Source: Candidatus Bathyarchaeota archaeon
Lineage (GTDB): Archaea > Thermoproteota > Bathyarchaeia > Bathyarchaeales > Bathycorpusculaceae
Reading direction: 5' to 3'
NCBI GenBank assembly: GCA_963811105.1
Contig: CAWEPZ010000002.1
Location: 224,001-288,000 of the forward strand
Length of the DNA stretch: 64,000 bases
The notes beneath the pieces were generated by a model. That model was not told where the DNA came from and did no database searches. It saw only the letters and a program-made list of their open reading frames with translations. Shown in pieces: positions 1 to 64,000 of the stretch. The stretch's first letter is position 1. Each line of letters begins with the position of its first letter. The position numbers and the translations under genes are program-made.

Positions 1-551
1 ATGGTGCATTGGCTTAGCACAAAGAATGTCTGCGGAAATAGGGTGTCGTTTCATAGTTTTAGTTACAAAAGGTGAATCTCGAGTAAAGTTTTATAATGAA
101 TGCGGTTTCCAAGAAACCTCGATTGACCAAAAGAAAAAGAGTAGTGAAGAAGAAATGAAGATGATGTACTTCCAATTGTTTTAAACTCCATTATTATAGC
201 CAGAACATAAAGAGTAAGAAATTACTAAGCCCTAAGGCTGGTGCTCTAAAGGGCACCCTCCTTGCACCTAAGACTCTGTTTTTGCAATAAACAGCAAGCA
301 GCAACTAAAGTATTAAAAAATGAGAATTTCTATGCTTTATATCTCAACATTTAAACCTAGGGTATGTGTTCCAATTTTTCTTAGTGGGCTATGGTCTTCA
401 TCTCCTATGTCGCGAAAAGCGTTATTACCCAAAATCCCAGGTCCCGAATTCTCAGCAAAAAACCCCTACAATAGTATGTTCCTTATAGGGTATGTACGAT
501 TAAGTAGCATCAAAATTAGATAGAATCTTATTATGGAATTGGACAAATCTA

Positions 552-779
552 ATGCAGTACCCTTCTGCGGTCTTAACGACAAGTAAGGGTTTTGCTGTAG
601 CATCATCAGTAGGCCGAAGTGTTCATTTTGAATCCTATACATTAACTTCCCAACAATCTTCAAATCCTTCTCCCTCCGTTCCAGAGTTTTCTTGGTTGGT
701 TATTATACCGCTAATGGTTTCAATACTCTTCTATGCTTTGATACTCAGTCAACAAAGACCCACTAAACCAAAACAATAG
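552..779 (+). pseudogene. 3' fragment of a surface protein gene with a PEF-CTERM-type tail
   Basis: Ends SPSVPEFSWLVIIPL-TM-QRPTKPKQ; the upstream frame is closed by TAA at 501-503 and there is no signal peptide. Confidence 0.6.
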
Positions 780-1038
780 ACCTTTTCACACGGCAAGGTG
801 TATCCACTCTCTAACATGAGTTACTAAATTTTAATAAGAAACTTAAAACAAAATAGGTATTTGACTGAAAATGGCAAGGAAACTTTCTAAAGCAGACATA
901 GCTTTGATTTTTTTTACAGCTATCCTCTTGTTGTCCGTTTATGCCCAAATACAGTATCAAACACATATGTGGTCAGATACCGAACCTTCCTATGCCATTG
1001 ATGCTGACAAATTAACTGAGAAACCAGTAAAGTATTTT

Positions 1039-2191
1039 AGACCTTAGGCGTAATAGTGATGTTAACCCCTAAAATGGGCTTGTTTTAGGTAAAGTAGCAC
1101 AATTGGAAGCCATCATATTTAACAGACATATTTCCGCATGTTGAATAGGCTTATTTGTCCTTAAAGCTAACTTGCCGCCAGGGAAATATCTTGCTCAACT
1201 ACAAAACGCTATCAAGAAGGTCTTCCTTATTTCGATCCTTGACAGGAGTTGAAATCTCAGAATTCGACTCAATCTACTCTAAAGTGCAAACCAAATATGA
1301 TGAATACGAGTCGAAGAGGCTTTCAAGAGAGAACAGAAAACGCAAAGTAGGCGCTGGACACCCTTTCAAGCTACATCTTCAGGAGAGACTGCTTATGTTT
1401 CTGGTCTACTACAGGCTTTACACAACATCCGCGCTATTAGGCATCCTTTTTGACCTGGACCAGAGCAATGTACTCAAAGACATCCATAAACTTGAACCGC
1501 TCTTCAAAGAGGTTTTACCCATACCTAAGAAGCTGCATGAAAAAGTGAAACAACTACAAACAATAGAGGAAATCACGACGATGTTTCCGGAGCTGAAAGC
1601 TTTTGTAGACGCAACGGAACAAGAGATCCCCAGGCCGAAAGCCAAGAAGAAACGCAAAACGCACTACAGCGGCAAGAAGAAAAGGCACACCGTCAAGACC
1701 CAGCTAACCGTAAACGTAGACGGCTTGATAGTCCACCAGACACATCACGTTAAAGGTAGCATGCACGACTACTCTTTGTTTAAGCGCAGTCGCCCACATT
1801 TGCCAAATAATGTTCTTGGCGAAGGTGATCTGGGTTATTTGGGGGTGAAGAAGGATTATCCGCAACTGAACTTTGCGGTGCCTTTCAAGAGGAAAAGCCC
1901 TGGACGAGGCAAACGGGGTGTGGAAGCAGAAGAGCTTCCAGCTGAGCAGAAGGCGTTCAATAACATGCTCGCTAGGGAGCGGGTTGTCTCGGAGCATACG
2001 AATAGTCAGGTGAAAAAGTTTCTGATATGGGGAGGGGAATTCAGGAATCGCCTCAAACATTACAACGTTGCAACGGAGATAGTAAGCGGCATTGTTAACT
2101 TTCGCATAATGGGGACATTAACTGTCTGAAAAAACTTGGGAAAAGCCCAAAGTAAAGCCAAATCCACAAAAAGCAACAACGCCTAAGGTCT
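1039..2191 (+). mobile_element. IS5-family (ISL2-like) insertion sequence
   Basis: Perfect 13-bp TIRs AGACCTTAGGCGT (1039-1051) and ACGCCTAAGGTCT (2179-2191); TTT target duplication at 1036-1038 and 2192-2194. Confidence 0.9.
1155..2129 (+). CDS. DDE transposase (HTH_Tnp_4 + DDE_Tnp_4 type)
   Basis: Motifs FRSLTG, VDATEQEIPRP, HYSGKKKRHTVK, GDLGYLG, RVVSEH. Confidence 0.9.
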   Translation: MSLKLTCRQGNILLNYKTLSRRSSLFRSLTGVEISEFDSIYSKVQTKYDEYESKRLSRENRKRKVGAGHPFKLHLQERLLMFLVYYRLYTTSALLGILFDLDQSNVLKDIHKLEPLFKEVLPIPKKLHEKVKQLQTIEEITTMFPELKAFVDATEQEIPRPKAKKKRKTHYSGKKKRHTVKTQLTVNVDGLIVHQTHHVKGSMHDYSLFKRSRPHLPNNVLGEGDLGYLGVKKDYPQLNFAVPFKRKSPGRGKRGVEAEELPAEQKAFNNMLARERVVSEHTNSQVKKFLIWGGEFRNRLKHYNVATEIVSGIVNFRIMGTLTV

Positions 2192-2544
2192 TTTGTACTA
2201 TCAAACCCCGACCAGTATGTTCTCGAAGTCATAGACGGTGAAGAAAGCTATGTTTATGTTCATTATGACGATACCCAAATCGATGAACTAACAAGACAAT
2301 ACGGTACAAACAACATAGAATACAATGGCTCATACTACACAATCGGGATAGCCTTCGTAGATGCTTTCCCACCGTCAACTTTACCCCATATATTAGCTGG
2401 ATTCGTTATATCTATTTTTGCAATAATTATTTTATCGATTTTTCAGGTTGTAAAGCACTTCAAGCAACCAACAAAATAGACCTTTTCCCACCGTTGGGCG
2501 TATATCCCCACTCTTTCAGATTTTTTGTTTCCCTTAAGGCATTT

Positions 2545-2720
2545 CCAAAAAATGCTCTAAAAAATAATCTCTTTTCAAAATGCTTTAGAATCTTATTTAG
2601 AAAAGCTATGTTAAACAGTTTCAAAAAGGCTTAAGAATTATATTCTAAAATCTTTTCAAATCATTTCTGAAAGCTTTTTCTAAATTCCCTAAATTTCATG
2701 GAAAACAAGCTCAAAAACAA
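2545..2720. repeat. AT-rich degenerate tandem repeat with ~11-bp period (TTT.nAAA.GC-like)
   Basis: Successive units tttcaaaatgc/tttagaatctta/tttagaaaagc/.../tttcaaaaaggc/.../tttctgaaagc. Confidence 0.5.
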
Positions 2721-3134
2721 TTATGGCCTAATTTCATTCTTATGTGCATTATGTAAAAAGGGGCTTGTTTTAGGCTTTTTTAGCCATTTAAACTGTAGAA
2801 CACATATTCACTTGTCAATTCCGCTTCACAAGATGCCTTTAATTGGACCTTGATTTTACGTAAACCCACTGTATCAAGGAAAACCTATAAAAAAAAGTTC
2901 AGGTGAAAAATGAAATGAAAAATAAAAGCAAGGATTCAACAAAAAAGGAGCTAACCATAATCAACCGTGAAAATAGAATCATTTAACTTTGCATTAACAG
3001 CTTGAGATTGCATTAGCGATACTAGCACTAATACACCAATAAAACCGGATCATAATACGCGGCTCCCGTCGGCCCTTGCGTTTTTTTGAATAGGTCATGC
3101 CCCCTATCAGAATTGGCACGCACACCGGACGTGT

Positions 3135-4196
3135 TTAGGAAAAATTGTAGAAGCCGAAACCGTTGCAGTAAACGATTTCTTTTGTGTCTCCCCAAATGCC
3201 AACCTGGATGCCTGAGTAGCCTCCGATTTCCCCTCCCTTGAAGTAGAAGTAAAATTGCCAGTACGGATACAGCGTCAAGGGGTCACGAGAGATTTTGCTT
3301 GGGTTGTGAGAGGTTTCATTGCGGTACGGCACCATGGTGAAGTACATTTGGTAGATTGCGTCTGACAGGTCAGGAAGCGCAACTGTCTCGTTCCTGTACT
3401 CGTTGACTATGCGAAACTCAGTGTTCTGAGCAGTCTCCAACGCCAGCTGATATGCTTCCTCAGAATTAAGCGCGCTGGGACCGCTGACACTGTAGATGCG
3501 CCAGTTATCGGTGAATGAATCAAGAACGTTGTTGCGGAACGCTACGTCCACTCTTTTCCATGTCATGTGAACACCGTTTTCAGTGTAGATCCACTGGATC
3601 CGTGTTCTGTCTGCGTCCTTTGAAACCTGAAAGTTTACGTTTCCAACAGTAACGTTCGTGGGTGAGAGCTCCTTAACGGTATTAAGGATGGTTTGCATGG
3701 GCTCAAGATATGAGTTGTTTGTGGGATACAATCGATCAGCGTATGCCTGGTATCGTTGAAGCACGGTTTTGACCTGGCTGAGTAGATCATTTGCTGGTGC
3801 CTCCGAATAGATGGGGTTGCCACGCGGAGCTTCAAAGGTGAAAAGCACTATTTGCCCGTTGTAGAGGATGCTCATTGCATGAATCTTGCTTTCGTTGGCT
3901 TCGAAATCAAAGCTGCGGATTTCCTCTTTCACGAGACCGCAAAATTCGGGCGGGTAGCGGTACGTATTTGATGGATCCTGGGCGGTATTGTAACCAGGTG
4001 GAGGTAAGGGCGAGGTCAAAATGTATTTTGTGAGGTCAAGCCCAACAACACTGGATAAGAATTCGGTCGCCTTGTCTTCAGCCGTGAGTTCTATTGAACT
4101 CTCGGGAGGCACATCAACTGTCAAGACAGCAAATGCCGCAATAACTGCAGGAGCCAAGAAAGCGAGAACAATCAGTGCAACAACTCCTCTACGCAT
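3135..4196 (-). CDS. Secreted or N-terminally anchored hypothetical protein
   Basis: Long ORF; likely start MRRGVVALIVLAFL at 4196, downstream of the TATA box at 4231-4238. Confidence 0.75.
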   Translation of the reverse strand: MRRGVVALIVLAFLAPAVIAAFAVLTVDVPPESSIELTAEDKATEFLSSVVGLDLTKYILTSPLPPPGYNTAQDPSNTYRYPPEFCGLVKEEIRSFDFEANESKIHAMSILYNGQIVLFTFEAPRGNPIYSEAPANDLLSQVKTVLQRYQAYADRLYPTNNSYLEPMQTILNTVKELSPTNVTVGNVNFQVSKDADRTRIQWIYTENGVHMTWKRVDVAFRNNVLDSFTDNWRIYSVSGPSALNSEEAYQLALETAQNTEFRIVNEYRNETVALPDLSDAIYQMYFTMVPYRNETSHNPSKISRDPLTLYPYWQFYFYFKGGEIGGYSGIQVGIWGDTKEIVYCNGFGFYNFS

Positions 4197-4245
4197 GATT
4201 ATTCCATGCTTAACAACGGACGCCCAAGCGGATATAAGTGTTCTT

Positions 4246-4390
4246 GTCAAAGTTTCTCTTATGTAAGGAAACGATCCAAGGCCAATCCAAACAGACTTCC
4301 GACTACCTTTTTTACTCCACCTCATCCCTTCTTAAATTCCTATTATTCATGTATTTCAGACAACATTCTCTTATCAGCGAACCAAGTCGC
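4246..4390. repeat. ~145-bp duplicated segment, copy 1 (copy 2 at 20748-20890)
   Basis: Near-identical GTCAAA(G/C)TTTCTCTTATGTAAGGAAACGATCCAAGG...ACCAAGTCGC. Confidence 0.9.
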
Positions 4391-4483
4391 ACTACGGCTT
4401 CAGCTAACAGCCAAGGAAAACTCCATTCTTGACTAAGCAGATAAACTGCACCAGAGTTTAGAAGATATCCAAAGCTGCCCATC

Positions 4484-4770
4484 CTACTTTACCATGAATT
4501 CCTTCTCGTAAGTCCAAACAGCCCAAACAACATTCACAAGCTTACGAGCAACAATCTTAATCGCATCCCGACTATTGCCTTTCCTAACAGAAGCATCCTA
4601 AACACCTGCGCAAGATGGCCTTCAGGACAAAACATCACATGGGACCAAGCAGACTCAATAAAAATACACTTAAGCCAACAATCACCCCTAGCTTCCCGTC
4701 CAGCAAAAGAATGCTCACCCGACTGACTAATTCTCGGTACTAACTTAGCATAATGAGCAAAGCACGCTGA
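4484..4770 (-). pseudogene. IS110-family transposase C-terminal remnant
   Basis: Translates to FAHYAKLVPRISQSG...GDCWLKCIFIESAW, then after a frameshift AIKIVARKLVNVVWAVW. Confidence 0.75.
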
Positions 4771-5133
4771 TCTTTTTCATCAAATGCTGGAATACAACAT
4801 CAAGATATGGAAACCAACATTCCTAGAAAACCGCCTCGGTAACCCGTTGATTTACAAGACCTTTGACCAAGTCCTCATTCCATACTTCGGTAAAACTTTA
4901 GGTGCCTATTACGGCTTAACGCGCGGCGAAAAGAGCGAACAGTTAAAGCAGGCTGTTTGGCAGCTCAACATGCCTCAAACGACTACAAGAAAGAGTCCTC
5001 GCTTTAAGCCACCTCCCTTAAGTATGTTTAACTTGCCCTTAATTTTTGCGCAAAAAAACCATGCTCAAGTCAAGTTAGGCTTCGAAAGAGTGGCAATAGA
5101 AGAAAGAAAAGTAGCACTCTGAAGCTTAACTGA

Positions 5134-6186
5134 TTAACGATTACGCTTCCTAAAATGCCAAAACAAGCCAAATCCCACAACGGCAAAAAACGCCCCAGAA
5201 ACAGCTGCAACAACCGTTGTTGGAAAAGGCTCTGATTCTGCCTCCCCATTGAAGTATACAACCACATTGTGTACGCTGTGTGAATATATAATATCCAACA
5301 CCCATGATTGACTCGTTGATGCGATTGCGTATTCAGTTGGTTTGCCGTCTAAGAACATACTAACACCTTCAGGGTCAAATTCAGGGTCTTTTTCTAGAGT
5401 AATCTTAACGTAACCATTTGTTCCACTGAGACCCTCAGCAGAAAAACTAAGAATACGAGTACTCGCATTGAAATTCAACCCAGTTATAGTCGAATTTGAA
5501 GAAAACGCGGTAATGAAATCCCCAAACGATTTAACACCAAGATTAACGCTTACACTTGTCTCGGGATAGGTGGAATTTCCCATCCATGTTGCCTTAACCT
5601 GATAACTCCCATGCAATGGTTTCCAGACCGTCGAGTATTTACCATAACCATCAGTTTCCACTGACGCTATTTCATTCCACATGGCGTTCTCAATGTAGGT
5701 CTTGCTTGAAAGAACAATCCAAGCATTTGGCACGCCTATGCCATTATAGGTTAAATTTCCGCTAATCGCAACTTCTTGTTCAGTGTAGACTGAGTCACTG
5801 CTCAAAGAAATATGAACGGTGACAGGTGTTTGCTCCCTTACCTCTATTTCCATTTCGCTACTGCCTCCAGTCCCTTGAGCATCGTCAACAGTAACGCCAA
5901 CGCTATAAGTACCAGGTTTAGTATAAGTGTGGTTCACAGTGGCGCCAGTTGCGAAGGCGCCATCTCCAAAATTCCAACTGTAAGTGAAAGCACGTGGTTC
6001 GTGATTTTCGTTCCAGTATTGTTCCCACCATAAAGCGTCGAAACTGACAACATCTCCAACCCTTGGCGTAAGTGGAGAGTAAACAAATGAAGGAGTCGCA
6101 TGAACGATTTGCGCATTCACAGTAGACAGATGAGCTAGCGAAATTAATGAAAAAACCATTATGATTGCTAAAGCTGTTTTTTTCAT
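5134..6186 (-). CDS. PKD-domain surface protein with C-terminal TM anchor
   Basis: Signal peptide, YSWNFGDG...HTYTKPGTY PKD motif, EPFP-TM-RKRNR tail. Confidence 0.85.
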   Translation of the reverse strand: MKKTALAIIMVFSLISLAHLSTVNAQIVHATPSFVYSPLTPRVGDVVSFDALWWEQYWNENHEPRAFTYSWNFGDGAFATGATVNHTYTKPGTYSVGVTVDDAQGTGGSSEMEIEVREQTPVTVHISLSSDSVYTEQEVAISGNLTYNGIGVPNAWIVLSSKTYIENAMWNEIASVETDGYGKYSTVWKPLHGSYQVKATWMGNSTYPETSVSVNLGVKSFGDFITAFSSNSTITGLNFNASTRILSFSAEGLSGTNGYVKITLEKDPEFDPEGVSMFLDGKPTEYAIASTSQSWVLDIIYSHSVHNVVVYFNGEAESEPFPTTVVAAVSGAFFAVVGFGLFWHFRKRNR

Positions 6187-7265
6187 AGACTCTTGCTCCT
6201 CTGGCGTTTCTTGAAGTAGACTAACAAGCCAGCAAACGATATCGCTAAACTAAGCAGCAACGAAGTTGCCCATGAGGGAAACTCTGGAACTGTTGGAGAG
6301 GAAGTTGGACCAAAATTGGGCATAGTTGGGACTACTGTCGGAGTAGGGATTGTAACTGAAATTGGCAACATAATGGGGTTATTATCTTGGTTGTTTGCGT
6401 CTATGATGTATGGGGTATCACCGATGCCATCTCTATTGGCGTCTGTTCCGTTGTAGTCACTCCAATAATTTTCATTAATTATGTTGACGGACCTTGGATT
6501 TCCCCAAGTGAGATAATACGATTCATTGGCTGAAAACTGAATAGTATTGTTAACATAATTATTTTTGCATATGCTGTTATTGTTGGAACCATAGATGGAT
6601 GTTCCGAGTCCTGAGTTTGTTATGTTATTTCCAATTAATTTGTTGTTGTTTGAATATTGAAAATTAACAGCAGTGTCTTGACAGTTTTTTATTGTATTTT
6701 CTGTAATTGTGTTATTGTTGCTGTTTTGCCAAATCTGTACCCCTTCAACACATGATTCAATGTAGTTGTTTTTTACAGTATTTTCATTTGCGTAATTTAG
6801 TTGGATTGCTGATGAGAGTCCAATTGATTCAAAAGTATTTCCAGTTATTTGATTATTATTGCCAAATACTACTATGCCATGGGTTGCTTGTTTTATTTTG
6901 TTTCCTGAAATGTTGCAATAATTTGCCCCAAGTGAAATTCCGTCATAACCATCAAATATAGTCAAGCCTGTTACAGTCACATTATCTCTCTTCACCTTCA
7001 AGCCAGCTGTCACATCAATTACGGTTGCATCCCTATCTTCCCCAACCAATGAGACCGATTTGTCGACTACTGGATTTTCCACATAAGTGCCTCTCTTAAC
7101 GAATATTGTATCTCCAGCGTCTGCAGCGTTAATGGCTTCTTGAATAGTGGGGAAATCGTCTGGTACATTGATTGTTTTAGATTCAGCCTTCACGGGCAAA
7201 TATACAATGAAACATGAAGTTGCCAAGAAGACGAGAACAAATAGCAATGTAGCATTCTTTCTCAT
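6183..7265 (-). CDS. NosD/CASH beta-helix surface protein, PEF-CTERM-type tail
   Basis: VPDDFPTIQEAINAA, Asn-rich repeats, NYWSDY..D.DGIGDTPY, VPEFP-TM-KKR. Confidence 0.9.
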   Translation of the reverse strand: MRKNATLLFVLVFLATSCFIVYLPVKAESKTINVPDDFPTIQEAINAADAGDTIFVKRGTYVENPVVDKSVSLVGEDRDATVIDVTAGLKVKRDNVTVTGLTIFDGYDGISLGANYCNISGNKIKQATHGIVVFGNNNQITGNTFESIGLSSAIQLNYANENTVKNNYIESCVEGVQIWQNSNNNTITENTIKNCQDTAVNFQYSNNNKLIGNNITNSGLGTSIYGSNNNSICKNNYVNNTIQFSANESYYLTWGNPRSVNIINENYWSDYNGTDANRDGIGDTPYIIDANNQDNNPIMLPISVTIPTPTVVPTMPNFGPTSSPTVPEFPSWATSLLLSLAISFAGLLVYFKKRQRSKSL

Positions 7266-8182
7266 GTTTTAACTCCCGATTTCGGTCGGCGTTTTTTGAG
7301 GTAAATCAACAAACCAGCAACCACAACAACCGCCACAGAAACGGCGGCGATCAGAAAGGTTGGCAAAGGCTCTGGCTTTGATATAGTGAATGCAATAGTT
7401 TCTGAAGAGCCTACATTTCCAGCTTTATCTCTTGCATAAACTGTAACGTTATGCTCTCCATTCGATAAATCCGTTAGCATTGCATTCCAAGAGACTGTTA
7501 CGTTTTCTTGTCCATCAAGGCTATACGTGACCTGCGATACAGGTTCATCTACTGTAAAGTTTAACGGGATGTTACTCGTATCGAGTGTTTTGTTGACTGG
7601 CAACATAATTTCGATGAACACTGCTTTGGTGAAATTGACATTTGCCGAATCCGCATGCAATTCGATGCTTTCAACAGAGTTTGCCCAGTCATATCCACCT
7701 AGGTAAATGCTCTTCAACGTTCGAAGATAATAACTGGTTGCTTCACAGCTAACCTTAACGGTATGTCCCCCCGCTACCAAGGGAAGCGCAGTTGAGAAAT
7801 TCAGAGTTAACGTTGGAGACGTATCGAAGAGCGAATCTATGTCATGAAATTGAATGATTTGTAATCTGCCATCGACTAGGCAATAGACAGAGGTTATGTT
7901 CACAAAAGTTTCTGTTATCGGAGACCCATCCGCATGCGCACCCGCATTAAAGGCAAACCAACTTTCAGGTTTGATGATGCTAAAGTTCAGCCACACGTAA
8001 TTGTAAATCTGGTTTTGAACTGGTGAATGCATAACTATCGTGGGTAAGGTCGTAACAGGGTCCCTGAAGAAAGCAAATAGTGGTGCAGGATTAGCCGTTG
8101 ATAGATTGAACAACAACCCTCCTGATGCCGCTGAAAAAGTAAGTGCAAAGATGATTGTTAGTGCTACTGCTGTTTTCTTCAT
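7262..8182 (-). CDS. Ig-like domain surface protein
   Basis: Signal peptide, YSLDGQEN...GEHNVTVYARDKAGN, EPLP-TM-KKRR tail. Confidence 0.85.
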   Translation of the reverse strand: MKKTAVALTIIFALTFSAASGGLLFNLSTANPAPLFAFFRDPVTTLPTIVMHSPVQNQIYNYVWLNFSIIKPESWFAFNAGAHADGSPITETFVNITSVYCLVDGRLQIIQFHDIDSLFDTSPTLTLNFSTALPLVAGGHTVKVSCEATSYYLRTLKSIYLGGYDWANSVESIELHADSANVNFTKAVFIEIMLPVNKTLDTSNIPLNFTVDEPVSQVTYSLDGQENVTVSWNAMLTDLSNGEHNVTVYARDKAGNVGSSETIAFTISKPEPLPTFLIAAVSVAVVVVAGLLIYLKKRRPKSGVKT

Positions 8183-9484
8183 TCAGGACTTAACCTCAGG
8201 TTTGCGATTCTTGAAGTAGACCAATAAACCAGCGACCACAATCACTGCGGATGTTCCTGCAACGACAACAACAGTTGCGTTTGGAAAAGGTTCTGTTTCT
8301 TGAAGTTCTTGCAAACCTGAAGGGGATGGACTAGCTGAGGCGTATAGGTGTGATGATGGTTCTGGAGATACATATGAAGAAGGGCTTGGAGAAGGAATAA
8401 ATGAAGGCGAAGGTGAGGCTGACGGTGATGAGCTTTCTCCAATCTTGACTAGCCAAAGACCATTGGTTCCTCCAGATAAGTAGTATGGATTTACGCCTGT
8501 AAAAACGTAACCTCCATCATTAGCCGCTATTACTGAATTAATAAGGTTGCTTCCTGAGTAACCTGAGCTCCACTCTATTTTTCCGTTAGCGTCTGCTTTA
8601 ACGACATATCCGCTGTAGTCCATCGACATGGGTGCTGAGCTGGAAGTAGTGCCAGCAAAAATGTATCCCCCATCACGGGTCAACGCACCTGAATTGGTTG
8701 TATAATAGCTGTCATAACTGTTGCTCCATACGGTATTTCCTTGTATGTCTATCTTGACCAGTTGAGCGGGTTGAGACCCTACCAGCATGTAATTTCCGTC
8801 GCTGGTTTTGATTATGGAACTAACAGTTATACTCTTGTTCCATTGAGTGTTGCCCAGTGAATCGACTTTTATGAGGTACTTTCCGCCTAGAAGGTATCCG
8901 TCATCAATCGCTTCAGCAGCGCATCTCAGATAATAGGAGTCTCTGGGCTCAGCAAGTGTTCTGTTCCATTGTATGTTTCCGTTTTCATCAGTCTTAACAA
9001 TGAACCCGCTGTTACCAGGAACACAGCCTCCTGCTAGAAAGTATCCTCCATCTCTTGTTTGGAGAACCGAATTGAATTCAATAACATCGTTTGATCCGTA
9101 AAAGAAGCCTTTACTCCACTCCATGTTTCCAGCAGAATTAGTTTTCAGGAAATTGAAGCCTGCTCGAGACATGCAACCTAAAGCGTAGCCGCCATCTATC
9201 GTTTGAATAACAGATAACGCCCTGTAGGGTTGGTCAACCTCTCCATATGTTCTGCTCCATTCAATATCGCCTACAGAGTTAGTTTTGACCAGCACACTTT
9301 TTCCGTCAGATTTTCCCGCTATGGCGTATCCTCCGTCACTCGTTTGTATGACTGACTCTCCATCTCCATTCACCAACACTTTGTTCCATTGGGCTGGTGG
9401 CTCAGCGTTGACAAGATGTATCCCAACTACTGTTGTTAACAAAAATGCTGAAGCAAGCACTATTGTTATCGTTGTTATCTTCAT
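8183..9484 (-). CDS. Repeat-containing (beta-propeller-like) surface protein
   Basis: Repeats QTSDGGY..LVKT...G..EW, Ser/Pro linker, EPFP-TM-KNRK tail. Confidence 0.85.
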   Translation of the reverse strand: MKITTITIVLASAFLLTTVVGIHLVNAEPPAQWNKVLVNGDGESVIQTSDGGYAIAGKSDGKSVLVKTNSVGDIEWSRTYGEVDQPYRALSVIQTIDGGYALGCMSRAGFNFLKTNSAGNMEWSKGFFYGSNDVIEFNSVLQTRDGGYFLAGGCVPGNSGFIVKTDENGNIQWNRTLAEPRDSYYLRCAAEAIDDGYLLGGKYLIKVDSLGNTQWNKSITVSSIIKTSDGNYMLVGSQPAQLVKIDIQGNTVWSNSYDSYYTTNSGALTRDGGYIFAGTTSSSAPMSMDYSGYVVKADANGKIEWSSGYSGSNLINSVIAANDGGYVFTGVNPYYLSGGTNGLWLVKIGESSSPSASPSPSFIPSPSPSSYVSPEPSSHLYASASPSPSGLQELQETEPFPNATVVVVAGTSAVIVVAGLLVYFKNRKPEVKS

Positions 9485-9516
9485 GTCAGCACCCGTGCAA
9501 GGGTAGAATTTAGTCT

Positions 9517-9582
9517 GCTAAAAGGGTTCTCGTCAAGATTTCTTGACTAACTTAGAAATAAACTTAGTCAAACTTTCTTGAC
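9517..9582 (-). promoter_or_regulatory. Tandem GTCAA-N6-TTGAC dyads (19-bp spacer), 7 bp, TATA
   Basis: Boxes 9532-9547 and 9567-9582; TATA 9517-9524. Confidence 0.8.
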
Positions 9583-9642
9583 TGATTTTTTTCGATGCCT
9601 TCTGAAAAACTGTAAAGGTCACAATGGCGACGGTGGCTCTTG

Positions 9643-10227
9643 TTAATTTTGTGGGAACCCTGATGACAAGGGCACCGCACGTATATTCAGAACAGTTTTA
9701 TCCAACATTACCGTAACAACAAGACTCTTTTCAGCAAAAGAAACATCAAGACTACTCCTAATACCCGCTCCTATGACCTTAGATTCTTGGACGTGAAGAA
9801 CACCAAACTGCTGGGGCGAGGTCATCCCAACTTCATAATTCTGGTTGTCCCAAACGGTACCGTTAGATAGTACTTCAAATTTAAAAGTCAAACCTTCAAC
9901 ATCTCTAACTCCAACATTCTTGATTGTAATGGAAAAATCTTTAAACATAGCTACCCCTACTGGAACATACCAAGGCTCCGAAGTAATGTTTTCAATTGTT
10001 ACGTTATAAATTGGGTTTTGAAGTTCATGGATTTGAGTTTCCAGATTACTAACTTTAGTCTGAAGCATGTTGGTTGAGTTTTCGTAATATGTTAACTGAT
10101 TTTGAAGGTCAACGGACTGTTTCTGGGCATCGTTTATTTTTGTTTGAATAACCCATATTGAAGAAACCAAAACAGTTATGATGATTATTAATAGAATAGG
10201 AACTATTTCTTTCCGCATACCAATCAA
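9643..10227 (-). CDS. N-terminally anchored coiled-coil protein (paralog of 10224-10799)
   Basis: TM then coiled coil LQNQLTYYEN...LETQIHELQNP. Confidence 0.75.
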   Translation of the reverse strand: MIGMRKEIVPILLIIIITVLVSSIWVIQTKINDAQKQSVDLQNQLTYYENSTNMLQTKVSNLETQIHELQNPIYNVTIENITSEPWYVPVGVAMFKDFSITIKNVGVRDVEGLTFKFEVLSNGTVWDNQNYEVGMTSPQQFGVLHVQESKVIGAGIRSSLDVSFAEKSLVVTVMLDKTVLNIRAVPLSSGFPQN

Positions 10228-10799
10228 GTGCCTATCACCACCGTTTGCCTATCAAGAATATTATTGTCAAGCATTAACGTGATTATCAATTTGCAGAGGG
10301 ACAATGTTTGCGTTCGGTCAATGGTGCTTGCGATTAGCTGTATATTTATGTACTTTGATTCGAGAACATGAAGGATGCCAATATTGGAATTTGCCTGAAT
10401 ACTAAATTGGTCGATATTAGTTGTGTTTCCTTCCACTTTGAAATCTAAAGTCATTCCGCCTATGCCGCTATCTCCGTAGTTTTGGAGAGATATGTTGATG
10501 AATTTGTAGTGCGGATAACCAGTTAACGGGTCTCCATGCCAAGCTCCATTTGAAACAATGGTTAGCGTTACATTGTCGGTTGGGTTTTGAAGTTGGCTAA
10601 GTTGAGTTTCCAGATTGTTTGCTTGAGTTTGAAGGGTATCTGTCATGTTTTGATAGTATGCGATTTGGCTTTGTAGGTTGCTTACTTGCTTCTGGTTTTC
10701 GGCCATTTGATTTCCAAGGAACAATGCGGATGAAGTAAGGACAAGAGTAACTATGATAAGTGAAGTTATCAATTTCCTGCGGGTTGGAAATCTACTCAT
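10224..10799 (-). CDS. N-terminally anchored coiled-coil protein
   Basis: TM then LQSQIAYYQN...LETQLSQLQNP; similar to the neighbouring gene. Confidence 0.75.
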   Translation of the reverse strand: MSRFPTRRKLITSLIIVTLVLTSSALFLGNQMAENQKQVSNLQSQIAYYQNMTDTLQTQANNLETQLSQLQNPTDNVTLTIVSNGAWHGDPLTGYPHYKFINISLQNYGDSGIGGMTLDFKVEGNTTNIDQFSIQANSNIGILHVLESKYINIQLIASTIDRTQTLSLCKLIITLMLDNNILDRQTVVIGT

Positions 10800-10822
10800 A
10801 ATTACTCTTGCGATATTTTGGC

Positions 10823-10877
10823 AATAAAAGGCTATTCATCAAACAATCTTGACTAAGGACAGTCAAATTTTCTTGAC
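10823..10877 (-). promoter_or_regulatory. Tandem dyads (8-bp spacer), 7 bp, TATA
   Basis: Boxes 10838-10853 and 10862-10877; TATA 10823-10830. Confidence 0.8.
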
Positions 10878-11051
10878 TTGGACCACTCTAATGTTTGCCC
10901 TTGAATTTTATATCTAAGTTTGCATGTTCCAGCTTGCTTGGAGGGTCAAAGGCGAAAAAGTACCATAAACAGGTACTAAGAAATAAGATCTACAATAAAT
11001 TTAAAGAAAACTTTTGCTTAGTCTTTAAGGTTTCTGATTATTGATTAGCAT

Positions 11052-11969
11052 TGTTCTATCTAGAAAATGGGCTACACTTTGTCTTTGAGGTATATTTCTG
11101 CTGGCGTTAAATAATTTATTCCTTCATGAGGCCTTGTATAGTTGTAGTAGCGGATGAAACTCCAGTGCTCATTGAACAGGTGTGATTCCGTCTGGTATGC
11201 TTTATGGAAAGCTTCAATTTTGCCACAGGTGGTAGGTCTACGAACACTTGCCATAATATGCTCAATACCCAGCTCAATGCAATGTCTATTAAACGCAGAA
11301 ATTTCCCCTCTTGCAGGCGTAAACTGTATTCCCTGATCCGTAAGAATCTGCTTAGGAGTACCATACTTTTTCACTGCTCTATCAAGAAGCATCATTGCAT
11401 TCTCTCCAGTTGGACTCCAAATCTTAACTGATCCAGTGATAAACCTTGAATGGTCATCTTGGTAACTAATCATCCAATAGTCATCATTACACAGCTTGAA
11501 ATCCGCTTGCCAAAGGCTGTTATTGTGCTCTCTTTGGAAACGCTTAGTTCCCCAGGTCTTTCTAGGAGAAGTTACAGGATGGTTTAGGCCAGCTTCACAG
11601 ATGATGCGGTAAACTTGATTATGGTCTATCGTACAGCCTTTAAGTTTAAGGCAACCGGCGATTTTCTTAGGTCCCCATTCATAACGCTTGCGTAGTTTGA
11701 TTACTTTATCTTTGATAAAATCGTCCGGTTCATAACCAATTGGACGACCTTTAGGTTTCTCTTCTAGACCCTTCCAACCCTGGGTTTGGTACCGGTTCCA
11801 CCAGCGGTAAAACATCTTCCTGTCAATTTGAGCTTCGGAGCAGATGTCAGTAACCGATCTACCTTCCAGCTTTCGTTTGATGATCCATTTTCTAAGCTTT
11901 TCCCAATCTCTATCCAACCAAGCACTCCCCCGATTTTGGAAGAGTGTAGCCTATTTAAAAGATAGAACA
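11052..11969 (-). mobile_element. IS481-family insertion sequence
   Basis: 27-bp imperfect TIRs starting TGT and ending ACA; 16-bp direct repeat GATTATTGATTAGCAT at 11036-11051 and 11970-11985. Confidence 0.9.
11072..11917 (-). CDS. IS481 transposase (HTH + rve integrase core)
   Basis: FYRWWNRY, LWQADFK, DDHSRF, ILTDQG, GKIEAFH, YNYTRPH. Confidence 0.9.
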   Translation of the reverse strand: MDRDWEKLRKWIIKRKLEGRSVTDICSEAQIDRKMFYRWWNRYQTQGWKGLEEKPKGRPIGYEPDDFIKDKVIKLRKRYEWGPKKIAGCLKLKGCTIDHNQVYRIICEAGLNHPVTSPRKTWGTKRFQREHNNSLWQADFKLCNDDYWMISYQDDHSRFITGSVKIWSPTGENAMMLLDRAVKKYGTPKQILTDQGIQFTPARGEISAFNRHCIELGIEHIMASVRRPTTCGKIEAFHKAYQTESHLFNEHWSFIRYYNYTRPHEGINYLTPAEIYLKDKV

Positions 11970-12312
11970 GATTATTGATTAGCATATTAATTTTGTCAAC
12001 CCACTCAAGAATTATTGATCTTTCACGCTCTGTAGCATTAACCACTTCCCAGTTGCCTATTATAGGCTTTGAAAAAGAAGCAGCAAATACCTGCTTAGTT
12101 GAAAGTCTATGGTTAAATCAAAAATCCTTTCTTTCACCATTTAAAAACTCAATAGAAAGGTAATACCCACCAACCAAGCCTCCAAAAGACTTCTTCTCAA
12201 TTAAAGAGGCTTGCTTCATTTCCTTAATAAAATACTCTTTCTTGTCTTTAGAAACAATCCTATCTTCTAGTAACTTATTTCCATCCTTTTCCAATATTAC
12301 GCTTTGAATCAT
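11970..12312 (-). pseudogene. Degraded hypothetical gene hit by IS481 near its 3' end
   Basis: Broken ORFs 12118-12312 and ...EWVDKINMLINN; the frame ends just beyond the left target duplication. Confidence 0.4.
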
Positions 12313-12378
12313 TTTAGATTACAGCCATTTCTTATTCTCTGCCTAGAGCTAATGAGTTTAATTACCTTTCAGATAGCT

Positions 12379-13413
12379 TCAGTTTACTAATAATATATGC
12401 TTCTTAATTCTCACAATTAATGTAGTAATTAAAATACTTACCAGAATGGGTATGATTGCTATTATTGGATACTCGGGCACTGTTGGACTAGGACTTGATG
12501 TAGATGTAGTTTGAGATTGATTTGTGTTAACTGAGAAATAGACTGTATTAACCCAAGTTGTTTTATTTAATAGATTTGTGCCATCCCAGAGTTCTTCTTT
12601 TACTCCAATGCTTAGCTTGTGTGAACCATCACTTAGATTGGAAAGGGGAACAGAACCATTAAAGTAATTTATGGGTCCTCCAAAAGTTGCCATATCTATT
12701 TTCCATAGTAGAAAGCCTAAGTATTTTTCATCTAATGTGTAGTTTAAAGTTTCAAGCAGTTCATTGGGGCAAGAGAATGAACCATTGCAATATACAACAT
12801 TTGAAGTGTATGTTGTATTTAGAGGAGAATAAAGGATAACTCCTGAAGGGAAAGTAATAGATTGGTTTGTTTCATCTTGAGCTAAAGCTGAAGGACTTGG
12901 TGAAAATGAATTGATATTGAAGGATACAGTTAGAAAAGCACAGCCAATAGGTATTCCATAAGATATGTAATTCTCTTCAGTTCTTAACCAAACTGTAATG
13001 TTATGGTAACCTTGTGACAAACCAGTCAGGGTTGTATTGCCACTATAGAGAGTGCTTCCTACTTTAGATAAAGGAACAGATGGGCTAGCTGGAAATTGAT
13101 AAGCAGGATTGGTATTGTTAACTAAATCAACCAAGTGATCAATATTGTAATCCATGGCGATCCCATGCCAGATAAAATAATCAAATAATTGCCCATGAAA
13201 AAGCTCTAAGGGTGGATATTCACTTTGTATAGTGTAGGCAAAGTATAGGTTGTCTTGATTGTAGGTTTTGCTTGTAGGGGATTGTATGGATATAGTTGCT
13301 TTTGGATTACCAAGAATTATAGAGTTGCCATTTGAGTAAGCAGCCCTTACTGCTCCAATAAGTGATACTCCAATAAGAATAGAAACAATTATGGCAACTA
13401 AGATAGCTTTCAT
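12379..13413 (-). CDS. Surface protein with two Ig-like repeats and a VPEY tail
   Basis: Signal peptide, repeated I.SP...TY and L.GLS.G.H, VPEYP-TM-KK. Confidence 0.85.
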   Translation of the reverse strand: MKAILVAIIVSILIGVSLIGAVRAAYSNGNSIILGNPKATISIQSPTSKTYNQDNLYFAYTIQSEYPPLELFHGQLFDYFIWHGIAMDYNIDHLVDLVNNTNPAYQFPASPSVPLSKVGSTLYSGNTTLTGLSQGYHNITVWLRTEENYISYGIPIGCAFLTVSFNINSFSPSPSALAQDETNQSITFPSGVILYSPLNTTYTSNVVYCNGSFSCPNELLETLNYTLDEKYLGFLLWKIDMATFGGPINYFNGSVPLSNLSDGSHKLSIGVKEELWDGTNLLNKTTWVNTVYFSVNTNQSQTTSTSSPSPTVPEYPIIAIIPILVSILITTLIVRIKKHILLVN

Positions 13414-13955
13414 CCTTGCTTTTTCCTTCTACTAAAAAGTAGCACTAATGCTGATAGGGTTAAAACCAATACTGCAATTATTGATAAGATAGGTATAGCC
13501 CAAAAAGGAAGAGAAAGAGGTTTAACCACTTGTTTGATGGCTGTTTCAATTGCAAAAGAGACAGTTGCATTAAAAGGAATTATCTCAGAGGCATGTTTTG
13601 CTTCGCTATGAACAAAAACACTATGAATTCCATCTGATAAGTTGCTAAGAGTAGTTTTTCCATTGCAATAGATACCACATGTAATGGTATAGGGTAATGG
13701 TTTGTCTTGTTGTCCATCTAAGCTATAGTTCAATGAATTAATGATGTCAAAAGGAGGAAATGTATCATATCTATTCAAACTAACATTCAGAAGTATATTT
13801 GATGAATGATATACTTGGTTTTGAGAAGGAGAAAATATGGTAATTGTCGGGGTATAATATGGCTTAAAATTGGCTTCAGCTAAAGTAGCAAAACTTGTTC
13901 CAACTAATGATGTGAGTGCTAACAGTAGAATCAAAACTATTTTTTCTTTCTTCAT
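13410..13955 (-). CDS. Small Ig-like surface protein with C-terminal TM
   Basis: Signal peptide, YSLDG, LSNLSDGIH, TM-RRKK. Confidence 0.8.
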   Translation of the reverse strand: MKKEKIVLILLLALTSLVGTSFATLAEANFKPYYTPTITIFSPSQNQVYHSSNILLNVSLNRYDTFPPFDIINSLNYSLDGQQDKPLPYTITCGIYCNGKTTLSNLSDGIHSVFVHSEAKHASEIIPFNATVSFAIETAIKQVVKPLSLPFWAIPILSIIAVLVLTLSALVLLFSRRKKQG

Positions 13956-13984
13956 CTTACCAATTCTACTGCTGTAACTTTATC

Positions 13985-14039
13985 CTTAAAAGATTTGCAG
14001 TAAAGATTCCTTGACTAAACTCAGTCAAACTTTCTTGAC
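13985..14039 (-). promoter_or_regulatory. Tandem dyads (8-bp spacer), 7 bp, TATA
   Basis: Boxes 14000-14015 and 14024-14039; almost identical to 22528-22582. Confidence 0.85.
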
Positions 14040-14174
14040 TTATTTTTCTATTACCAAACATTTCTTTGTAGATAGTTCTTCTGACAATTGTTGCTTTTTC
14101 AGAGTCCTTGAAATAGGTTTAAATGTTGAGATATAAAGCAGATTGTAATAAATGTAATTTGAGCGGAGAAGTAA

Positions 14175-14600
14175 TTGTCAGAAGCTCAGAAAAACATTTC
14201 CAGTAAGAAGAATAAGCTTACATTGTTTACTTTTACATTAACTGGCGCCTTTCTCATACTTACAGGGACTCCATTAGCAGGATCAGGGGTCACTAATTCT
14301 GCTGGTTACTCATATCACCCTTATCTTCCATTGGGAATGCCGTTAATAATTTTAGGTTTAGCCATGATAGCTTTTGCAGCATTGCAAAGAATTAGTCAGT
14401 TTCAAGCGCAAGTAATCGTTGGATTTTGCGGACAGATACTTCTCGGAATGGTTATTTTTATGATTCCAACTCTTTATTGGCCGAGTCCTTTTTCACCGTT
14501 TAATCTCCATACCTACTCAATAGTTCTTGGATTGATAGGAATAGCTCTTTCAATAGAAAGTTTAATTGTGATAAGCAAAACAAAAAGAGCGCAGCAATAA
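14175..14600 (+). CDS. Four-TM membrane protein, opposite orientation to the array
   Basis: Four hydrophobic segments. Confidence 0.7.
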   Translation: MSEAQKNISSKKNKLTLFTFTLTGAFLILTGTPLAGSGVTNSAGYSYHPYLPLGMPLIILGLAMIAFAALQRISQFQAQVIVGFCGQILLGMVIFMIPTLYWPSPFSPFNLHTYSIVLGLIGIALSIESLIVISKTKRAQQ

Positions 14601-14707
14601 AAAAGCAAATACCTTACCTAGACGATCTCTGAGGGGTATGGTCTACCGCTAAAAATGTCAAAATTGGCAGTTACTAAGATGAAATTGTTGCAAGAAGTTA
14701 TCGAAAT

Positions 14708-16080
14708 CTAGTCAGAATTTCTTGATGATTCTTTCATTGTCAAAGATTGCTTTGTAGTCTTTTTAGCTATAATCAAAGCAATTGGAATGGCGAGTAGTAA
14801 GGGTAGGATTGTCAACCAAGAAAACTCAGGAACGGCAGGTGTAGAGGTTGGTATGACTGTTGGTATAGATGCGTTATAGTCAGGTATTGCCTGTAAATTT
14901 GGCGCGGTTAAGAAGGGAATGAACGTAACATTACCTAAGTTGAAGTCATTCTTGAAGTCGTGGATCATTCGGCTGATTGTTTGTTGGTCAGTTGTTCCCC
15001 ACCAGTTTTGGGAAGCATCCACATCATTTGGGGCATTAACCGTTAAGTTGACTCCGCCCTCAATGTTATTTTGTTTGATTGTAACATGGGCTTCTTCATC
15101 TACAATTATTCCTGGGCCGCTAAGAGTGTTATTTTGGATTTGCACATTAGGGGTTCCGATTCCGCCTATTAATTTGACGCTTGACACGGTGCAACCCGAA
15201 ATTACGTTGTTTGAAATTAACGCGTTACCAGCAACCACAATTCCATAAGAAGTGTAAAGTGGTCCCTCTAGCCTTCCAACTTCTGGCGCAATCAAACCTG
15301 TAATGTTGTTGTTTGAAATAACCATTGTACCCTTTTCAAAACCCAAGTTTATCGCCGCTCCACCGTTCCACCCACCAGCCGCCAAAGAGATAGTATTGTT
15401 GTTTATTATCGGCGAACCTTCAGACGAATCAGCGTAAGGATTAGTGCGCACTCCATAATTAATAATATTTGACGAAATTATTGGTGAACCTCCAATGCTT
15501 AATACCCAAATTTCGTTTCCTTCGATTTGAGGTGTACCAGCCTCAACTTGGATGTCAGGAAAATTCTTCTGACCTAAAATTATTGGCGATCCCCCGTCAA
15601 TGTCTATCGTGCTCACGTTTACGTTGTTAGCTATTTTTGTTGAAGAATTTTTTATGGCAATAATCGCATTATTACTTGAAGAAGAAAAGATTGCGTTTTC
15701 GATTATACTGCCTTTTTCAGTTTGTTCGTTCCAAGATATACTTGCAGCGGTGAAAGTTATGCCTCCGCTGTCAAAGTAAATTGGGTTAGTAGTAGTACCA
15801 ACTGCAACAAAGGTACCGTTCACTTGTATGTAGTAATCATTCAGGTGCACTGTAACTCCGGCTTCAACTGTTAAGGTTACTCCACTAGTTATCAAGATAG
15901 GTCCATCAAGGATGTAAGGACTGTAGATTTGTTTCCATGTAGTGTCCGTGGTCATGACATTGTAACGTGTGTTCCAATTTGAGCTGAAACAAGCCCTCCT
16001 GCGTTAATAATGAATAGACTTAAGCATGTAAGAGGAAGAACTAGCAATAATACGAATTTCTTGTTAAAGCCCATAGTCAT
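14708..16080 (-). CDS. Beta-helix surface protein with PEF-CTERM tail; frameshift near 15960 separates the signal peptide
   Basis: Signal peptide MTMGFNKKFVLLLVL from 16080 is out of frame with TTDTTW..SPY; DASQNWWGT; VPEFSWL tail. Confidence 0.8.
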
Positions 16081-16096
16081 TAAGCGTTGTCAAGCA

Positions 16097-16150
16097 GATA
16101 AAAAGTTGTTCGTTAAATTTTCTTGACTAAGATTAGTCAAGATCTTTGAC
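16097..16150 (-). promoter_or_regulatory. Tandem dyads (8-bp spacer) and TATA
   Basis: Boxes 16112-16127 and 16136-16150; central TCTTGACTAA-GA-TTAGTCAAGA. Confidence 0.8.
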
Positions 16151-16194
16151 TATTTATTATTTCTCGGTGATTAGGTTTGTTATGGGTGTGGAAA

Positions 16195-16404
16195 CTAAGA
16201 AGGGTTCTTCTTTTCGTTAATATTCACTTTGTTGAGAGCATCTAAAATTATGAGGTAAAGCCCAAGTCCAAGCAGAATAAACGCAAAAAATCCTGAAAGG
16301 AGTTTGATAGGAATAAGGGTCTCGACACTCACCAACGACCAAATCAAAAATATTCCACCAAAGCCAAAGCAAAGTATCCCAAAACGCGCAAGATTAACAT
16401 TCAT
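16195..16404 (-). CDS. Small two-TM membrane protein
   Basis: Two hydrophobic helices, GAGG upstream. Confidence 0.6.
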   Translation of the reverse strand: MNVNLARFGILCFGFGGIFLIWSLVSVETLIPIKLLSGFFAFILLGLGLYLIILDALNKVNINEKKNPS

Positions 16405-16489
16405 TTGAAATTAATTCCTCAATTCTTGATATGGATTAACCTCGCTTAAAAGATTTTAGAAACAACAAATAATCGTTAATTTGGATTTA

Positions 16490-16556
16490 TATTTAACGCT
16501 TACCGTCAAGAATTCTTGACTAATTCTAATTAGTGGTTAGTCAAAAGTTTCTTGAC
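16490..16556 (-). promoter_or_regulatory. Tandem dyads (19-bp spacer), 7 bp, TATA
   Basis: Perfect palindrome GTCAAGAATTCTTGAC at 16505-16520; second box 16540-16556. Confidence 0.8.
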
Positions 16557-16560
16557 CTGA

Positions 16561-17280
16561 TTATTTTGGAGTTTTTCGATGGCTTCTAAACAGCAGTAAA
16601 GCACCAATAACAATCGCCAAGATTGCAGCTGCTGCAATCGCTAAAATATACGCTGTAGGAAAAGCAGCTCTTTCGTTAATATTTGAATTACTTGGAGTCG
16701 TAAAAGATTGAGTTGGTGTAATTGTTGGAGAAGCGGTGTCTATGGTAAAGGTAACTGTGCTATTGTTGTTCATATAATAGTTGGATGGCACTCCTTGGGC
16801 TTGATGAGCGTCTTGATAATAGCTTACGCCGTATACAAAAACTTGGAAAGTGTGACTGCCCTCAGATAAATTAGTTAGTGTACCTTGAAGAGTAATTGGG
16901 TCTTTGCTGTTAAGACTTTGAAGTGAATCAAATTCCTTTTCAGCGATGGTAACTTTGGGGTTACTGTCCAAGTAGTACTCAACTGAAAACAATTGCCCAT
17001 TATAACCTCCATAATCAAACCATGAAGAAGGCTTCTGCACCACAAGAGAGTACGGTATATCCTTTGTATTGTAGATAGTACCGTTTTCTGGTAATGTAAC
17101 TGTAAGTTTAGGCAAACTTGTGTCAGGCGTTGAAGGACCAACATAAGAAAATGTAGCTGGGTTTCCAACAGCTAACTCTACTGCCGATATACTAATAATA
17201 GCTAACATTAAAGACGTTAATGAAATTATCAACATTGTTTTTTTCATATACTTTACCAACTTCCAACTTTTTGAGGTCAC
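16561..17280 (-). CDS. Ig-like surface protein with C-terminal TM
   Basis: Signal peptide (likely start MKKTMLII), LTNLSEGSH, FP-TM-RSHRK. Confidence 0.8.
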   Translation of the reverse strand: MTSKSWKLVKYMKKTMLIISLTSLMLAIISISAVELAVGNPATFSYVGPSTPDTSLPKLTVTLPENGTIYNTKDIPYSLVVQKPSSWFDYGGYNGQLFSVEYYLDSNPKVTIAEKEFDSLQSLNSKDPITLQGTLTNLSEGSHTFQVFVYGVSYYQDAHQAQGVPSNYYMNNNSTVTFTIDTASPTITPTQSFTTPSNSNINERAAFPTAYILAIAAAAILAIVIGALLLFRSHRKTPK

Positions 17281-17795
17281 ATGACTCCTTGAGCTTGTTG
17301 TTGATAGATTTGACCACTATCTGCGGATACTGTAACCTTATAGCCGATTATCCAGTACTGAACACCAGTAACATCAGTTCTCTCGTATGCTCCGAATACA
17401 TCCCAAACAGGTCCAATTCCTCTCAATTCATAAAACACTGCATCTACGACTGTTACTGTTCTATTGTTTTCTTTTGCGTATTGGTTGATATAGGGCATGG
17501 CAACGTTGACAGCTTGTTCCTTTGCAATTAAAGACTCTTGTTGCGATGTAGTTGGCGTAGGTGAAGGCGATTGTTGGGTAAAGTTTTCTGTGGGTGTTTC
17601 GATTACAGGCACTTTTGATAAAGACTGGTTCATGGTGAATTGTGAGGAAAGCAAAGTGAAAGAGATTCCAAATATCAGAGTTGCAGCAAGTACGACAACA
17701 ATTGGCGTAGAATAAGTTTTCAGTTTTGTAGGTAGGCGATCAGGCGGTTGTGGACACCAATTTCTTAATCCTTTGATTCTTTTACGCATACCCAT
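17277..17795 (-). CDS. Single-TM protein with N-terminal WCPQP motif (DUF1673-like)
   Basis: MGMRKRIKGLRNWCPQP, one TM, small extracellular domain. Confidence 0.65.
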   Translation of the reverse strand: MGMRKRIKGLRNWCPQPPDRLPTKLKTYSTPIVVVLAATLIFGISFTLLSSQFTMNQSLSKVPVIETPTENFTQQSPSPTPTTSQQESLIAKEQAVNVAMPYINQYAKENNRTVTVVDAVFYELRGIGPVWDVFGAYERTDVTGVQYWIIGYKVTVSADSGQIYQQQAQGVM

Positions 17796-17799
17796 TTTC

Positions 17800-18273
17800 T
17801 TATTCTCCCACTATTTTTGCAAACAATGCCTCTGCAAGTTTGGACGGCAAAATTTTGCTTGTATCATCAAGAATTAGGAAGTTGCGGTCTTTTGCTTCGA
17901 CAAGCAGGGTTTCTCTGCAGGTTTGGAGTTTGCTGCATTTTTCGCAGTCGCCCTCATGTTTGTACCAAACTTGAACTCCATTTTTGGCTGAAAAAGTGAT
18001 GAACGCTTTAGTTTTGAAGTGGGAACTGTAGCCGAGTAAGAAGCCTTTGGTTGGGTCTACGGTTTGGATTTCGATCTTGTTTATTTTCGCTGTTTCCGCT
18101 AAGGCTTCTCCAATTTTGACATTTGCGGTATCGATGGCTTTATGGACTGTTTGCCGAGTGACGTTTAGTTTTCTTGCGATTTTTGCTTCTTGGAGTCCGC
18201 TGCTTTTTAAGTCCCAGATTATTTTTTGCTTTGATGTTAAGTATCCTAGGCTCAGCGTCATGTTGGCTCTCAT
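17800..18273 (-). CDS. HTH DNA-binding protein (sigma region-4-like) with C-terminal Cys cluster
   Basis: LTSKQKIIWDLKSSGLQEAKIARKLNVTRQTVHKAI; HEGDCEKC....TC. Confidence 0.75.
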   Translation of the reverse strand: MRANMTLSLGYLTSKQKIIWDLKSSGLQEAKIARKLNVTRQTVHKAIDTANVKIGEALAETAKINKIEIQTVDPTKGFLLGYSSHFKTKAFITFSAKNGVQVWYKHEGDCEKCSKLQTCRETLLVEAKDRNFLILDDTSKILPSKLAEALFAKIVGE

Positions 18274-18472
18274 GTAAGCTATACAAGACTTACATAGTAA
18301 GTATATGGCTCCAAATATTTATATTTTTCTGAATTAGCGAAGCAGGAATAGGTTAATCAAATTTTCTTGACTGATTCTTTCAGTGTCAAACATTTCCTTG
18401 TGTCTCTTTCTAACGGTCGCCAATGCAATTGGTATTGTGAGTAGTATGGGTAGGATTGTTAACCAAGAAAAC

Positions 18473-19783
18473 TCAGGAAGGCTTAGCGGTTTTTCGATGC
18501 CTTCTATTAAGCAGCAAAAAGCCAATAGCTATTAACGTTACTAAAACTATGGCAATTATTGTAATCGTTTGGGCAGAAATTTGGTTCACCGGAGTAGCCA
18601 CTGGCTGAGTTACTGTGAAATTGGCTGTTTGAGTTGCCATATTGCCAAAGGTGTCATTGGCGTAAATGGCAATGCTATGTGTGCCGCTGGTAACGTTTGC
18701 AACGGTAAAGTTGCCTGCTACAGTAACGTTCTGTTGTCCATCCAGAGAATAACCAATCCAGAAAAGAGGCTTATCAGTGCTAAAATCAAAAGGCAAATTG
18801 GAAGAAGTGAATGTTTGGTTATCTGGCAGTAGCAATTCAACGGTTGGCTTAGTTGTTCTGTAAAGGTAAGAGGTGTAGTTGAAAGGTGACATGAGCGGAT
18901 AATGGTCTTTAATCAGGGCAACAATTACATATGATTCATTGCCTATTCCTGAATCATCAATCATTTTGGCATTTGGATATTTGTTCTGGTAGTCACTCCA
19001 ATAGTTTCCGCCTGAAGGGTAACCATCATCCCAAATGTTATTTGAACCTATTGAGTAAACTTGTTGGGAGTTATTTATGAAATTATTATGGTAAATTTTA
19101 TTGTAAGAAGTGCTTTCAAAAAGTGCAATTCCCGAAGTCGCTAAGACAATGGGATTTGAGCTATTCTTTACGGTATTTTCAAGAATTGTGTTGTTTTTGG
19201 TTAGGAATAATCGAATGCCATGATAGTTTTTATCTAATATATTTCTCTTTATTGTGTTTTGTCCGCCGCCTTCAATGTAGATTCCAGCGGTAAACTGATC
19301 AAGTGAAAGTATGCCGTTTCCAGTGTCGGAAATGGTGTTGTTTTCTACGTTAATATTGGAGCAACTGCTAAGGTAAACTCCCATGGAGCTTCCTGTAATG
19401 ATGAAGTTTTTTACGGTCACATTTGAGGTATAAGAGACCCCTGGCACTGGGTCTAACCCTTCTGCTGGATATACTGGAGGACTTATTTTTATGCCGCCAT
19501 TACCGCTCTCGTCAGAACCGCCAATGATTGAGTGTCCATTTCCATCAAGCACGGCATTGCTTTTTTGAATGGTTAAGCTTCCGCGTATATCTCCGGTGAG
19601 GGAATAGGTGTTTCCTGTTTGCTGAATAGGAGCCGTCGCTGGAGTTATTGTTCCATCGCTGCTAATGTTGTAACTGGTGTATCCGTTGATTTCTCCAGCA
19701 CTTGGTTGAATGCAAACTACAGAGCCAACAAAAACGAGGACAAGAAATAACGTGAAAAGAGCATTACCCTTGATTTTTGCCAT
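18473..19783 (-). CDS. NosD beta-helix + Ig-like surface protein
   Basis: I.SDGTITP, LDGNG, WDDGYPSGGNYWSDY, YSLDG, TM-RRHRK; paralog of 31678-33045. Confidence 0.9.
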   Translation of the reverse strand: MAKIKGNALFTLFLVLVFVGSVVCIQPSAGEINGYTSYNISSDGTITPATAPIQQTGNTYSLTGDIRGSLTIQKSNAVLDGNGHSIIGGSDESGNGGIKISPPVYPAEGLDPVPGVSYTSNVTVKNFIITGSSMGVYLSSCSNINVENNTISDTGNGILSLDQFTAGIYIEGGGQNTIKRNILDKNYHGIRLFLTKNNTILENTVKNSSNPIVLATSGIALFESTSYNKIYHNNFINNSQQVYSIGSNNIWDDGYPSGGNYWSDYQNKYPNAKMIDDSGIGNESYVIVALIKDHYPLMSPFNYTSYLYRTTKPTVELLLPDNQTFTSSNLPFDFSTDKPLFWIGYSLDGQQNVTVAGNFTVANVTSGTHSIAIYANDTFGNMATQTANFTVTQPVATPVNQISAQTITIIAIVLVTLIAIGFLLLNRRHRKTAKPS

Positions 19784-19806
19784 AACTCTATTTTCAATTA
19801 GGTTCG

Positions 19807-19861
19807 AATAAAAGGTTTGCAGTTAAACAATCTTGACTGAGCTTAGTCAAACTTTCTTGAC
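19807..19861 (-). promoter_or_regulatory. Tandem dyads (8-bp spacer), 7 bp, TATA
   Basis: Boxes 19822-19837 and 19846-19861; TATA 19807-19814. Confidence 0.85.
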
Positions 19862-19999
19862 GTAATTGGATGCTTATTTTGTGGAATTGATGCAAGAGCA
19901 AGCTCTCTGTCGAAAACCCTTTGGCTGGAACCTTCATATTGAAAACATAGCTTGCCTATATTTTTTTGTCTCGAAATTATTTTTTTTAATTGTCTTTTC

Positions 20000-20344
20000 T
20001 TATTTCTCAAAAGTTTCCAAAAGTTCTTCTAGCAACATTTTGACTTTGGGAAGACTAAGCTTTGCCATTTTCCAAAGCTTGTCAGGTTTTACCGTATGGT
20101 ATTCATGGATATGTTTGTTTCTTATATCATTGAGGATCCGCCAAGGAATTTGAGGATTATTTTCCTGTACAGACTTTGGAATTTTGTCAACCGCTTCACC
20201 TATTATCAAAACGTCGTATGCAACTGAATTTATTTTTTCATAGTTATTTGAAAAAGCCTCAAAACTGATATCTTTGGTCGATTTCTCAACTTCATTAATG
20301 GCATTTATCATGTCATCTAAGTATACTTTGAAATCTTTGTTCAA
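20000..20344 (-). CDS. hepT: HEPN/DUF86 RNase toxin (HepT-like)
   Basis: IIGEA, IPW, RNKHIHEY (RX4H motif). Confidence 0.9.
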   Translation of the reverse strand: MNKDFKVYLDDMINAINEVEKSTKDISFEAFSNNYEKINSVAYDVLIIGEAVDKIPKSVQENNPQIPWRILNDIRNKHIHEYHTVKPDKLWKMAKLSLPKVKMLLEELLETFEK

Positions 20345-20646
20345 ACTTTTATTGCCTCTTCAAGTATCGGGCCTTTCAAACGGGGTTTTAAAGCGGTCTT
20401 TTCAATCAAATCAACATCCACACCTAATTCATCTTTGAGAAAAAGACGCAGTTCAATAAATTTGAAGAGATCAACATTGTTTGGTTCAATAAAAGTTACT
20501 AAAACATCCAAATCACTTTTTTCTGTCGCTTCCCCTCTAACGTAAGAACCAAAAAGTTCGATGACATCTACTGAAAAATTCTCTTTAAGAACGGGATTTA
20601 AAACCTTTAGTCGACGTTTTATTTCTTTTAGTGACTTCATTTTCAA
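20341..20646 (-). CDS. mntA: Minimal nucleotidyltransferase antitoxin (MntA-like)
   Basis: FGSYVRGEATEKSDLDVLV (GSX10DXD motif). Confidence 0.9.
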   Translation of the reverse strand: MKMKSLKEIKRRLKVLNPVLKENFSVDVIELFGSYVRGEATEKSDLDVLVTFIEPNNVDLFKFIELRLFLKDELGVDVDLIEKTALKPRLKGPILEEAIKV

Positions 20647-20747
20647 ATATTTCTATGAAGAATTAATATAAAGACTTTTGCAGCATTTCTAAGCGTTATC
20701 TGGATCATTGATAACCACATTACCAACGGCTCAAAACAATTTTCACA

Positions 20748-20890
20748 GTCAAACTTTCTCTTATGTAAGGAAACGATCCAAGGCAACTCCAAACAGACTT
20801 CCGACTACCTTTTACTCCATTTCATCCACACTTAAATTTCTTTCACCTATGTATTTCAGTCAACATTCTGTTATCAGCGAACCAAGTCGC
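20748..20890. repeat. ~145-bp duplicated segment, copy 2
   Basis: Matches 4246-4390. Confidence 0.9.
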
Positions 20891-20909
20891 CTACGCCATT
20901 GATTGTCAA

Positions 20910-21203
20910 TTAGGGAAGCGGGAATTCTGGCAAATGGCCACGTAAAACGTCGCCGTGGACCTTAGCGACGAAACCCATCCGCTGCATCGCAAACATAAAC
21001 AGGATATCTGGTGTAACGCATCGATTGAATTTAAAACGGTAATTACTCTCAAAGACACATCTTTTTATTAACACGCAGCTGGTACCCGCCATAACCCAGC
21101 CGTTAAGGATCTTGCCCTCAACAGCGTTTAGTGGTAAATACCAAACAGTCATGTTTTCATCTATGAAGCCTAGAATTAAGCCTTGGCCGTTATGTCGACG
21201 CAC
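20910..21203 (-). CDS. Hypothetical protein, possibly truncated
   Basis: ORF only. Confidence 0.35.
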   Translation of the reverse strand: MRRHNGQGLILGFIDENMTVWYLPLNAVEGKILNGWVMAGTSCVLIKRCVFESNYRFKFNRCVTPDILFMFAMQRMGFVAKVHGDVLRGHLPEFPLP

Positions 21204-21365
21204 AAACCCACAAGCAATATCAACATTTAAGCCGAGTAACTTCTGGATAGAAATGAATTAGGACTGTAGTCAATCAAACCTGGAGCCAAAGGAATTACTC
21301 ACGCTCAATAGGAAATAAAGTACTTCCAAAAGCTAAGACCTACATTTCACTCCGCAGATGAGTAC

Positions 21366-21420
21366 CTTGATAAAGTTAAGTTTATCAAGCTTTTCATTTA
21401 AAATTTAGTTTATGCTTTTC
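21366..21420. repeat. ~52-bp repeat starting with the palindrome CTTGATAAA-GTTAAG-TTTATCAAG (copy at 30938-30990)
   Basis: GATAAAGTTAAGTTTATCAAGCTTTTCAT shared by both copies. Confidence 0.85.
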
Positions 21421-21421
21421 T

Positions 21422-22498
21422 TTACGCTTGATTGATAGTTTTTCGATGCCTTCTATTAAGCAGTAAGCTAATGGCACCTATCAAGATTACGACAGCCACT
21501 ATAACAGTAATCGTTAGTGGGGAGACACTATTAATTATTGTAGTAGGTGTTGGCGTTGGAGCTATTGAGTTAATATCGACTGGTTGTCTTAACGGATAGT
21601 GGTCAACGTTGTTTTGGTCAATGACATATGTTCCACTTCCATTGTAGTCACTCCAATAGTTGTTTTTCCAAGTGTTAATTGAAGGAACATAAATTGGCAT
21701 GTTTGCTTTAGGATTGCGCTGATTAATCTGCTGGTTAATTTCGTTAAGGTTTTGATAATGGGAAAACAGGTCTTGAGCTTGTATAGTATTTCCAATTAAG
21801 CTGTTTTGATAAAAGGAGTTATTTGAAGAAGTGATAAAATTAATACCACTTCCAAAGTTAGCAATTCTGTTGGCTTCAATAAAGTTGTTATTGCTGTCTT
21901 CTATACGAAAAGCGCTTGCCTTCAAAGAAGAGCAAAATAGGTTGTCGTTATGGATAATTGAAGAATTAGTGGAAATCAGGAATATTGCAGCTTGGTCAAA
22001 CCTATCTTCTAAGTTGTTTCCTTCAACCAATACATTAGTGGAATGTGATATTTCAAATCCAAACGCATATGTGGTTACTGAGTTGTTTAAGAGATTGATA
22101 TTTGAGGAACTGTACACCTCTATGGCAGAATCAAAGCCTGAGAGAACAAAGTTCTTGACAGTTATCCCATTTACAAAGTCAAGTCTAATTCCTTGTGACC
22201 CAGCTCCCTTGATAGAGTGGTTTTCACCATCTAGAATAGTATTAGCTCTTTGAACCACAATGTTGTATACTGTAGTGTTGAAAAGAGAGTATGTTTCTGC
22301 TGATAAGTTGCTGGTTAAATGATATTCATTGCTTCCAATTCTGCTAATAGGTGCATCTGATGGATCAACGCTCCCATCACTTGCTATGACAATAGACCTC
22401 ACATTAGGAGGACCCAAGGGATTAGCTTGGGCAACTTCAAGTGGCAAAAGGAATAATATTAAGCAAATTAACGACACAGCAACAAATACTTTCTTCAT
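21422..22498 (-). CDS. NosD beta-helix surface protein
   Basis: IASDGSVDP, LDGEN, NYWSDY, DHYPL, TM-RRHRK. Confidence 0.9.
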   Translation of the reverse strand: MKKVFVAVSLICLILFLLPLEVAQANPLGPPNVRSIVIASDGSVDPSDAPISRIGSNEYHLTSNLSAETYSLFNTTVYNIVVQRANTILDGENHSIKGAGSQGIRLDFVNGITVKNFVLSGFDSAIEVYSSSNINLLNNSVTTYAFGFEISHSTNVLVEGNNLEDRFDQAAIFLISTNSSIIHNDNLFCSSLKASAFRIEDSNNNFIEANRIANFGSGINFITSSNNSFYQNSLIGNTIQAQDLFSHYQNLNEINQQINQRNPKANMPIYVPSINTWKNNYWSDYNGSGTYVIDQNNVDHYPLRQPVDINSIAPTPTPTTIINSVSPLTITVIVAVVILIGAISLLLNRRHRKTINQA

Positions 22499-22527
22499 AT
22501 TACCTAATTTATTGCTGCTACTTTATC

Positions 22528-22582
22528 CTTAAAAGATTTGCAGTAAAGATTCCTTGACTAAACTTAGTCAAACTTTCTTGAC
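22528..22582 (-). promoter_or_regulatory. Tandem dyads (8-bp spacer), 7 bp, TATA
   Basis: Boxes 22543-22558 and 22567-22582. Confidence 0.85.
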
Positions 22583-22690
22583 TAAGTTGTGATAACAGCT
22601 AAAAACGATTGGCAAGTTTTTTGCAGAAAAAAGCTAATATTTGCAAAGAAACAAAATAAGAAGAGAAACTGATGTCTCTGCCCGTGCAGG

Positions 22691-23104
22691 TCAGTTATCG
22701 CCAATCCATATTACGTCAGTTAGATTTTTGAAATGTTCATCGCCAGTTAAGATCTTGCAGCCCTTTACTTTTGCGGTAGCGTAAATGATCGCATCAAATA
22801 AGCCAGGAGTATTCTGTTTGAGATTTTTTGCGTTCTTGATAAGCTCTAATTGGCATTTTGCCGCTTCCAAAGCAATTATAGTATCAATTGGAATGATTGC
22901 TGACGCGTTTGTTATTATCTCTATCCAGCCGGTGATAGTCTGTTCATCTGCGCCTTCTCTGAAGAACTTTCTAGCAGTCTCCGCCAAGACTATATCCGGA
23001 GTATATACTTCCTCGGCTTTTTCAAGAAGGTCTTTTACCTTAGAGCCTACCTCGCTGCCTAAAAGTAATTCAATCCATGCATAAGTGTCAATTACGATCT
23101 TCAC
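22691..23104 (-). CDS. vapC: PIN-domain VapC toxin
   Basis: GTG start KIVIDTYAWIE, LAE, DAIIYATA, LTGDEHF. Confidence 0.9.
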   Translation of the reverse strand: MKIVIDTYAWIELLLGSEVGSKVKDLLEKAEEVYTPDIVLAETARKFFREGADEQTITGWIEIITNASAIIPIDTIIALEAAKCQLELIKNAKNLKQNTPGLFDAIIYATAKVKGCKILTGDEHFKNLTDVIWIGDN

Positions 23105-23306
23105 CGCGGTCTTCCTCGGTAAATGGCTTAATTTGCCCTCGAGCGGCTCCATATGCACTTTCTAAAACTACTTTGCGTTGTTTTTTTATTAGTAACTGTA
23201 TTGTTTCATCAAGACTTTCAGCTTTCAGTCTTTTCCGAGTGTTTTCAAGGCTTTCAGCGGTTCTTTTTGAAACTCGAATTGTGGTGGCTTCGGTCAATAG
23301 TATCAC
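23088..23306 (-). CDS. vapB: VapB-type antitoxin
   Basis: TTIRVSKRT..L..., ESLDETIQLL; overlaps vapC. Confidence 0.8.
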   Translation of the reverse strand: MILLTEATTIRVSKRTAESLENTRKRLKAESLDETIQLLIKKQRKVVLESAYGAARGQIKPFTEEDRGEDRN

Positions 23307-23518
23307 TGCTAAATATTAATGATGCATGCATATAAGCATATATATTTCACAATTTCAGCAATTTGCGTATAATTGACAGGCTAATTATAGTTAGGTGCTA
23401 GTCTTTTCCTTACGATAGTCAGTGCGATTGTTGTTGTGAGTAGTATGGTTAGGATTGTTAACCAAGAAAACTCAGGAACGGTAACTACCCGCTAAAAGAA
23501 ACACAATAGAAACTTTGC

Positions 23519-24304
23519 TCATTTGTTAGGTATTTTTGGATGCTTCTTTCTAATTATGAGAACTAAAGTAATTATAGCGATAACTAATGCAAGTATTAAC
23601 ACAATTAGAAGAGCTATGTTTTGGTTAATAGCATTATGAGAATTAGAGCTAATTATTGTTTGAGTTTGAGTTGGAGTTTGTAATGTGTCAATGGTAAAAT
23701 CTACAGATGATGATCCTTCCATGAAGTAATAGTTGGAATAGACATTGAGAAAGTTGCCAACAATTATGCCACTTGGACTAACAGGTTGCTTAACATTTTG
23801 TCTTCCAGTCTCAAACTCGTACAATGCGCTTGCATAGACTGTGACTGTTTTTGGTCCATCCGCTATATTTGAAAAAGTAACAGAGAAGGGTAAGGTCTGA
23901 TTGACAAGTTGGCTATTTGATCCAAAATCAATGGTAATATTATCTGATTGCCAACTTGGTTTAACACAAATTCCTTGAAAAGTAATATTGATGGGGTGAT
24001 AAATTGAATAAGAGTGATAATTAGTTGGTGCCTCTAAAGTCAAATTAAAGGTTAAAGTTAAGTTGTTTGAAGATAGAACAGTTTTGTTAATCATAGATGT
24101 GATTTCTATTTTTGGTTGCTCTGTTCCCTTTTGAGGTATTATCTCCGTTGGGAAATATTCAGTTGTATAAGAATCACCTTTATGGTAAGTTGAATGGGGT
24201 GTAGGTGCAACATTAACAATTGACTCAGCAGACACTGAAGGAATCAACAAAATTAGAATGATAATTGAGCTGACTGGTATTATCTTTGATTTCATATTCT
24301 CCAT
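23519..24304 (-). CDS. Secreted protein with C-terminal TM anchor
   Basis: Signal peptide, Thr-rich linker, TM-RKKH. Confidence 0.8.
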   Translation of the reverse strand: MENMKSKIIPVSSIIILILLIPSVSAESIVNVAPTPHSTYHKGDSYTTEYFPTEIIPQKGTEQPKIEITSMINKTVLSSNNLTLTFNLTLEAPTNYHSYSIYHPINITFQGICVKPSWQSDNITIDFGSNSQLVNQTLPFSVTFSNIADGPKTVTVYASALYEFETGRQNVKQPVSPSGIIVGNFLNVYSNYYFMEGSSSVDFTIDTLQTPTQTQTIISSNSHNAINQNIALLIVLILALVIAIITLVLIIRKKHPKIPNK

Positions 24305-24325
24305 TATTAGGAATAAACTTTGATA

Positions 24326-24370
24326 CTTTTAACTCTCCCATAGGAACAGCCTGTTCCGCTAGAAGAACAC
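24326..24370 (-). promoter_or_regulatory. GGAACA-N3-TGTTCC dyad upstream of BRE/TATA
   Basis: Dyad 24343-24357; homologous context at 25587-25630. Confidence 0.65.
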
Positions 24371-24407
24371 TTGATTAACCAAATATTTGAACAGTTTTTA
24401 TTTTCAC

Positions 24408-25553
24408 CTAAACTTGTTTCCGATATCTCTGAACCGAAAAGATACATGTTATGGCGATAATGGCAAGTATCAGTGCTCCGGCGATAACAAAGAAGTCTGA
24501 GGTGGATATCAACTGTGAGTTTACTTGCTGATTAGATGTATTACTGGGTAAATTGCTTGTTGAGTTAGTTTGCAGGCTGCTGGTTGGTTGGGAAACAGCC
24601 GAAGATGTAGTGGTCGATTGGTTGATTGTTGCTTGATTTTCATTCCACTCAACTGGATTGGGGTTAACTCCAACAACGCTTAAAGGTGTTCCAAGCATCT
24701 GGGCACTTGCTTGACCAGAAGCTGCGAGTACATTAACGGTTAAGCAAAGACTTGAATCATTATACAGCATTAACCAGCAAGGAACGTACACATTGCTATT
24801 TTGAGATGACAAAGTCATGCGCGAACTATCAAGCGTGATGTTGTTTGCAAAAATAATTGTATCGTTGTTTTTAGGTTTAGAAAAGACGTTAGTTAAAAGG
24901 TAGTTAGCAGCAATTTTTTCCGCTTGATCTTGTGAAACCTTGACATCGATGTTGCCAAGAGTATGATCTAGACTGCTTCTTAATCTGTAAAATAATCCAT
25001 AATTGAACTCCAGATTTAGTCCTGCATATTCAAGTCCATTCCAAGTATAAGACCAGTGATAAATTGTTGAATTAACAGCGTTTGGAATACTAAGGACACT
25101 TTGGGTTAATGTTAGGTTTCCATAAGTAATATTTCTGCTCGATCCTAGTGCACTAAATGTTTTCGTAAAAGGAGATTCGTCTAATTGATTGGCTTTTCCA
25201 AAACCTTCTAGAGAATGAATGGCAGCCGCAGTTCGATTCTCATATACGCCGGTTGAAGGTTGGCCTGAAATCGGTCTTAGGTCTAACTCTATGAATTTGC
25301 CGTCTGTAAATTGAACTACTGTGCTTAGTTTGCAAGAGTCTGAGGTTAATTCATAAGTTACAACCACGCTTGAAGTCATGTTAGTTGTTTTTGGCTCTGA
25401 TAACTGATAGTTGCTAAAATCAAGAGGTAAAATATTTGTTATGTAATTAAGGGCTTGTTGCTCAAGCGTAGGATCTTGAGCTCGCATGGGAGGCATTAGC
25501 CCCAAAATAAACAGAAGACCGATAGCGAAGACAATGAGGTGCATTTTCTTCAT
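24408..25553 (-). CDS. Secreted protein with Ser/Thr linker and C-terminal TM
   Basis: Likely start MKKMHLIVFAIGLL; TM-RYRK tail. Confidence 0.8.
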   Translation of the reverse strand: MKKMHLIVFAIGLLFILGLMPPMRAQDPTLEQQALNYITNILPLDFSNYQLSEPKTTNMTSSVVVTYELTSDSCKLSTVVQFTDGKFIELDLRPISGQPSTGVYENRTAAAIHSLEGFGKANQLDESPFTKTFSALGSSRNITYGNLTLTQSVLSIPNAVNSTIYHWSYTWNGLEYAGLNLEFNYGLFYRLRSSLDHTLGNIDVKVSQDQAEKIAANYLLTNVFSKPKNNDTIIFANNITLDSSRMTLSSQNSNVYVPCWLMLYNDSSLCLTVNVLAASGQASAQMLGTPLSVVGVNPNPVEWNENQATINQSTTTSSAVSQPTSSLQTNSTSNLPSNTSNQQVNSQLISTSDFFVIAGALILAIIAITCIFSVQRYRKQV

Positions 25554-25586
25554 TAGGCATCCACAAAATACATTCTTGCATGTCAT

Positions 25587-25630
25587 ATTTAGCTCTCCTA
25601 CTGGAACAAAGTGTTCCAAAACTGGAACAG
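25587..25630 (-). promoter_or_regulatory. GGAACA-N3-TGTTCC dyad upstream of BRE/TATA
   Basis: Dyad 25603-25617 plus a half-site at 25624-25629. Confidence 0.65.
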
Positions 25631-25673
25631 ATACATTTCATAGACATCACAGATATTCAACTTGACTGATTTT

Positions 25674-26294
25674 CTATGTCAAACATTTCTTTGTAGTTTT
25701 TTTCACAACTATAGATAGAGCAATTGGAATGGCGAGTAGTAAGGGTAGAATTGTTAACCAAGAAAACTCTGGAACAGAAGGAGATGGGGAATTTTTGGGG
25801 GGTAGAGATGGAGAGGGTGATGTTGTTGGTTGTGCTACGGGCGACGACTGAACAGTAACAACTATTCCCATTGGCTGAAAAGACTGGTATTCGCTTTCTC
25901 CGTTTGAATCGGTTATCCGCAACGAAATGCCGTATCTTCCAAGAGTGGATTCAACGAATTTGAATGTTGATATATTGGAATTTGGAACGGCAACTGTAAA
26001 CCAGCGCTCAGGTGGTAAAGCTGTGTCTAAGTAAGTAATATACCATTGGTAAGTGTATGGAGGTGTTCCACCTTTTCCGTGTGCGGTGAACTCAGTTGGT
26101 TGGTTTATTCCAGTTGTTCTCCACCATGGTTGGTCTACAATCACTGTTGGGCTGTCAATTGCCAATACCGCATACTTTGGTTTAGTTCCATAACTTCCAA
26201 TTAGATTAGCCATAGTTAACTCAGCACACGGAATTATGCTAAGCAATGATAACAAGATAAGGCAAGAGACAAATAGTTTTCTCATCCATGTCAC
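25674..26294 (-). CDS. PKD/Ig-like surface protein with PEF-CTERM tail
   Basis: GGTPPYTYQW, VPEFSWLTILPLLLAIPIAL-KK. Confidence 0.85.
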   Translation of the reverse strand: MTWMRKLFVSCLILLSLLSIIPCAELTMANLIGSYGTKPKYAVLAIDSPTVIVDQPWWRTTGINQPTEFTAHGKGGTPPYTYQWYITYLDTALPPERWFTVAVPNSNISTFKFVESTLGRYGISLRITDSNGESEYQSFQPMGIVVTVQSSPVAQPTTSPSPSLPPKNSPSPSVPEFSWLTILPLLLAIPIALSIVVKKTTKKCLT

Positions 26295-26317
26295 TTATTT
26301 CTACTAAGAGTTATCTT

Positions 26318-26348
26318 CATAAGAGTTTTTTCGTCAAACTTTCTCGAC
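26318..26348 (-). promoter_or_regulatory. Dyad box, 7 bp, TATA
   Basis: GTCAAACTTTCTCGAC at 26333-26348; TATA 26318-26325. Confidence 0.7.
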
Positions 26349-26362
26349 TATATTCTTTTTTG

Positions 26363-26491
26363 TCAAACATTTTTCTGCACTTTCTTCCTAATTATCGCCA
26401 GTGCAATTGGTATTGTGAGTAGTAAGGATAGAATTGTTAGCCAAGAAAACTCTGGAACAGAAGGCGTTGGAGTTGGTATACCTTGATTCAT
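26363..26491 (-). CDS. Stand-alone PEF-CTERM mini-ORF (42 aa) or remnant
   Basis: MNQGIPTPTPSVPEFSWLTILSLLLTIPIALAIIRKKVQKNV* with AGGTG upstream. Confidence 0.5.
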   Translation of the reverse strand: MNQGIPTPTPSVPEFSWLTILSLLLTIPIALAIIRKKVQKNV

Positions 26492-26673
26492 TGGCTCACA
26501 CCTATTAGATGATTGTACAAATAACATTGCTAACACTTTGAAAATTTACGGACCAAAATAAATAAACTCTGAAGAAACATTCCAAGGCTAACCAATTCCT
26601 TTTATAATTTTGTGCAATGCTTTTGGATTAGGGTTATGGTTTCAGCGGGTCATAACTTTTTGGTTTCTGCGGG

Positions 26674-27210
26674 TTATAACTTTTCAAAGACTTCATATTC
26701 AACTTCATCGTTAAACGGCTTAAGTGCTTTAAGCAATCCTTTATCCAAAGTTGCAATGAAAACTTTTTCCTTAGCTTCCTTATTGAGCTGGACGATAAGT
26801 GCGATAAGTTCTGGATCTCCCTTCTTTACTGCATATTCTGGCGTTGCCTCCAGCTTACTCAGGTGCTTTCTGACATTGTCTATTACTTTTGAGTATTTTC
26901 TATAATTCACCGTTTCAACTTGAATTAGTCCTTGTTCTATACTTGTGCTTATTCTTTTTACAGAATCCAATATTTTATTTGCTAATTCTGGGGATGTTTC
27001 TCTTATTTTTTCTGCTAAACTTTTTGGGTCATCGATGACTTCCTGTGCTATCGCTTTGGGAATAATGATTTTGTAGTTTTCTTTCTTTTTCTGAAGCAAG
27101 AAATCAACTAGCTTCCCTTTCCTGTCATAGAATATGAGAGTTGATGAATCTACTACAAGATACCTAGGCATCGATGCCACCGACTTCGTCGAGAAGGGAG
27201 ACAAACTCAT
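26674..27210 (-). CDS. PIN-domain toxin-like protein
   Basis: LVVDSSTLI, IPKAIAQEV, GDPELIAL, IATLDKGL. Confidence 0.8.
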   Translation of the reverse strand: MSLSPFSTKSVASMPRYLVVDSSTLIFYDRKGKLVDFLLQKKKENYKIIIPKAIAQEVIDDPKSLAEKIRETSPELANKILDSVKRISTSIEQGLIQVETVNYRKYSKVIDNVRKHLSKLEATPEYAVKKGDPELIALIVQLNKEAKEKVFIATLDKGLLKALKPFNDEVEYEVFEKL

Positions 27211-27613
27211 AGTAGGTTATTCCTAAAGTAGCGGCTGCTTGTCTAAACGTCATCTTTTCAGCCTTTACTTTTTCTGCAACTTTGTTGAATTTCTGGATCC
27301 CTTCATCTCCAAAGCGGTTTTTGTAGAGATCCAACATCGTTTGTTCCTCGAATGCCTCCATTAACTTCTCAGGTGAAACTTCAAGCTTGAAATCACCTGC
27401 AAAATATATTTTCGTGTTACCTTTAGCTTCGCTTTCAACAGCGCTTGCAGCTTCAAGCTCTCTTAGGTACTTGTAGACGGTTGGCAGGGGATATCCTAAG
27501 TGTTTTCCTATGCCTTCTGCGGTTTCGCCTCTATGTTTTGCTAAGTGCGCGATTATCTTTGCCTTGTTCGGATTCCCTATCGCTCGAAGAATTGAAACTG
27601 TTTTCTCAGCCAT
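27164..27613 (-). CDS. ArsR-like HTH fused to a UPF0175-like antitoxin domain
   Basis: AIGNPNKAKII..HTH; C-terminal MTFRQAAATLGITYYEF..LL. Confidence 0.75.
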   Translation of the reverse strand: MAEKTVSILRAIGNPNKAKIIAHLAKHRGETAEGIGKHLGYPLPTVYKYLRELEAASAVESEAKGNTKIYFAGDFKLEVSPEKLMEAFEEQTMLDLYKNRFGDEGIQKFNKVAEKVKAEKMTFRQAAATLGITYYEFVSLLDEVGGIDA

Positions 27614-27734
27614 AAACGGTCAGTTAATAAAATATATAATGACAACTATAAACGATTCGGATTAAAAAAAATATATCATAGGATCCATCTTTTAGTCCAG
27701 AACAAGCAAATTATCCTAAAAGTTTTTCAGCTAT

Positions 27735-28394
27735 TTAGTGCTGGGCTAAGGCATACTTTGATTTGTCCACAGATTGGGGTGTAAATTTTACAGGCAAGAC
27801 AGTTTCAACCGTGATGAAGACAAGGTCTCCAACAGCTGACAAGCTGATTTCTGAATTTTCTAGTTGATAGAATCCAGCAAGTCGTTCAGGAAGTTTGAGG
27901 GTAACAACTCCAGGTCTTTTCTCGACAGAGACACACTCTACGGAAAATGCTTTTACGCCCCATTCTCCTACTTCATGAGGGGCAATCCCAATGGTTGACC
28001 TAGACAAAGCATAGACAAACGCCTTTTCCCTCCAAAGATCACAGCTGACCAACTCCGTTGGTATCCGTACTATATTATCCTGTTTCTTGTCAAAGTCTGC
28101 AGGATAAACCGTTTTGACCAGCATTCCTCTTTTCAAGTTATGTTTCACTGAAGCTTTGCCTTCAACAATCAAGCGGTTAACGCTTCCATCGGCCTTTCCG
28201 TTTGTCCACTCAAGGTTCTCGGCGATTTCAGCAATTGATATTCCTGGTTTCATCATGATTTCCTTTAAGACGGCAGCGTCGGTTAACCGCCCCTTTTTGT
28301 GCATAACTACGGGAGCACCTGAAAGCTGATTCATGAATGTCACTGTCGATATTAAGATGCAGTAAGATACTAATAAGCGTTTAGAAGCTTCCAA
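27735..28394 (-). CDS. Winged-helix DNA-binding protein
   Basis: KPGISIAEIAENLEWTNGKADGSVNRL; true start probably MHKKG. Confidence 0.6.
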   Translation of the reverse strand: MEASKRLLVSYCILISTVTFMNQLSGAPVVMHKKGRLTDAAVLKEIMMKPGISIAEIAENLEWTNGKADGSVNRLIVEGKASVKHNLKRGMLVKTVYPADFDKKQDNIVRIPTELVSCDLWREKAFVYALSRSTIGIAPHEVGEWGVKAFSVECVSVEKRPGVVTLKLPERLAGFYQLENSEISLSAVGDLVFITVETVLPVKFTPQSVDKSKYALAQH

Positions 28395-28435
28395 ACTATT
28401 ATCAAATTAACACCAAAAAACCATAAGACACCCCT

Positions 28436-28684
28436 ATGACCAAGCCAGTGCTCATAAGTCCCGCATCCTACAGATGGCTACAAAGACACCGATTCATCTC
28501 CGAAGAAGTTATAATAGGCATAACCCTAAACTGCCCAACAAGCGAACGCAAATACTCAGACAACAACAGATTCCAAATAATCTTCAAAAGAAGAAAAAAC
28601 GGAAAATTCGTAAACATCACATTATAGGTGGAAGAGCAAAAAGACTCATTTTACGTTGGCAAAATGCACTCAGAAAAATCATAA
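28436..28684 (+). pseudogene. Small basic toxin-like gene with an internal TAG
   Basis: Frame continues past TAG 28625-28627 as VEEQKDSFYVGKMHSEKS to TAA 28682-28684. Confidence 0.45.
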
Positions 28685-28872
28685 CGCGAAGCTAACAACC
28701 AAAATGGCTCCGCTCCATTATTGCTTTCTCCAAAACAAATTTGGTTCTGTTTGAAGAAACGTTGATGTGCTTTTGAATTCTGGTTTTGTTGTTTTTGTTG
28801 TTTTTTAGTGCTGAGTCTATCTGTCTGTGAAGAGGCAATATCCTCTCGGGTTAAATCTCGGTATCGATGAAT

Positions 28873-29205
28873 TTATTTGGTCGGAGGGTTCGTGGATTTT
28901 TTTGTAAGATCCGCATACTTCTCCCTCCATTCTAGCAATTCAGATTCAAGCCCACGATAATCGACGTATTGCGCTATGAGTTCCTGGTATACTTTGACGC
29001 CCTGGATGATGGTGCGTAAACGCAAAACATCCGTCTTATCCAACTTTGGCGTCTCAAGACCTTTCAAGGCTGCAACTAAGGTCTTGAGTTCTTCCTCAAT
29101 TGAGGACAACTCAGGGGGCAAAACTAACTTATCAAAGGTAGTTGTTGATGGCGTGTTTTTTTCACCCTCATCAACAACTACTAAGCCTAAGCGCGATGCT
29201 TTCAT
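28873..29205 (-). pseudogene. 5'-truncated hypothetical gene, probably mobile-element derived
   Basis: Coiled-coil C-terminus; the 5' end is replaced by the truncated DUF5615 gene. Confidence 0.45.
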
Positions 29206-29431
29206 CTTTCAACCTCAAAAGAATTATTCCGGGAGGTTTGAAAAAGCCTGCCAGTCTTCCAAAGTCCTTATCATTGGTAATAATAACTCGACGCTCTTTG
29301 ACTGCTAACCTCAGGATCTCCTCATCTTCAGCTCCCTTCATGCATTCGATGACCGAGACCGAGTCATATTTCAACTCTTTGAGCTTCTGCGAAACCAAAA
29401 TTCCTGTGCATTCATCGACTAGAAACTTCAA
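29171..29431 (-). pseudogene. DUF5615 PIN-like toxin, 3'-truncated
   Basis: TTG start KFLVDEC, DEEIL..A..ERRVIITNDKDFG, GIILLRL. Confidence 0.8.
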
Positions 29432-29441
29432 GTTTCCTAAC

Positions 29442-29687
29442 TCATGTAGCTGTGACGGGATAAGCTTCTTCTTCATCGGCAAGTTTGGCAGCATAGAGTA
29501 AGACAGCGGAAATATCTTCTCTGCAGAGATGCGGATAATCTCTAAGGATTTCATCCATAGACCATCCCTCAGCCATAAGTCTTAGGATTTGCTCTACAGT
29601 TACTCGCGTGCCCTTCACAACAGGTTTGCCGCCCATTATTTTTGGGTTTACAGCAATCCGCTTCAGAGGGTCTTGGTTATTTTTCAT
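29442..29687 (-). CDS. DUF433 antitoxin-like protein
   Basis: RIAVNPKIMGGKPVVKGTRVTVEQIL..YPHL..EDI. Confidence 0.9.
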   Translation of the reverse strand: MKNNQDPLKRIAVNPKIMGGKPVVKGTRVTVEQILRLMAEGWSMDEILRDYPHLCREDISAVLLYAAKLADEEEAYPVTAT

Positions 29688-29868
29688 TCAGGTACCTTCA
29701 AGTCAATTAATGGGGTTCCAATTAATAAAATATGACGATAACCCCGTACTGCACCCACTCCTCAGCCTGCAAAGGAACAAAACACCAGAATGCTGCGGCA
29801 GACCAATTCTTGAGTCTATGGACGAATAATCATTTTTAGTTGGAAACAAAAAAGAAAAAAGAGGATGT

Positions 29869-30063
29869 TTACAGCTTGTTGACTTTGTTCTTCCAGTAAA
29901 GCAGAATCGCGCCTGTCACGGTTGTAGCTAACGCAGTTGCCGGAGCCTTAATCTCCAGCGGGATCGGCAAAGAAGCAACAAACGTAGTAGTAGCGCCCGC
30001 AACTGTGCCAGCCAAAACGATCAAGGCTTCCTTATACTCAGACACCTCTACCTCAACAACCAA
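29869..30063 (-). CDS. Small two-TM protein (holin-like size)
   Basis: Two hydrophobic segments and a basic C-terminus; partial duplicate at 30636-30769. Confidence 0.55.
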   Translation of the reverse strand: MVVEVEVSEYKEALIVLAGTVAGATTTFVASLPIPLEIKAPATALATTVTGAILLYWKNKVNKL

Positions 30064-30187
30064 ACAAAATCACCCCAAAAGTTAACCTAAAACAGAAATG
30101 CGAACTCTACCCAAGAAAGATTCAAACATTCAGTTAGAAGAGAAGATTTTAGTAAGCGCATTAACTAATCCTAAATTGTGATCTATT

Positions 30188-30403
30188 TTGAAGTTCGCAG
30201 TCATCGTTGAAAAAGACGAAGATGGCATTTATGTTGCCACAGTTCCAGACCTTCCCGGCTGTCACACGCAAGCCAAAACTCTTGACCAATTGACTAAACG
30301 CATCAAAGAAGCTATTATTGCTTACCTTGAGGTTGAAGCTGTCAAACCTAAAGAAGGCATAGAGCTTGTCGGTTTACAGCTTGTTGAGGTCACCACTAAT
30401 TGA
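30188..30403 (+). CDS. hicB: HicB-family antitoxin
   Basis: EKDEDGIYVATVPDLPGCHTQAKTLD..IKEAI. Confidence 0.9.
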   Translation: MKFAVIVEKDEDGIYVATVPDLPGCHTQAKTLDQLTKRIKEAIIAYLEVEAVKPKEGIELVGLQLVEVTTN

Positions 30404-30624
30404 GCCTGAGACCACAGCCAGCCAGAAAAGTAATTAAAGCCATATCTGCTCTGGGGTTTGAGGTTGCTAGAAAACATGGCAGCCATGTTGTCATGAAACA
30501 TGCAGACGGCAGGATCACTGTGATTCCGGTTCATGCTAAAGAAAACATTGGCGTGGGTTTACTTTTAAAAATAATGAAAGACGCCAAACTAGAAAGGGAA
30601 GAATTCATAAAGTTACTCGCATAA
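30400..30624 (+). CDS. hicA: HicA-family toxin
   Basis: GFEVARKHGSHVVMKHADGR..VIPVH. Confidence 0.9.
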   Translation: MSLRPQPARKVIKAISALGFEVARKHGSHVVMKHADGRITVIPVHAKENIGVGLLLKIMKDAKLEREEFIKLLA

Positions 30625-30635
30625 TCTGCAACCAC

Positions 30636-30769
30636 CGGTGCCTTAATCTCCAGCGGAATCGGCAAAGAAGCAACAAACGTAGCTGCAGCGCCCGCAACTG
30701 TGCCAGCCAAAACGATTAGGACTTCCTTATTCTCAGATACCTCTATCTCATCAACCAAACAAAATCACC
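30636..30769 (-). repeat. Direct repeat of 29941-30074 (5' part of the small membrane gene)
   Basis: Near-identical ~134 bp flanking hicBA. Confidence 0.9.
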
Positions 30770-31166
30770 TCCAAGAAGCATTAACAGGAAAAATCATTTT
30801 GCGATAAATCATGTTAGTGATGGCAGGTTTCCTGATAAAAGAGACCCGCGGCAAAGCACGCCAATAAAAAAAGATTCTACCGATAAACAACACCTAAAAA
30901 ACAACAGCAAAACAAAAGAAAACTCAGTCAGAAGTTGGATAAAGTTAAGTTTATCAAGCTTTTCATCTAAATTTAGGTTTATGCTTTTTAGGCGTCAGTT
31001 ACTTGAATTGGTGTTTTTCGATGCCTTCTAAGAATTAGCAAAGAAATAAGTACAATTTTCTATGGATAAAAATTAGTTTTTTTGCGATTGATTAACCCAC
31101 TTTTGGATGAAGCGGCAGGCATGTTTCTGAACGCTCACCATCAAAACATTTTTGTTCTGATTAGGA

Positions 31167-31655
31167 TTAACCGAAGATTTCACGGACTTGATGAAGCGTT
31201 GGTAAATTCACGGGCAGATACTCTTTTCCTTTGATTAGTAACCAAGTGCCAAGTCCAATAGCGAAAAATGCTTGGAAAAAGAAGACTTGATAAGAATACA
31301 TCGCATGGTTGGAATGGTCAGTTCTAAAAGAAAAAAACCACAATGCATTCACACAATTTAGCAAGGGATAAAGACCTATAAATGTTAGAATAAAAAAACC
31401 TCCCGAAGCAATCAGAGCATCCACAACTCTTTGTATTTTAGGTTTCCTAAATTTGTTAATAAGCCATAAACCCGCAACCAAAATTAATGAACCAGAAGAA
31501 AAGTAAAGGTTTCGCGTGTTATCGCTAAGGCTGATATTAAACACTATTATGTTACTTAATGCAATGTAAATTAGTTCAGCACCAATAGAAAAAACGAAAA
31601 CGCCTAAGAATCCTAATAATGCATAAAATTTGGCTTTATTATTTAGGTTAATCAA
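31167..31655 (-). CDS. Four-TM membrane protein
   Basis: Hydrophobic ORF. Confidence 0.65.
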   Translation of the reverse strand: MINLNNKAKFYALLGFLGVFVFSIGAELIYIALSNIIVFNISLSDNTRNLYFSSGSLILVAGLWLINKFRKPKIQRVVDALIASGGFFILTFIGLYPLLNCVNALWFFSFRTDHSNHAMYSYQVFFFQAFFAIGLGTWLLIKGKEYLPVNLPTLHQVREIFG

Positions 31656-31677
31656 CTGCTTTTTCCCCTGCTCTAAC

Positions 31678-33045
31678 CTAAGTATAGTTCAAACAGATTA
31701 AAAACTTGTTAGCCAAAAGTTTCTTGACCTTATTATTTTGGCGTTTTCGCTGGCTTCTAAAAAGCAATAGGGAGACCACGATAATTGCTAAGACTGCAGT
31801 GATGGCTATTATGGGAAGCGTTTGAGTTGCAATTGGCGAATTGGTTGGAGTCGGTGTTGGCAATTCAACTGTGAAGTTTACAGTTTGTACGCCCATATTT
31901 CCAAACGTATCATTAGCGTAAATTGATATGTTATGCATGCCGCTTGTCATGTTAGCAATAGTGAAATTACCTGTTACCGTTATGTTCTGTTCTCCATCGA
32001 GACTGTAGCCAGTCCAATTAGCCGTTTTATCGATGCTGAAAATTGCGGGAGCAGCTGATTCATTAAACGTTCGATTTTCGACTGATATAGTTGTTATTCT
32101 TGGCGGAGTAGTGGCAATTGTGTAAAAATCGATAAAAGGCTCTAATAGAGGATAGCGGTCCATGTTCTTTCCATCTATAACATAAGAGACGTTACCTAAC
32201 CCTGAGACATCTATCATTTGGGCATGTGGATATTTTGTCAAGTAATCGCTCCAGTAGTTTCCCCCATCAGGAAAGCCATCATCCCAAACGTTGCTTGCCC
32301 GTGGCAACTCGCCTGAGGCATAGATAGTTATGCCGTCGTAAGCCTGCACAGCATTATCGACGAAATCGTTATGGTAGATTGTGTTGTTGGAGGCTTCCCA
32401 AATAGATATGCCTGTTCCGCCGCCGATTGCAGAGTTTGAGTTTTTTGCGATGTAATTTTTGGTTATCAAGTTGTTTATGGTTTCAAAGCAGATAATTCCA
32501 TTATAGTTATTTGCAATGTGGTTTGCAGTGATGGTGTTTGAGCCTCCGCCTTCAACCATTATGGCAGCGGTCTGCTGGTCAAGGGAGAGAATTCCATTCC
32601 CTGTTTCGGATATTGAGTTATTTGTTACGATAACATTTGAAGCTTGCCAAAGTGAAATTCCCATTACGCTGCCTGTTATCTTGAAGTTTTTAACAGTAAC
32701 GTTTGAAATATATGAAATTCCTGCAGTTGGCGCAGTTGGAAGGGAGCCTATTGTTAGACCGCCGATGCCAATCTCATCGCCTCCGCCTATTATGGAGTGA
32801 CCATTTCCATCTAGAATTATGTCACTTCTTTCAATTGTAACGCTTCCACGTATGTCCCCAGTCAGAGTGTAGGTGTTGCCAATCCATTGGATAGGTACTG
32901 TTGCTGGAGTTATGGTGCCATCACTGTTAATGGTATAGCTGCTATAACCGTTGTACTGGCTTTTGACTGGTTGAAGATAAATTGAGCCTATAACAATCAT
33001 CGACAGAAGAATTAAGGTAAAAATGCTGTTTCTTCTTTTTGCCAT
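31678..33045 (-). CDS. NosD beta-helix + Ig-like surface protein
   Basis: Paralog of 18473-19783; WDDGFPDGGNYWSDY; TM-RSQRKR. Confidence 0.9.
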   Translation of the reverse strand: MAKRRNSIFTLILLSMIVIGSIYLQPVKSQYNGYSSYTINSDGTITPATVPIQWIGNTYTLTGDIRGSVTIERSDIILDGNGHSIIGGGDEIGIGGLTIGSLPTAPTAGISYISNVTVKNFKITGSVMGISLWQASNVIVTNNSISETGNGILSLDQQTAAIMVEGGGSNTITANHIANNYNGIICFETINNLITKNYIAKNSNSAIGGGTGISIWEASNNTIYHNDFVDNAVQAYDGITIYASGELPRASNVWDDGFPDGGNYWSDYLTKYPHAQMIDVSGLGNVSYVIDGKNMDRYPLLEPFIDFYTIATTPPRITTISVENRTFNESAAPAIFSIDKTANWTGYSLDGEQNITVTGNFTIANMTSGMHNISIYANDTFGNMGVQTVNFTVELPTPTPTNSPIATQTLPIIAITAVLAIIVVSLLLFRSQRKRQNNKVKKLLANKFLICLNYT

Positions 33046-33068
33046 GACACAACATTCAAGTTATTTGC

Positions 33069-33123
33069 AATAAAAGACTTCTCGTAAAGGTTTCTTGACT
33101 AATTTTAGTCAAAGTTTCTTGAC
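33069..33123 (-). promoter_or_regulatory. Tandem dyads (8-bp spacer), 7 bp, TATA; right edge of the array
   Basis: Boxes 33084-33099 and 33108-33123; TATA 33069-33076. Confidence 0.85.
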
Positions 33124-33228
33124 TAGGCTGCTTTTGTTTGCGTTTCTTGAAGTACACCAGTAATTCTTTAAGGGCGAGATAGGAAAGTTTGTGATAGCAT
33201 ATATTGTCCAATTTAAGAGTAGAGCAAG

Positions 33229-33903
33229 TTGAAAGACCCAGATAAAATTCAAATACGCGCCGACCTTCACATTCACACAACGTTTTCTAAAGATTCATTG
33301 ATAACGCCGAAAGACCTTGTCTACTATGCCAAAAAACGTGGGTTAAACGCTGTAGCCGTCACAGACCATAATTATTTGGAAGGCGCTTACAAAATCGCTA
33401 AAGAAACCGACTTCCTAATAATTCCAGGCATGGAAGTATCTAGCGCTGACGGGCACATCGTTGCTCTAAACGTGAAGGAGCTTATTCCGCGGGGTTTAAG
33501 TGCACCTGAAACTGTTGAGCGGATTCATAATGCAGGCGGCGTTGCAATTGCATGTCACCCCTTCGTGTACTTTAAAGGCTGCTTAAAAGAAAACGTCTGC
33601 TCAACATTTGACGCTATAGAAGTCATAAACGCGCGAGCTTTCCCATTTAAACGTAGCATAAGAAAAGCAGAGGAAACTGCTGAAAGACTGGGGCTGTCGC
33701 GGGTGGCGGGAACTGACTCACATTATGGTCCCCAAATTGGTTGTGCTTACACAGTTATTGAGGCTGATGAACCAAGCGTTGAGGCTGTCGCCAGAGCCAT
33801 AGTGGAGGGCAAATGCCAGCCTTTCGGTAAAGCCGTCCCCATTACCCAAAACATTGCATTAGAATATCATAGAATCTTAAGGATGCTTAAAAAAACGAGT
33901 TGA
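33229..33903 (+). CDS. PHP-domain metallophosphoesterase
   Basis: DLHIHT..S.D, VTDHN, CHPF, GTDSH. Confidence 0.9.
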   Translation: MKDPDKIQIRADLHIHTTFSKDSLITPKDLVYYAKKRGLNAVAVTDHNYLEGAYKIAKETDFLIIPGMEVSSADGHIVALNVKELIPRGLSAPETVERIHNAGGVAIACHPFVYFKGCLKENVCSTFDAIEVINARAFPFKRSIRKAEETAERLGLSRVAGTDSHYGPQIGCAYTVIEADEPSVEAVARAIVEGKCQPFGKAVPITQNIALEYHRILRMLKKTS

Positions 33904-34068
33904 TCGCTAAGCTGCTGTTACGACTCTGCAGCTTTGGAAGCTAAGCTCTGTGCTTTTCCGTAATAGCGTAAACTCTTTTTAGCTGCTCTCTCCATTATTT
34001 CTCTTCCTAATAGGGGTCCCTGAAAAATCACATCAACAACTGAAACCAGCGGTAAACCCAAATCCGAT

Positions 34069-35682
34069 ATGGCAGTCCCGGTGTTCGTGATGAAACATCG
34101 GTATGCACTGGCATTGCTGGTTTTTTTAGCTGTCTACGCTTTTTTCGCGTTGTACAATTTGGGCTTTGCAACGATTCAGTGGGATGAAATGCCCCACTTA
34201 TACGGCGGATTACTATTAACCCGCGGGCAAACATCAGAGTACCTGTCAACTTATGGCTTCTACCCGCCGCTCTTCGACATAGTCACAACAGGTTACTTTC
34301 AAATCTTCGGCGTAAACGCCGTGGCAGGAAGACTGGTATCATTAACTTTTTCTTTATTATCAATTGGCGTTTTGTTTGCGTTCACTAAACGAATTTATGG
34401 TGCTAAAAACGCGTTGATTGCAGGCATCTTACTGGGCACAATGCCTGGGTTCTTTTCGCTTTCAAGGGTAAGCATGCTTGAAACGATGCTTATTTTTTTC
34501 TTTACACTGTTAATGTTCTCATTTTATACTTGGATAAGCAAGAATAGCAATAAAGCTCTAGTTTTTAGTGGATTAGCCTTAGGCATAGGCATCTTGGCAA
34601 AGTATCAGATCGTGGTCGCTGCTATCGCTATGGTCTTTAGTCTTCTGTTCCTTTGTAGAGAAAGGCTAAAGATTAGCTTGCGGAGGCTTCTGCTGATTTT
34701 CGCAATTGTTGCGTTGGTTGTGACACCTTGGTTATTGATGGTTTACCAAACAAGTGGTACAACAAATTTCCAAAGCCTTGCATATGTCATACAGGAAGGT
34801 TCACCTCAACGTCCAGAATACAGCAACCGATTCTTTTTGCCCGTTTTCTACTTGATTGAAATGACCTGGCCCTTCAACAGTGCTCCGACTCATCCGATAG
34901 CTTTGCCGATTATGATTTTAGGATTATGCGGCTTGGCGCTGTTTGCTTACAGAAGAAGAAACCCCGACATCTTCCTGATCACTTGGTTTGCAGTCGTCTA
35001 TGTGTTTTTTACGTTTGTTCCGCATAGAGAATGGCGGTATGTAGACCCGCTTTTCACAATTTTGGCTATCTCAGCGGCAGGTTTCGTCCTTTTTCTCTAC
35101 GGTCAAATCCGCAATTGGAAACCTAAGCAGATTGGTTACGGCGGAGATGGTTTGAAAAAGCTTCTTGCTGCACTTTTCATTTTTCTTATGGTAACAACGG
35201 TTGTTTACAGCAGTTACAACGTTTATGAAATGAATTTCGAGGGCCAATACCACATTCCCATAGACCAAGCCACAAGCTATCTAGTAACCCATTTAAGCCA
35301 AAATCAGTCGGCGGTTGTTGTTTGCGCTTCAAACGTTTTAAACCAAGATATGTTCAGGTTCTATCTGCCAGCAAACATGTCAAAATATCAAGTTTGGCAA
35401 TATCCTGAGCATCCCATTGATGCCTACACTCCAAACTTCAACATAACAGAATTTGTCAACCTGTGCGAGCAACACAACGTTAAATACATAATTCTCTTTG
35501 ACTATGGCATTCATATGCAATTCTTCAATAGCACCCTAGACTACACCCAAGTGGAAACTATGATTTACAATTCTGGCAGGTTTGGAGTCCCAACTGACCA
35601 GCCATTCTTCGGAGACTTCGCAAACAACAAGGGTTACAGAATTTTCCTCGTCCGATTCAACCAAACCCAACTGAGCCTTTAG
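34069..35682 (+). CDS. GT-C fold glycosyltransferase (ArnT/PMT-like)
   Basis: WDE, YPPLF, multiple TMs, LAKY, EWRY. Confidence 0.85.
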   Translation: MAVPVFVMKHRYALALLVFLAVYAFFALYNLGFATIQWDEMPHLYGGLLLTRGQTSEYLSTYGFYPPLFDIVTTGYFQIFGVNAVAGRLVSLTFSLLSIGVLFAFTKRIYGAKNALIAGILLGTMPGFFSLSRVSMLETMLIFFFTLLMFSFYTWISKNSNKALVFSGLALGIGILAKYQIVVAAIAMVFSLLFLCRERLKISLRRLLLIFAIVALVVTPWLLMVYQTSGTTNFQSLAYVIQEGSPQRPEYSNRFFLPVFYLIEMTWPFNSAPTHPIALPIMILGLCGLALFAYRRRNPDIFLITWFAVVYVFFTFVPHREWRYVDPLFTILAISAAGFVLFLYGQIRNWKPKQIGYGGDGLKKLLAALFIFLMVTTVVYSSYNVYEMNFEGQYHIPIDQATSYLVTHLSQNQSAVVVCASNVLNQDMFRFYLPANMSKYQVWQYPEHPIDAYTPNFNITEFVNLCEQHNVKYIILFDYGIHMQFFNSTLDYTQVETMIYNSGRFGVPTDQPFFGDFANNKGYRIFLVRFNQTQLSL

Positions 35683-36122
35683 CACTCTAAGAATTCAAAG
35701 CCCGTGGCCTTATCTTTCTCTCTTTTAGCCGCGGAACCAGCCAACTCCAAAATCACAACTTCACCTATCTGCCAAACCTCAATACCCATGCGTACGCAGC
35801 CTGTAACTGCGTTGTCATTTCTTCCAAAGCTTGCATGCATATGCAGTTTGGGCTTGCCCTGATCATCATGAAAAATTGTTCCTACACCGCAGCCTTCGTG
35901 TACTCCTTTTAGAAGTGTAACCATTGGTTGAGGAGGCATGGCTTTTCCATCTTTGGGTCCAACAACAACTTTGCTTTTGTCTTCTGCACCGCCCAAAAAG
36001 AAACATAGCGCACTCAAAACCAGTTTTTCTGCAGCGAATTTTTCTATTACTTCATGGAGCACTTCTCCTTGATGCAGCCGCAGGATGAAGATTCTTCCAA
36101 GTTTTGCTTCGGTAAACTCCAA
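35679..36122 (-). CDS. PPC/DUF296 domain protein
   Basis: RLHQGE, GVGTI, LHMHASFG. Confidence 0.85.
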   Translation of the reverse strand: MEFTEAKLGRIFILRLHQGEVLHEVIEKFAAEKLVLSALCFFLGGAEDKSKVVVGPKDGKAMPPQPMVTLLKGVHEGCGVGTIFHDDQGKPKLHMHASFGRNDNAVTGCVRMGIEVWQIGEVVILELAGSAAKREKDKATGFEFLEC

Positions 36123-36159
36123 AGTTTAGCCTTCCTTTAACGGTTGGAAAGTTTGCGGA

Positions 36160-37560
36160 TTAGGTATTAAAGATTGGCTTCTTATTTTGAGCTATTTTAA
36201 CGTTTTTTGCTTCAATCCATCGATTCATCTGCTTGAAGACTACGGCAAGTTTGCGTCTGCTCATCCAAAGGAGCCCAGACAGCAAAACTGTGAAGCCCAC
36301 ATATTGGAGGTTCATGAGGAGGCTGGTTTGGCTGATTGGCGCGTGATTAAAAAGCGAGTAGCCCACATCTTGGTCAATGTTGGCTTTAAACAGTAAATAA
36401 TCTGATAGGGAGAGTTGATGAGCTGAAGAGACGCTTGTAAGAATAGTGCCAACTAGCAGCAATGTCGCTATAGCACCTGTTGTAAAGATAATTTTTGTGT
36501 TTATCCGTGACTTGAGAAGTGACAAGCTTTTGCTTGCCAACGATGCGGCAATTAGACAGAAGAACGGCAAAGCCAAGTAATCATACTTTATAGCATTGTT
36601 GTAGGGTGCTTTCAGGTTTAAACCAGCCCCCAAATAAACATCTATCAATAAAATCGGCACAATTGCCCCTAAAGCAATCAGGTCAAAAGCAATAATTTTC
36701 GAAAACTGCTTCCTAAACGAAAACAAAACCAACAGCGAGAAAGCTGTTGCAGTTACAAAGAAGATTCCTAAGCCGTAATTCCAAAGGAAAGTTCCAACAA
36801 ATGAGTATGTGGGAACTACTCCTGCATAGTTGAGGTCGCTAAAGTCGCTGTGGCCAAACATGTACAAGACTCCTTTGCCTAGTAAGACTTGGTACCACAA
36901 GAAAGAAAACAACAACGGTGGCAATATGAAAGCAATTAGCTGACTTAACAGGCGTTTGGGGTTTTTGGGTTTGGAATAGATATAAAAAAGCATCAGGGGG
37001 ACAAGGATGAAGGCGGCGAAGTATTTTGTTAATAATGCGGCTGCAAAGAAAGCTCCTGAAACCAAGGAAAGCTTGACGGAATCTTTGCGGATGGCTCGGA
37101 TTCCAGCATATAGGCAGGCCAGGCTGAGGAATAGACATTGAGCGTCTATGAGGAAGCTTCTTGAAAGAACAAGCTCCCACGGGCTTAAAGCAAAAAGTGC
37201 AGCTGCCAATAAACCAGTTGGTTTGCCATACAACTCCTTGCCAAGTTTGTAAACTAAAATGGAGCTTCCAAGCCCTATCAACGTTACCAAGAATGTGCCG
37301 TTTTGGATTGATGGACCAAAGATTTTGAAGAACAATGCTTCAACGTAGAACCCCAAGGGCGGCTGGTTGATTAGGTTACCAACATTATTGACATAAGGCA
37401 TGCCCCATTTGATTACGCCAATTGCAGCCTGATACTCCCAATCTGTGTCTCCGTTTTGAAATGGACCTATCGAAAGTGAAACAAGCGTAATCCCGACTAG
37501 AATTGCGAGAATGGTGTAATTTTCACTTAGAAGTTTCTTAATGTCATCCTTGTCAAACAT
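36160..37560 (-). CDS. GT-C fold glycosyltransferase (ArnT/PMT-like)
   Basis: NQPPLGFY, ALSPW, ALLTKY, multiple TMs. Confidence 0.85.
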   Translation of the reverse strand: MFDKDDIKKLLSENYTILAILVGITLVSLSIGPFQNGDTDWEYQAAIGVIKWGMPYVNNVGNLINQPPLGFYVEALFFKIFGPSIQNGTFLVTLIGLGSSILVYKLGKELYGKPTGLLAAALFALSPWELVLSRSFLIDAQCLFLSLACLYAGIRAIRKDSVKLSLVSGAFFAAALLTKYFAAFILVPLMLFYIYSKPKNPKRLLSQLIAFILPPLLFSFLWYQVLLGKGVLYMFGHSDFSDLNYAGVVPTYSFVGTFLWNYGLGIFFVTATAFSLLVLFSFRKQFSKIIAFDLIALGAIVPILLIDVYLGAGLNLKAPYNNAIKYDYLALPFFCLIAASLASKSLSLLKSRINTKIIFTTGAIATLLLVGTILTSVSSAHQLSLSDYLLFKANIDQDVGYSLFNHAPISQTSLLMNLQYVGFTVLLSGLLWMSRRKLAVVFKQMNRWIEAKNVKIAQNKKPIFNT

Positions 37561-37739
37561 AGGTACTCAATTTGCCCATTCAGATAATTGGAGTATGATT
37601 ATCTCCAATGGGACTGCCTGTTATCTTTTGGATGTATTAAGTATAAAACTTTCCACTTACGCCCATTATCCGAGAAGGAGATATCTGCTTCAGTTTAAGA
37701 AAACTGAAGAGTATGCAAATGCTTGTTATTTAGCAATTG

Positions 37740-37889
37740 CTAAACACGGTTTAAGTAGAGAATTCGTTTTGCGTCTTCTTTTCTTTTTTGCGTGGACACA
37801 TTTGTTTTGCTGACTTCTGTGGTTATTACTGCGTTTTCGACAGTTGTCTGGCACTCTGAACTATGTCCCGCTTTGTTTTTCTGTGGCAT
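37740..37889 (-). CDS. Small hypothetical protein (49 aa)
   Basis: GAGGT RBS then MPQKNKAGH...LNRV*. Confidence 0.35.
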   Translation of the reverse strand: MPQKNKAGHSSECQTTVENAVITTEVSKTNVSTQKRKEDAKRILYLNRV

Positions 37890-38041
37890 ATTTTCAACCT
37901 CTTGAAGAGTCCAGTCAAGTATTAGAGTACCTTATAAATGTTATCACGCTTGAAACGCAAAATTGCAAACTTATTATATTAGAAAAGTAGTTATTAGCAA
38001 AATTAATTTTGAATATTGATTAATATCAAATCCACTTTCAA

Positions 38042-38671
38042 TTAGTGTCTGAAACGGTCATTTCGCCAAACATCCGCGCCGTCACTGTAACCTCGTCGCT
38101 CCCAAAAGCCCAACTCTTTGGCTCGAGTAAACCGCAAACGTACCAGCCACAACGCACTCTTATAGGCGTACTTACTTGGAACAATAAGGCGCACAGGAAA
38201 ACCCAACCCCTCATCCAGTGGTTTATCATTAAGCTTGTAAGCTAAGAGCACGTCTTCAACAGAGAGTTCCTCGCGGAAAAGCGAAGTGGTATACGAGTCA
38301 GCGCATTCGAAAGTTACGGCTCTAGCAACTTCTTTAGGTTTAACTAGCTTCTCAATCTCTCGGATGTGCACTCCTTCCCACTTGCAATCTAAAACGCTCC
38401 ACCCCTCAACACAGTGAAAATCGCTGGTTGAGACCGTTTTACCCAGCTTCATAAAGCCATTCCAGTTAAGCGTAACTGGGTTTTCAACTTCTCCATCAAC
38501 GGTTAATGTGTATGTTTCAAGTTTGAGCTTTGGATTAGTTGAGGTTATACCCGGATGGTCAGTACCCCAGCTTAAAATATGATCTGTAGCCCGTTGGTTT
38601 GGCGGCAGTTTTTTTTTCGTCGGCTGGTCAATAGACAAAGATTTAACCCAAACATAGAAGTGGGTTTGCAT
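38042..38671 (-). CDS. Molybdopterin-dependent oxidoreductase (sulfite oxidase family)
   Basis: DFHCVEGWS, WEGV, GFPVRLIVP.KYAYKS, GFWERRGY. Confidence 0.9.
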   Translation of the reverse strand: MQTHFYVWVKSLSIDQPTKKKLPPNQRATDHILSWGTDHPGITSTNPKLKLETYTLTVDGEVENPVTLNWNGFMKLGKTVSTSDFHCVEGWSVLDCKWEGVHIREIEKLVKPKEVARAVTFECADSYTTSLFREELSVEDVLLAYKLNDKPLDEGLGFPVRLIVPSKYAYKSALWLVRLRFTRAKELGFWERRGYSDGADVWRNDRFRH

Positions 38672-38702
38672 AGAAAAAAAGTTTGCTTTTAGATAACTCA
38701 GT

Positions 38703-39806
38703 TTATTGGAAAAAACTTGTTAGTTGTTTTTGCCTTGGTTCTTTCTTGCTGAAACCTGAGACTTTGACGCCGACTCTTCGGACTTCAAGTTGGCTTTCAT
38801 TTAGGAATTTTTCATAGAGTTCTCTCACGTTGTTTTTGATTGTTTCCGTGTCTCTAGCAGGTTGAGCCAGCGTTGTTGACCTGGTTTTGCAGCTTAAATC
38901 GGTCATAACCATGTAAATTGCAACTTGCCTAAAACTCAAGTCTTTCTCCGATAATTCCTTTGATATGTCGGGAATTAGCTCGTCAGTTTTCTGCAGAATA
39001 AACGCTAAATCATGCGTATCCTGTTTTAGCGTGCCAATTCTGCTTATGGATTCTGCTTCGCCTGCTTCTTTAACGGGCTCGTTGTCGACTCCGTTGGAGG
39101 CGTTATGGAAGTAGATGCCCAGGATTTTTCCGAAAATTGCAGTTAGTCTTTGCACGTCAAAGTTGGCGAGGTCGCTGATGGTTTTAATGCCTAATGCTTC
39201 CATTACTACGCTTGTCTTGCGTCCGACACCTAGTAGGCGATTCACAGGCAGCGGCGACAAAAAGCACCCAACTTCGTCTGGGGTGATTATAGTTAATCCG
39301 TCGGGTTTTTGACTGTCGCACGCAATCTTGGCGACAAGCTTGTTAGGACCAACGCCTACAGTGAAGGAAATGCCCACTTCAGCTTTTACTTGGGCTTTAA
39401 TTTTTTGCGCATGCTCCTTTGCTTTTTCAAAGTTGCCTTCAACTTGTTCTGTGACATCCAAGTAAGCCTCGTCTATGCTAACCTGCTCAAAGCTGCTTGC
39501 ATAGCTGCGGAAAATCTGCATTATGCGGTCGCTTATTTGCTCGTAATACTCATGATCAACAGGCAGGAACACTTCTTCTGTGCCTTCTAACTTGTGCTTT
39601 GCCTGGAACAATGGCATACCTGATTTTACGCCGTATTTTCGTGCAACGTAGTTGCTGGTGCTAACCGCACCACTAATCTCTGTGCGCCCCGAGTAAACGC
39701 CGACTACAACTGGCTTATCTTTGATAGTTGGGTTGCGTAGCTCTTCGCATTGGGCAAAGAAATAATCGAAATCTGCCAACATTACAACCCGCTGCTGCAT
39801 TAGCAT
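38703..39806 (-). CDS. dinB: DNA polymerase IV (Y family)
   Basis: DFDYFFAQ, NYVARKYGVKSGMP, SIDEAYLD, NKLVAKIA. Confidence 0.95.
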   Translation of the reverse strand: MLMQQRVVMLADFDYFFAQCEELRNPTIKDKPVVVGVYSGRTEISGAVSTSNYVARKYGVKSGMPLFQAKHKLEGTEEVFLPVDHEYYEQISDRIMQIFRSYASSFEQVSIDEAYLDVTEQVEGNFEKAKEHAQKIKAQVKAEVGISFTVGVGPNKLVAKIACDSQKPDGLTIITPDEVGCFLSPLPVNRLLGVGRKTSVVMEALGIKTISDLANFDVQRLTAIFGKILGIYFHNASNGVDNEPVKEAGEAESISRIGTLKQDTHDLAFILQKTDELIPDISKELSEKDLSFRQVAIYMVMTDLSCKTRSTTLAQPARDTETIKNNVRELYEKFLNESQLEVRRVGVKVSGFSKKEPRQKQLTSFFQ

Positions 39807-40669
39807 TCGCCTCTTGCTTTAGGCATAAGCCATGACCCGTCACATGAAGCCGTATTAAGTTGCGCTAAGCCTTCTCGGCAAACCCCAAACTTCAACCCCC
39901 TCGCTTCAGCAAGGTCACGTACTCCTTTCAGAAGCTTGTACCTTAGGTCTTTAGGCATAAGTGTGCTACCGCCGACTTTTTCTCCCTGCTGAAAAAAGAG
40001 CGGCTTAAGTTTTTCTGCAACTTGAGGCAAGGCTTGGCTAAGCCGAGCCCAATTGTCTGCTTTAGCTTTGTACGTTGAAGCCGTTACATGTTTAACTCCA
40101 ATGCTTGCTAAATAAGCGATAAGTTTTTGCGGTTGATCGTTTACTGAGGGAATGATTGGGTCTATCCGGACCGAGACAGGGATGCCTGCCTTGACTAAAT
40201 CCTGTGCAGCTCTTAGCCTCTGAGAAGGCGAAGGTGCCAATGGTTCGATAAGCCTTGCAATATTATCGTCGTCAGTTGTAATGGTTAATGCTACAGTTGA
40301 TGGAATTTTGCTCAGTAAGTCGTCGTCTCTGGCTACAAGGTTGCTTTTGGTGATTATTTGGATTTTGCAGTTGCATCCCGAGAATATTTCAAGGCATCGT
40401 CGCGTAAAGCCTTCTGACACTTCGGTACGCGGATATGGGTCAGATGAGTTGGCTATTGAAATTGTTTCACCGTTGAGTTTTGACGCTTCCCGTTTAAGTT
40501 GGGCAAGCAGGTCTTTTTTGGGTCTGCAGTCGGTAAAGTTTGGGATGTAGCTGGATGCGTAACAGTAGATGCATCGGTGGTCGCATCCTGTATACGGGTT
40601 AAATGTCAGCTTCGCTGGGCAAGTGCAAAGGCCAGAACGCCAAGGGTCAAAGCTTGTAATTAGGGGCAC
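39800..40669 (-). CDS. Radical SAM protein (SplB-like)
   Basis: NPYTGCDHRCIYCYA, SSDPY, ITKS, RIDPIIP. Confidence 0.9.
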   Translation of the reverse strand: MPLITSFDPWRSGLCTCPAKLTFNPYTGCDHRCIYCYASSYIPNFTDCRPKKDLLAQLKREASKLNGETISIANSSDPYPRTEVSEGFTRRCLEIFSGCNCKIQIITKSNLVARDDDLLSKIPSTVALTITTDDDNIARLIEPLAPSPSQRLRAAQDLVKAGIPVSVRIDPIIPSVNDQPQKLIAYLASIGVKHVTASTYKAKADNWARLSQALPQVAEKLKPLFFQQGEKVGGSTLMPKDLRYKLLKGVRDLAEARGLKFGVCREGLAQLNTASCDGSWLMPKARGEC

Positions 40670-40763
40670 AATTTCACTAAGCTATCTATGTGGGCTAGAT
40701 AGACAAAAACTTTCGCAATTAAAAAAGGGGAATTTGGGGCTTATTTATCCAAAAAAGAGGAGA

Positions 40764-41049
40764 ATTTGTGCACCTGCGTTCTGCATTTGCAGAAGAGATA
40801 ACCAGTTACTACTGGTGGGAGTGCAAATAACGCTCGATCAAGCAAATGTCTTGTGCTGAAGCAGGAACGTTCTGTTGCGAGCCCGACTGGAGGATCGGCA
40901 AGTGACGATACCCCATTGCCTGACGGGGATTGAGCGAGATGAACTTGAGGTATCGTCAATCTTAAAACGCTTAACGGTCGATAGTGGCACCTCCAGATAT
41001 CTTTTGGCACTTATGTTACCCGCAATTTCCGCTCTGTATGCACACAAAT
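40764..41049 (-). ncRNA. Candidate structured noncoding RNA (~285 nt), family unknown
   Basis: Nested stems and closing terminal helix; dyad/TATA promoter upstream; T-tract downstream (40751-40756). Confidence 0.55.
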
Positions 41050-41065
41050 GCCTGCCCTTTTAGAG

Positions 41066-41111
41066 TGCAAAAGCGTTTTCGTCAAGAAAAAACTGAATGA
41101 GGTTAGTCAAG
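41066..41111 (-). promoter_or_regulatory. Degenerate GTCAAG dyad pair, 7 bp, TATA-like box
   Basis: GTCAAGAAAA at 41081, TTAGTCAAG at 41103-41111, minus-strand CTTTTGCA at 41066-41073. Confidence 0.55.
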
Positions 41112-41219
41112 GTTTGAGAACGTTTGAAAAGTCTTCTCTTACTCGCATAGAATGCCGTTAACCTTAAAGTACGCTTTGTTTAGAAAGCATTAAATTCCTA
41201 TCCTTTTCACTACTAACAC

Positions 41220-42627
41220 ATGAAAAATTTTCTCGGCTACCTCAAAGCGGAAAACATGAGCTTATTTACGGATTTTTATGAGTTAACCATGTGCGCAAGC
41301 TACTTTGACAACAAAAATTTTGAGCCTGCCACATTTGACTTATTCATTAGGCGGCTGCCAGAAAACCGCTCCTACTTCCTGTTTGCCGGGTTAGAAGAAG
41401 CCTTGCAGTACCTGCAAAACATGAAGTTTACTGAGGAGCAGCTGGGTTACCTTAAAAAGCAGGGATTCAACCGGACTTTTCTCGATTATTTACGTAGTTT
41501 TAAGTTTTCAGGTGAGGTTTGGGCTGTTCCTGAGGGATCTGTGGTTTTTCCAAATGAACCCTTAATTCGTGTTACAGCGCCGATAATTGAGGCTCAGCTA
41601 ATTGAAACTTTTTTGCTAAACACAGTTAACCTGCAAACTATGATTGCCACAAAAGCCTCGAGGGTAGTGCATGCAGCTAAGGGAAAATCGGTAATTGAAT
41701 TCGGCTTGCGAAGAGAACACGGCATTGACGCTGGAATGAAAGTGGCGCGATAGCAGTTACATTGCAGGATGCCAAGGAACCAGCAACGTTTTGGCAGGGC
41801 AAGCCTATGGCATTCCAGTTTTCGGAACCATGGCACACTCGTTTATCATGTCCTATCCAAAAGAAATTGACGCATTTCGAGCTTTCGCCAAAACTTTCCC
41901 AAACAAGTCAACACTTCTTATAGACACTTACGACGACATTTCAGGCGCAGAAAAAGCTGGAGTTGTAGCTAAAGAGCTTGAGTCTAAAGGCTTTAGGCTG
42001 GGGGGAGTGCGCTTGGACAGTGGCGATTTGGGCGAGGACAGCAAAAAAGTTCGAAAAATTCTTGATGATCAAGGCTTAGATTATGTGAAAATTTTTGCAA
42101 GCGGTGACCTAGATGAATTCAGAATAGACGAACTTCTCACTAATGGCGCAAAAATTAACTCTTTTGGGGTAGGAACAAAAATGGGCACCTCAGCGGATAG
42201 ACCTTATTTAGATGTGATTTACAAACTCTGCGAAACCATGGCTGAAGATGGAAGCTTCTCGCCAATAATGAAGTTAAGCAAAGACAAAGTCACTTTGCCA
42301 GGTTTAAAACAAGTTTACCGCGTTAAAAGTGAAATCGGCTATTTTGAAAAAGATATCATTGCTCTGGCTAATGAAAAAATGCAAGGTGAACCATTGCTTG
42401 TTATGGTCATGGAGAAGGGCAAAATAATCTATAAACTTCCCTCGCTTGAAGAAATTCGCCTTACCGCTGCCGAGAACCTTAGTAAACTTCCAGACAGATA
42501 CAAAGCATTAACTGGCGCACCCGTCTATCCCGTAGAATTAAGCCAAAACTTGCAGAAACTAGTCAAAACCTTGAGGCGTGATTTAACCAAAAATGAAATA
42601 AACCCTACCGTTGGCACTTCTGCTTAA
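41220..42627 (+). CDS. pncB: Nicotinate phosphoribosyltransferase with a +1 frameshift at ~41751
   Basis: TDFYELTM, EFGLRR, GTSNV.AG, GTMAHS, LIDTYD, VRLDSGD, SGDLDE. Confidence 0.9.
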
Positions 42628-42692
42628 TATTTCGCCTGATTTTGTTTCACTAAATATGGCAAACACTTAATAGTCTTTTCAGAAAAGGTTAA

Positions 42693-43925
42693 ATGCTATC
42701 ACAAAAGGAAGAAAACAACTTGCAAAATTGTCCAGCCATCGTAGGTGTTGGCAGAACCAAGTTTGGAGAACATTACGGCAAAGAACCAGAGAAGCTAATT
42801 GAAGAAGCTTGGCTTGCAGCTTCTAACGAATGCAATATAGAACGTAAAGACTTAGAAGCTTGCTACATGTCTGATTGTTTGCTTCCAATCACAAATAAAC
42901 TAGGCTTAGAAGAAGGTTTTCTTTCTGAACTCACCGAGCTTCACGTTCCCATGGAAGTAACTCGCTCATTTAGCGCTGCATTGTTAACTGCGTGCCATGC
43001 TATTGAGGCTGGAGTTTACAACACTGTCCTAGTGGGAGGTATAGAAAAAATGACTGACCGCTGGGACAAAATACGCGACGACTTAATGCTTCTGGATGAT
43101 CCGTGGAGTTATTTTGCAGGTGGGACTCCAGAATCAAACCACGAGATTATGCTTAGAGCTTACATAAAAAAACACAATATTACAGGGGAAAACCTTGACA
43201 AACTCAATTTGGCGCTAGCTCAGATTTCAGTTAAGAATCATGCGAACGCAACCAAAAACAAATATGCCCAATACCAAAGAAAAATCACAATTGATCAAGT
43301 CTTACGCGCAAGGAAAACAGCACATAAACCGTTAGGACTCTACGATTTCGCTCCAATCTCTGACGGAGCAGCCGCCCTGATTCTTACAAGTGAGACAACA
43401 TCAAAAAAACTAAACAAACGGCCTGTTTACATTCTCTCTTGCTCCTCAGCTACAGATTACCTTAACTATCCAGCAAGAGAAGATCTGTCTCGTTTTGTGG
43501 CTGCTGAGATTGCAATGAAGAAAGCTTCTCAAATGGCTAAAACTGCGTTGTCGAGCATCCCCATTATTGAAGTTAACGATCAGTCAACCATGATGGAGCT
43601 TGTTTCCCTTGAAGATTTAGGTTTCTGCCAGCCGGGAACAGCGTGGAAGAGCATATATGAAAGTTGCCAGAACAACCAAAAATATTACGAAATGGGCGGC
43701 AGGCAGCTTTTCGTTAACACCGACGGTGGCTTAAAAGCCGACGGTAACCCACTTGGGGCAACTGGTGGTGCGCAGTTTTTTGAGATTTACCGCCAGTTAA
43801 GAGGCGAAGCTGGCGAACGCCAAGTTAAGATTGATCATTCTTCACCTAAAAGCGGTTGTATCGTGGAGTTTGAAGGCTTTGGAACTAAAGCTTACGCCAG
43901 CATTTTAGGAGTGAAGAAAGATTGA
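42693..43925 (+). CDS. Thiolase-family protein with degenerate catalytic residues
   Basis: GVGRTKFG, GGIEKM, KNHANA, SDGAAA, GGLKADGNPLGATG. Confidence 0.85.
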   Translation: MLSQKEENNLQNCPAIVGVGRTKFGEHYGKEPEKLIEEAWLAASNECNIERKDLEACYMSDCLLPITNKLGLEEGFLSELTELHVPMEVTRSFSAALLTACHAIEAGVYNTVLVGGIEKMTDRWDKIRDDLMLLDDPWSYFAGGTPESNHEIMLRAYIKKHNITGENLDKLNLALAQISVKNHANATKNKYAQYQRKITIDQVLRARKTAHKPLGLYDFAPISDGAAALILTSETTSKKLNKRPVYILSCSSATDYLNYPAREDLSRFVAAEIAMKKASQMAKTALSSIPIIEVNDQSTMMELVSLEDLGFCQPGTAWKSIYESCQNNQKYYEMGGRQLFVNTDGGLKADGNPLGATGGAQFFEIYRQLRGEAGERQVKIDHSSPKSGCIVEFEGFGTKAYASILGVKKD

Positions 43926-45430
43926 GCAGTGAACCAATAGAACGTAGAGTTTCATATTTAGGTGATAGGTTAAAAGCAAGCCGATGTCAAAACTGCGCCA
44001 AAGAATATTTTGAAATAAGAGATTACTGCAGTAACTGTGGCAGAAAAAGCTTCGGAAAAATGGACAGTATTGACCTTTTCTATGATAAAGGAAAGCTTGA
44101 ATTCTGCACTTACATCAATGAACCTACAAACAAATTCATGAAACTCTCAAGCTTCATCTATGGCGTTGTCTCTTTTCACGGGGGAAAAATTCGTGTTCCC
44201 GGAAGATTAACAGATCAGTTGATTTGCGACGGAAAAGATATTGATTTTTCAAGTCTTGAAGGAAGAGAGGTAGTTCCTCGTTTTAGAAGGCGCTATTCAG
44301 TTGCAAAAAACGACGTGATTCCAACAATCTCTTTGGCATTCACATTGGCCGACGAGTATTACCCTCATCAGGACTACAAAATAATTGCCCCAACCAAAGA
44401 ATATGAATTACCCGGCGTTGTAGGATACGGCGTTTATGCTTCAAAGTTTCGAATTAAAGATGGTGGGCTTGAACGTTCAGTTCCATTCATTGACGAAGAT
44501 GCGATAACTGCTTCAGTTGAAGCTGGAAAACTAGCGCTAATTCATTCAGGTGTTGACAGTAGTTTGGTTGGAAAAGTTTACGTTGGTACAGAATCCAACC
44601 CCTATGCTGTTAAGCCCATAGCATCAAAGGTTGCTCAAGTTCTAGAGCTCGGCGAAAAAGACGGTGATATACAAGGCGTTGACGCAATAGATACAGAGTT
44701 TGCATGTAAAGCTGCCTCAAGCATGTTTAAAGACGCGGCTTCTCTCGTCAGCTATCCACGTTCAGGCATAAAATACGCTATGGTTATAGGTGCCGATAAC
44801 TCTCAATCAGCGCCAAAAGGCTGCTCTGGCGGTGAGCTAGATGCGTTTGTTGGATACGGTGGTGCTGCCTTCATTTTTGGAAAGCATGATGTTATCGCTG
44901 AACTTGAAGGATGGTATTCATGTACCTCTGACACTCCTGATTTTTGGCGCAGAGACGGCGAACCTTTTCCGATGCATGGAGGACGATTCACAGGTGACCC
45001 CGCCTATTTCAAACATGTTCGTAAAGCAGCCAGTAAACTTATGGAACGATTAAGCCTCAAGCCAGCTGACTTGGATTACTTTGTTCCACATCAGCCTAAC
45101 CCAACGTTCCCAGTTAGAATAGCTAAGGAGCTCGGTTTTAAAGATGAACAGTTTTTGCCTTCGCTGCAGATTAACAAGTTCGGGAACACTTATTCTGGTT
45201 GTTCGCCTGTAGGTTTAGCAGCAGTGTTAGATGTTGCAAAGCCAGAACAGCATATTTTAGTTGTGAGTTACGGTTCAGGCGCTGGAAGTGATGCTTATTT
45301 GCTTAGGACTACCAGTCAACTTGTTGAGAAGCGCAAACGCCAGAAGGTTAATGTTAAGTTCCAAGCTGAAAACCCGTTTATAGAGTATGTGGATTATACA
45401 ACTTATCGTCGGTTTAAGATGGGTATGTAA
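43922..45430 (+). CDS. DUF35 (Zn-ribbon/OB) fused to HMG-CoA synthase
   Basis: CQNC...CSNC at the N-terminus; DEDAIT, GTESNPYAVKP, FACKA, DTPDFWRR, HQPN, GNTYSG, SYGSGAG. Confidence 0.9.
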   Translation: MSSEPIERRVSYLGDRLKASRCQNCAKEYFEIRDYCSNCGRKSFGKMDSIDLFYDKGKLEFCTYINEPTNKFMKLSSFIYGVVSFHGGKIRVPGRLTDQLICDGKDIDFSSLEGREVVPRFRRRYSVAKNDVIPTISLAFTLADEYYPHQDYKIIAPTKEYELPGVVGYGVYASKFRIKDGGLERSVPFIDEDAITASVEAGKLALIHSGVDSSLVGKVYVGTESNPYAVKPIASKVAQVLELGEKDGDIQGVDAIDTEFACKAASSMFKDAASLVSYPRSGIKYAMVIGADNSQSAPKGCSGGELDAFVGYGGAAFIFGKHDVIAELEGWYSCTSDTPDFWRRDGEPFPMHGGRFTGDPAYFKHVRKAASKLMERLSLKPADLDYFVPHQPNPTFPVRIAKELGFKDEQFLPSLQINKFGNTYSGCSPVGLAAVLDVAKPEQHILVVSYGSGAGSDAYLLRTTSQLVEKRKRQKVNVKFQAENPFIEYVDYTTYRRFKMGM

Positions 45431-45481
45431 CAAATCCTTAATAAATCCCGCGTGGATTCTGCATAGCTGGGGAGCTATAAA

Positions 45482-46762
45482 TTGATATTTAATGACATCG
45501 TTGAGGTTCTTTATGCGCCTAAGCGGGCATTTAAACGAATTATTGAGAACCCAAAATACTTAGGTGCACTAATAATTCTGCTCCTATTCATCGGTGTCGA
45601 AATAGGCTTTGAATATGTACAGTTTTCAAGAACTTACAGCGAGAACACCTCTCCTGCCATTAACCAGTTACCAATGTACTCTAACGCTACTCTGTGGAGA
45701 ACTAGCTCTGACGTAGCTTTAAGCAACAATTACGATGATTTCTTCAATTACAGCGTTTATGTCGCAGCCTTTAATGTTCCACCATCGGATCCGCAGGGAT
45801 ACTATAGCTTATTCGGAAATAGCAGCCTGGCAATCAACGCAAATAATACAAAAACCGTTTCAGCAGCTTTAGGCAACGTTTTCAACTTAAATTGCAACAC
45901 CGATGGCTTCCAAAATATTTCAACAACAATAAAGTTGGTGTCGCCTCAAACAACACCTCAAAACGCCGATTTAGTGTTGTATTCCCTTAGCGATTCAAAC
46001 TTTTACACTTATGATCTAACTTCCTTATTGTCAAATAATACAGCAATCAGTTTATGGCAAAACCTGACAATCCCCGTTGGGCCAAATGCTCAGGGTTGGA
46101 GTAGCAGCGGGACTCCTACTTGGAGTAATATAACATCTCTAAAATTAGACTTCAATTACGCAACTCCTTCCAATGTAACAATACATATCGGTGCATTATT
46201 CTTCAGAGGCCAATATGAAACTCCTATTCAGTTAGGTATTGGGGATTTTCTGCTTGGGTTCTTAGAGCGATTCTCTTTGCAGTTCCTTTTCAGCTGGTTC
46301 CTATTAACAGCGTTGATTTACATTTTCTTTAAGGGGTTCAAAGCCAACGTGGTTTGGAAACCTCTGTTTATTGCGGTTGTATTTGCTTTATTTGTAATGG
46401 TTATCCGAGCATTGATCAATCTGGGTGGGGCACTTACTTTGCCTAATGTTTATTATCCTTTTGACGTATCACCTGGTGCCACAATCAATGTTCTTGGCGC
46501 CATCTCTTATCCTGCTAATGCGGCTGGCGTCTTATCGATGATGTCTCAATCTGCTGTCAGCGTCATCAATTCAGCAACTTCAAGCATAGTTTTCATAACT
46601 CTTGTGGCATTTGCAATTGGATACGTTTGGCTGGGAGCTGTATGCACAGTTATCGTTGGAACTCTAAATCCAGTGTTTTCACTCACTAAGAGGATAATAA
46701 TTTCAGCTGTCAGCGTCGGCGTAACAATCTTGCTCTTGCTTCTGCTAGTGACTATTGCTTAG
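45482..46762 (+). CDS. Yip1-family membrane protein with a large extracellular insert
   Basis: VLYAPKRAFKRI N-terminus, multiple TMs. Confidence 0.7.
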   Translation: MIFNDIVEVLYAPKRAFKRIIENPKYLGALIILLLFIGVEIGFEYVQFSRTYSENTSPAINQLPMYSNATLWRTSSDVALSNNYDDFFNYSVYVAAFNVPPSDPQGYYSLFGNSSLAINANNTKTVSAALGNVFNLNCNTDGFQNISTTIKLVSPQTTPQNADLVLYSLSDSNFYTYDLTSLLSNNTAISLWQNLTIPVGPNAQGWSSSGTPTWSNITSLKLDFNYATPSNVTIHIGALFFRGQYETPIQLGIGDFLLGFLERFSLQFLFSWFLLTALIYIFFKGFKANVVWKPLFIAVVFALFVMVIRALINLGGALTLPNVYYPFDVSPGATINVLGAISYPANAAGVLSMMSQSAVSVINSATSSIVFITLVAFAIGYVWLGAVCTVIVGTLNPVFSLTKRIIISAVSVGVTILLLLLLVTIA

Positions 46763-46905
46763 CCGTAGCAAAACCTCTATTTGCATAATTTCCGAAGGTT
46801 TTGTTGTGGACAAAATTGAAGTTAGCAAGATTTATATGGATTGAAGGCGCACTTTGCAAGTGAAAAGCCCTTAACGAGGAATTCGTGGGAGTTAGTGACT
46901 GAAAA

Positions 46906-47199
46906 ATGGTAGCAATAAAAGATTTGCAGAATGGCATGAAACGGGTTAGTGTTGAAGCGAAAGTTGTTGAAAAAGGCGAGCCACGTGAAGTTAAGTCTCG
47001 TTTTAAAGATGAAACTTACAAGATAGTTGATGCAGTGGTAGCTGACGAGACAGGGAGCGTAAAATTGACTTTGTGGAATGAACAGATTGACCAAGTTAAC
47101 GTTGGCGACAACATAAAAATTGATAATGGCTACGTAACAAGTTTTAAAAGTGAAATTCAACTTAACGTTGGCAAATTTGGAAAATTAAGCGTTGAGTAA
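46906..47199 (+). CDS. ssb: Single-stranded DNA-binding OB-fold protein
   Basis: DETGSVKLTLWNEQ, IDNGYV, LNVGKFG. Confidence 0.9.
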   Translation: MVAIKDLQNGMKRVSVEAKVVEKGEPREVKSRFKDETYKIVDAVVADETGSVKLTLWNEQIDQVNVGDNIKIDNGYVTSFKSEIQLNVGKFGKLSVE

Positions 47200-47277
47200 A
47201 CACCTATTCACTAAACGATTTTTTCTTTCCCCAAAAATTTGGAAATTGTTTTATTTTAGATACGATCTGTCTAAGCC

Positions 47278-47910
47278 ATGGCCGATAAAAAGAAAGAATT
47301 AGGTTTTTTTGCATTAATTGCTCTCTTCGGTATAGCCATCTCACTTTTTGTTTTCAGCATAGGATTCATCGACCCTTTAACGTTATCAATGCGTTTGCTC
47401 GCGCTTAACGGGTATTTTGCTTTAAGCATAGCAGTAATAATGACACCTTTTCTGAAAGAAATAACGCTTTTTTTCAAAAAATCCTTCACCAAAATACACC
47501 ACTATTTCGCTGTCGCTGGATTACTGCTTATAACATTGCACCCGATCGCCGTCTTCATCTCGACTTTAACTCCAGCCGTGCTTTTGCCAAATTTTGATTC
47601 AATTTACCTTTTCTTTTTCTATGGTGGTATTGTAGCCCTAATCTTGATTTATCTTGCTATTGGAGCTGCACTTGTGCGAAAAAAAATTGTTTCTTATTGG
47701 CGACCTTTTCATGCGTTGATGTATTTGGCTCTGTTCATTGGAGTGGTCCATGCCAATGTGAGAGGATCTGATTTCCAAAACTTTTTTATTAAGATAATAT
47801 ATGACGCCATGTTTGTTGCTGCGCTCGTAGCGTTTGGTCTAAAGCGTTGGCAGTTTTACCGAATAAAAGCGCGAGCCCAAAAAAATAACGTCAAGCATCA
47901 AACTAGTTAG
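47278..47910 (+). CDS. Ferric reductase-like transmembrane protein
   Basis: His pairs KIHH..TLHP and WRPFH..VVHA. Confidence 0.75.
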   Translation: MADKKKELGFFALIALFGIAISLFVFSIGFIDPLTLSMRLLALNGYFALSIAVIMTPFLKEITLFFKKSFTKIHHYFAVAGLLLITLHPIAVFISTLTPAVLLPNFDSIYLFFFYGGIVALILIYLAIGAALVRKKIVSYWRPFHALMYLALFIGVVHANVRGSDFQNFFIKIIYDAMFVAALVAFGLKRWQFYRIKARAQKNNVKHQTS

Positions 47911-47997
47911 AACGCTCTGAAATAGTTATTTTTTTGGAAAAACCTTATTAATTCAGACTAGTTGGGTTCTTTTCTTGTATCTTTGTGGAGAAGAGCA

Positions 47998-49942
47998 ATG
48001 CAGTTTGAACTTATCTCGCCATACCCAATCTCGCCTGGACAGGAAGCTGCAGTCCAGAAGTTAGTGGACTGCTTTCCCAAGAAAGAAAAACAAACCCTTC
48101 TCGGAATTACTGGAAGCGGCAAAACTTTTGTGATGGCTAACGTGATTAATCGTCTTCAAGAACCTACTCTGATTCTGGCTCATAATAAGACGTTGGCTGC
48201 TCAGCTTTACGGTGAATTGAAAGAACTTTTCCCACATAACCGCGTGGAATACTTCATTTCATTTTATGATTTTTACCAGCCTGAATCGTATCTGCCTGCC
48301 CAAGACATGTACATAGAAAAAGACTCCGATGTCAATGAGGAAATAGAGAAAATGCGTATGCACGCTGTGTCTAGCGTAGTTAGCAGAAATGACACGATTA
48401 TTGTTGCCAGCATAAGCTGCATTTACAGCCTTGGAAACCCTAACGACTTTAAGACAATGGCCATCGACTTGCAAGTTGGGAAACAAACCACGAGGCAGCA
48501 GCTCATTCGCGCGCTTGTTGATATGCAATACGAGCGAAATGACATGGTCCTGGAGCCTGGCAGGTTTCGTGTGCGAGGTGACGTATTAGATGTTGTGCCT
48601 TCTTATGAAAACGATGTAATCCGCATTGAGCTTGCAGGGAATCAGATTAGGTAAAATAAAGGAGGTTCATTTGTTGTCCGGTGACGTTAAGGTTTCTCTT
48701 GATAAGTTTACGCTTTATCCTGCACGCCAATATGTGGTGCCTGAAGAGAAACATGCATTGGCACTTGAACATATTAAGCAAGAGTTGGAGCAGAGATTGC
48801 CTGAGCTTCCTCCGCTTGAGGCCCAACGGCTTAAACAGCGAACAAATTATGATTTAGAAATGATACGAGAAGTTGGTTTCTGCGCAGGTATGGAGAATTA
48901 CAGTCGCCACTTTGACGGGCGTAGACCTGGAGCTCCTCCATTCACTTTGATTGATTATTTCCCTAAAGATTACCTTCTCATTATTGACGAGAGCCACCAA
49001 ACCATTCCCCAAGCTCGTGCTATGTACAATGGTGACTACTCAAGAAAAAAGAACCTCGTGGACTTCGGCTTCAGACTCCCAAGCGCACTTGACAACAGGC
49101 CATTAAAGTTTGAGGAATTCGAGCAAAAAATGCACAAAGTTCTCTTTGTGTCCGCAACTCCAGCCGAATATGAACTGGAAAAAAGCGGATCTCCAGTAGA
49201 ATTAATCACACGCCCAACTGGTCTTTTGGATCCTGAAGTGGAAATGCATCCGATAGCCGGACAGATGCAACACTTAATGGCTGAAGCCAAGAAAACCATC
49301 GAGGGAGGCGACCGTATCCTAATTACAACTCTAACTAAGCGGATGGCGGAGGACCTTGCGGATTATCTTGTCAAGGAAGGTTTTCGCGTCAGGTATATGC
49401 ACTCTGACATTGACAGCTTAGACCGCATAGAACTGGTTCGACAACTTCGCGTTGGGGATTTCGATATTTTGGTGGGCATTAACCTGCTTCGTGAAGGTTT
49501 AGATATTCCTGAGGTTGCTACAATTTTCATTTTGGATGCAGACAAGGAAGGTTTTCTGCGAGATGAACGAAGCCTCATACAAACCATTGGTAGAGCATCA
49601 AGAAATGTCAAGGGTAGAGTCATACTTTACGCTGATGTCGAGACAAGATCGATTAAGCGGGCTATGGAAATCACTAATCGTAGACGGCAATTCCAGAAAC
49701 GTTTCAACCTAATCCATCACATTACGCCTAAGTCGATAGTGAAGAGTGTTTCTCTGAAGGAAAGCAAAATTAAAGGTACGAAGCATTTGGCAAAATCAGA
49801 TATTAGCCGTCAGATTATTGAGCTTGATGCGCAGATGAGGGAAGCGGCGGAAAAGCTTGAGTTTGAGCGAGCAATTGAGCTTAGAGATACCATTTCAGAG
49901 TTGACTATGGCTTTGTCTAGGAAGATGGAATCTGAGGTTTAA
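47998..49942 (+). CDS. uvrB: Excinuclease ABC subunit B with a +1 frameshift at ~48648
   Basis: [47 protein letters not shown]. Confidence 0.95.
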
Positions 49943-50038
49943 ACCCAGAAATTTAGGGTTTTGAGGCAAAAAGGTTCTAATCTGACCTGGTTAAACTGGT
50001 TATGATTTGCGGAAGCAGAGTAGGAAACTGATTTAGTT

Positions 50039-52939
50039 ATGAGAGATTCCATTTCCATTAAAGGTGCACGGGAACATAACCTCAAAAACATCGATGTTGA
50101 GTTGCCCAGAAACAAGTTTATAGTGATTACTGGGCTTTCCGGCTCAGGAAAATCCACCTTAGCCTTTGATACTATTTATGCTGAAGGCCAAAGAAGATAT
50201 GTTGAAAGTCTATCTGCTTACGCTCGGCAATTTCTCGGTTTAATGGATAAGCCAGATGTTGATTCAATCGACGGTTTATCTCCTGCAATCTCTATCGAAC
50301 AAAAAAGCACGAGCAAAAACCCACGCTCAACCGTTGGCACAGTCACGGAAATTTACGATTACCTTAGGTTGCTTTTTGCGCGGATCGGAACTCATCATTG
50401 TCCGAAATGTGGCAGCTCAATTCACCCACAGAGCCCAGAAAACATTACAAGCCTAGTAATGACTGAGAAAGAAAAAACCCTGACTTTTTTAGCTCCGGTA
50501 ATTCGAGGTATAAAGGGAACTCATGAGCAAGTTTTTGATGATTTAAAAAAGCAAGGCTACACAAAAATTCGCGTTGACCAAAAAATCTATGACTCAGATA
50601 GAATCAAAGAAGAGCTTAAGCTTGTTCGCTATGAGAAGCACTGGATTGAAGCAGTTATTGACACAGTAAAGATTGCTGATGAGGAACGTGCTCGTATTTC
50701 TGAAGCTGTTGAGCAGGCGCTTCAAGTTGGCAAAGGAACTATGATAGTTATCAACGCAGAGAAAGCTCAGGTTGAAAAGAAAAAGGAGCTTGAACGCTTT
50801 GAGGATGAGACAATGTTCAGTACTTTTGGCGCTTGCCCTAACCATCCTGAAATCGTTTTTGAAAGTCTTGAGCCACGCATGTTCTCCTTTAACTCACCCT
50901 TTGGTGCTTGCACTACATGCCATGGCTTAGGCGAAATAACAGAAATCTCTGAAGACAAAATTATTCCAGACAAAAACCTTTCCATAATTGATGGCGCTTT
51001 GGCTGTTTATGGCAGCATGGATCTTAGTTGGCGAGCCCAGCAGCTTGCAATGGTTGGAAAAAAACATGGGTTTGACGTTTTTACTCAACTTAAAGATTTT
51101 TCTGAACAGCAGCGCCACGTGCTCCTATATGGTGACAAGGAACCCGTGAACGGCCAGTGGTCAAACGGAGCTAGCATGTGGATGCGTGATGGTTGGGAAG
51201 GCGTAATCCCGCAAACCATGAGGCTCTATCGACAAACTGAAAGTGCCTGGCGAAAAGAAGATATAGAAAAATTCATGACTTCCAGACCCTGTAACGCCTG
51301 CAACGGCAAAAAGCTGCAGCCTGTAGTCTTGGCTGTAAAAATCTTGGATAAAAGTATCATTGATTCGACTGACTTGTCAATTGAAGAATCAGTTGCCTTC
51401 TTCAAAAACTTACCAGCAAAACTTAATGAAAAAGAATTAGCCATTGGGAAACAGGTACTTAAGGAAGTTAATGAGCGGTTGGGTTTTCTGAAGAATGTTG
51501 GTTTAGGCTATCTCTCGCTTTCTCGTGCTGCAAAAACCCTTTCTGGCGGGGAAGCTCAAAGAATTCGTTTAGCGACACAGATTGGCAGTAACCTGATGGG
51601 CGTCCTCTACATTCTTGATGAGCCAAGTATTGGTTTGCATCAGAGAGACAATGCTAAACTCATAAGCACGCTGCATCGGTTGCGTGATTTAGGCAACACA
51701 CTCATTGTCGTAGAACATGATGAGGAAACCATTCGGAATGCTGATTACATTGTTGACATGGGCCCGGGAGCAGGAGTCCATGGCGGGCATGTAGTCGCGG
51801 AAGGATCACCTGAAGAAATCATGTTAAACAAGCGAAGCCTTACAGGTAAATACCTCTCAGGCGAATTTAAAATTGAGATACCTGAGACAAGGCGTAAACC
51901 CGTTGATTTCATCACTGTTAAAGGTGCACAAGAAAATAACCTTAAAAACCTCACACTGGAGCTTCCATTAGGTGTACTATGCGGAGTTACAGGGGTATCT
52001 GGCTCTGGTAAAAGCACGCTTATGAATCTGACTGTTATTCCTGCATTGCGGCAAATGTTCGGTGAACAAGCTGACAAAGTTGGAAAACATGAGTCAATTG
52101 ACGTTCCAAGCATTATTAGAAATGTTATAGTTATTGATCAAGATCCAATTGGGCGGACTCCTAGGAGCAATCCCGCTACTTACACCAAACTTTTCGACGA
52201 GATTAGACGCATTTTCGCATCAACAAAAGAGGCGAAAGCACGTGGCTACAAGGAAGGTCGATTCAGCTTTAACGTAAGAGGCGGTAGATGCGAAACCTGC
52301 CAAGGAGACGGCGTTCTTCGAATTGAAATGAATTTCCTGCCAGACGTTTACGTGCAATGTAGCGACTGCAAAGGCAAACGATACAACAAAGAAACCCTCA
52401 GTGTTCTTTTCAAAGGCAAAAACATTGCCGAAGTATTGGATATGACTGTTGAAGAAGCAGCAAAATTCTTTGAGAATACTCCAAGAATTTCGCGCAAACT
52501 AACCACGCTATTAGATGTCGGATTAGGCTACATTAAGCTGGGGCAAAGCTCAACCACGCTATCAGGCGGAGAGAGCCAACGCATAAAAATCACACGTGAA
52601 CTCAGCAAACACAAGTCGGGACACGTTGTCTACATGCTTGACGAGCCCACTACAGGCCTGCATTTTGATGATACTAAACGGTTGATTCGAGTGTTAAATC
52701 GGCTAGTTGACAACGGCAACACCGTCTACATCATTGAACATAACTTAGACGTAATCAAAAGCTGCGATTACCTAATTGATTTGGGTCCTGAAGGAGGAGC
52801 AGCTGGCGGCGAACTGCTAGCACAGGGAACACCTGAAGACCTCATGCACATCAAGGGATCTTATACGGGCATGTTTTTGAAAAAAATACTTAACCACCCG
52901 CATGAAGAAGATAGTTTGGCAGTGAAACAGACTGCATGA
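50039..52939 (+). CDS. uvrA: Excinuclease ABC subunit A
   Basis: [36 protein letters not shown]. Confidence 0.98.
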
Positions 52940-54540
52940 TAAAAATAAGTTGCCCTCAAGACTTCAAAAGCCAAGATATACCGACCAACCCAGGAGTCTA
53001 CTTATACAAAGACGAAGCAGGCGAAATTCTCTATATCGGCAAAGCCAAAAGCCTGCGATCTCGTGTTAAAAGCTATTTTTCAAATACCGACCAACCCGCG
53101 AAAACAAGGCAGCTAGTTTCGCATATTAAGAAAATTGATTGGATAATTGTCAACACTGAGGTTGAGGCGCTTCTTTTGGAGAATAAGCTGGTTAAGCAGC
53201 ACACGCCCAAGTACAACATAGACCTCAAAGATGCTAAAACCTTTGCTTATATTTCGCTCACACGCGAGGATTTTCCAAGGGTTCTTACCAGCCGTAAAGT
53301 GTCGCGGAAACTTGAATCCTTCGGGCCATACACTGAGGGATTTATTCGACAGGATCTTCAACGTTTAGTCGTACGAGTCTTCAAACTGCGCACCTGCAAA
53401 ACCATGCACAAACGTGCTTGCCTAAACTACCATATCAACAATTGCACTGCTCCATGCATTGAAAAAGTAAACGCCGAACAATACGCAGAACAAGTCAAGC
53501 ATGCCCGCTCTTTTCTAAATGGCAATTACCAGAAAACAATCGACCTGCTCAGGTCCCAGATGCAAAATGCTTCGGCGGAGCGGAAATATGAAGAAGCTCT
53601 TGACCTCCGAAACCAAATCGCATCCATTAGACTTTTGACGCAACATCAGATAGTAGATCATGAGAGACGTTTTGACCAAGACATTCTGGCGTTTCGGCAA
53701 GTAGGTGAGAAAATGTTGGCAGTTCAGATGGGGGTGCGTAAGGGCGTGTTGCGTGGTAAATCTGAATTTAGCGTTGATTTGCAGCCTCAGATTGAGCAGG
53801 AGTTTTTGAAGGCTTATTATGTAGCCAATCAAATTCCGCGTGAAATCTTGTTGAATAAGCCTTGTTGGCAGGGCACCGAAGAGAAAAAGGCTTTGGAAGA
53901 GTTTCTCTCGGCAAAACGAAATGCGCCTGTTTCCTTGACTATTCCTAGGCGGGCTGATAAGCTTGCGCTTGTAAAGTTGGCAGAGAAAAACTTGGAATCC
54001 ACATTGGAGGTTGACAGTGCATTAGTTGATTTGCAGAATTCCTTTAATCTTCCAGTTTTGCCCCGTGTAATTGAAAGCTTTGACATTTCAAATTTGGGGC
54101 AGGAACATGTGGTCTCGGGAATGGTTAGCTTCAAGGATGCGAAACCTGATAAGAGAAACTACCGCAAATTCAAAATCAAAACTTTCATTGGACAAGATGA
54201 TTTTGCTGCAGTCAACGAAGTTGTCTCAAGAAGGTACAAACGTTTGGTTGAAGAAAAAAGCACGTTGCCTGACTTAGTCATTATTGACGGTGGACCAGGG
54301 CAGGTGAGTGCTGCAAAAGCGGCGTTGCAAACGCTCGGACTGCAGATTCCGCTAATTGGTTTGGCTAAGGAGCATGAGGAAATCTATTTACCCGATGAGT
54401 CTGCATCGAGAAGTTTTGATAAGAATAGTAGAATGATGCTTCTGTTGAGAAAAATCCGTGATGCTACTCATGAGTTTTCGCTGGGCTACAATCTCAAGAG
54501 ACGGCAAATGAAAATTCGGGAAGAATTCAAACATGCATAG
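52936..54540 (+). CDS. uvrC: Excinuclease ABC subunit C, no C-terminal HhH domain
   Basis: PGVYLY..YIGKAKSLRSRV, FDISN, DDFA, IDGG.GQ, IRDATH. Confidence 0.95.
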   Translation: MIKISCPQDFKSQDIPTNPGVYLYKDEAGEILYIGKAKSLRSRVKSYFSNTDQPAKTRQLVSHIKKIDWIIVNTEVEALLLENKLVKQHTPKYNIDLKDAKTFAYISLTREDFPRVLTSRKVSRKLESFGPYTEGFIRQDLQRLVVRVFKLRTCKTMHKRACLNYHINNCTAPCIEKVNAEQYAEQVKHARSFLNGNYQKTIDLLRSQMQNASAERKYEEALDLRNQIASIRLLTQHQIVDHERRFDQDILAFRQVGEKMLAVQMGVRKGVLRGKSEFSVDLQPQIEQEFLKAYYVANQIPREILLNKPCWQGTEEKKALEEFLSAKRNAPVSLTIPRRADKLALVKLAEKNLESTLEVDSALVDLQNSFNLPVLPRVIESFDISNLGQEHVVSGMVSFKDAKPDKRNYRKFKIKTFIGQDDFAAVNEVVSRRYKRLVEEKSTLPDLVIIDGGPGQVSAAKAALQTLGLQIPLIGLAKEHEEIYLPDESASRSFDKNSRMMLLLRKIRDATHEFSLGYNLKRRQMKIREEFKHA

Positions 54541-54641
54541 GATGTTCCGTACGATACCCTGTGCGGTTTAACGGCGGCGTGAGTCTTAAATTTATATGAA
54601 CTAATCGCAGCAATCTAGTAGAGGAAACGGAAGTTTGTATC

Positions 54642-55337
54642 ATGACCGAAGAAAGCGCAAACACTCGGATGAGGCACCGCATAGAATCCCTCTCCGATCT
54701 GATTTTCGGTTTGGCGCTTTCTATAGGCGCCCTGACTTTGATAGGTCAACCGCCCAGCGATTTTCCGCACTTGCTCGCGTACATCCTGTATTACGGTTTC
54801 AGTTTTCTAATCCTCATTAGCATTTGGCGCTCCTATACTCGCATCATGACTTTGTTGCCTGTAGAAACAAACCATATAATTAACCTCAATATTCTTCTGC
54901 TCTTCTTGGTCTCTATAGAACCCTACCTTTTCAACCAACTCCTTTTCTCGCAGAGCCTTGCTTGGGCAGAAAATGTTTCAATAGTTTACGCGTTCAACCT
55001 AGGTGCTTTGTTCATGATTCAGACATTCTTCGCTAACTCCATAGTAAGCGAGAAAAAACAAAGCATGTCCCAAGAATTGGTTGGCGAGTATAAATTTAGA
55101 AGATATGTCTTGTTGATTTCTGCCGTTCTTTTCTTTGTCTCGGCCTTGCCTGTTTTCTGGTCTTGGAGAATCGCATTAAGCAACGATACCCAAGTTCAGT
55201 TGAGGTTTATAATTTGGATTATACCCCTATTATCGCCACTAATAGTTCGCCTTAGAACACACCAAAAAATGAAGAATCACTCGCCTCTAAATCCGTTACC
55301 GCGCAAAGTAACAGCCCTTAAAAATAGTACGCTCTAA
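54642..55337 (+). CDS. TMEM175/DUF1211 family membrane protein
   Basis: RIESLSDLIFGLALSI, about six TMs. Confidence 0.8.
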   Translation: MTEESANTRMRHRIESLSDLIFGLALSIGALTLIGQPPSDFPHLLAYILYYGFSFLILISIWRSYTRIMTLLPVETNHIINLNILLLFLVSIEPYLFNQLLFSQSLAWAENVSIVYAFNLGALFMIQTFFANSIVSEKKQSMSQELVGEYKFRRYVLLISAVLFFVSALPVFWSWRIALSNDTQVQLRFIIWIIPLLSPLIVRLRTHQKMKNHSPLNPLPRKVTALKNSTL

Positions 55338-55396
55338 TCAAAAGGCTACAAGCACTTTCAAAAAATTGCAACTCTTATTAGCATAAATATTCATAT

Positions 55397-56347
55397 TTGT
55401 GTTGGTTAGAAATGCCTATAATTAATTCAATAATGGAAAAAGCAGTTGCATATGATAAAAATGGGTTAGTCAAGATTGAGATCGATAATGCACTTGTTTC
55501 ACTGAAAGATTTTAGGTCAAAATTTCCTTTCACTGAAAATCCGGAGTCAATAGACAAGCTGATGCCCGACAAAGTCTTTAAATTTAATCCAGATGCGGTT
55601 GGAGAATTTTTCCAATATTTAGTTGGTTCTCTTAATCCACTTGGTCACCTTAGAATCCGTGACTCCAATATTTTTGCCAATATTAGAATGCAAATTGATG
55701 ATTTCAAGGATTTGCTTCACGTTGTGGTTAATAAGAAAAAGTCTCTGGCTCAAAAAGTAGATGCTCCTTGGGAAAAAATAAGAGGTTTAGGACAAGAGAG
55801 GCAAATTGCGAGTAAAATCATATTTTGCTTTAATTATGAAAGCGGAAATGTTTTACCCATCTTTAGCACCGTTCATTTGAGACATTTCGTTAGTCGAATA
55901 ATTGACAATCCAAATCGTCAAGCAAAATATTATTCGCTCGGCGAAGAATATGAGTTCTATACTTCTGAACTGCTGAGAGCAAAAGATAAACTGCCCATAA
56001 CGCAACCTTGGGAAATCACATACTTTGCCCGATTTCTATACAATAGTTACCCACCGCCAGACAGAGAATCTACCCCAACCAACGTAGCCGGTGAAAGAAA
56101 AAGCGGAAACATAGAAACACACGAACAGTTAAAGCTAAGAGAATTCGTAAAACTACTCGGCGAATTACAAACAAAAGGGAAAATCACTGGACAACAATTC
56201 AGAGAGAACCGCGAATTGTGGATGCAACAACAACCCAATGACCGAGACGTTCTTGCCTGGCGACTAAAGCAACTCCTAAACATAGAACCCAAAACAAACC
56301 CTGACTCGCCAAGAAATCAACCATTGCAAAAACACCGTAAACTATAG
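55397..56347 (+). CDS. Hypothetical protein
   Basis: Long ORF with no recognised motif. Confidence 0.65.
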   Translation: MCWLEMPIINSIMEKAVAYDKNGLVKIEIDNALVSLKDFRSKFPFTENPESIDKLMPDKVFKFNPDAVGEFFQYLVGSLNPLGHLRIRDSNIFANIRMQIDDFKDLLHVVVNKKKSLAQKVDAPWEKIRGLGQERQIASKIIFCFNYESGNVLPIFSTVHLRHFVSRIIDNPNRQAKYYSLGEEYEFYTSELLRAKDKLPITQPWEITYFARFLYNSYPPPDRESTPTNVAGERKSGNIETHEQLKLREFVKLLGELQTKGKITGQQFRENRELWMQQQPNDRDVLAWRLKQLLNIEPKTNPDSPRNQPLQKHRKL

Positions 56348-56363
56348 TCAATTAAAGTAATTT

Positions 56364-56441
56364 TGGCGGGCCCGACGGGAATTGAACCCGCGACCTACGG
56401 ATTAAGAGTCCGCCGCTCTAGCCTGACTGAGCCACGGGCCC
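56364..56441 (-). tRNA. tRNA-Lys (CTT), CCA encoded
   Basis: GGGCCCG acceptor stem, GCGGA-CTCTTAA-TCCGT anticodon arm, GGTTCAATTCC T-arm. Confidence 0.97.
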
Positions 56442-56565
56442 GCATAAGGCTCTTTTGAAAAAGGTTTCACTGAATAATATAGAGCTTGCGGTTTTGTAGT
56501 TGCCGGGCCTGTTGCAGTGAAAAACTAATAACAAAGTATTTCTTTACACATATGGAGCAGTTTTT

Positions 56566-57480
56566 ATGGTAAACCATCAAGGCGAAGTTTTCGTTTTACA
56601 AACATCAGATAGAGTAACAGGCGTTCCTGAACTGCTTAAAAAGTTTGACCTTGGCGATTATTCTGGTAAGCACGTGGCTTTGAAAGCTAATTTTAACAGT
56701 GCTGACCCGTTTCCAGCCTCAACACATCTAGACACGCTGAGAGCCCTGGTTGAAGCCATAAAGAGAGCTGGCGCTAACGATATAACTCTGGCCGAACGTA
56801 GCGGCATGGGCAAAACAGAGAAGGTTTTGGAGCAAATGGGTGTTTTAGCCCTATCAAAAGAACTTGACTTCAACGCTGTTATCTTAGATGATGTTGGCAA
56901 AGATGACTGGCTCAAAGTTGAACACACAGACACACATTGGCTAAAAGGGTTCTACATTGCAAAAGTATTCCACGACGCCGAAAAAGTTGTGCAAACCTGC
57001 TGCCTCAAAACCCACCGATTCGGCGGTCACTTTACGCTTTCAATGAAGAACTCTGTCGGTTTAGTAGCGAAAAAGGTTCCGGGCGGAATGTACGATTACA
57101 TGTGGGAACTGCACGGCTCACCCTATCAACGTCAGATGATTGCGGAAATAAACTGCAACTACAACGTAGACTTTGTGTTGATGGATGGAATAAAAGCCTT
57201 CATAACTGGCGGTCCTGAAAACGGGACAGTTGTTGAGCCCAATCTTTTACTTGCCAGTAAAGACCGAGTGGCTATTGACGCAGTTGGGGTGGCAATTCTC
57301 AAGAAATATGGTGCCAAAGGCAAAATTGGCAAAGCAAACGTTTTCGATCAAGATCAACTTAAGCGAGCGAAAGAGCTGGGGTTTGGAGTAAAATCAGCTG
57401 ATGAAATAAAGTTGACACCTCTAAACGATGACAGCAGAGCTGAAGTTGAGCAAATAGAACAGATGCTTAGAGTTCATTAA
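56566..57480 (+). CDS. DUF362 domain protein
   Basis: LKANFN, LKTH....TLSMKN, DRVAIDAV. Confidence 0.85.
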   Translation: MVNHQGEVFVLQTSDRVTGVPELLKKFDLGDYSGKHVALKANFNSADPFPASTHLDTLRALVEAIKRAGANDITLAERSGMGKTEKVLEQMGVLALSKELDFNAVILDDVGKDDWLKVEHTDTHWLKGFYIAKVFHDAEKVVQTCCLKTHRFGGHFTLSMKNSVGLVAKKVPGGMYDYMWELHGSPYQRQMIAEINCNYNVDFVLMDGIKAFITGGPENGTVVEPNLLLASKDRVAIDAVGVAILKKYGAKGKIGKANVFDQDQLKRAKELGFGVKSADEIKLTPLNDDSRAEVEQIEQMLRVH

Positions 57481-58141
57481 CACGCAATAGTATGTCTGGT
57501 TTATCGCTGGCTATGCCATCCACGCCTTTCTTAGCGTATTCCTCGACTTCTTGAGGGTTGTTTATAGTCCAAACTACAACTTTTAAACCGAACTGATGCG
57601 CTTTCTCCACATTTGCCGTATGCGTGAACTTGTAGAAGGCAAGAAGATAATTCGCCTTCAAATCCAAAGCCGCTTTCTGCGGGTTGCTGTGCTTTGCGTA
57701 AATCAAGCCAGTCTCAATATCCTTGTTCAACTCCCGGACTTTTCTGAGCGCATCTTCCAGAAAAGAAACAACTACAACATTCTTCTCCAAGCCCTTCTTA
57801 TGAACTATAGAGAGCACTTGTTCTTCAAAGCCGGTATCCTTCAACTCAATAAACACCTTGACCTTCTCATCCAAAAAATCCAGCGCTTCCTCCAAAGTCG
57901 GGATTTTCTCGCCTTCAGCGGAGAGACTTTTGATTTCCTTGAGGGCGAGGTCCCTTACCAAGCCTTCGCCGTTGGTTGTGCGTTTAACGTCTGCGTCGTG
58001 TATAACGACAAGCTGGTTGTCTTTGGTTTTTCTTACGTCTAACTCAATCGCGTCTACGCCGATTTCTAGGGCTTTCTTAAAACTTTTCAATGTATTTTCC
58101 GGCGCATAAGCTCTTGCGCCTCTGTGACCAATAAGCAACAT
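57467..58141 (-). CDS. glpQ: Glycerophosphodiester phosphodiesterase
   Basis: GHRGA..APENT, ELDV..TKD, IHD, WTIN. Confidence 0.93.
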   Translation of the reverse strand: MLLIGHRGARAYAPENTLKSFKKALEIGVDAIELDVRKTKDNQLVVIHDADVKRTTNGEGLVRDLALKEIKSLSAEGEKIPTLEEALDFLDEKVKVFIELKDTGFEEQVLSIVHKKGLEKNVVVVSFLEDALRKVRELNKDIETGLIYAKHSNPQKAALDLKANYLLAFYKFTHTANVEKAHQFGLKVVVWTINNPQEVEEYAKKGVDGIASDKPDILLRVNEL

Positions 58142-58311
58142 GATAAACTGTTCTTCAAAGTAGGAATAATACGTTTTGTAAAAAGAATTCCTAAAGGGAG
58201 AGGGGAATCATTACTTGAGTGAAGTTCTAAAAGGCAAAAAGAGCAATTTGAAAAGATAATTAGAGTAAAATTGAATGCTTAAATAGTAAACGAAACTCAC
58301 TGAAAGATTGA

Positions 58312-58785
58312 GTGAAGCGCGCTATGTCTTTTAATGAAAAAGTCGTAATGAATCCGATAGGTGTGGTCAAAACAAACGCTGTCGGAGACGAGGTTAAAGA
58401 CAAAACCAGAATCTCACAAATTATACTCAATGATGAGTTAGCTCAAGCTTTAGAGGGTATTGCCGATTTTTCCCATTTGTTTGTTATTTTCTGGATGAGC
58501 CAAATCCAGGAGGATAAACGGATGGTTCTCAAGGTTCATCCGAGAGGAAGAATGGACCTGCCTTTGCTTGGAGTCTTCGCCACCAGAACAAACCTTCGAC
58601 CAAACCCCATAGGTCTAACGTTAGTTGAATTGTTAAAAGTTGATGGCTTGACTCTGACTGTTCGAGGTCTTGACGCTTACGACGGGACACCCATATTGGA
58701 CATTAAGCCATTTGACTTCTGGGATAATGCTGAGCAAGCTAGAGTTCCTGAATGGTGGACAAAGCTGAACAACAAAAAAAATTAG
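58312..58785 (+). CDS. trmO: tRNA m6t6A37 methyltransferase TrmO/TsaA
   Basis: GVFATR...RPNPIGLT, GLDAYDGTPILDIKP. Confidence 0.92.
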   Translation: MKRAMSFNEKVVMNPIGVVKTNAVGDEVKDKTRISQIILNDELAQALEGIADFSHLFVIFWMSQIQEDKRMVLKVHPRGRMDLPLLGVFATRTNLRPNPIGLTLVELLKVDGLTLTVRGLDAYDGTPILDIKPFDFWDNAEQARVPEWWTKLNNKKN

Positions 58786-58788
58786 TGC

Positions 58789-59289
58789 TCACATCAAGTC
58801 TTTAATGTCGTATTTTGTGTCAAGCAATCTTAAGAGTTCTTTTCTAAGTTCTTCAGCTGTAAACCCTCCTGCCTTGATGCCCCTAATTTGATCCGCAAGC
58901 TCTGTCTCCTTGCAAGCTTCTTTTAGCCAGTTTTCAAAGTCGCCTCTGTAGAGATGGAACTCAAGGGAATCAACATTGACCTGTTTGATAAACCTGTAAA
59001 ACTCCTCCAGTGTCAGTGCAGTTAAGGCTGTGGGTGAGTCTATGCCGTTGTAAAAGTGAAAACCCATCTCATTGATAACAGGTGCGAGCGCTTTAAGCAC
59101 TGATTTTCCTTTTTCAGTAACCCCATATCCGTTTCCGACCTTGTGCAAAAAGCCTTTTTTTGCCAGTTCGTGGATTTGCTGTATTGCTTGATCTGGATTC
59201 AAATTTACTTTTTTAGCAAACATGTTCAGATCCATGCGACTTGTGGCTTCACTCATTGTTTTCAAAACTTTAAATTGCTCATCATTCAA
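58789..59289 (-). CDS. wHTH + DUF5752-like domain protein
   Basis: N-terminal wHTH; FHF...SLEFHLYRGDFENW. Confidence 0.7.
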   Translation of the reverse strand: MNDEQFKVLKTMSEATSRMDLNMFAKKVNLNPDQAIQQIHELAKKGFLHKVGNGYGVTEKGKSVLKALAPVINEMGFHFYNGIDSPTALTALTLEEFYRFIKQVNVDSLEFHLYRGDFENWLKEACKETELADQIRGIKAGGFTAEELRKELLRLLDTKYDIKDLM

Positions 59290-59419
59290 TAATTATCCCT
59301 CAAATAGTAATAACAACACATCTTCTATATTCATTAAACGGAAATTTATGTCTTAACGAGTTCCACGCAAAGAAAAGCATTTACCCCTTCAGGAACTGAA
59401 CATTATTTGGTGAATCCAT

Positions 59420-59743
59420 TTGAAAAATAATTACATTGTCATATTAGTTACCACTAAAGATAAGTTGGAAGCAGAAAAAATATCGCAGGTGCTTTTGAAA
59501 GAACGATTGATTGCTTGTGCAAACATCGTTAATCCAGTCACGTCATTTTTTTATTGGGTTGACAAAATTGACAAGGCTGAGGAATGCTTAATCGTTATGA
59601 AATCTAGAATGGACCTTTTTGAGCAAGTTGCAGAGCAGGTTAAGCAGTTGCATAGTTATAAGGTTCCGGAGATTCTGGCGGTTCCGATTGTTGAGAGTTC
59701 GAAGACTTATTTGGATTGGATGAGTGTCGTTTTAAAACCTTAA
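59420..59743 (+). CDS. cutA: Divalent-cation tolerance protein CutA
   Basis: LIACANI, SFFYW, HSYKVPEI, YLDW. Confidence 0.93.
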   Translation: MKNNYIVILVTTKDKLEAEKISQVLLKERLIACANIVNPVTSFFYWVDKIDKAEECLIVMKSRMDLFEQVAEQVKQLHSYKVPEILAVPIVESSKTYLDWMSVVLKP

Positions 59744-59774
59744 TGTATGTTTGTGTACTGGCAAGCCTTAAATA

Positions 59775-61223
59775 ATGCATTGGCGTATGCTTCTGAACTA
59801 TAAAGGAAGCATGGACAAATGGGGAATCGCCTTTGGCACACAAACAACAACAGCTAACCCCTTAAAAATCAAGAAAATCACCCTCGCACAACAGCCTCTC
59901 GAAATATTCTCAAAGCTCCAAAAACAATACCCAACAACCTACCTTTTAGAATCCATCGAAGGACCCGAAAAACTAGCCCAATACTCTTTCATCGGATTTG
60001 ATCCAAAAATAACCGTTCACTGCAAGAATGAAAAAGTGGAAATTAGAAACACAAAAACTGGTGGTTTTTTCACCCAAACAACAAGGGACCCATTGCAAAT
60101 TATAGAAAACCTCCTAAAAGACGACGCCGTGACAGATAGCGAGTTCCGGTTTGTAGGAGGTGCAGTTGGCTACATCTCTTATGATGCAGTGCGTTACTGG
60201 GAAAAACTTCCAGAAAAATCACCTGATGATTTGGTTTTCCCTGATTTGGAAATGGGAATATTCGACGATGGATTCATCTTTAATCACCTGCAAAAACAAG
60301 CTTTCTACTATTATCGGAGTGAAGATCGCATGCCTGAAGTTGAAAGCTTGCTAAAGCAAACAGTTGAATCTGAAGAATTAGTTTACACACAACCTAAAGT
60401 AAATACTAAAAAAGAAAGCTATGAACGGGCAGTTGAAAAAGCAAAAGAATACATCATCGCTGGAGACATCTTCCAAGTTGTACTCTCTAAACGCTACCAA
60501 CTAGAAATAGATGGCAGCTTAATTCCCTTCTATAAAGCATTACGCAGCATTAATCCTTCACCCTACATGTACTTCTACAAGTCAGGAGATCGGCAAATTG
60601 TCGGTTCCAGCCCAGAGATGCTTGTTCGAGTTGAAAACAGAATTGTTGAGACGTTCCCTATTGCCGGCACAAAACCCATTTCTGACGATCCAATCGAAAA
60701 CAACAAACTATCCTGTGAACTACTGGCTGACCCCAAGGAATGTGCAGAGCACGTTATGCTTGTTGATTTAGCACGAAACGATGTAGGCAAAATTTCCAAG
60801 TATGGAAGCGTTCACGTGGCTGAATTCATGAAAGTTCACCAGTACAGCCATGTTCAACATATCGTCTCACAAGTAGTGGGTGAACTGAAAGACAATCTTC
60901 AAAGTTATGATGCTTTGAGGGCTGTTTTTCCAGCTGGAACGGTTTCTGGAGCACCAAAAGTCCGGGCGATGGAAATCATTGATGAACTAGAGCCAGTAAG
61001 ACGTGGGCCTTACGCGGGAGCTGTAGGTTACTTCTCATACAATGGCAATGCAGATTTCGCCATAACTATTCGTACCCTCTTTGCCGACATGAACCAAGCG
61101 TACATTCAAGCGGGAGCAGGAATTGTGGCTGATTCAGTTCCTGAACGCGAGTGGTTTGAAACCGACCATAAGGCAAAGGCGTTGATGCAGGCGCTTGAGC
61201 AAGCTGGAGGTGCTAAAGCATGA
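59775..61223 (+). CDS. trpE: Anthranilate synthase component I
   Basis: LLES, GDIFQVVLS, NPSPYM, PIAGT, AEHVMLVDLARND, GAPKVRAM. Confidence 0.95.
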   Translation: MHWRMLLNYKGSMDKWGIAFGTQTTTANPLKIKKITLAQQPLEIFSKLQKQYPTTYLLESIEGPEKLAQYSFIGFDPKITVHCKNEKVEIRNTKTGGFFTQTTRDPLQIIENLLKDDAVTDSEFRFVGGAVGYISYDAVRYWEKLPEKSPDDLVFPDLEMGIFDDGFIFNHLQKQAFYYYRSEDRMPEVESLLKQTVESEELVYTQPKVNTKKESYERAVEKAKEYIIAGDIFQVVLSKRYQLEIDGSLIPFYKALRSINPSPYMYFYKSGDRQIVGSSPEMLVRVENRIVETFPIAGTKPISDDPIENNKLSCELLADPKECAEHVMLVDLARNDVGKISKYGSVHVAEFMKVHQYSHVQHIVSQVVGELKDNLQSYDALRAVFPAGTVSGAPKVRAMEIIDELEPVRRGPYAGAVGYFSYNGNADFAITIRTLFADMNQAYIQAGAGIVADSVPEREWFETDHKAKALMQALEQAGGAKA

Positions 61224-61810
61224 AGGTACTTGTAATTGATAATTACGATTCATTCGTTTACAACCTTGTCCAATACATAGGTGAACTCGGCGCCGAAGTC
61301 ACAGTTTTCCGCAATAACGAGGTAACGCTAAAACAGTTAAATGAGCTTAAGCCCGATCGAATTGTTATTTCTCCAGGGCCAGGAACACCTGGGGATGAAC
61401 GGTATTTTGGTGTATGCAAAAACATTCTGCTAACCATGAGCCAAACTATTCCCACTTTGGGCGTTTGCTTAGGTCACCAAGGCATAATCAATACCTATGG
61501 CGGAAAAATTGTCCATGCAAAACGGCTTATGCATGGCAAAACATGCAGGATAAAACATGATCAAAAAGGAATCTTTGTTGGGGTCAGAAACCCGTTCACA
61601 GCTACAAGGTATCATTCGCTTGCTGGCGAACGACGTTCTATTCCTACATGCTTGGAAATTTCTGCAGAATGCATTGATGACGGCGAAATTATGGGGGTTA
61701 GACATATCAAGTATCCGATTTATGGGGTGCAATTTCATCCTGAATCGATTCTCTGCGAAGATGGCAAACTAATAATTAAAAACTTCTTGGATAGGAAGCA
61801 ATCGAGATGA
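61220..61810 (+). CDS. trpG: Anthranilate synthase component II
   Basis: IDNYDSF, SPGPG, GVCLGHQ, QFHPES. Confidence 0.95.
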   Translation: MKVLVIDNYDSFVYNLVQYIGELGAEVTVFRNNEVTLKQLNELKPDRIVISPGPGTPGDERYFGVCKNILLTMSQTIPTLGVCLGHQGIINTYGGKIVHAKRLMHGKTCRIKHDQKGIFVGVRNPFTATRYHSLAGERRSIPTCLEISAECIDDGEIMGVRHIKYPIYGVQFHPESILCEDGKLIIKNFLDRKQSR

Positions 61811-62868
61811 TTAGGGAAGGCATACAGAAACTCATCGAAGGCTACAGCCTAACAAGCGGTGAATCAGGCGAAATCATGCGTGAAGTAATTTCGGGGAAAG
61901 CAACAAGCTCGCAAACAGCGGCTTTCCTAACAGCGTTAAGAATGAAAGGTGAAGAAGTTGAGGAGCTCATCGCTTTTGCCTGCGTTATGCGTGAACACAG
62001 CAGCCAAATACATCCCCGTGTTCAAAGCCGCTTAGTGGACACCTGTGGGACAGGTGGCGATAAAATAAAAACCTTCAACGTAAGCACAACCGCAGCCTTT
62101 GTCATTGCAGGCGCTGGGATTGCAGTTGCTAAACATGGAAATAGAGCGGTAACCAGCAAATGCGGAAGCGCCGACGTACTTGAAAACCTTGGTCTCAACT
62201 TACAGGTGGAACCCAAAGCAATAGAGAGAATCATAGAAGACGTTGGAATAGCTTTCATGTTTGCCCCAGCTTTCCATCCAGCCATGAGGTATGCGGTTGA
62301 ACCAAGACGCGAAATCGGTATTCAAACAGTGTTCAATTTGCTCGGACCACTAACTAATCCAGCATGTGCTAACGCCCAACTGCTAGGTGTTTATGAAGCT
62401 AAACTTACAGCGCCGATGGCTTATGCGCTACAACGGCTTGGGTGCGAAGAAGCCATGGTTGTCCACGGATTAGATGGATTAGATGAAGTGTCAACTGTTG
62501 GCAAAACAGCTATCGCGCATTTAAAAAATGGTGGAGTGACTGAAGTTGAAGTTTCTCCTGAAGATTTTGGAGTAAAAATAGCCTGCAGCGCCGATTTGAA
62601 GGTGGCAAGCCCCGAAGAAAGCGCTGAAGTCCTCTTCCAAATTCTCAGTGGCAACCTTACTCATGGCGACCCTAAAATGGAGTTTGTACTTGTCAATAGT
62701 GTCGCAGGAATAATGGTTGGAGGAAAAGCGGAAGACTTTGAAAAAGGGATGGAGATAGCTCGCGAATCTATTGACAGTGGAGATGCTTACAGAAAACTTA
62801 AGGATTTAATTAAAGCATCAAACGGAAATTTGTCGAAACTTGAGGAGTTAGAAGCAAAGTATGATTGA
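61807..62868 (+). CDS. trpD: Anthranilate phosphoribosyltransferase
   Basis: DTCGTGGD, KHGNR, GSADVL, GLDE. Confidence 0.96.
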   Translation: MIREGIQKLIEGYSLTSGESGEIMREVISGKATSSQTAAFLTALRMKGEEVEELIAFACVMREHSSQIHPRVQSRLVDTCGTGGDKIKTFNVSTTAAFVIAGAGIAVAKHGNRAVTSKCGSADVLENLGLNLQVEPKAIERIIEDVGIAFMFAPAFHPAMRYAVEPRREIGIQTVFNLLGPLTNPACANAQLLGVYEAKLTAPMAYALQRLGCEEAMVVHGLDGLDEVSTVGKTAIAHLKNGGVTEVEVSPEDFGVKIACSADLKVASPEESAEVLFQILSGNLTHGDPKMEFVLVNSVAGIMVGGKAEDFEKGMEIARESIDSGDAYRKLKDLIKASNGNLSKLEELEAKYD

Positions 62869-63640
62869 TTTTCTTGATGTTTTGGCACGCGTTGCACAGA
62901 TAACTATTGAAAGTGAATACTACGATACCATAGCACCAGTGGAGAAAGCTAAAATTAGCTTCAAGAAGGCCATTTTAGACTGCAGAGTTAATCCAATAAT
63001 TACTGAGATCAAGTCAGCTTCACCATCTACTGGAGTAATTAGATCAAACGTTGAATCTGCCCTGATTGCGAAAGCCATGGAAAAAGGCGGAGCCGTAGCC
63101 TTATCTGTATTAACCGAGCCAAAACAGTTCAGCGGATCCTTAGAAGCGTTGGCTCAAGCACGAAAAGCAATAGCACTTCCAATTCTAATGAAAGACATAA
63201 TCCTAAGCCCCATACAAATTCAAGCCGGATCAAAACTTGGCGCCAATGCTGTCTTGTTGATTAAAGCACTGTTTGATCGAGGATACAGCGAAAAAACCAT
63301 CGGGGAAATGATCATTGGAGCACATATGCTTGGGCTTGAGGTTTTGCTTGAAACGCATACATTGTCTGAATTTGTTTCCGCCCTAGAAACAGATGCTGAT
63401 TTGATTGGAATAAATAACCGCAACCTGGCAACATTAAAGGTAGATTTAAACGTGACAAAAAAAATCTTAACAAAAGTTAATCCTGGAGACAAAATTGTCG
63501 TAAGTGAAAGCGGAATACAAACGATAGCCGACATATGCTTCCTCCGAAAGAGCGGCGCACGAGCTTTTCTTATTGGCTCAGCTATAATGTTGAGCGATAA
63601 TATTGAAGAAGAAGTAAAGGAGTTTGTGAATGCAAAATGA
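62861..63640 (+). CDS. trpC: Indole-3-glycerol phosphate synthase
   Basis: [26 protein letters not shown]. Confidence 0.95.
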
Positions 63641-64000
63641 AGCTAAGCGACTATCCTGTTGACGGCAAATATGGAAAATTCGGCGGTCGCTTCGTTCCAG
63701 AAATCCTAATGGCGGCGATTAAAGAACTTGAAGAAGCTTATGCGCAAGCCCGGAAAGACTCCACTTTCCAGAAAGAACTCGATTATTACCTCTCAGAGTT
63801 TGTTGGTAGACCAACTCCTCTTTATTTTGCTGAAAACTTGACGCGGAAGTTAGGCGGCGCCAAAATTTACCTTAAGCGTGAAGATTTAGCCCATGGTGGA
63901 GCGCACAAAATAAACAACACCATCGGGCAGGCGCTGTTGGCTAAGCGGATGGGCAAAATTCGAGTTATCGCTGAGACAGGAGCAGGGCAACACGGCGTTG
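63637..64000 (+). CDS. trpB: Tryptophan synthase beta chain (partial, runs off the window)
   Basis: [38 protein letters not shown]. Confidence 0.95.

Follow-up and report, generated by a model that had tools for sequence, protein, structure and literature searches.

The closest described counterparts of the unit reported here come from Methanosarcina mazei. sRNA154 and sRNA41 are intergenic, trans-acting RNAs whose loop sequences mask ribosome-binding sites (accessible part of PMC5867862), and small-protein-encoding sRNAs ('spRNAs') have been described in the same species (accessible part of bioRxiv 10.1101/2025.10.28.685009). Judged by title, no literature was found that deals with Bathyarchaeia small RNAs or with promoter regulons in this class, including the GTCAAG-box promoter considered below. 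The present locus resembles sRNA154 and sRNA41, as the accessible part of PMC5867862 presents them, in being a small intergenic unit with its own (predicted) promoter and a stem-loop with an exposed loop.

The window, a stretch of 64,000 nucleotides from a Candidatus Bathyarchaeota archaeon (contig CAWEPZ010000002.1, assembly GCA_963811105.1), hosts the candidate unit in a gap of 550 bp between two divergent gene sets. The features of this region are as follows.

38703-39806, minus strand: dinB (IMS family)
39800-40669, minus strand: radical SAM gene (Pfam Radical_SAM)
40670..40748, minus strand: promoter and leader of the radical SAM gene itself, with the GCGAA..TTTTTGT motif at 40702-40716 and an inverted repeat at 40682-40702
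40741..41010, minus strand: 89-aa ORF with a GTG start, in a frame homologous to the ORFs of genomes G084 and G089 and of protein P0002
40751-40756, minus strand: T6 tract (TTTTTT in the sequence), presumed archaeal terminator
40764..40899, minus strand: 3' half of the unit, with small hairpins 40779-40794 and 40801-40816 and the 3' arms of the outer helices
40900..40961, minus strand: central hairpin (5' arm 40961-40947, loop 40946-40915, 3' arm 40914-40900)
40985..41049, minus strand: 5' end and conserved 5' block, with a putative transcription start near 41045 placed from the TATA spacing only
41066..41112, minus strand: GTCAAG-box promoter, consisting of a proximal 20-mer and a distal box
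41100..41168, plus strand: 69-bp solo IS end (DDE transposase family), repeated elsewhere in the genome
41220 onward, plus strand: nicotinate phosphoribosyltransferase gene (NAPRT)

As predicted from the sequence, a separate small transcript of approximately 290 nt would be produced from the minus strand, starting near 41045 and terminating at about 40751. In genome G019 the radical SAM and NAPRT genes are spaced by just 129 bp, and thus the genome considered here has approximately 435 bp extra. Loci related to the unit region come from Bathyarchaeia MAGs of soil, peat and bog. The promoter and leader of the radical SAM gene are conserved in G019, a genome without the unit, and the same holds for the majority of the 75 further upstream regions compared.

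Some features of the flanking genes were observed in passing. The motif GCGAAtAnTTTTTGTyT (40702-40716, minus strand) precedes the start of the radical SAM gene by some 45-50 nt in the majority of the 75 genomes, whether or not they carry the small unit (radical SAM upstream regions L079-L158), and may serve the radical SAM-dinB repair pair as a promoter or operator. The radical SAM leader contains a perfect 7-bp inverted repeat CTATCTA(N7)TAGATAG at 40682-40702, partly kept in G019 and G016. The NAPRT gene (41220-42627) is broken into ORFs of 177 aa and 278 aa in different frames, with a stop codon at 41751-41753; its counterpart in G019 is a single ORF of 469 aa, and that of G124 differs by one gap in the N-terminal part. 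The split results from a frameshift or from faulty assembly. In G021 (L003, G021:C7, 178-1031) the match to the radical SAM gene is fragmented, with TGA and TAA codons inside the gene, which could mean a pseudogene or poor assembly, the genome being 65% complete.

The promoter consists of a proximal 20-mer TTCTTGACGAAAACGCTTTT at 41069-41088 and a distal box CCTTGACTAA at 41103-41112. On the minus strand CTTGAC is followed, after 7 bp, by the TATA-like CTTTTGCA (41088 to 41066), which is the layout of a GTCAAG box pair, 7-bp gap and TATA-like box reported in the first-pass annotation of this DNA. The 20-mer TTCTTGACGAAAAYGCTTTT, with at most two mismatches, has 161 matches in 83 of the 120 genomes of the genus, compared to 11 matches of the reversed control, and the core promoter 20-mer of this genome fits the search pattern perfectly. 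Promoter sites of other genomes bear additional upstream boxes, TTAGTCAAGAAAnnTTGACTAA and AGTCAA. Inspection by eye of sites in other genomes (L015-L050) revealed a common order: the site, a few dozen nucleotides, an SD-like motif, and then an ORF with a hydrophobic N-terminus. A crude regular expression identified 18 promoter sites in this genome, of which 13 precede an ORF with a hydrophobic N-terminus, also judged by eye. The number of sites and the nature of the downstream ORFs argue that the array-type promoter is real, and by this comparison it appears to belong to a regulon of secreted and surface proteins. Of the results, this promoter family is firmer and of wider reach than the unit itself, and it could be used for annotating these MAGs.

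At eight loci (L109, L111, L117, L119, L125, L126, L152, L154) a GTCAAG promoter faces away from the radical SAM gene and drives the neighbouring gene.

DNA searches covered 120 genomes of the genus. A full-length copy of the unit was found in G124 (95% identity over bases 1-347 of 356), and partial matches of 71-72% identity in G089 and G084; the many remaining DNA matches were to the promoter motif alone. Twenty further radical SAM upstream regions were fetched, and these added G127 and G009. A covariance model, R1, comprising the 5' part and the hairpin, was derived from alignment A4. Applied to the 120 genomes, it recovered the six carriers, the syntenic place in G021 with a weak score, and one false match, in G126, which has no hairpin. 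It yielded no new member among 80 named radical SAM loci. At least 119 stretches of metagenome contigs were selected with a degenerate 18-mer, and R1 found no true homologue in 80 of them; the best full-length match in the metagenome loci, L219, was discarded as an unrelated coding region.

Full or partial units are therefore present in six other genomes of the 120 (G124, G084, G089, G127, G009, G021), and in all seven carriers the unit lies directly upstream of the radical SAM gene on the same strand, which agrees with its earlier placement just 5' of the radical SAM-dinB pair. In a quick tree of the radical SAM genes, from which G021 was left out, the six carriers group together without resolved branching; their distribution requires two changes, and none of 500 shuffles had as few. 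The shared site and the clustering of carriers suggest that the unit is a lineage-specific element occupying one fixed site in one subclade of this Bathyarchaeia genus.

Common to this genome, G124, G084 and G089 are the promoter, approximately 60 nt past the predicted start, the central inverted repeat, a 3' block and a T-rich tract. The conserved 5' stretch includes an SD-like motif and [A/G]TGCCAAAA; in this genome the 5' block contains TGTGCA, the SD-like GCGGGT and the GTG start at 41010-41008, and it aligns with those of G124, G084 and G089 and more weakly with those of G127 and G009. The promoter 20-mer is conserved in the unit homologues, and the unit of G021 is without a GTCAAG promoter. 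The 3' half is variable. It aligns poorly with G084 and G089 except for the GGTGCACAAAT block near the 3' end, which is conserved in all four genomes, and it is altogether missing from G127 and G009, whose short forms of approximately 195 nt end at a T-tract about 20 nt past the hairpin. The downstream T-tract noticed earlier is indeed TTTTTT on the minus strand (40751-40756); its counterparts are T6 in G124 and G089 and just TTTCTT in G084, and the short units end with T5 in G127 and T4 in G009. The recurrence of promoter, 5' block, hairpin and T-tract in the loci of relatives upholds the proposal of a separate unit under an array-type promoter.

The 3' GTGCACAAAT block was also considered as a part of the radical SAM promoter. 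This was ruled out, since in comparison with 75 other upstream regions GTGCAC occurs at that place solely in unit-bearing genomes (L150 has GTGCAC elsewhere).

The central hairpin of this genome has ten perfect base pairs with a U-G and a C-G pair on top and two more pairs below a mismatch, closing a C/U-rich loop of 32 nt. When it is extended to 15 pairs (40900-40914 with 40947-40961), 92% of the alignment cells are paired, and 8 of the 15 pairs have compensatory changes on both sides; controls with slid partners gave 30-57% of paired cells and 1-3 compensatory pairs. This covariation is based on six distinct sequences from about five lineages. RNAalifold recovers the hairpin unprompted. All versions fold locally alike, into a long stem with a C/U-rich loop of 21-33 nt, the local z-scores being -2.0 (this genome), -3.5, -1.3, -5.4, -5.6 and -2.8; for the hairpin of this genome, folding of the minus strand gives z -2.03 and folding of the plus strand -1.28. 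Between G127 and G009, 47 of 106 four-fold sites in the radical SAM gene have diverged, whereas the hairpin with the preceding 30 nt is identical at 85 of 90 positions (94% versus 56% at neutral sites). These two genomes keep the hairpin region in the absence of the long ORF, which argues that the hairpin is selected independently of the ORF.

Two contigs add population data. In X9, from a public DNA run with a G124-like population, the hairpin is unchanged. In the low-depth contig X2, position 40904 is changed from G to A, so that the pair is kept, as G-U, only on the minus strand, and further changes occur at 40914, 40927 and 40900, which makes three substitutions and one deletion within or beside the hairpin. 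As a single low-depth variant, 40904 G>A would favour the minus strand. The single hairpin appears, by comparison of the loci, to be the only evolutionarily maintained structure of the unit. With only one conserved hairpin, the unit is at best a modest lineage-specific RNA candidate.

Eleven of the listed differences of X9 in 40720-41051 are G to A on the plus strand, that is, C to U on the strand of the unit and the radical SAM gene. This asymmetric bias might reflect transcription-associated deamination or simply the mutation spectrum of the lineage.

The first-pass annotation had proposed a much larger structure of approximately 285 nt. Every complementarity listed there is present: 40764-40770/41043-41049 (closing helix, 7/7), 40875-40881/41019-41025 (6/7 on the plus strand, 7/7 with one G-U on the minus strand), 40887-40893/40990-40996 (7/7), 40903-40912/40949-40958 (10/10), the hairpins 40779-40794 and 40801-40816 (6 bp each), and the pseudoknot 40831-40839/40928-40936 (9/9 with one G-U on the plus strand, 8/9 on the minus strand). 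However, the fold has no thermodynamic excess. For the whole 361 nt, the minimum free energy is -96.0 on the plus strand versus -96.9 +/- 5.1 for shuffled sequences (z +0.18, 53 of 100 shuffles as good), and -96.2 versus -90.4 +/- 5.1 on the minus strand (z -1.14, 11 of 100 as good). Nor are the outer helices and the pseudoknot conserved. In the alignment of six sequences, 93% of cells are paired in the central helix, compared to 71% in the closing helix, 70% in stem 41019-41025, 80% in stem 40990-40996, 64% in the pseudoknot, and 58% and 75% in the small hairpins. The values for the outer helices (58-80%) are mostly due to the near-identical pair of this genome and G124, and five of the nine pseudoknot pairs depart only by unpaired cells. 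Even between this genome and G124, three of these helices are disrupted, the closing helix by a change at 41045, helix 41019-41025 by one at 41022 and hairpin 40801-40816 by those at 40813-40815; two other changes convert G-U to G-C. Comparison of homologues thus retains the central hairpin, with its compensatory changes in 8 of 15 pairs, and discards the outer helices, the two small hairpins and the pseudoknot; of the original claim, a separate small unit under the array-type promoter, here placed on the minus strand, is supported and the multi-helix structure is not.

No known RNA family was recognised. Rfam 15 searched over the whole window at the gathering score yielded only a tRNA at 56367-56441. 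The sole match in 40600-41250 at E<=10 was RNAI, with 13.5 bits against a cutoff of 47, which is attributable to chance, and five homologous loci had no match at E<=1. The statement that the unit lacks the SRP helix-8 and RNase P CR-I/CR-V layouts is in line with these searches, and the Rfam comparison suggested in the first-pass annotation matched no family in the unit or in the five homologous loci. Inspection by eye for C/D-box, H/ACA and K-turn layouts revealed no convincing motif in the unit.

The coding potential of the unit differs between lineages. The frame is open from the homologous start to the terminator in this genome (89 aa), G084 (96 aa) and G089 (112 aa). The start region, [A/G]TG CCA AAA preceded by an SD-like motif 8-12 nt upstream, is homologous in four genomes. 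Among 5.8 billion proteins, the search with the G084 ORF found itself and P0002, a relative of 95 aa sharing 57% identity with G084 and, over its full length, 33% with G089; the search with the G089 ORF found itself only. The N-termini of the G084 and P0002 proteins are signal-peptide-like by eye, which matches the usual cargo of the promoter. The shuffle P-values for the longest forward ORF are 0.15 in this genome, 0.039 in G124, 0.02 in G084 and 0.003 in G089. Taken together, the ORFs of G084, G089 and P0002 argue for a real protein in those lineages.

In this genome the 89-aa ORF starts with VPKDIWRCHYRPLSVLRL, and no hydrophobic run was seen in it by eye. Its substitutions relative to G124 are distributed as 2/6/2 over codon positions 1/2/3 and cause seven amino-acid changes; purifying selection on the protein was not seen in this comparison, the rate being that of four-fold sites. 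G124 has two extra bases causing a frameshift after codon 6-8, so that the frame from GTG stops after 13 codons. At the 3' conserved block the frame of this genome differs from those of G084 and G089. In G127 and G009 the homologous frame contains stops and the long ORF is absent; the open frame is thus not kept across the homologues. No Pfam family was found for the four local ORFs or for the ORFs of G084, G089 and P0002. The 69-aa ORF 40838-41047, whose conservation had been named earlier as an argument against an RNA, is not conserved, its TTG start being TTA in G124. Judging by the substitutions, the 89-aa ORF here is probably without protein-level selection. Nevertheless, coding ancestry cannot be dismissed, as the frame is homologous to the ORFs of three relatives; on these alignments, the ORF appears genuine in certain lineages, while others seem able to do without it.

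The upstream side of the promoter has been modified by an insertion sequence. In blastn and tblastx searches of 40700-41220 against its own genome, the core is single copy and only the 69-bp IS end is repeated. Its other copies, at C11:324234-324302 (L008) and C6:4136-4201 (L010), have 91% and 89% identity, and both precede an ORF, that of the C11 copy being 495 aa long with Pfam domains DUF772, DDE_Tnp_1_6 and DDE_Tnp_1. G124 has no IS fragment, and its counterpart of 41111-41219 differs at 34 of 109 sites. The fragment adjoins the promoter and partly replaces the upstream operator boxes: of the four present in G084 and G089, two are gone in this genome, and the promoter may therefore be weaker here. 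Since the IS end itself opens with a TTAGTCAAGG box resembling the regulon operator, the exact point at which it meets the promoter is uncertain.

The unit differs from that of G124 at 12 of 301 sites (4.0%) and by two 1-nt indels. As the four-fold sites of the flanking genes differ at 12 of 318 (3.8%), no constraint is detectable on this short time scale. The 62-nt hairpin has no changes, which is not significant (about 2.5 expected). The neutral rate, together with the IS damage to the operator boxes, makes decay of the unit in this genome a serious possibility.

Beside what is directly observed, namely the promoter family, the synteny of the unit, the covariation of the hairpin and the lack of protein-level constraint in this genome, several readings of the product have to be weighed. 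The one we prefer, to which we give an even chance, is a non-coding or no-longer-coding small RNA with a hairpin core, derived from or overlapping a small secreted-protein gene. Hardly any credence is left for a highly structured RNA of approximately 285 nt with a closing helix, three nested stems, two hairpins and a pseudoknot. All its complementarities exist, and the GTGCAC-containing block near both ends in this genome, G124, G084 and G089 would allow some end-to-end pairing; but GTGCAC is itself palindromic and never varies, and is thus uninformative on pairing, the folding stability is no better than that of shuffles, the outer helices at 58-80% paired have few compensatory changes and owe their pairing mostly to this genome and G124, differences in G124 break the closing helix, helix 41019-41025 and hairpin 40801-40816, and the short forms entirely lack the 3' half. 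This model is already largely refuted. We consider it very unlikely that the unit is a cis-acting leader, in which a second, regulon-type promoter and an attenuator-like region would allow read-through into radical SAM-dinB. Its position directly upstream of the radical SAM gene on the same strand in 7 of 7 genomes and the short or imperfect T-tracts of G084 and G009 are in agreement with such a role. However, vertical inheritance yields same-strand synteny by default, and past the T-tract the radical SAM gene has a conserved promoter motif of its own, whether the unit is present or not. A functional gene for the 89-aa protein (41010-40741), with the hairpin as a feature of its mRNA, is improbable here, although the start region and SD-like motif are homologous in four genomes, the ORFs of this genome, G084 and G089 are open to the terminator, those of G084 and G089 have a relative in P0002, and promoters of this type mostly drive secreted proteins. 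Against it are the frameshift in G124 at 95% DNA identity, the mainly non-synonymous substitutions between the two genomes, the conservation of the region in G127 and G009 despite stops in the frame, the length of the ORF, ordinary among shuffles (P 0.15), its frame at the 3' conserved block, which is not that of G084 and G089, and the lack of a Pfam match for any version.

A more serious competitor, unlikely but deserving attention, is a functionless relic, namely a GTCAAG-regulon gene for a small secreted protein that is in decay and whose hairpin is as yet unmutated. The neutral rate relative to G124 (12/301 versus 12/318), the two frameshifting indels, the partial destruction of the operator boxes by the IS fragment, the absence from the ORF of the hydrophobic N-terminus seen in G084 and P0002, and the low-depth strain contig with three substitutions and a deletion in or beside the hairpin all point in this direction. 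On the other hand, the hairpin is intact in this genome, G124 and the X9 population, compensatory changes keep it over much deeper divergence, it is retained in lineages without the ORF, and the core promoter 20-mer matches the search pattern perfectly.

Under the preferred reading of a small RNA with a hairpin core, the GTCAAG-box promoter would drive a minus-strand unit of approximately 290 nt, which the T-tract would end before the radical SAM-dinB promoter. The functional core of the RNA would be the central hairpin 40900-40961 with its large C/U-rich loop, and the RNA would descend from, or overlap, a gene for a small secreted protein whose frame some relatives still keep open. One possibility, rather doubtful, is that such an RNA acts in trans, most likely by pairing of the C/U-rich loop with purine-rich ribosome-binding regions, the mode described for sRNA154 and sRNA41. 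When the loop was paired with 2573 start regions of this genome, the mean duplex energy was -12.42 compared to -12.41 +/- 0.45 for 20 shuffled loops, and the best match had -29.2 compared to -31.6 +/- 2.4, the gene starts being crude. The 5' arm of the hairpin (GAUACCUC) resembles the 3' end of the 16S rRNA of this genome (GAUCACCUCC), and the 3' arm is SD-like; both similarities were noticed post hoc and may be due to chance.

A bolder proposal, which we regard as quite unlikely, is that a regulatory RNA is being born from a protein gene, a dual-function or coding-to-noncoding transition that would tie translation control to the surface regulon. A secreted-protein gene of this regulon would have gained, or always had, the hairpin; the coding frame would then have been lost in several lineages, with the hairpin under strong selection (94% versus 56%).

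If transcribed, the unit would be among the first sRNA candidates with covariation support in the uncultured class Bathyarchaeia, and would show on a small scale how an RNA element can outlive the ORF around it. Its reach is limited, as it is confined to 7 of the 120 genomes.

Going by its sequence, the unit may be described as a narrowly distributed, lineage-specific archaeal small transcript, possibly dual-function, that belongs to no Rfam family. It falls in the size range of SRP RNA and RNase P RNA and has no Rfam match to either. It differs from sRNA154 and sRNA41 in having no sequence or Rfam relationship to them, in coming from another phylum and in being known from DNA alone; moreover, its loop performs in the scan of (crude) start regions as shuffled loops do. 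Like the spRNAs of M. mazei, as described in the accessible part of bioRxiv 10.1101/2025.10.28.685009, it would be a short transcript with a possible double role, as carrier of a small ORF and as an RNA in its own right; unlike them, it is a prediction from sequence, and its ORF is open in some lineages only. Finally, unlike the genes of the GTCAAG regulon, the unit of this genome has an ORF without a hydrophobic segment or protein constraint, and its conserved element is an RNA-type hairpin. It shares with the secreted and surface protein genes of the genus an identical promoter architecture, an SD-like motif and a start codon approximately 35 nt from the predicted transcription start, and its relatives in G084 and P0002 have the signal-peptide-like N-terminus of the secreted proteins of this regulon.
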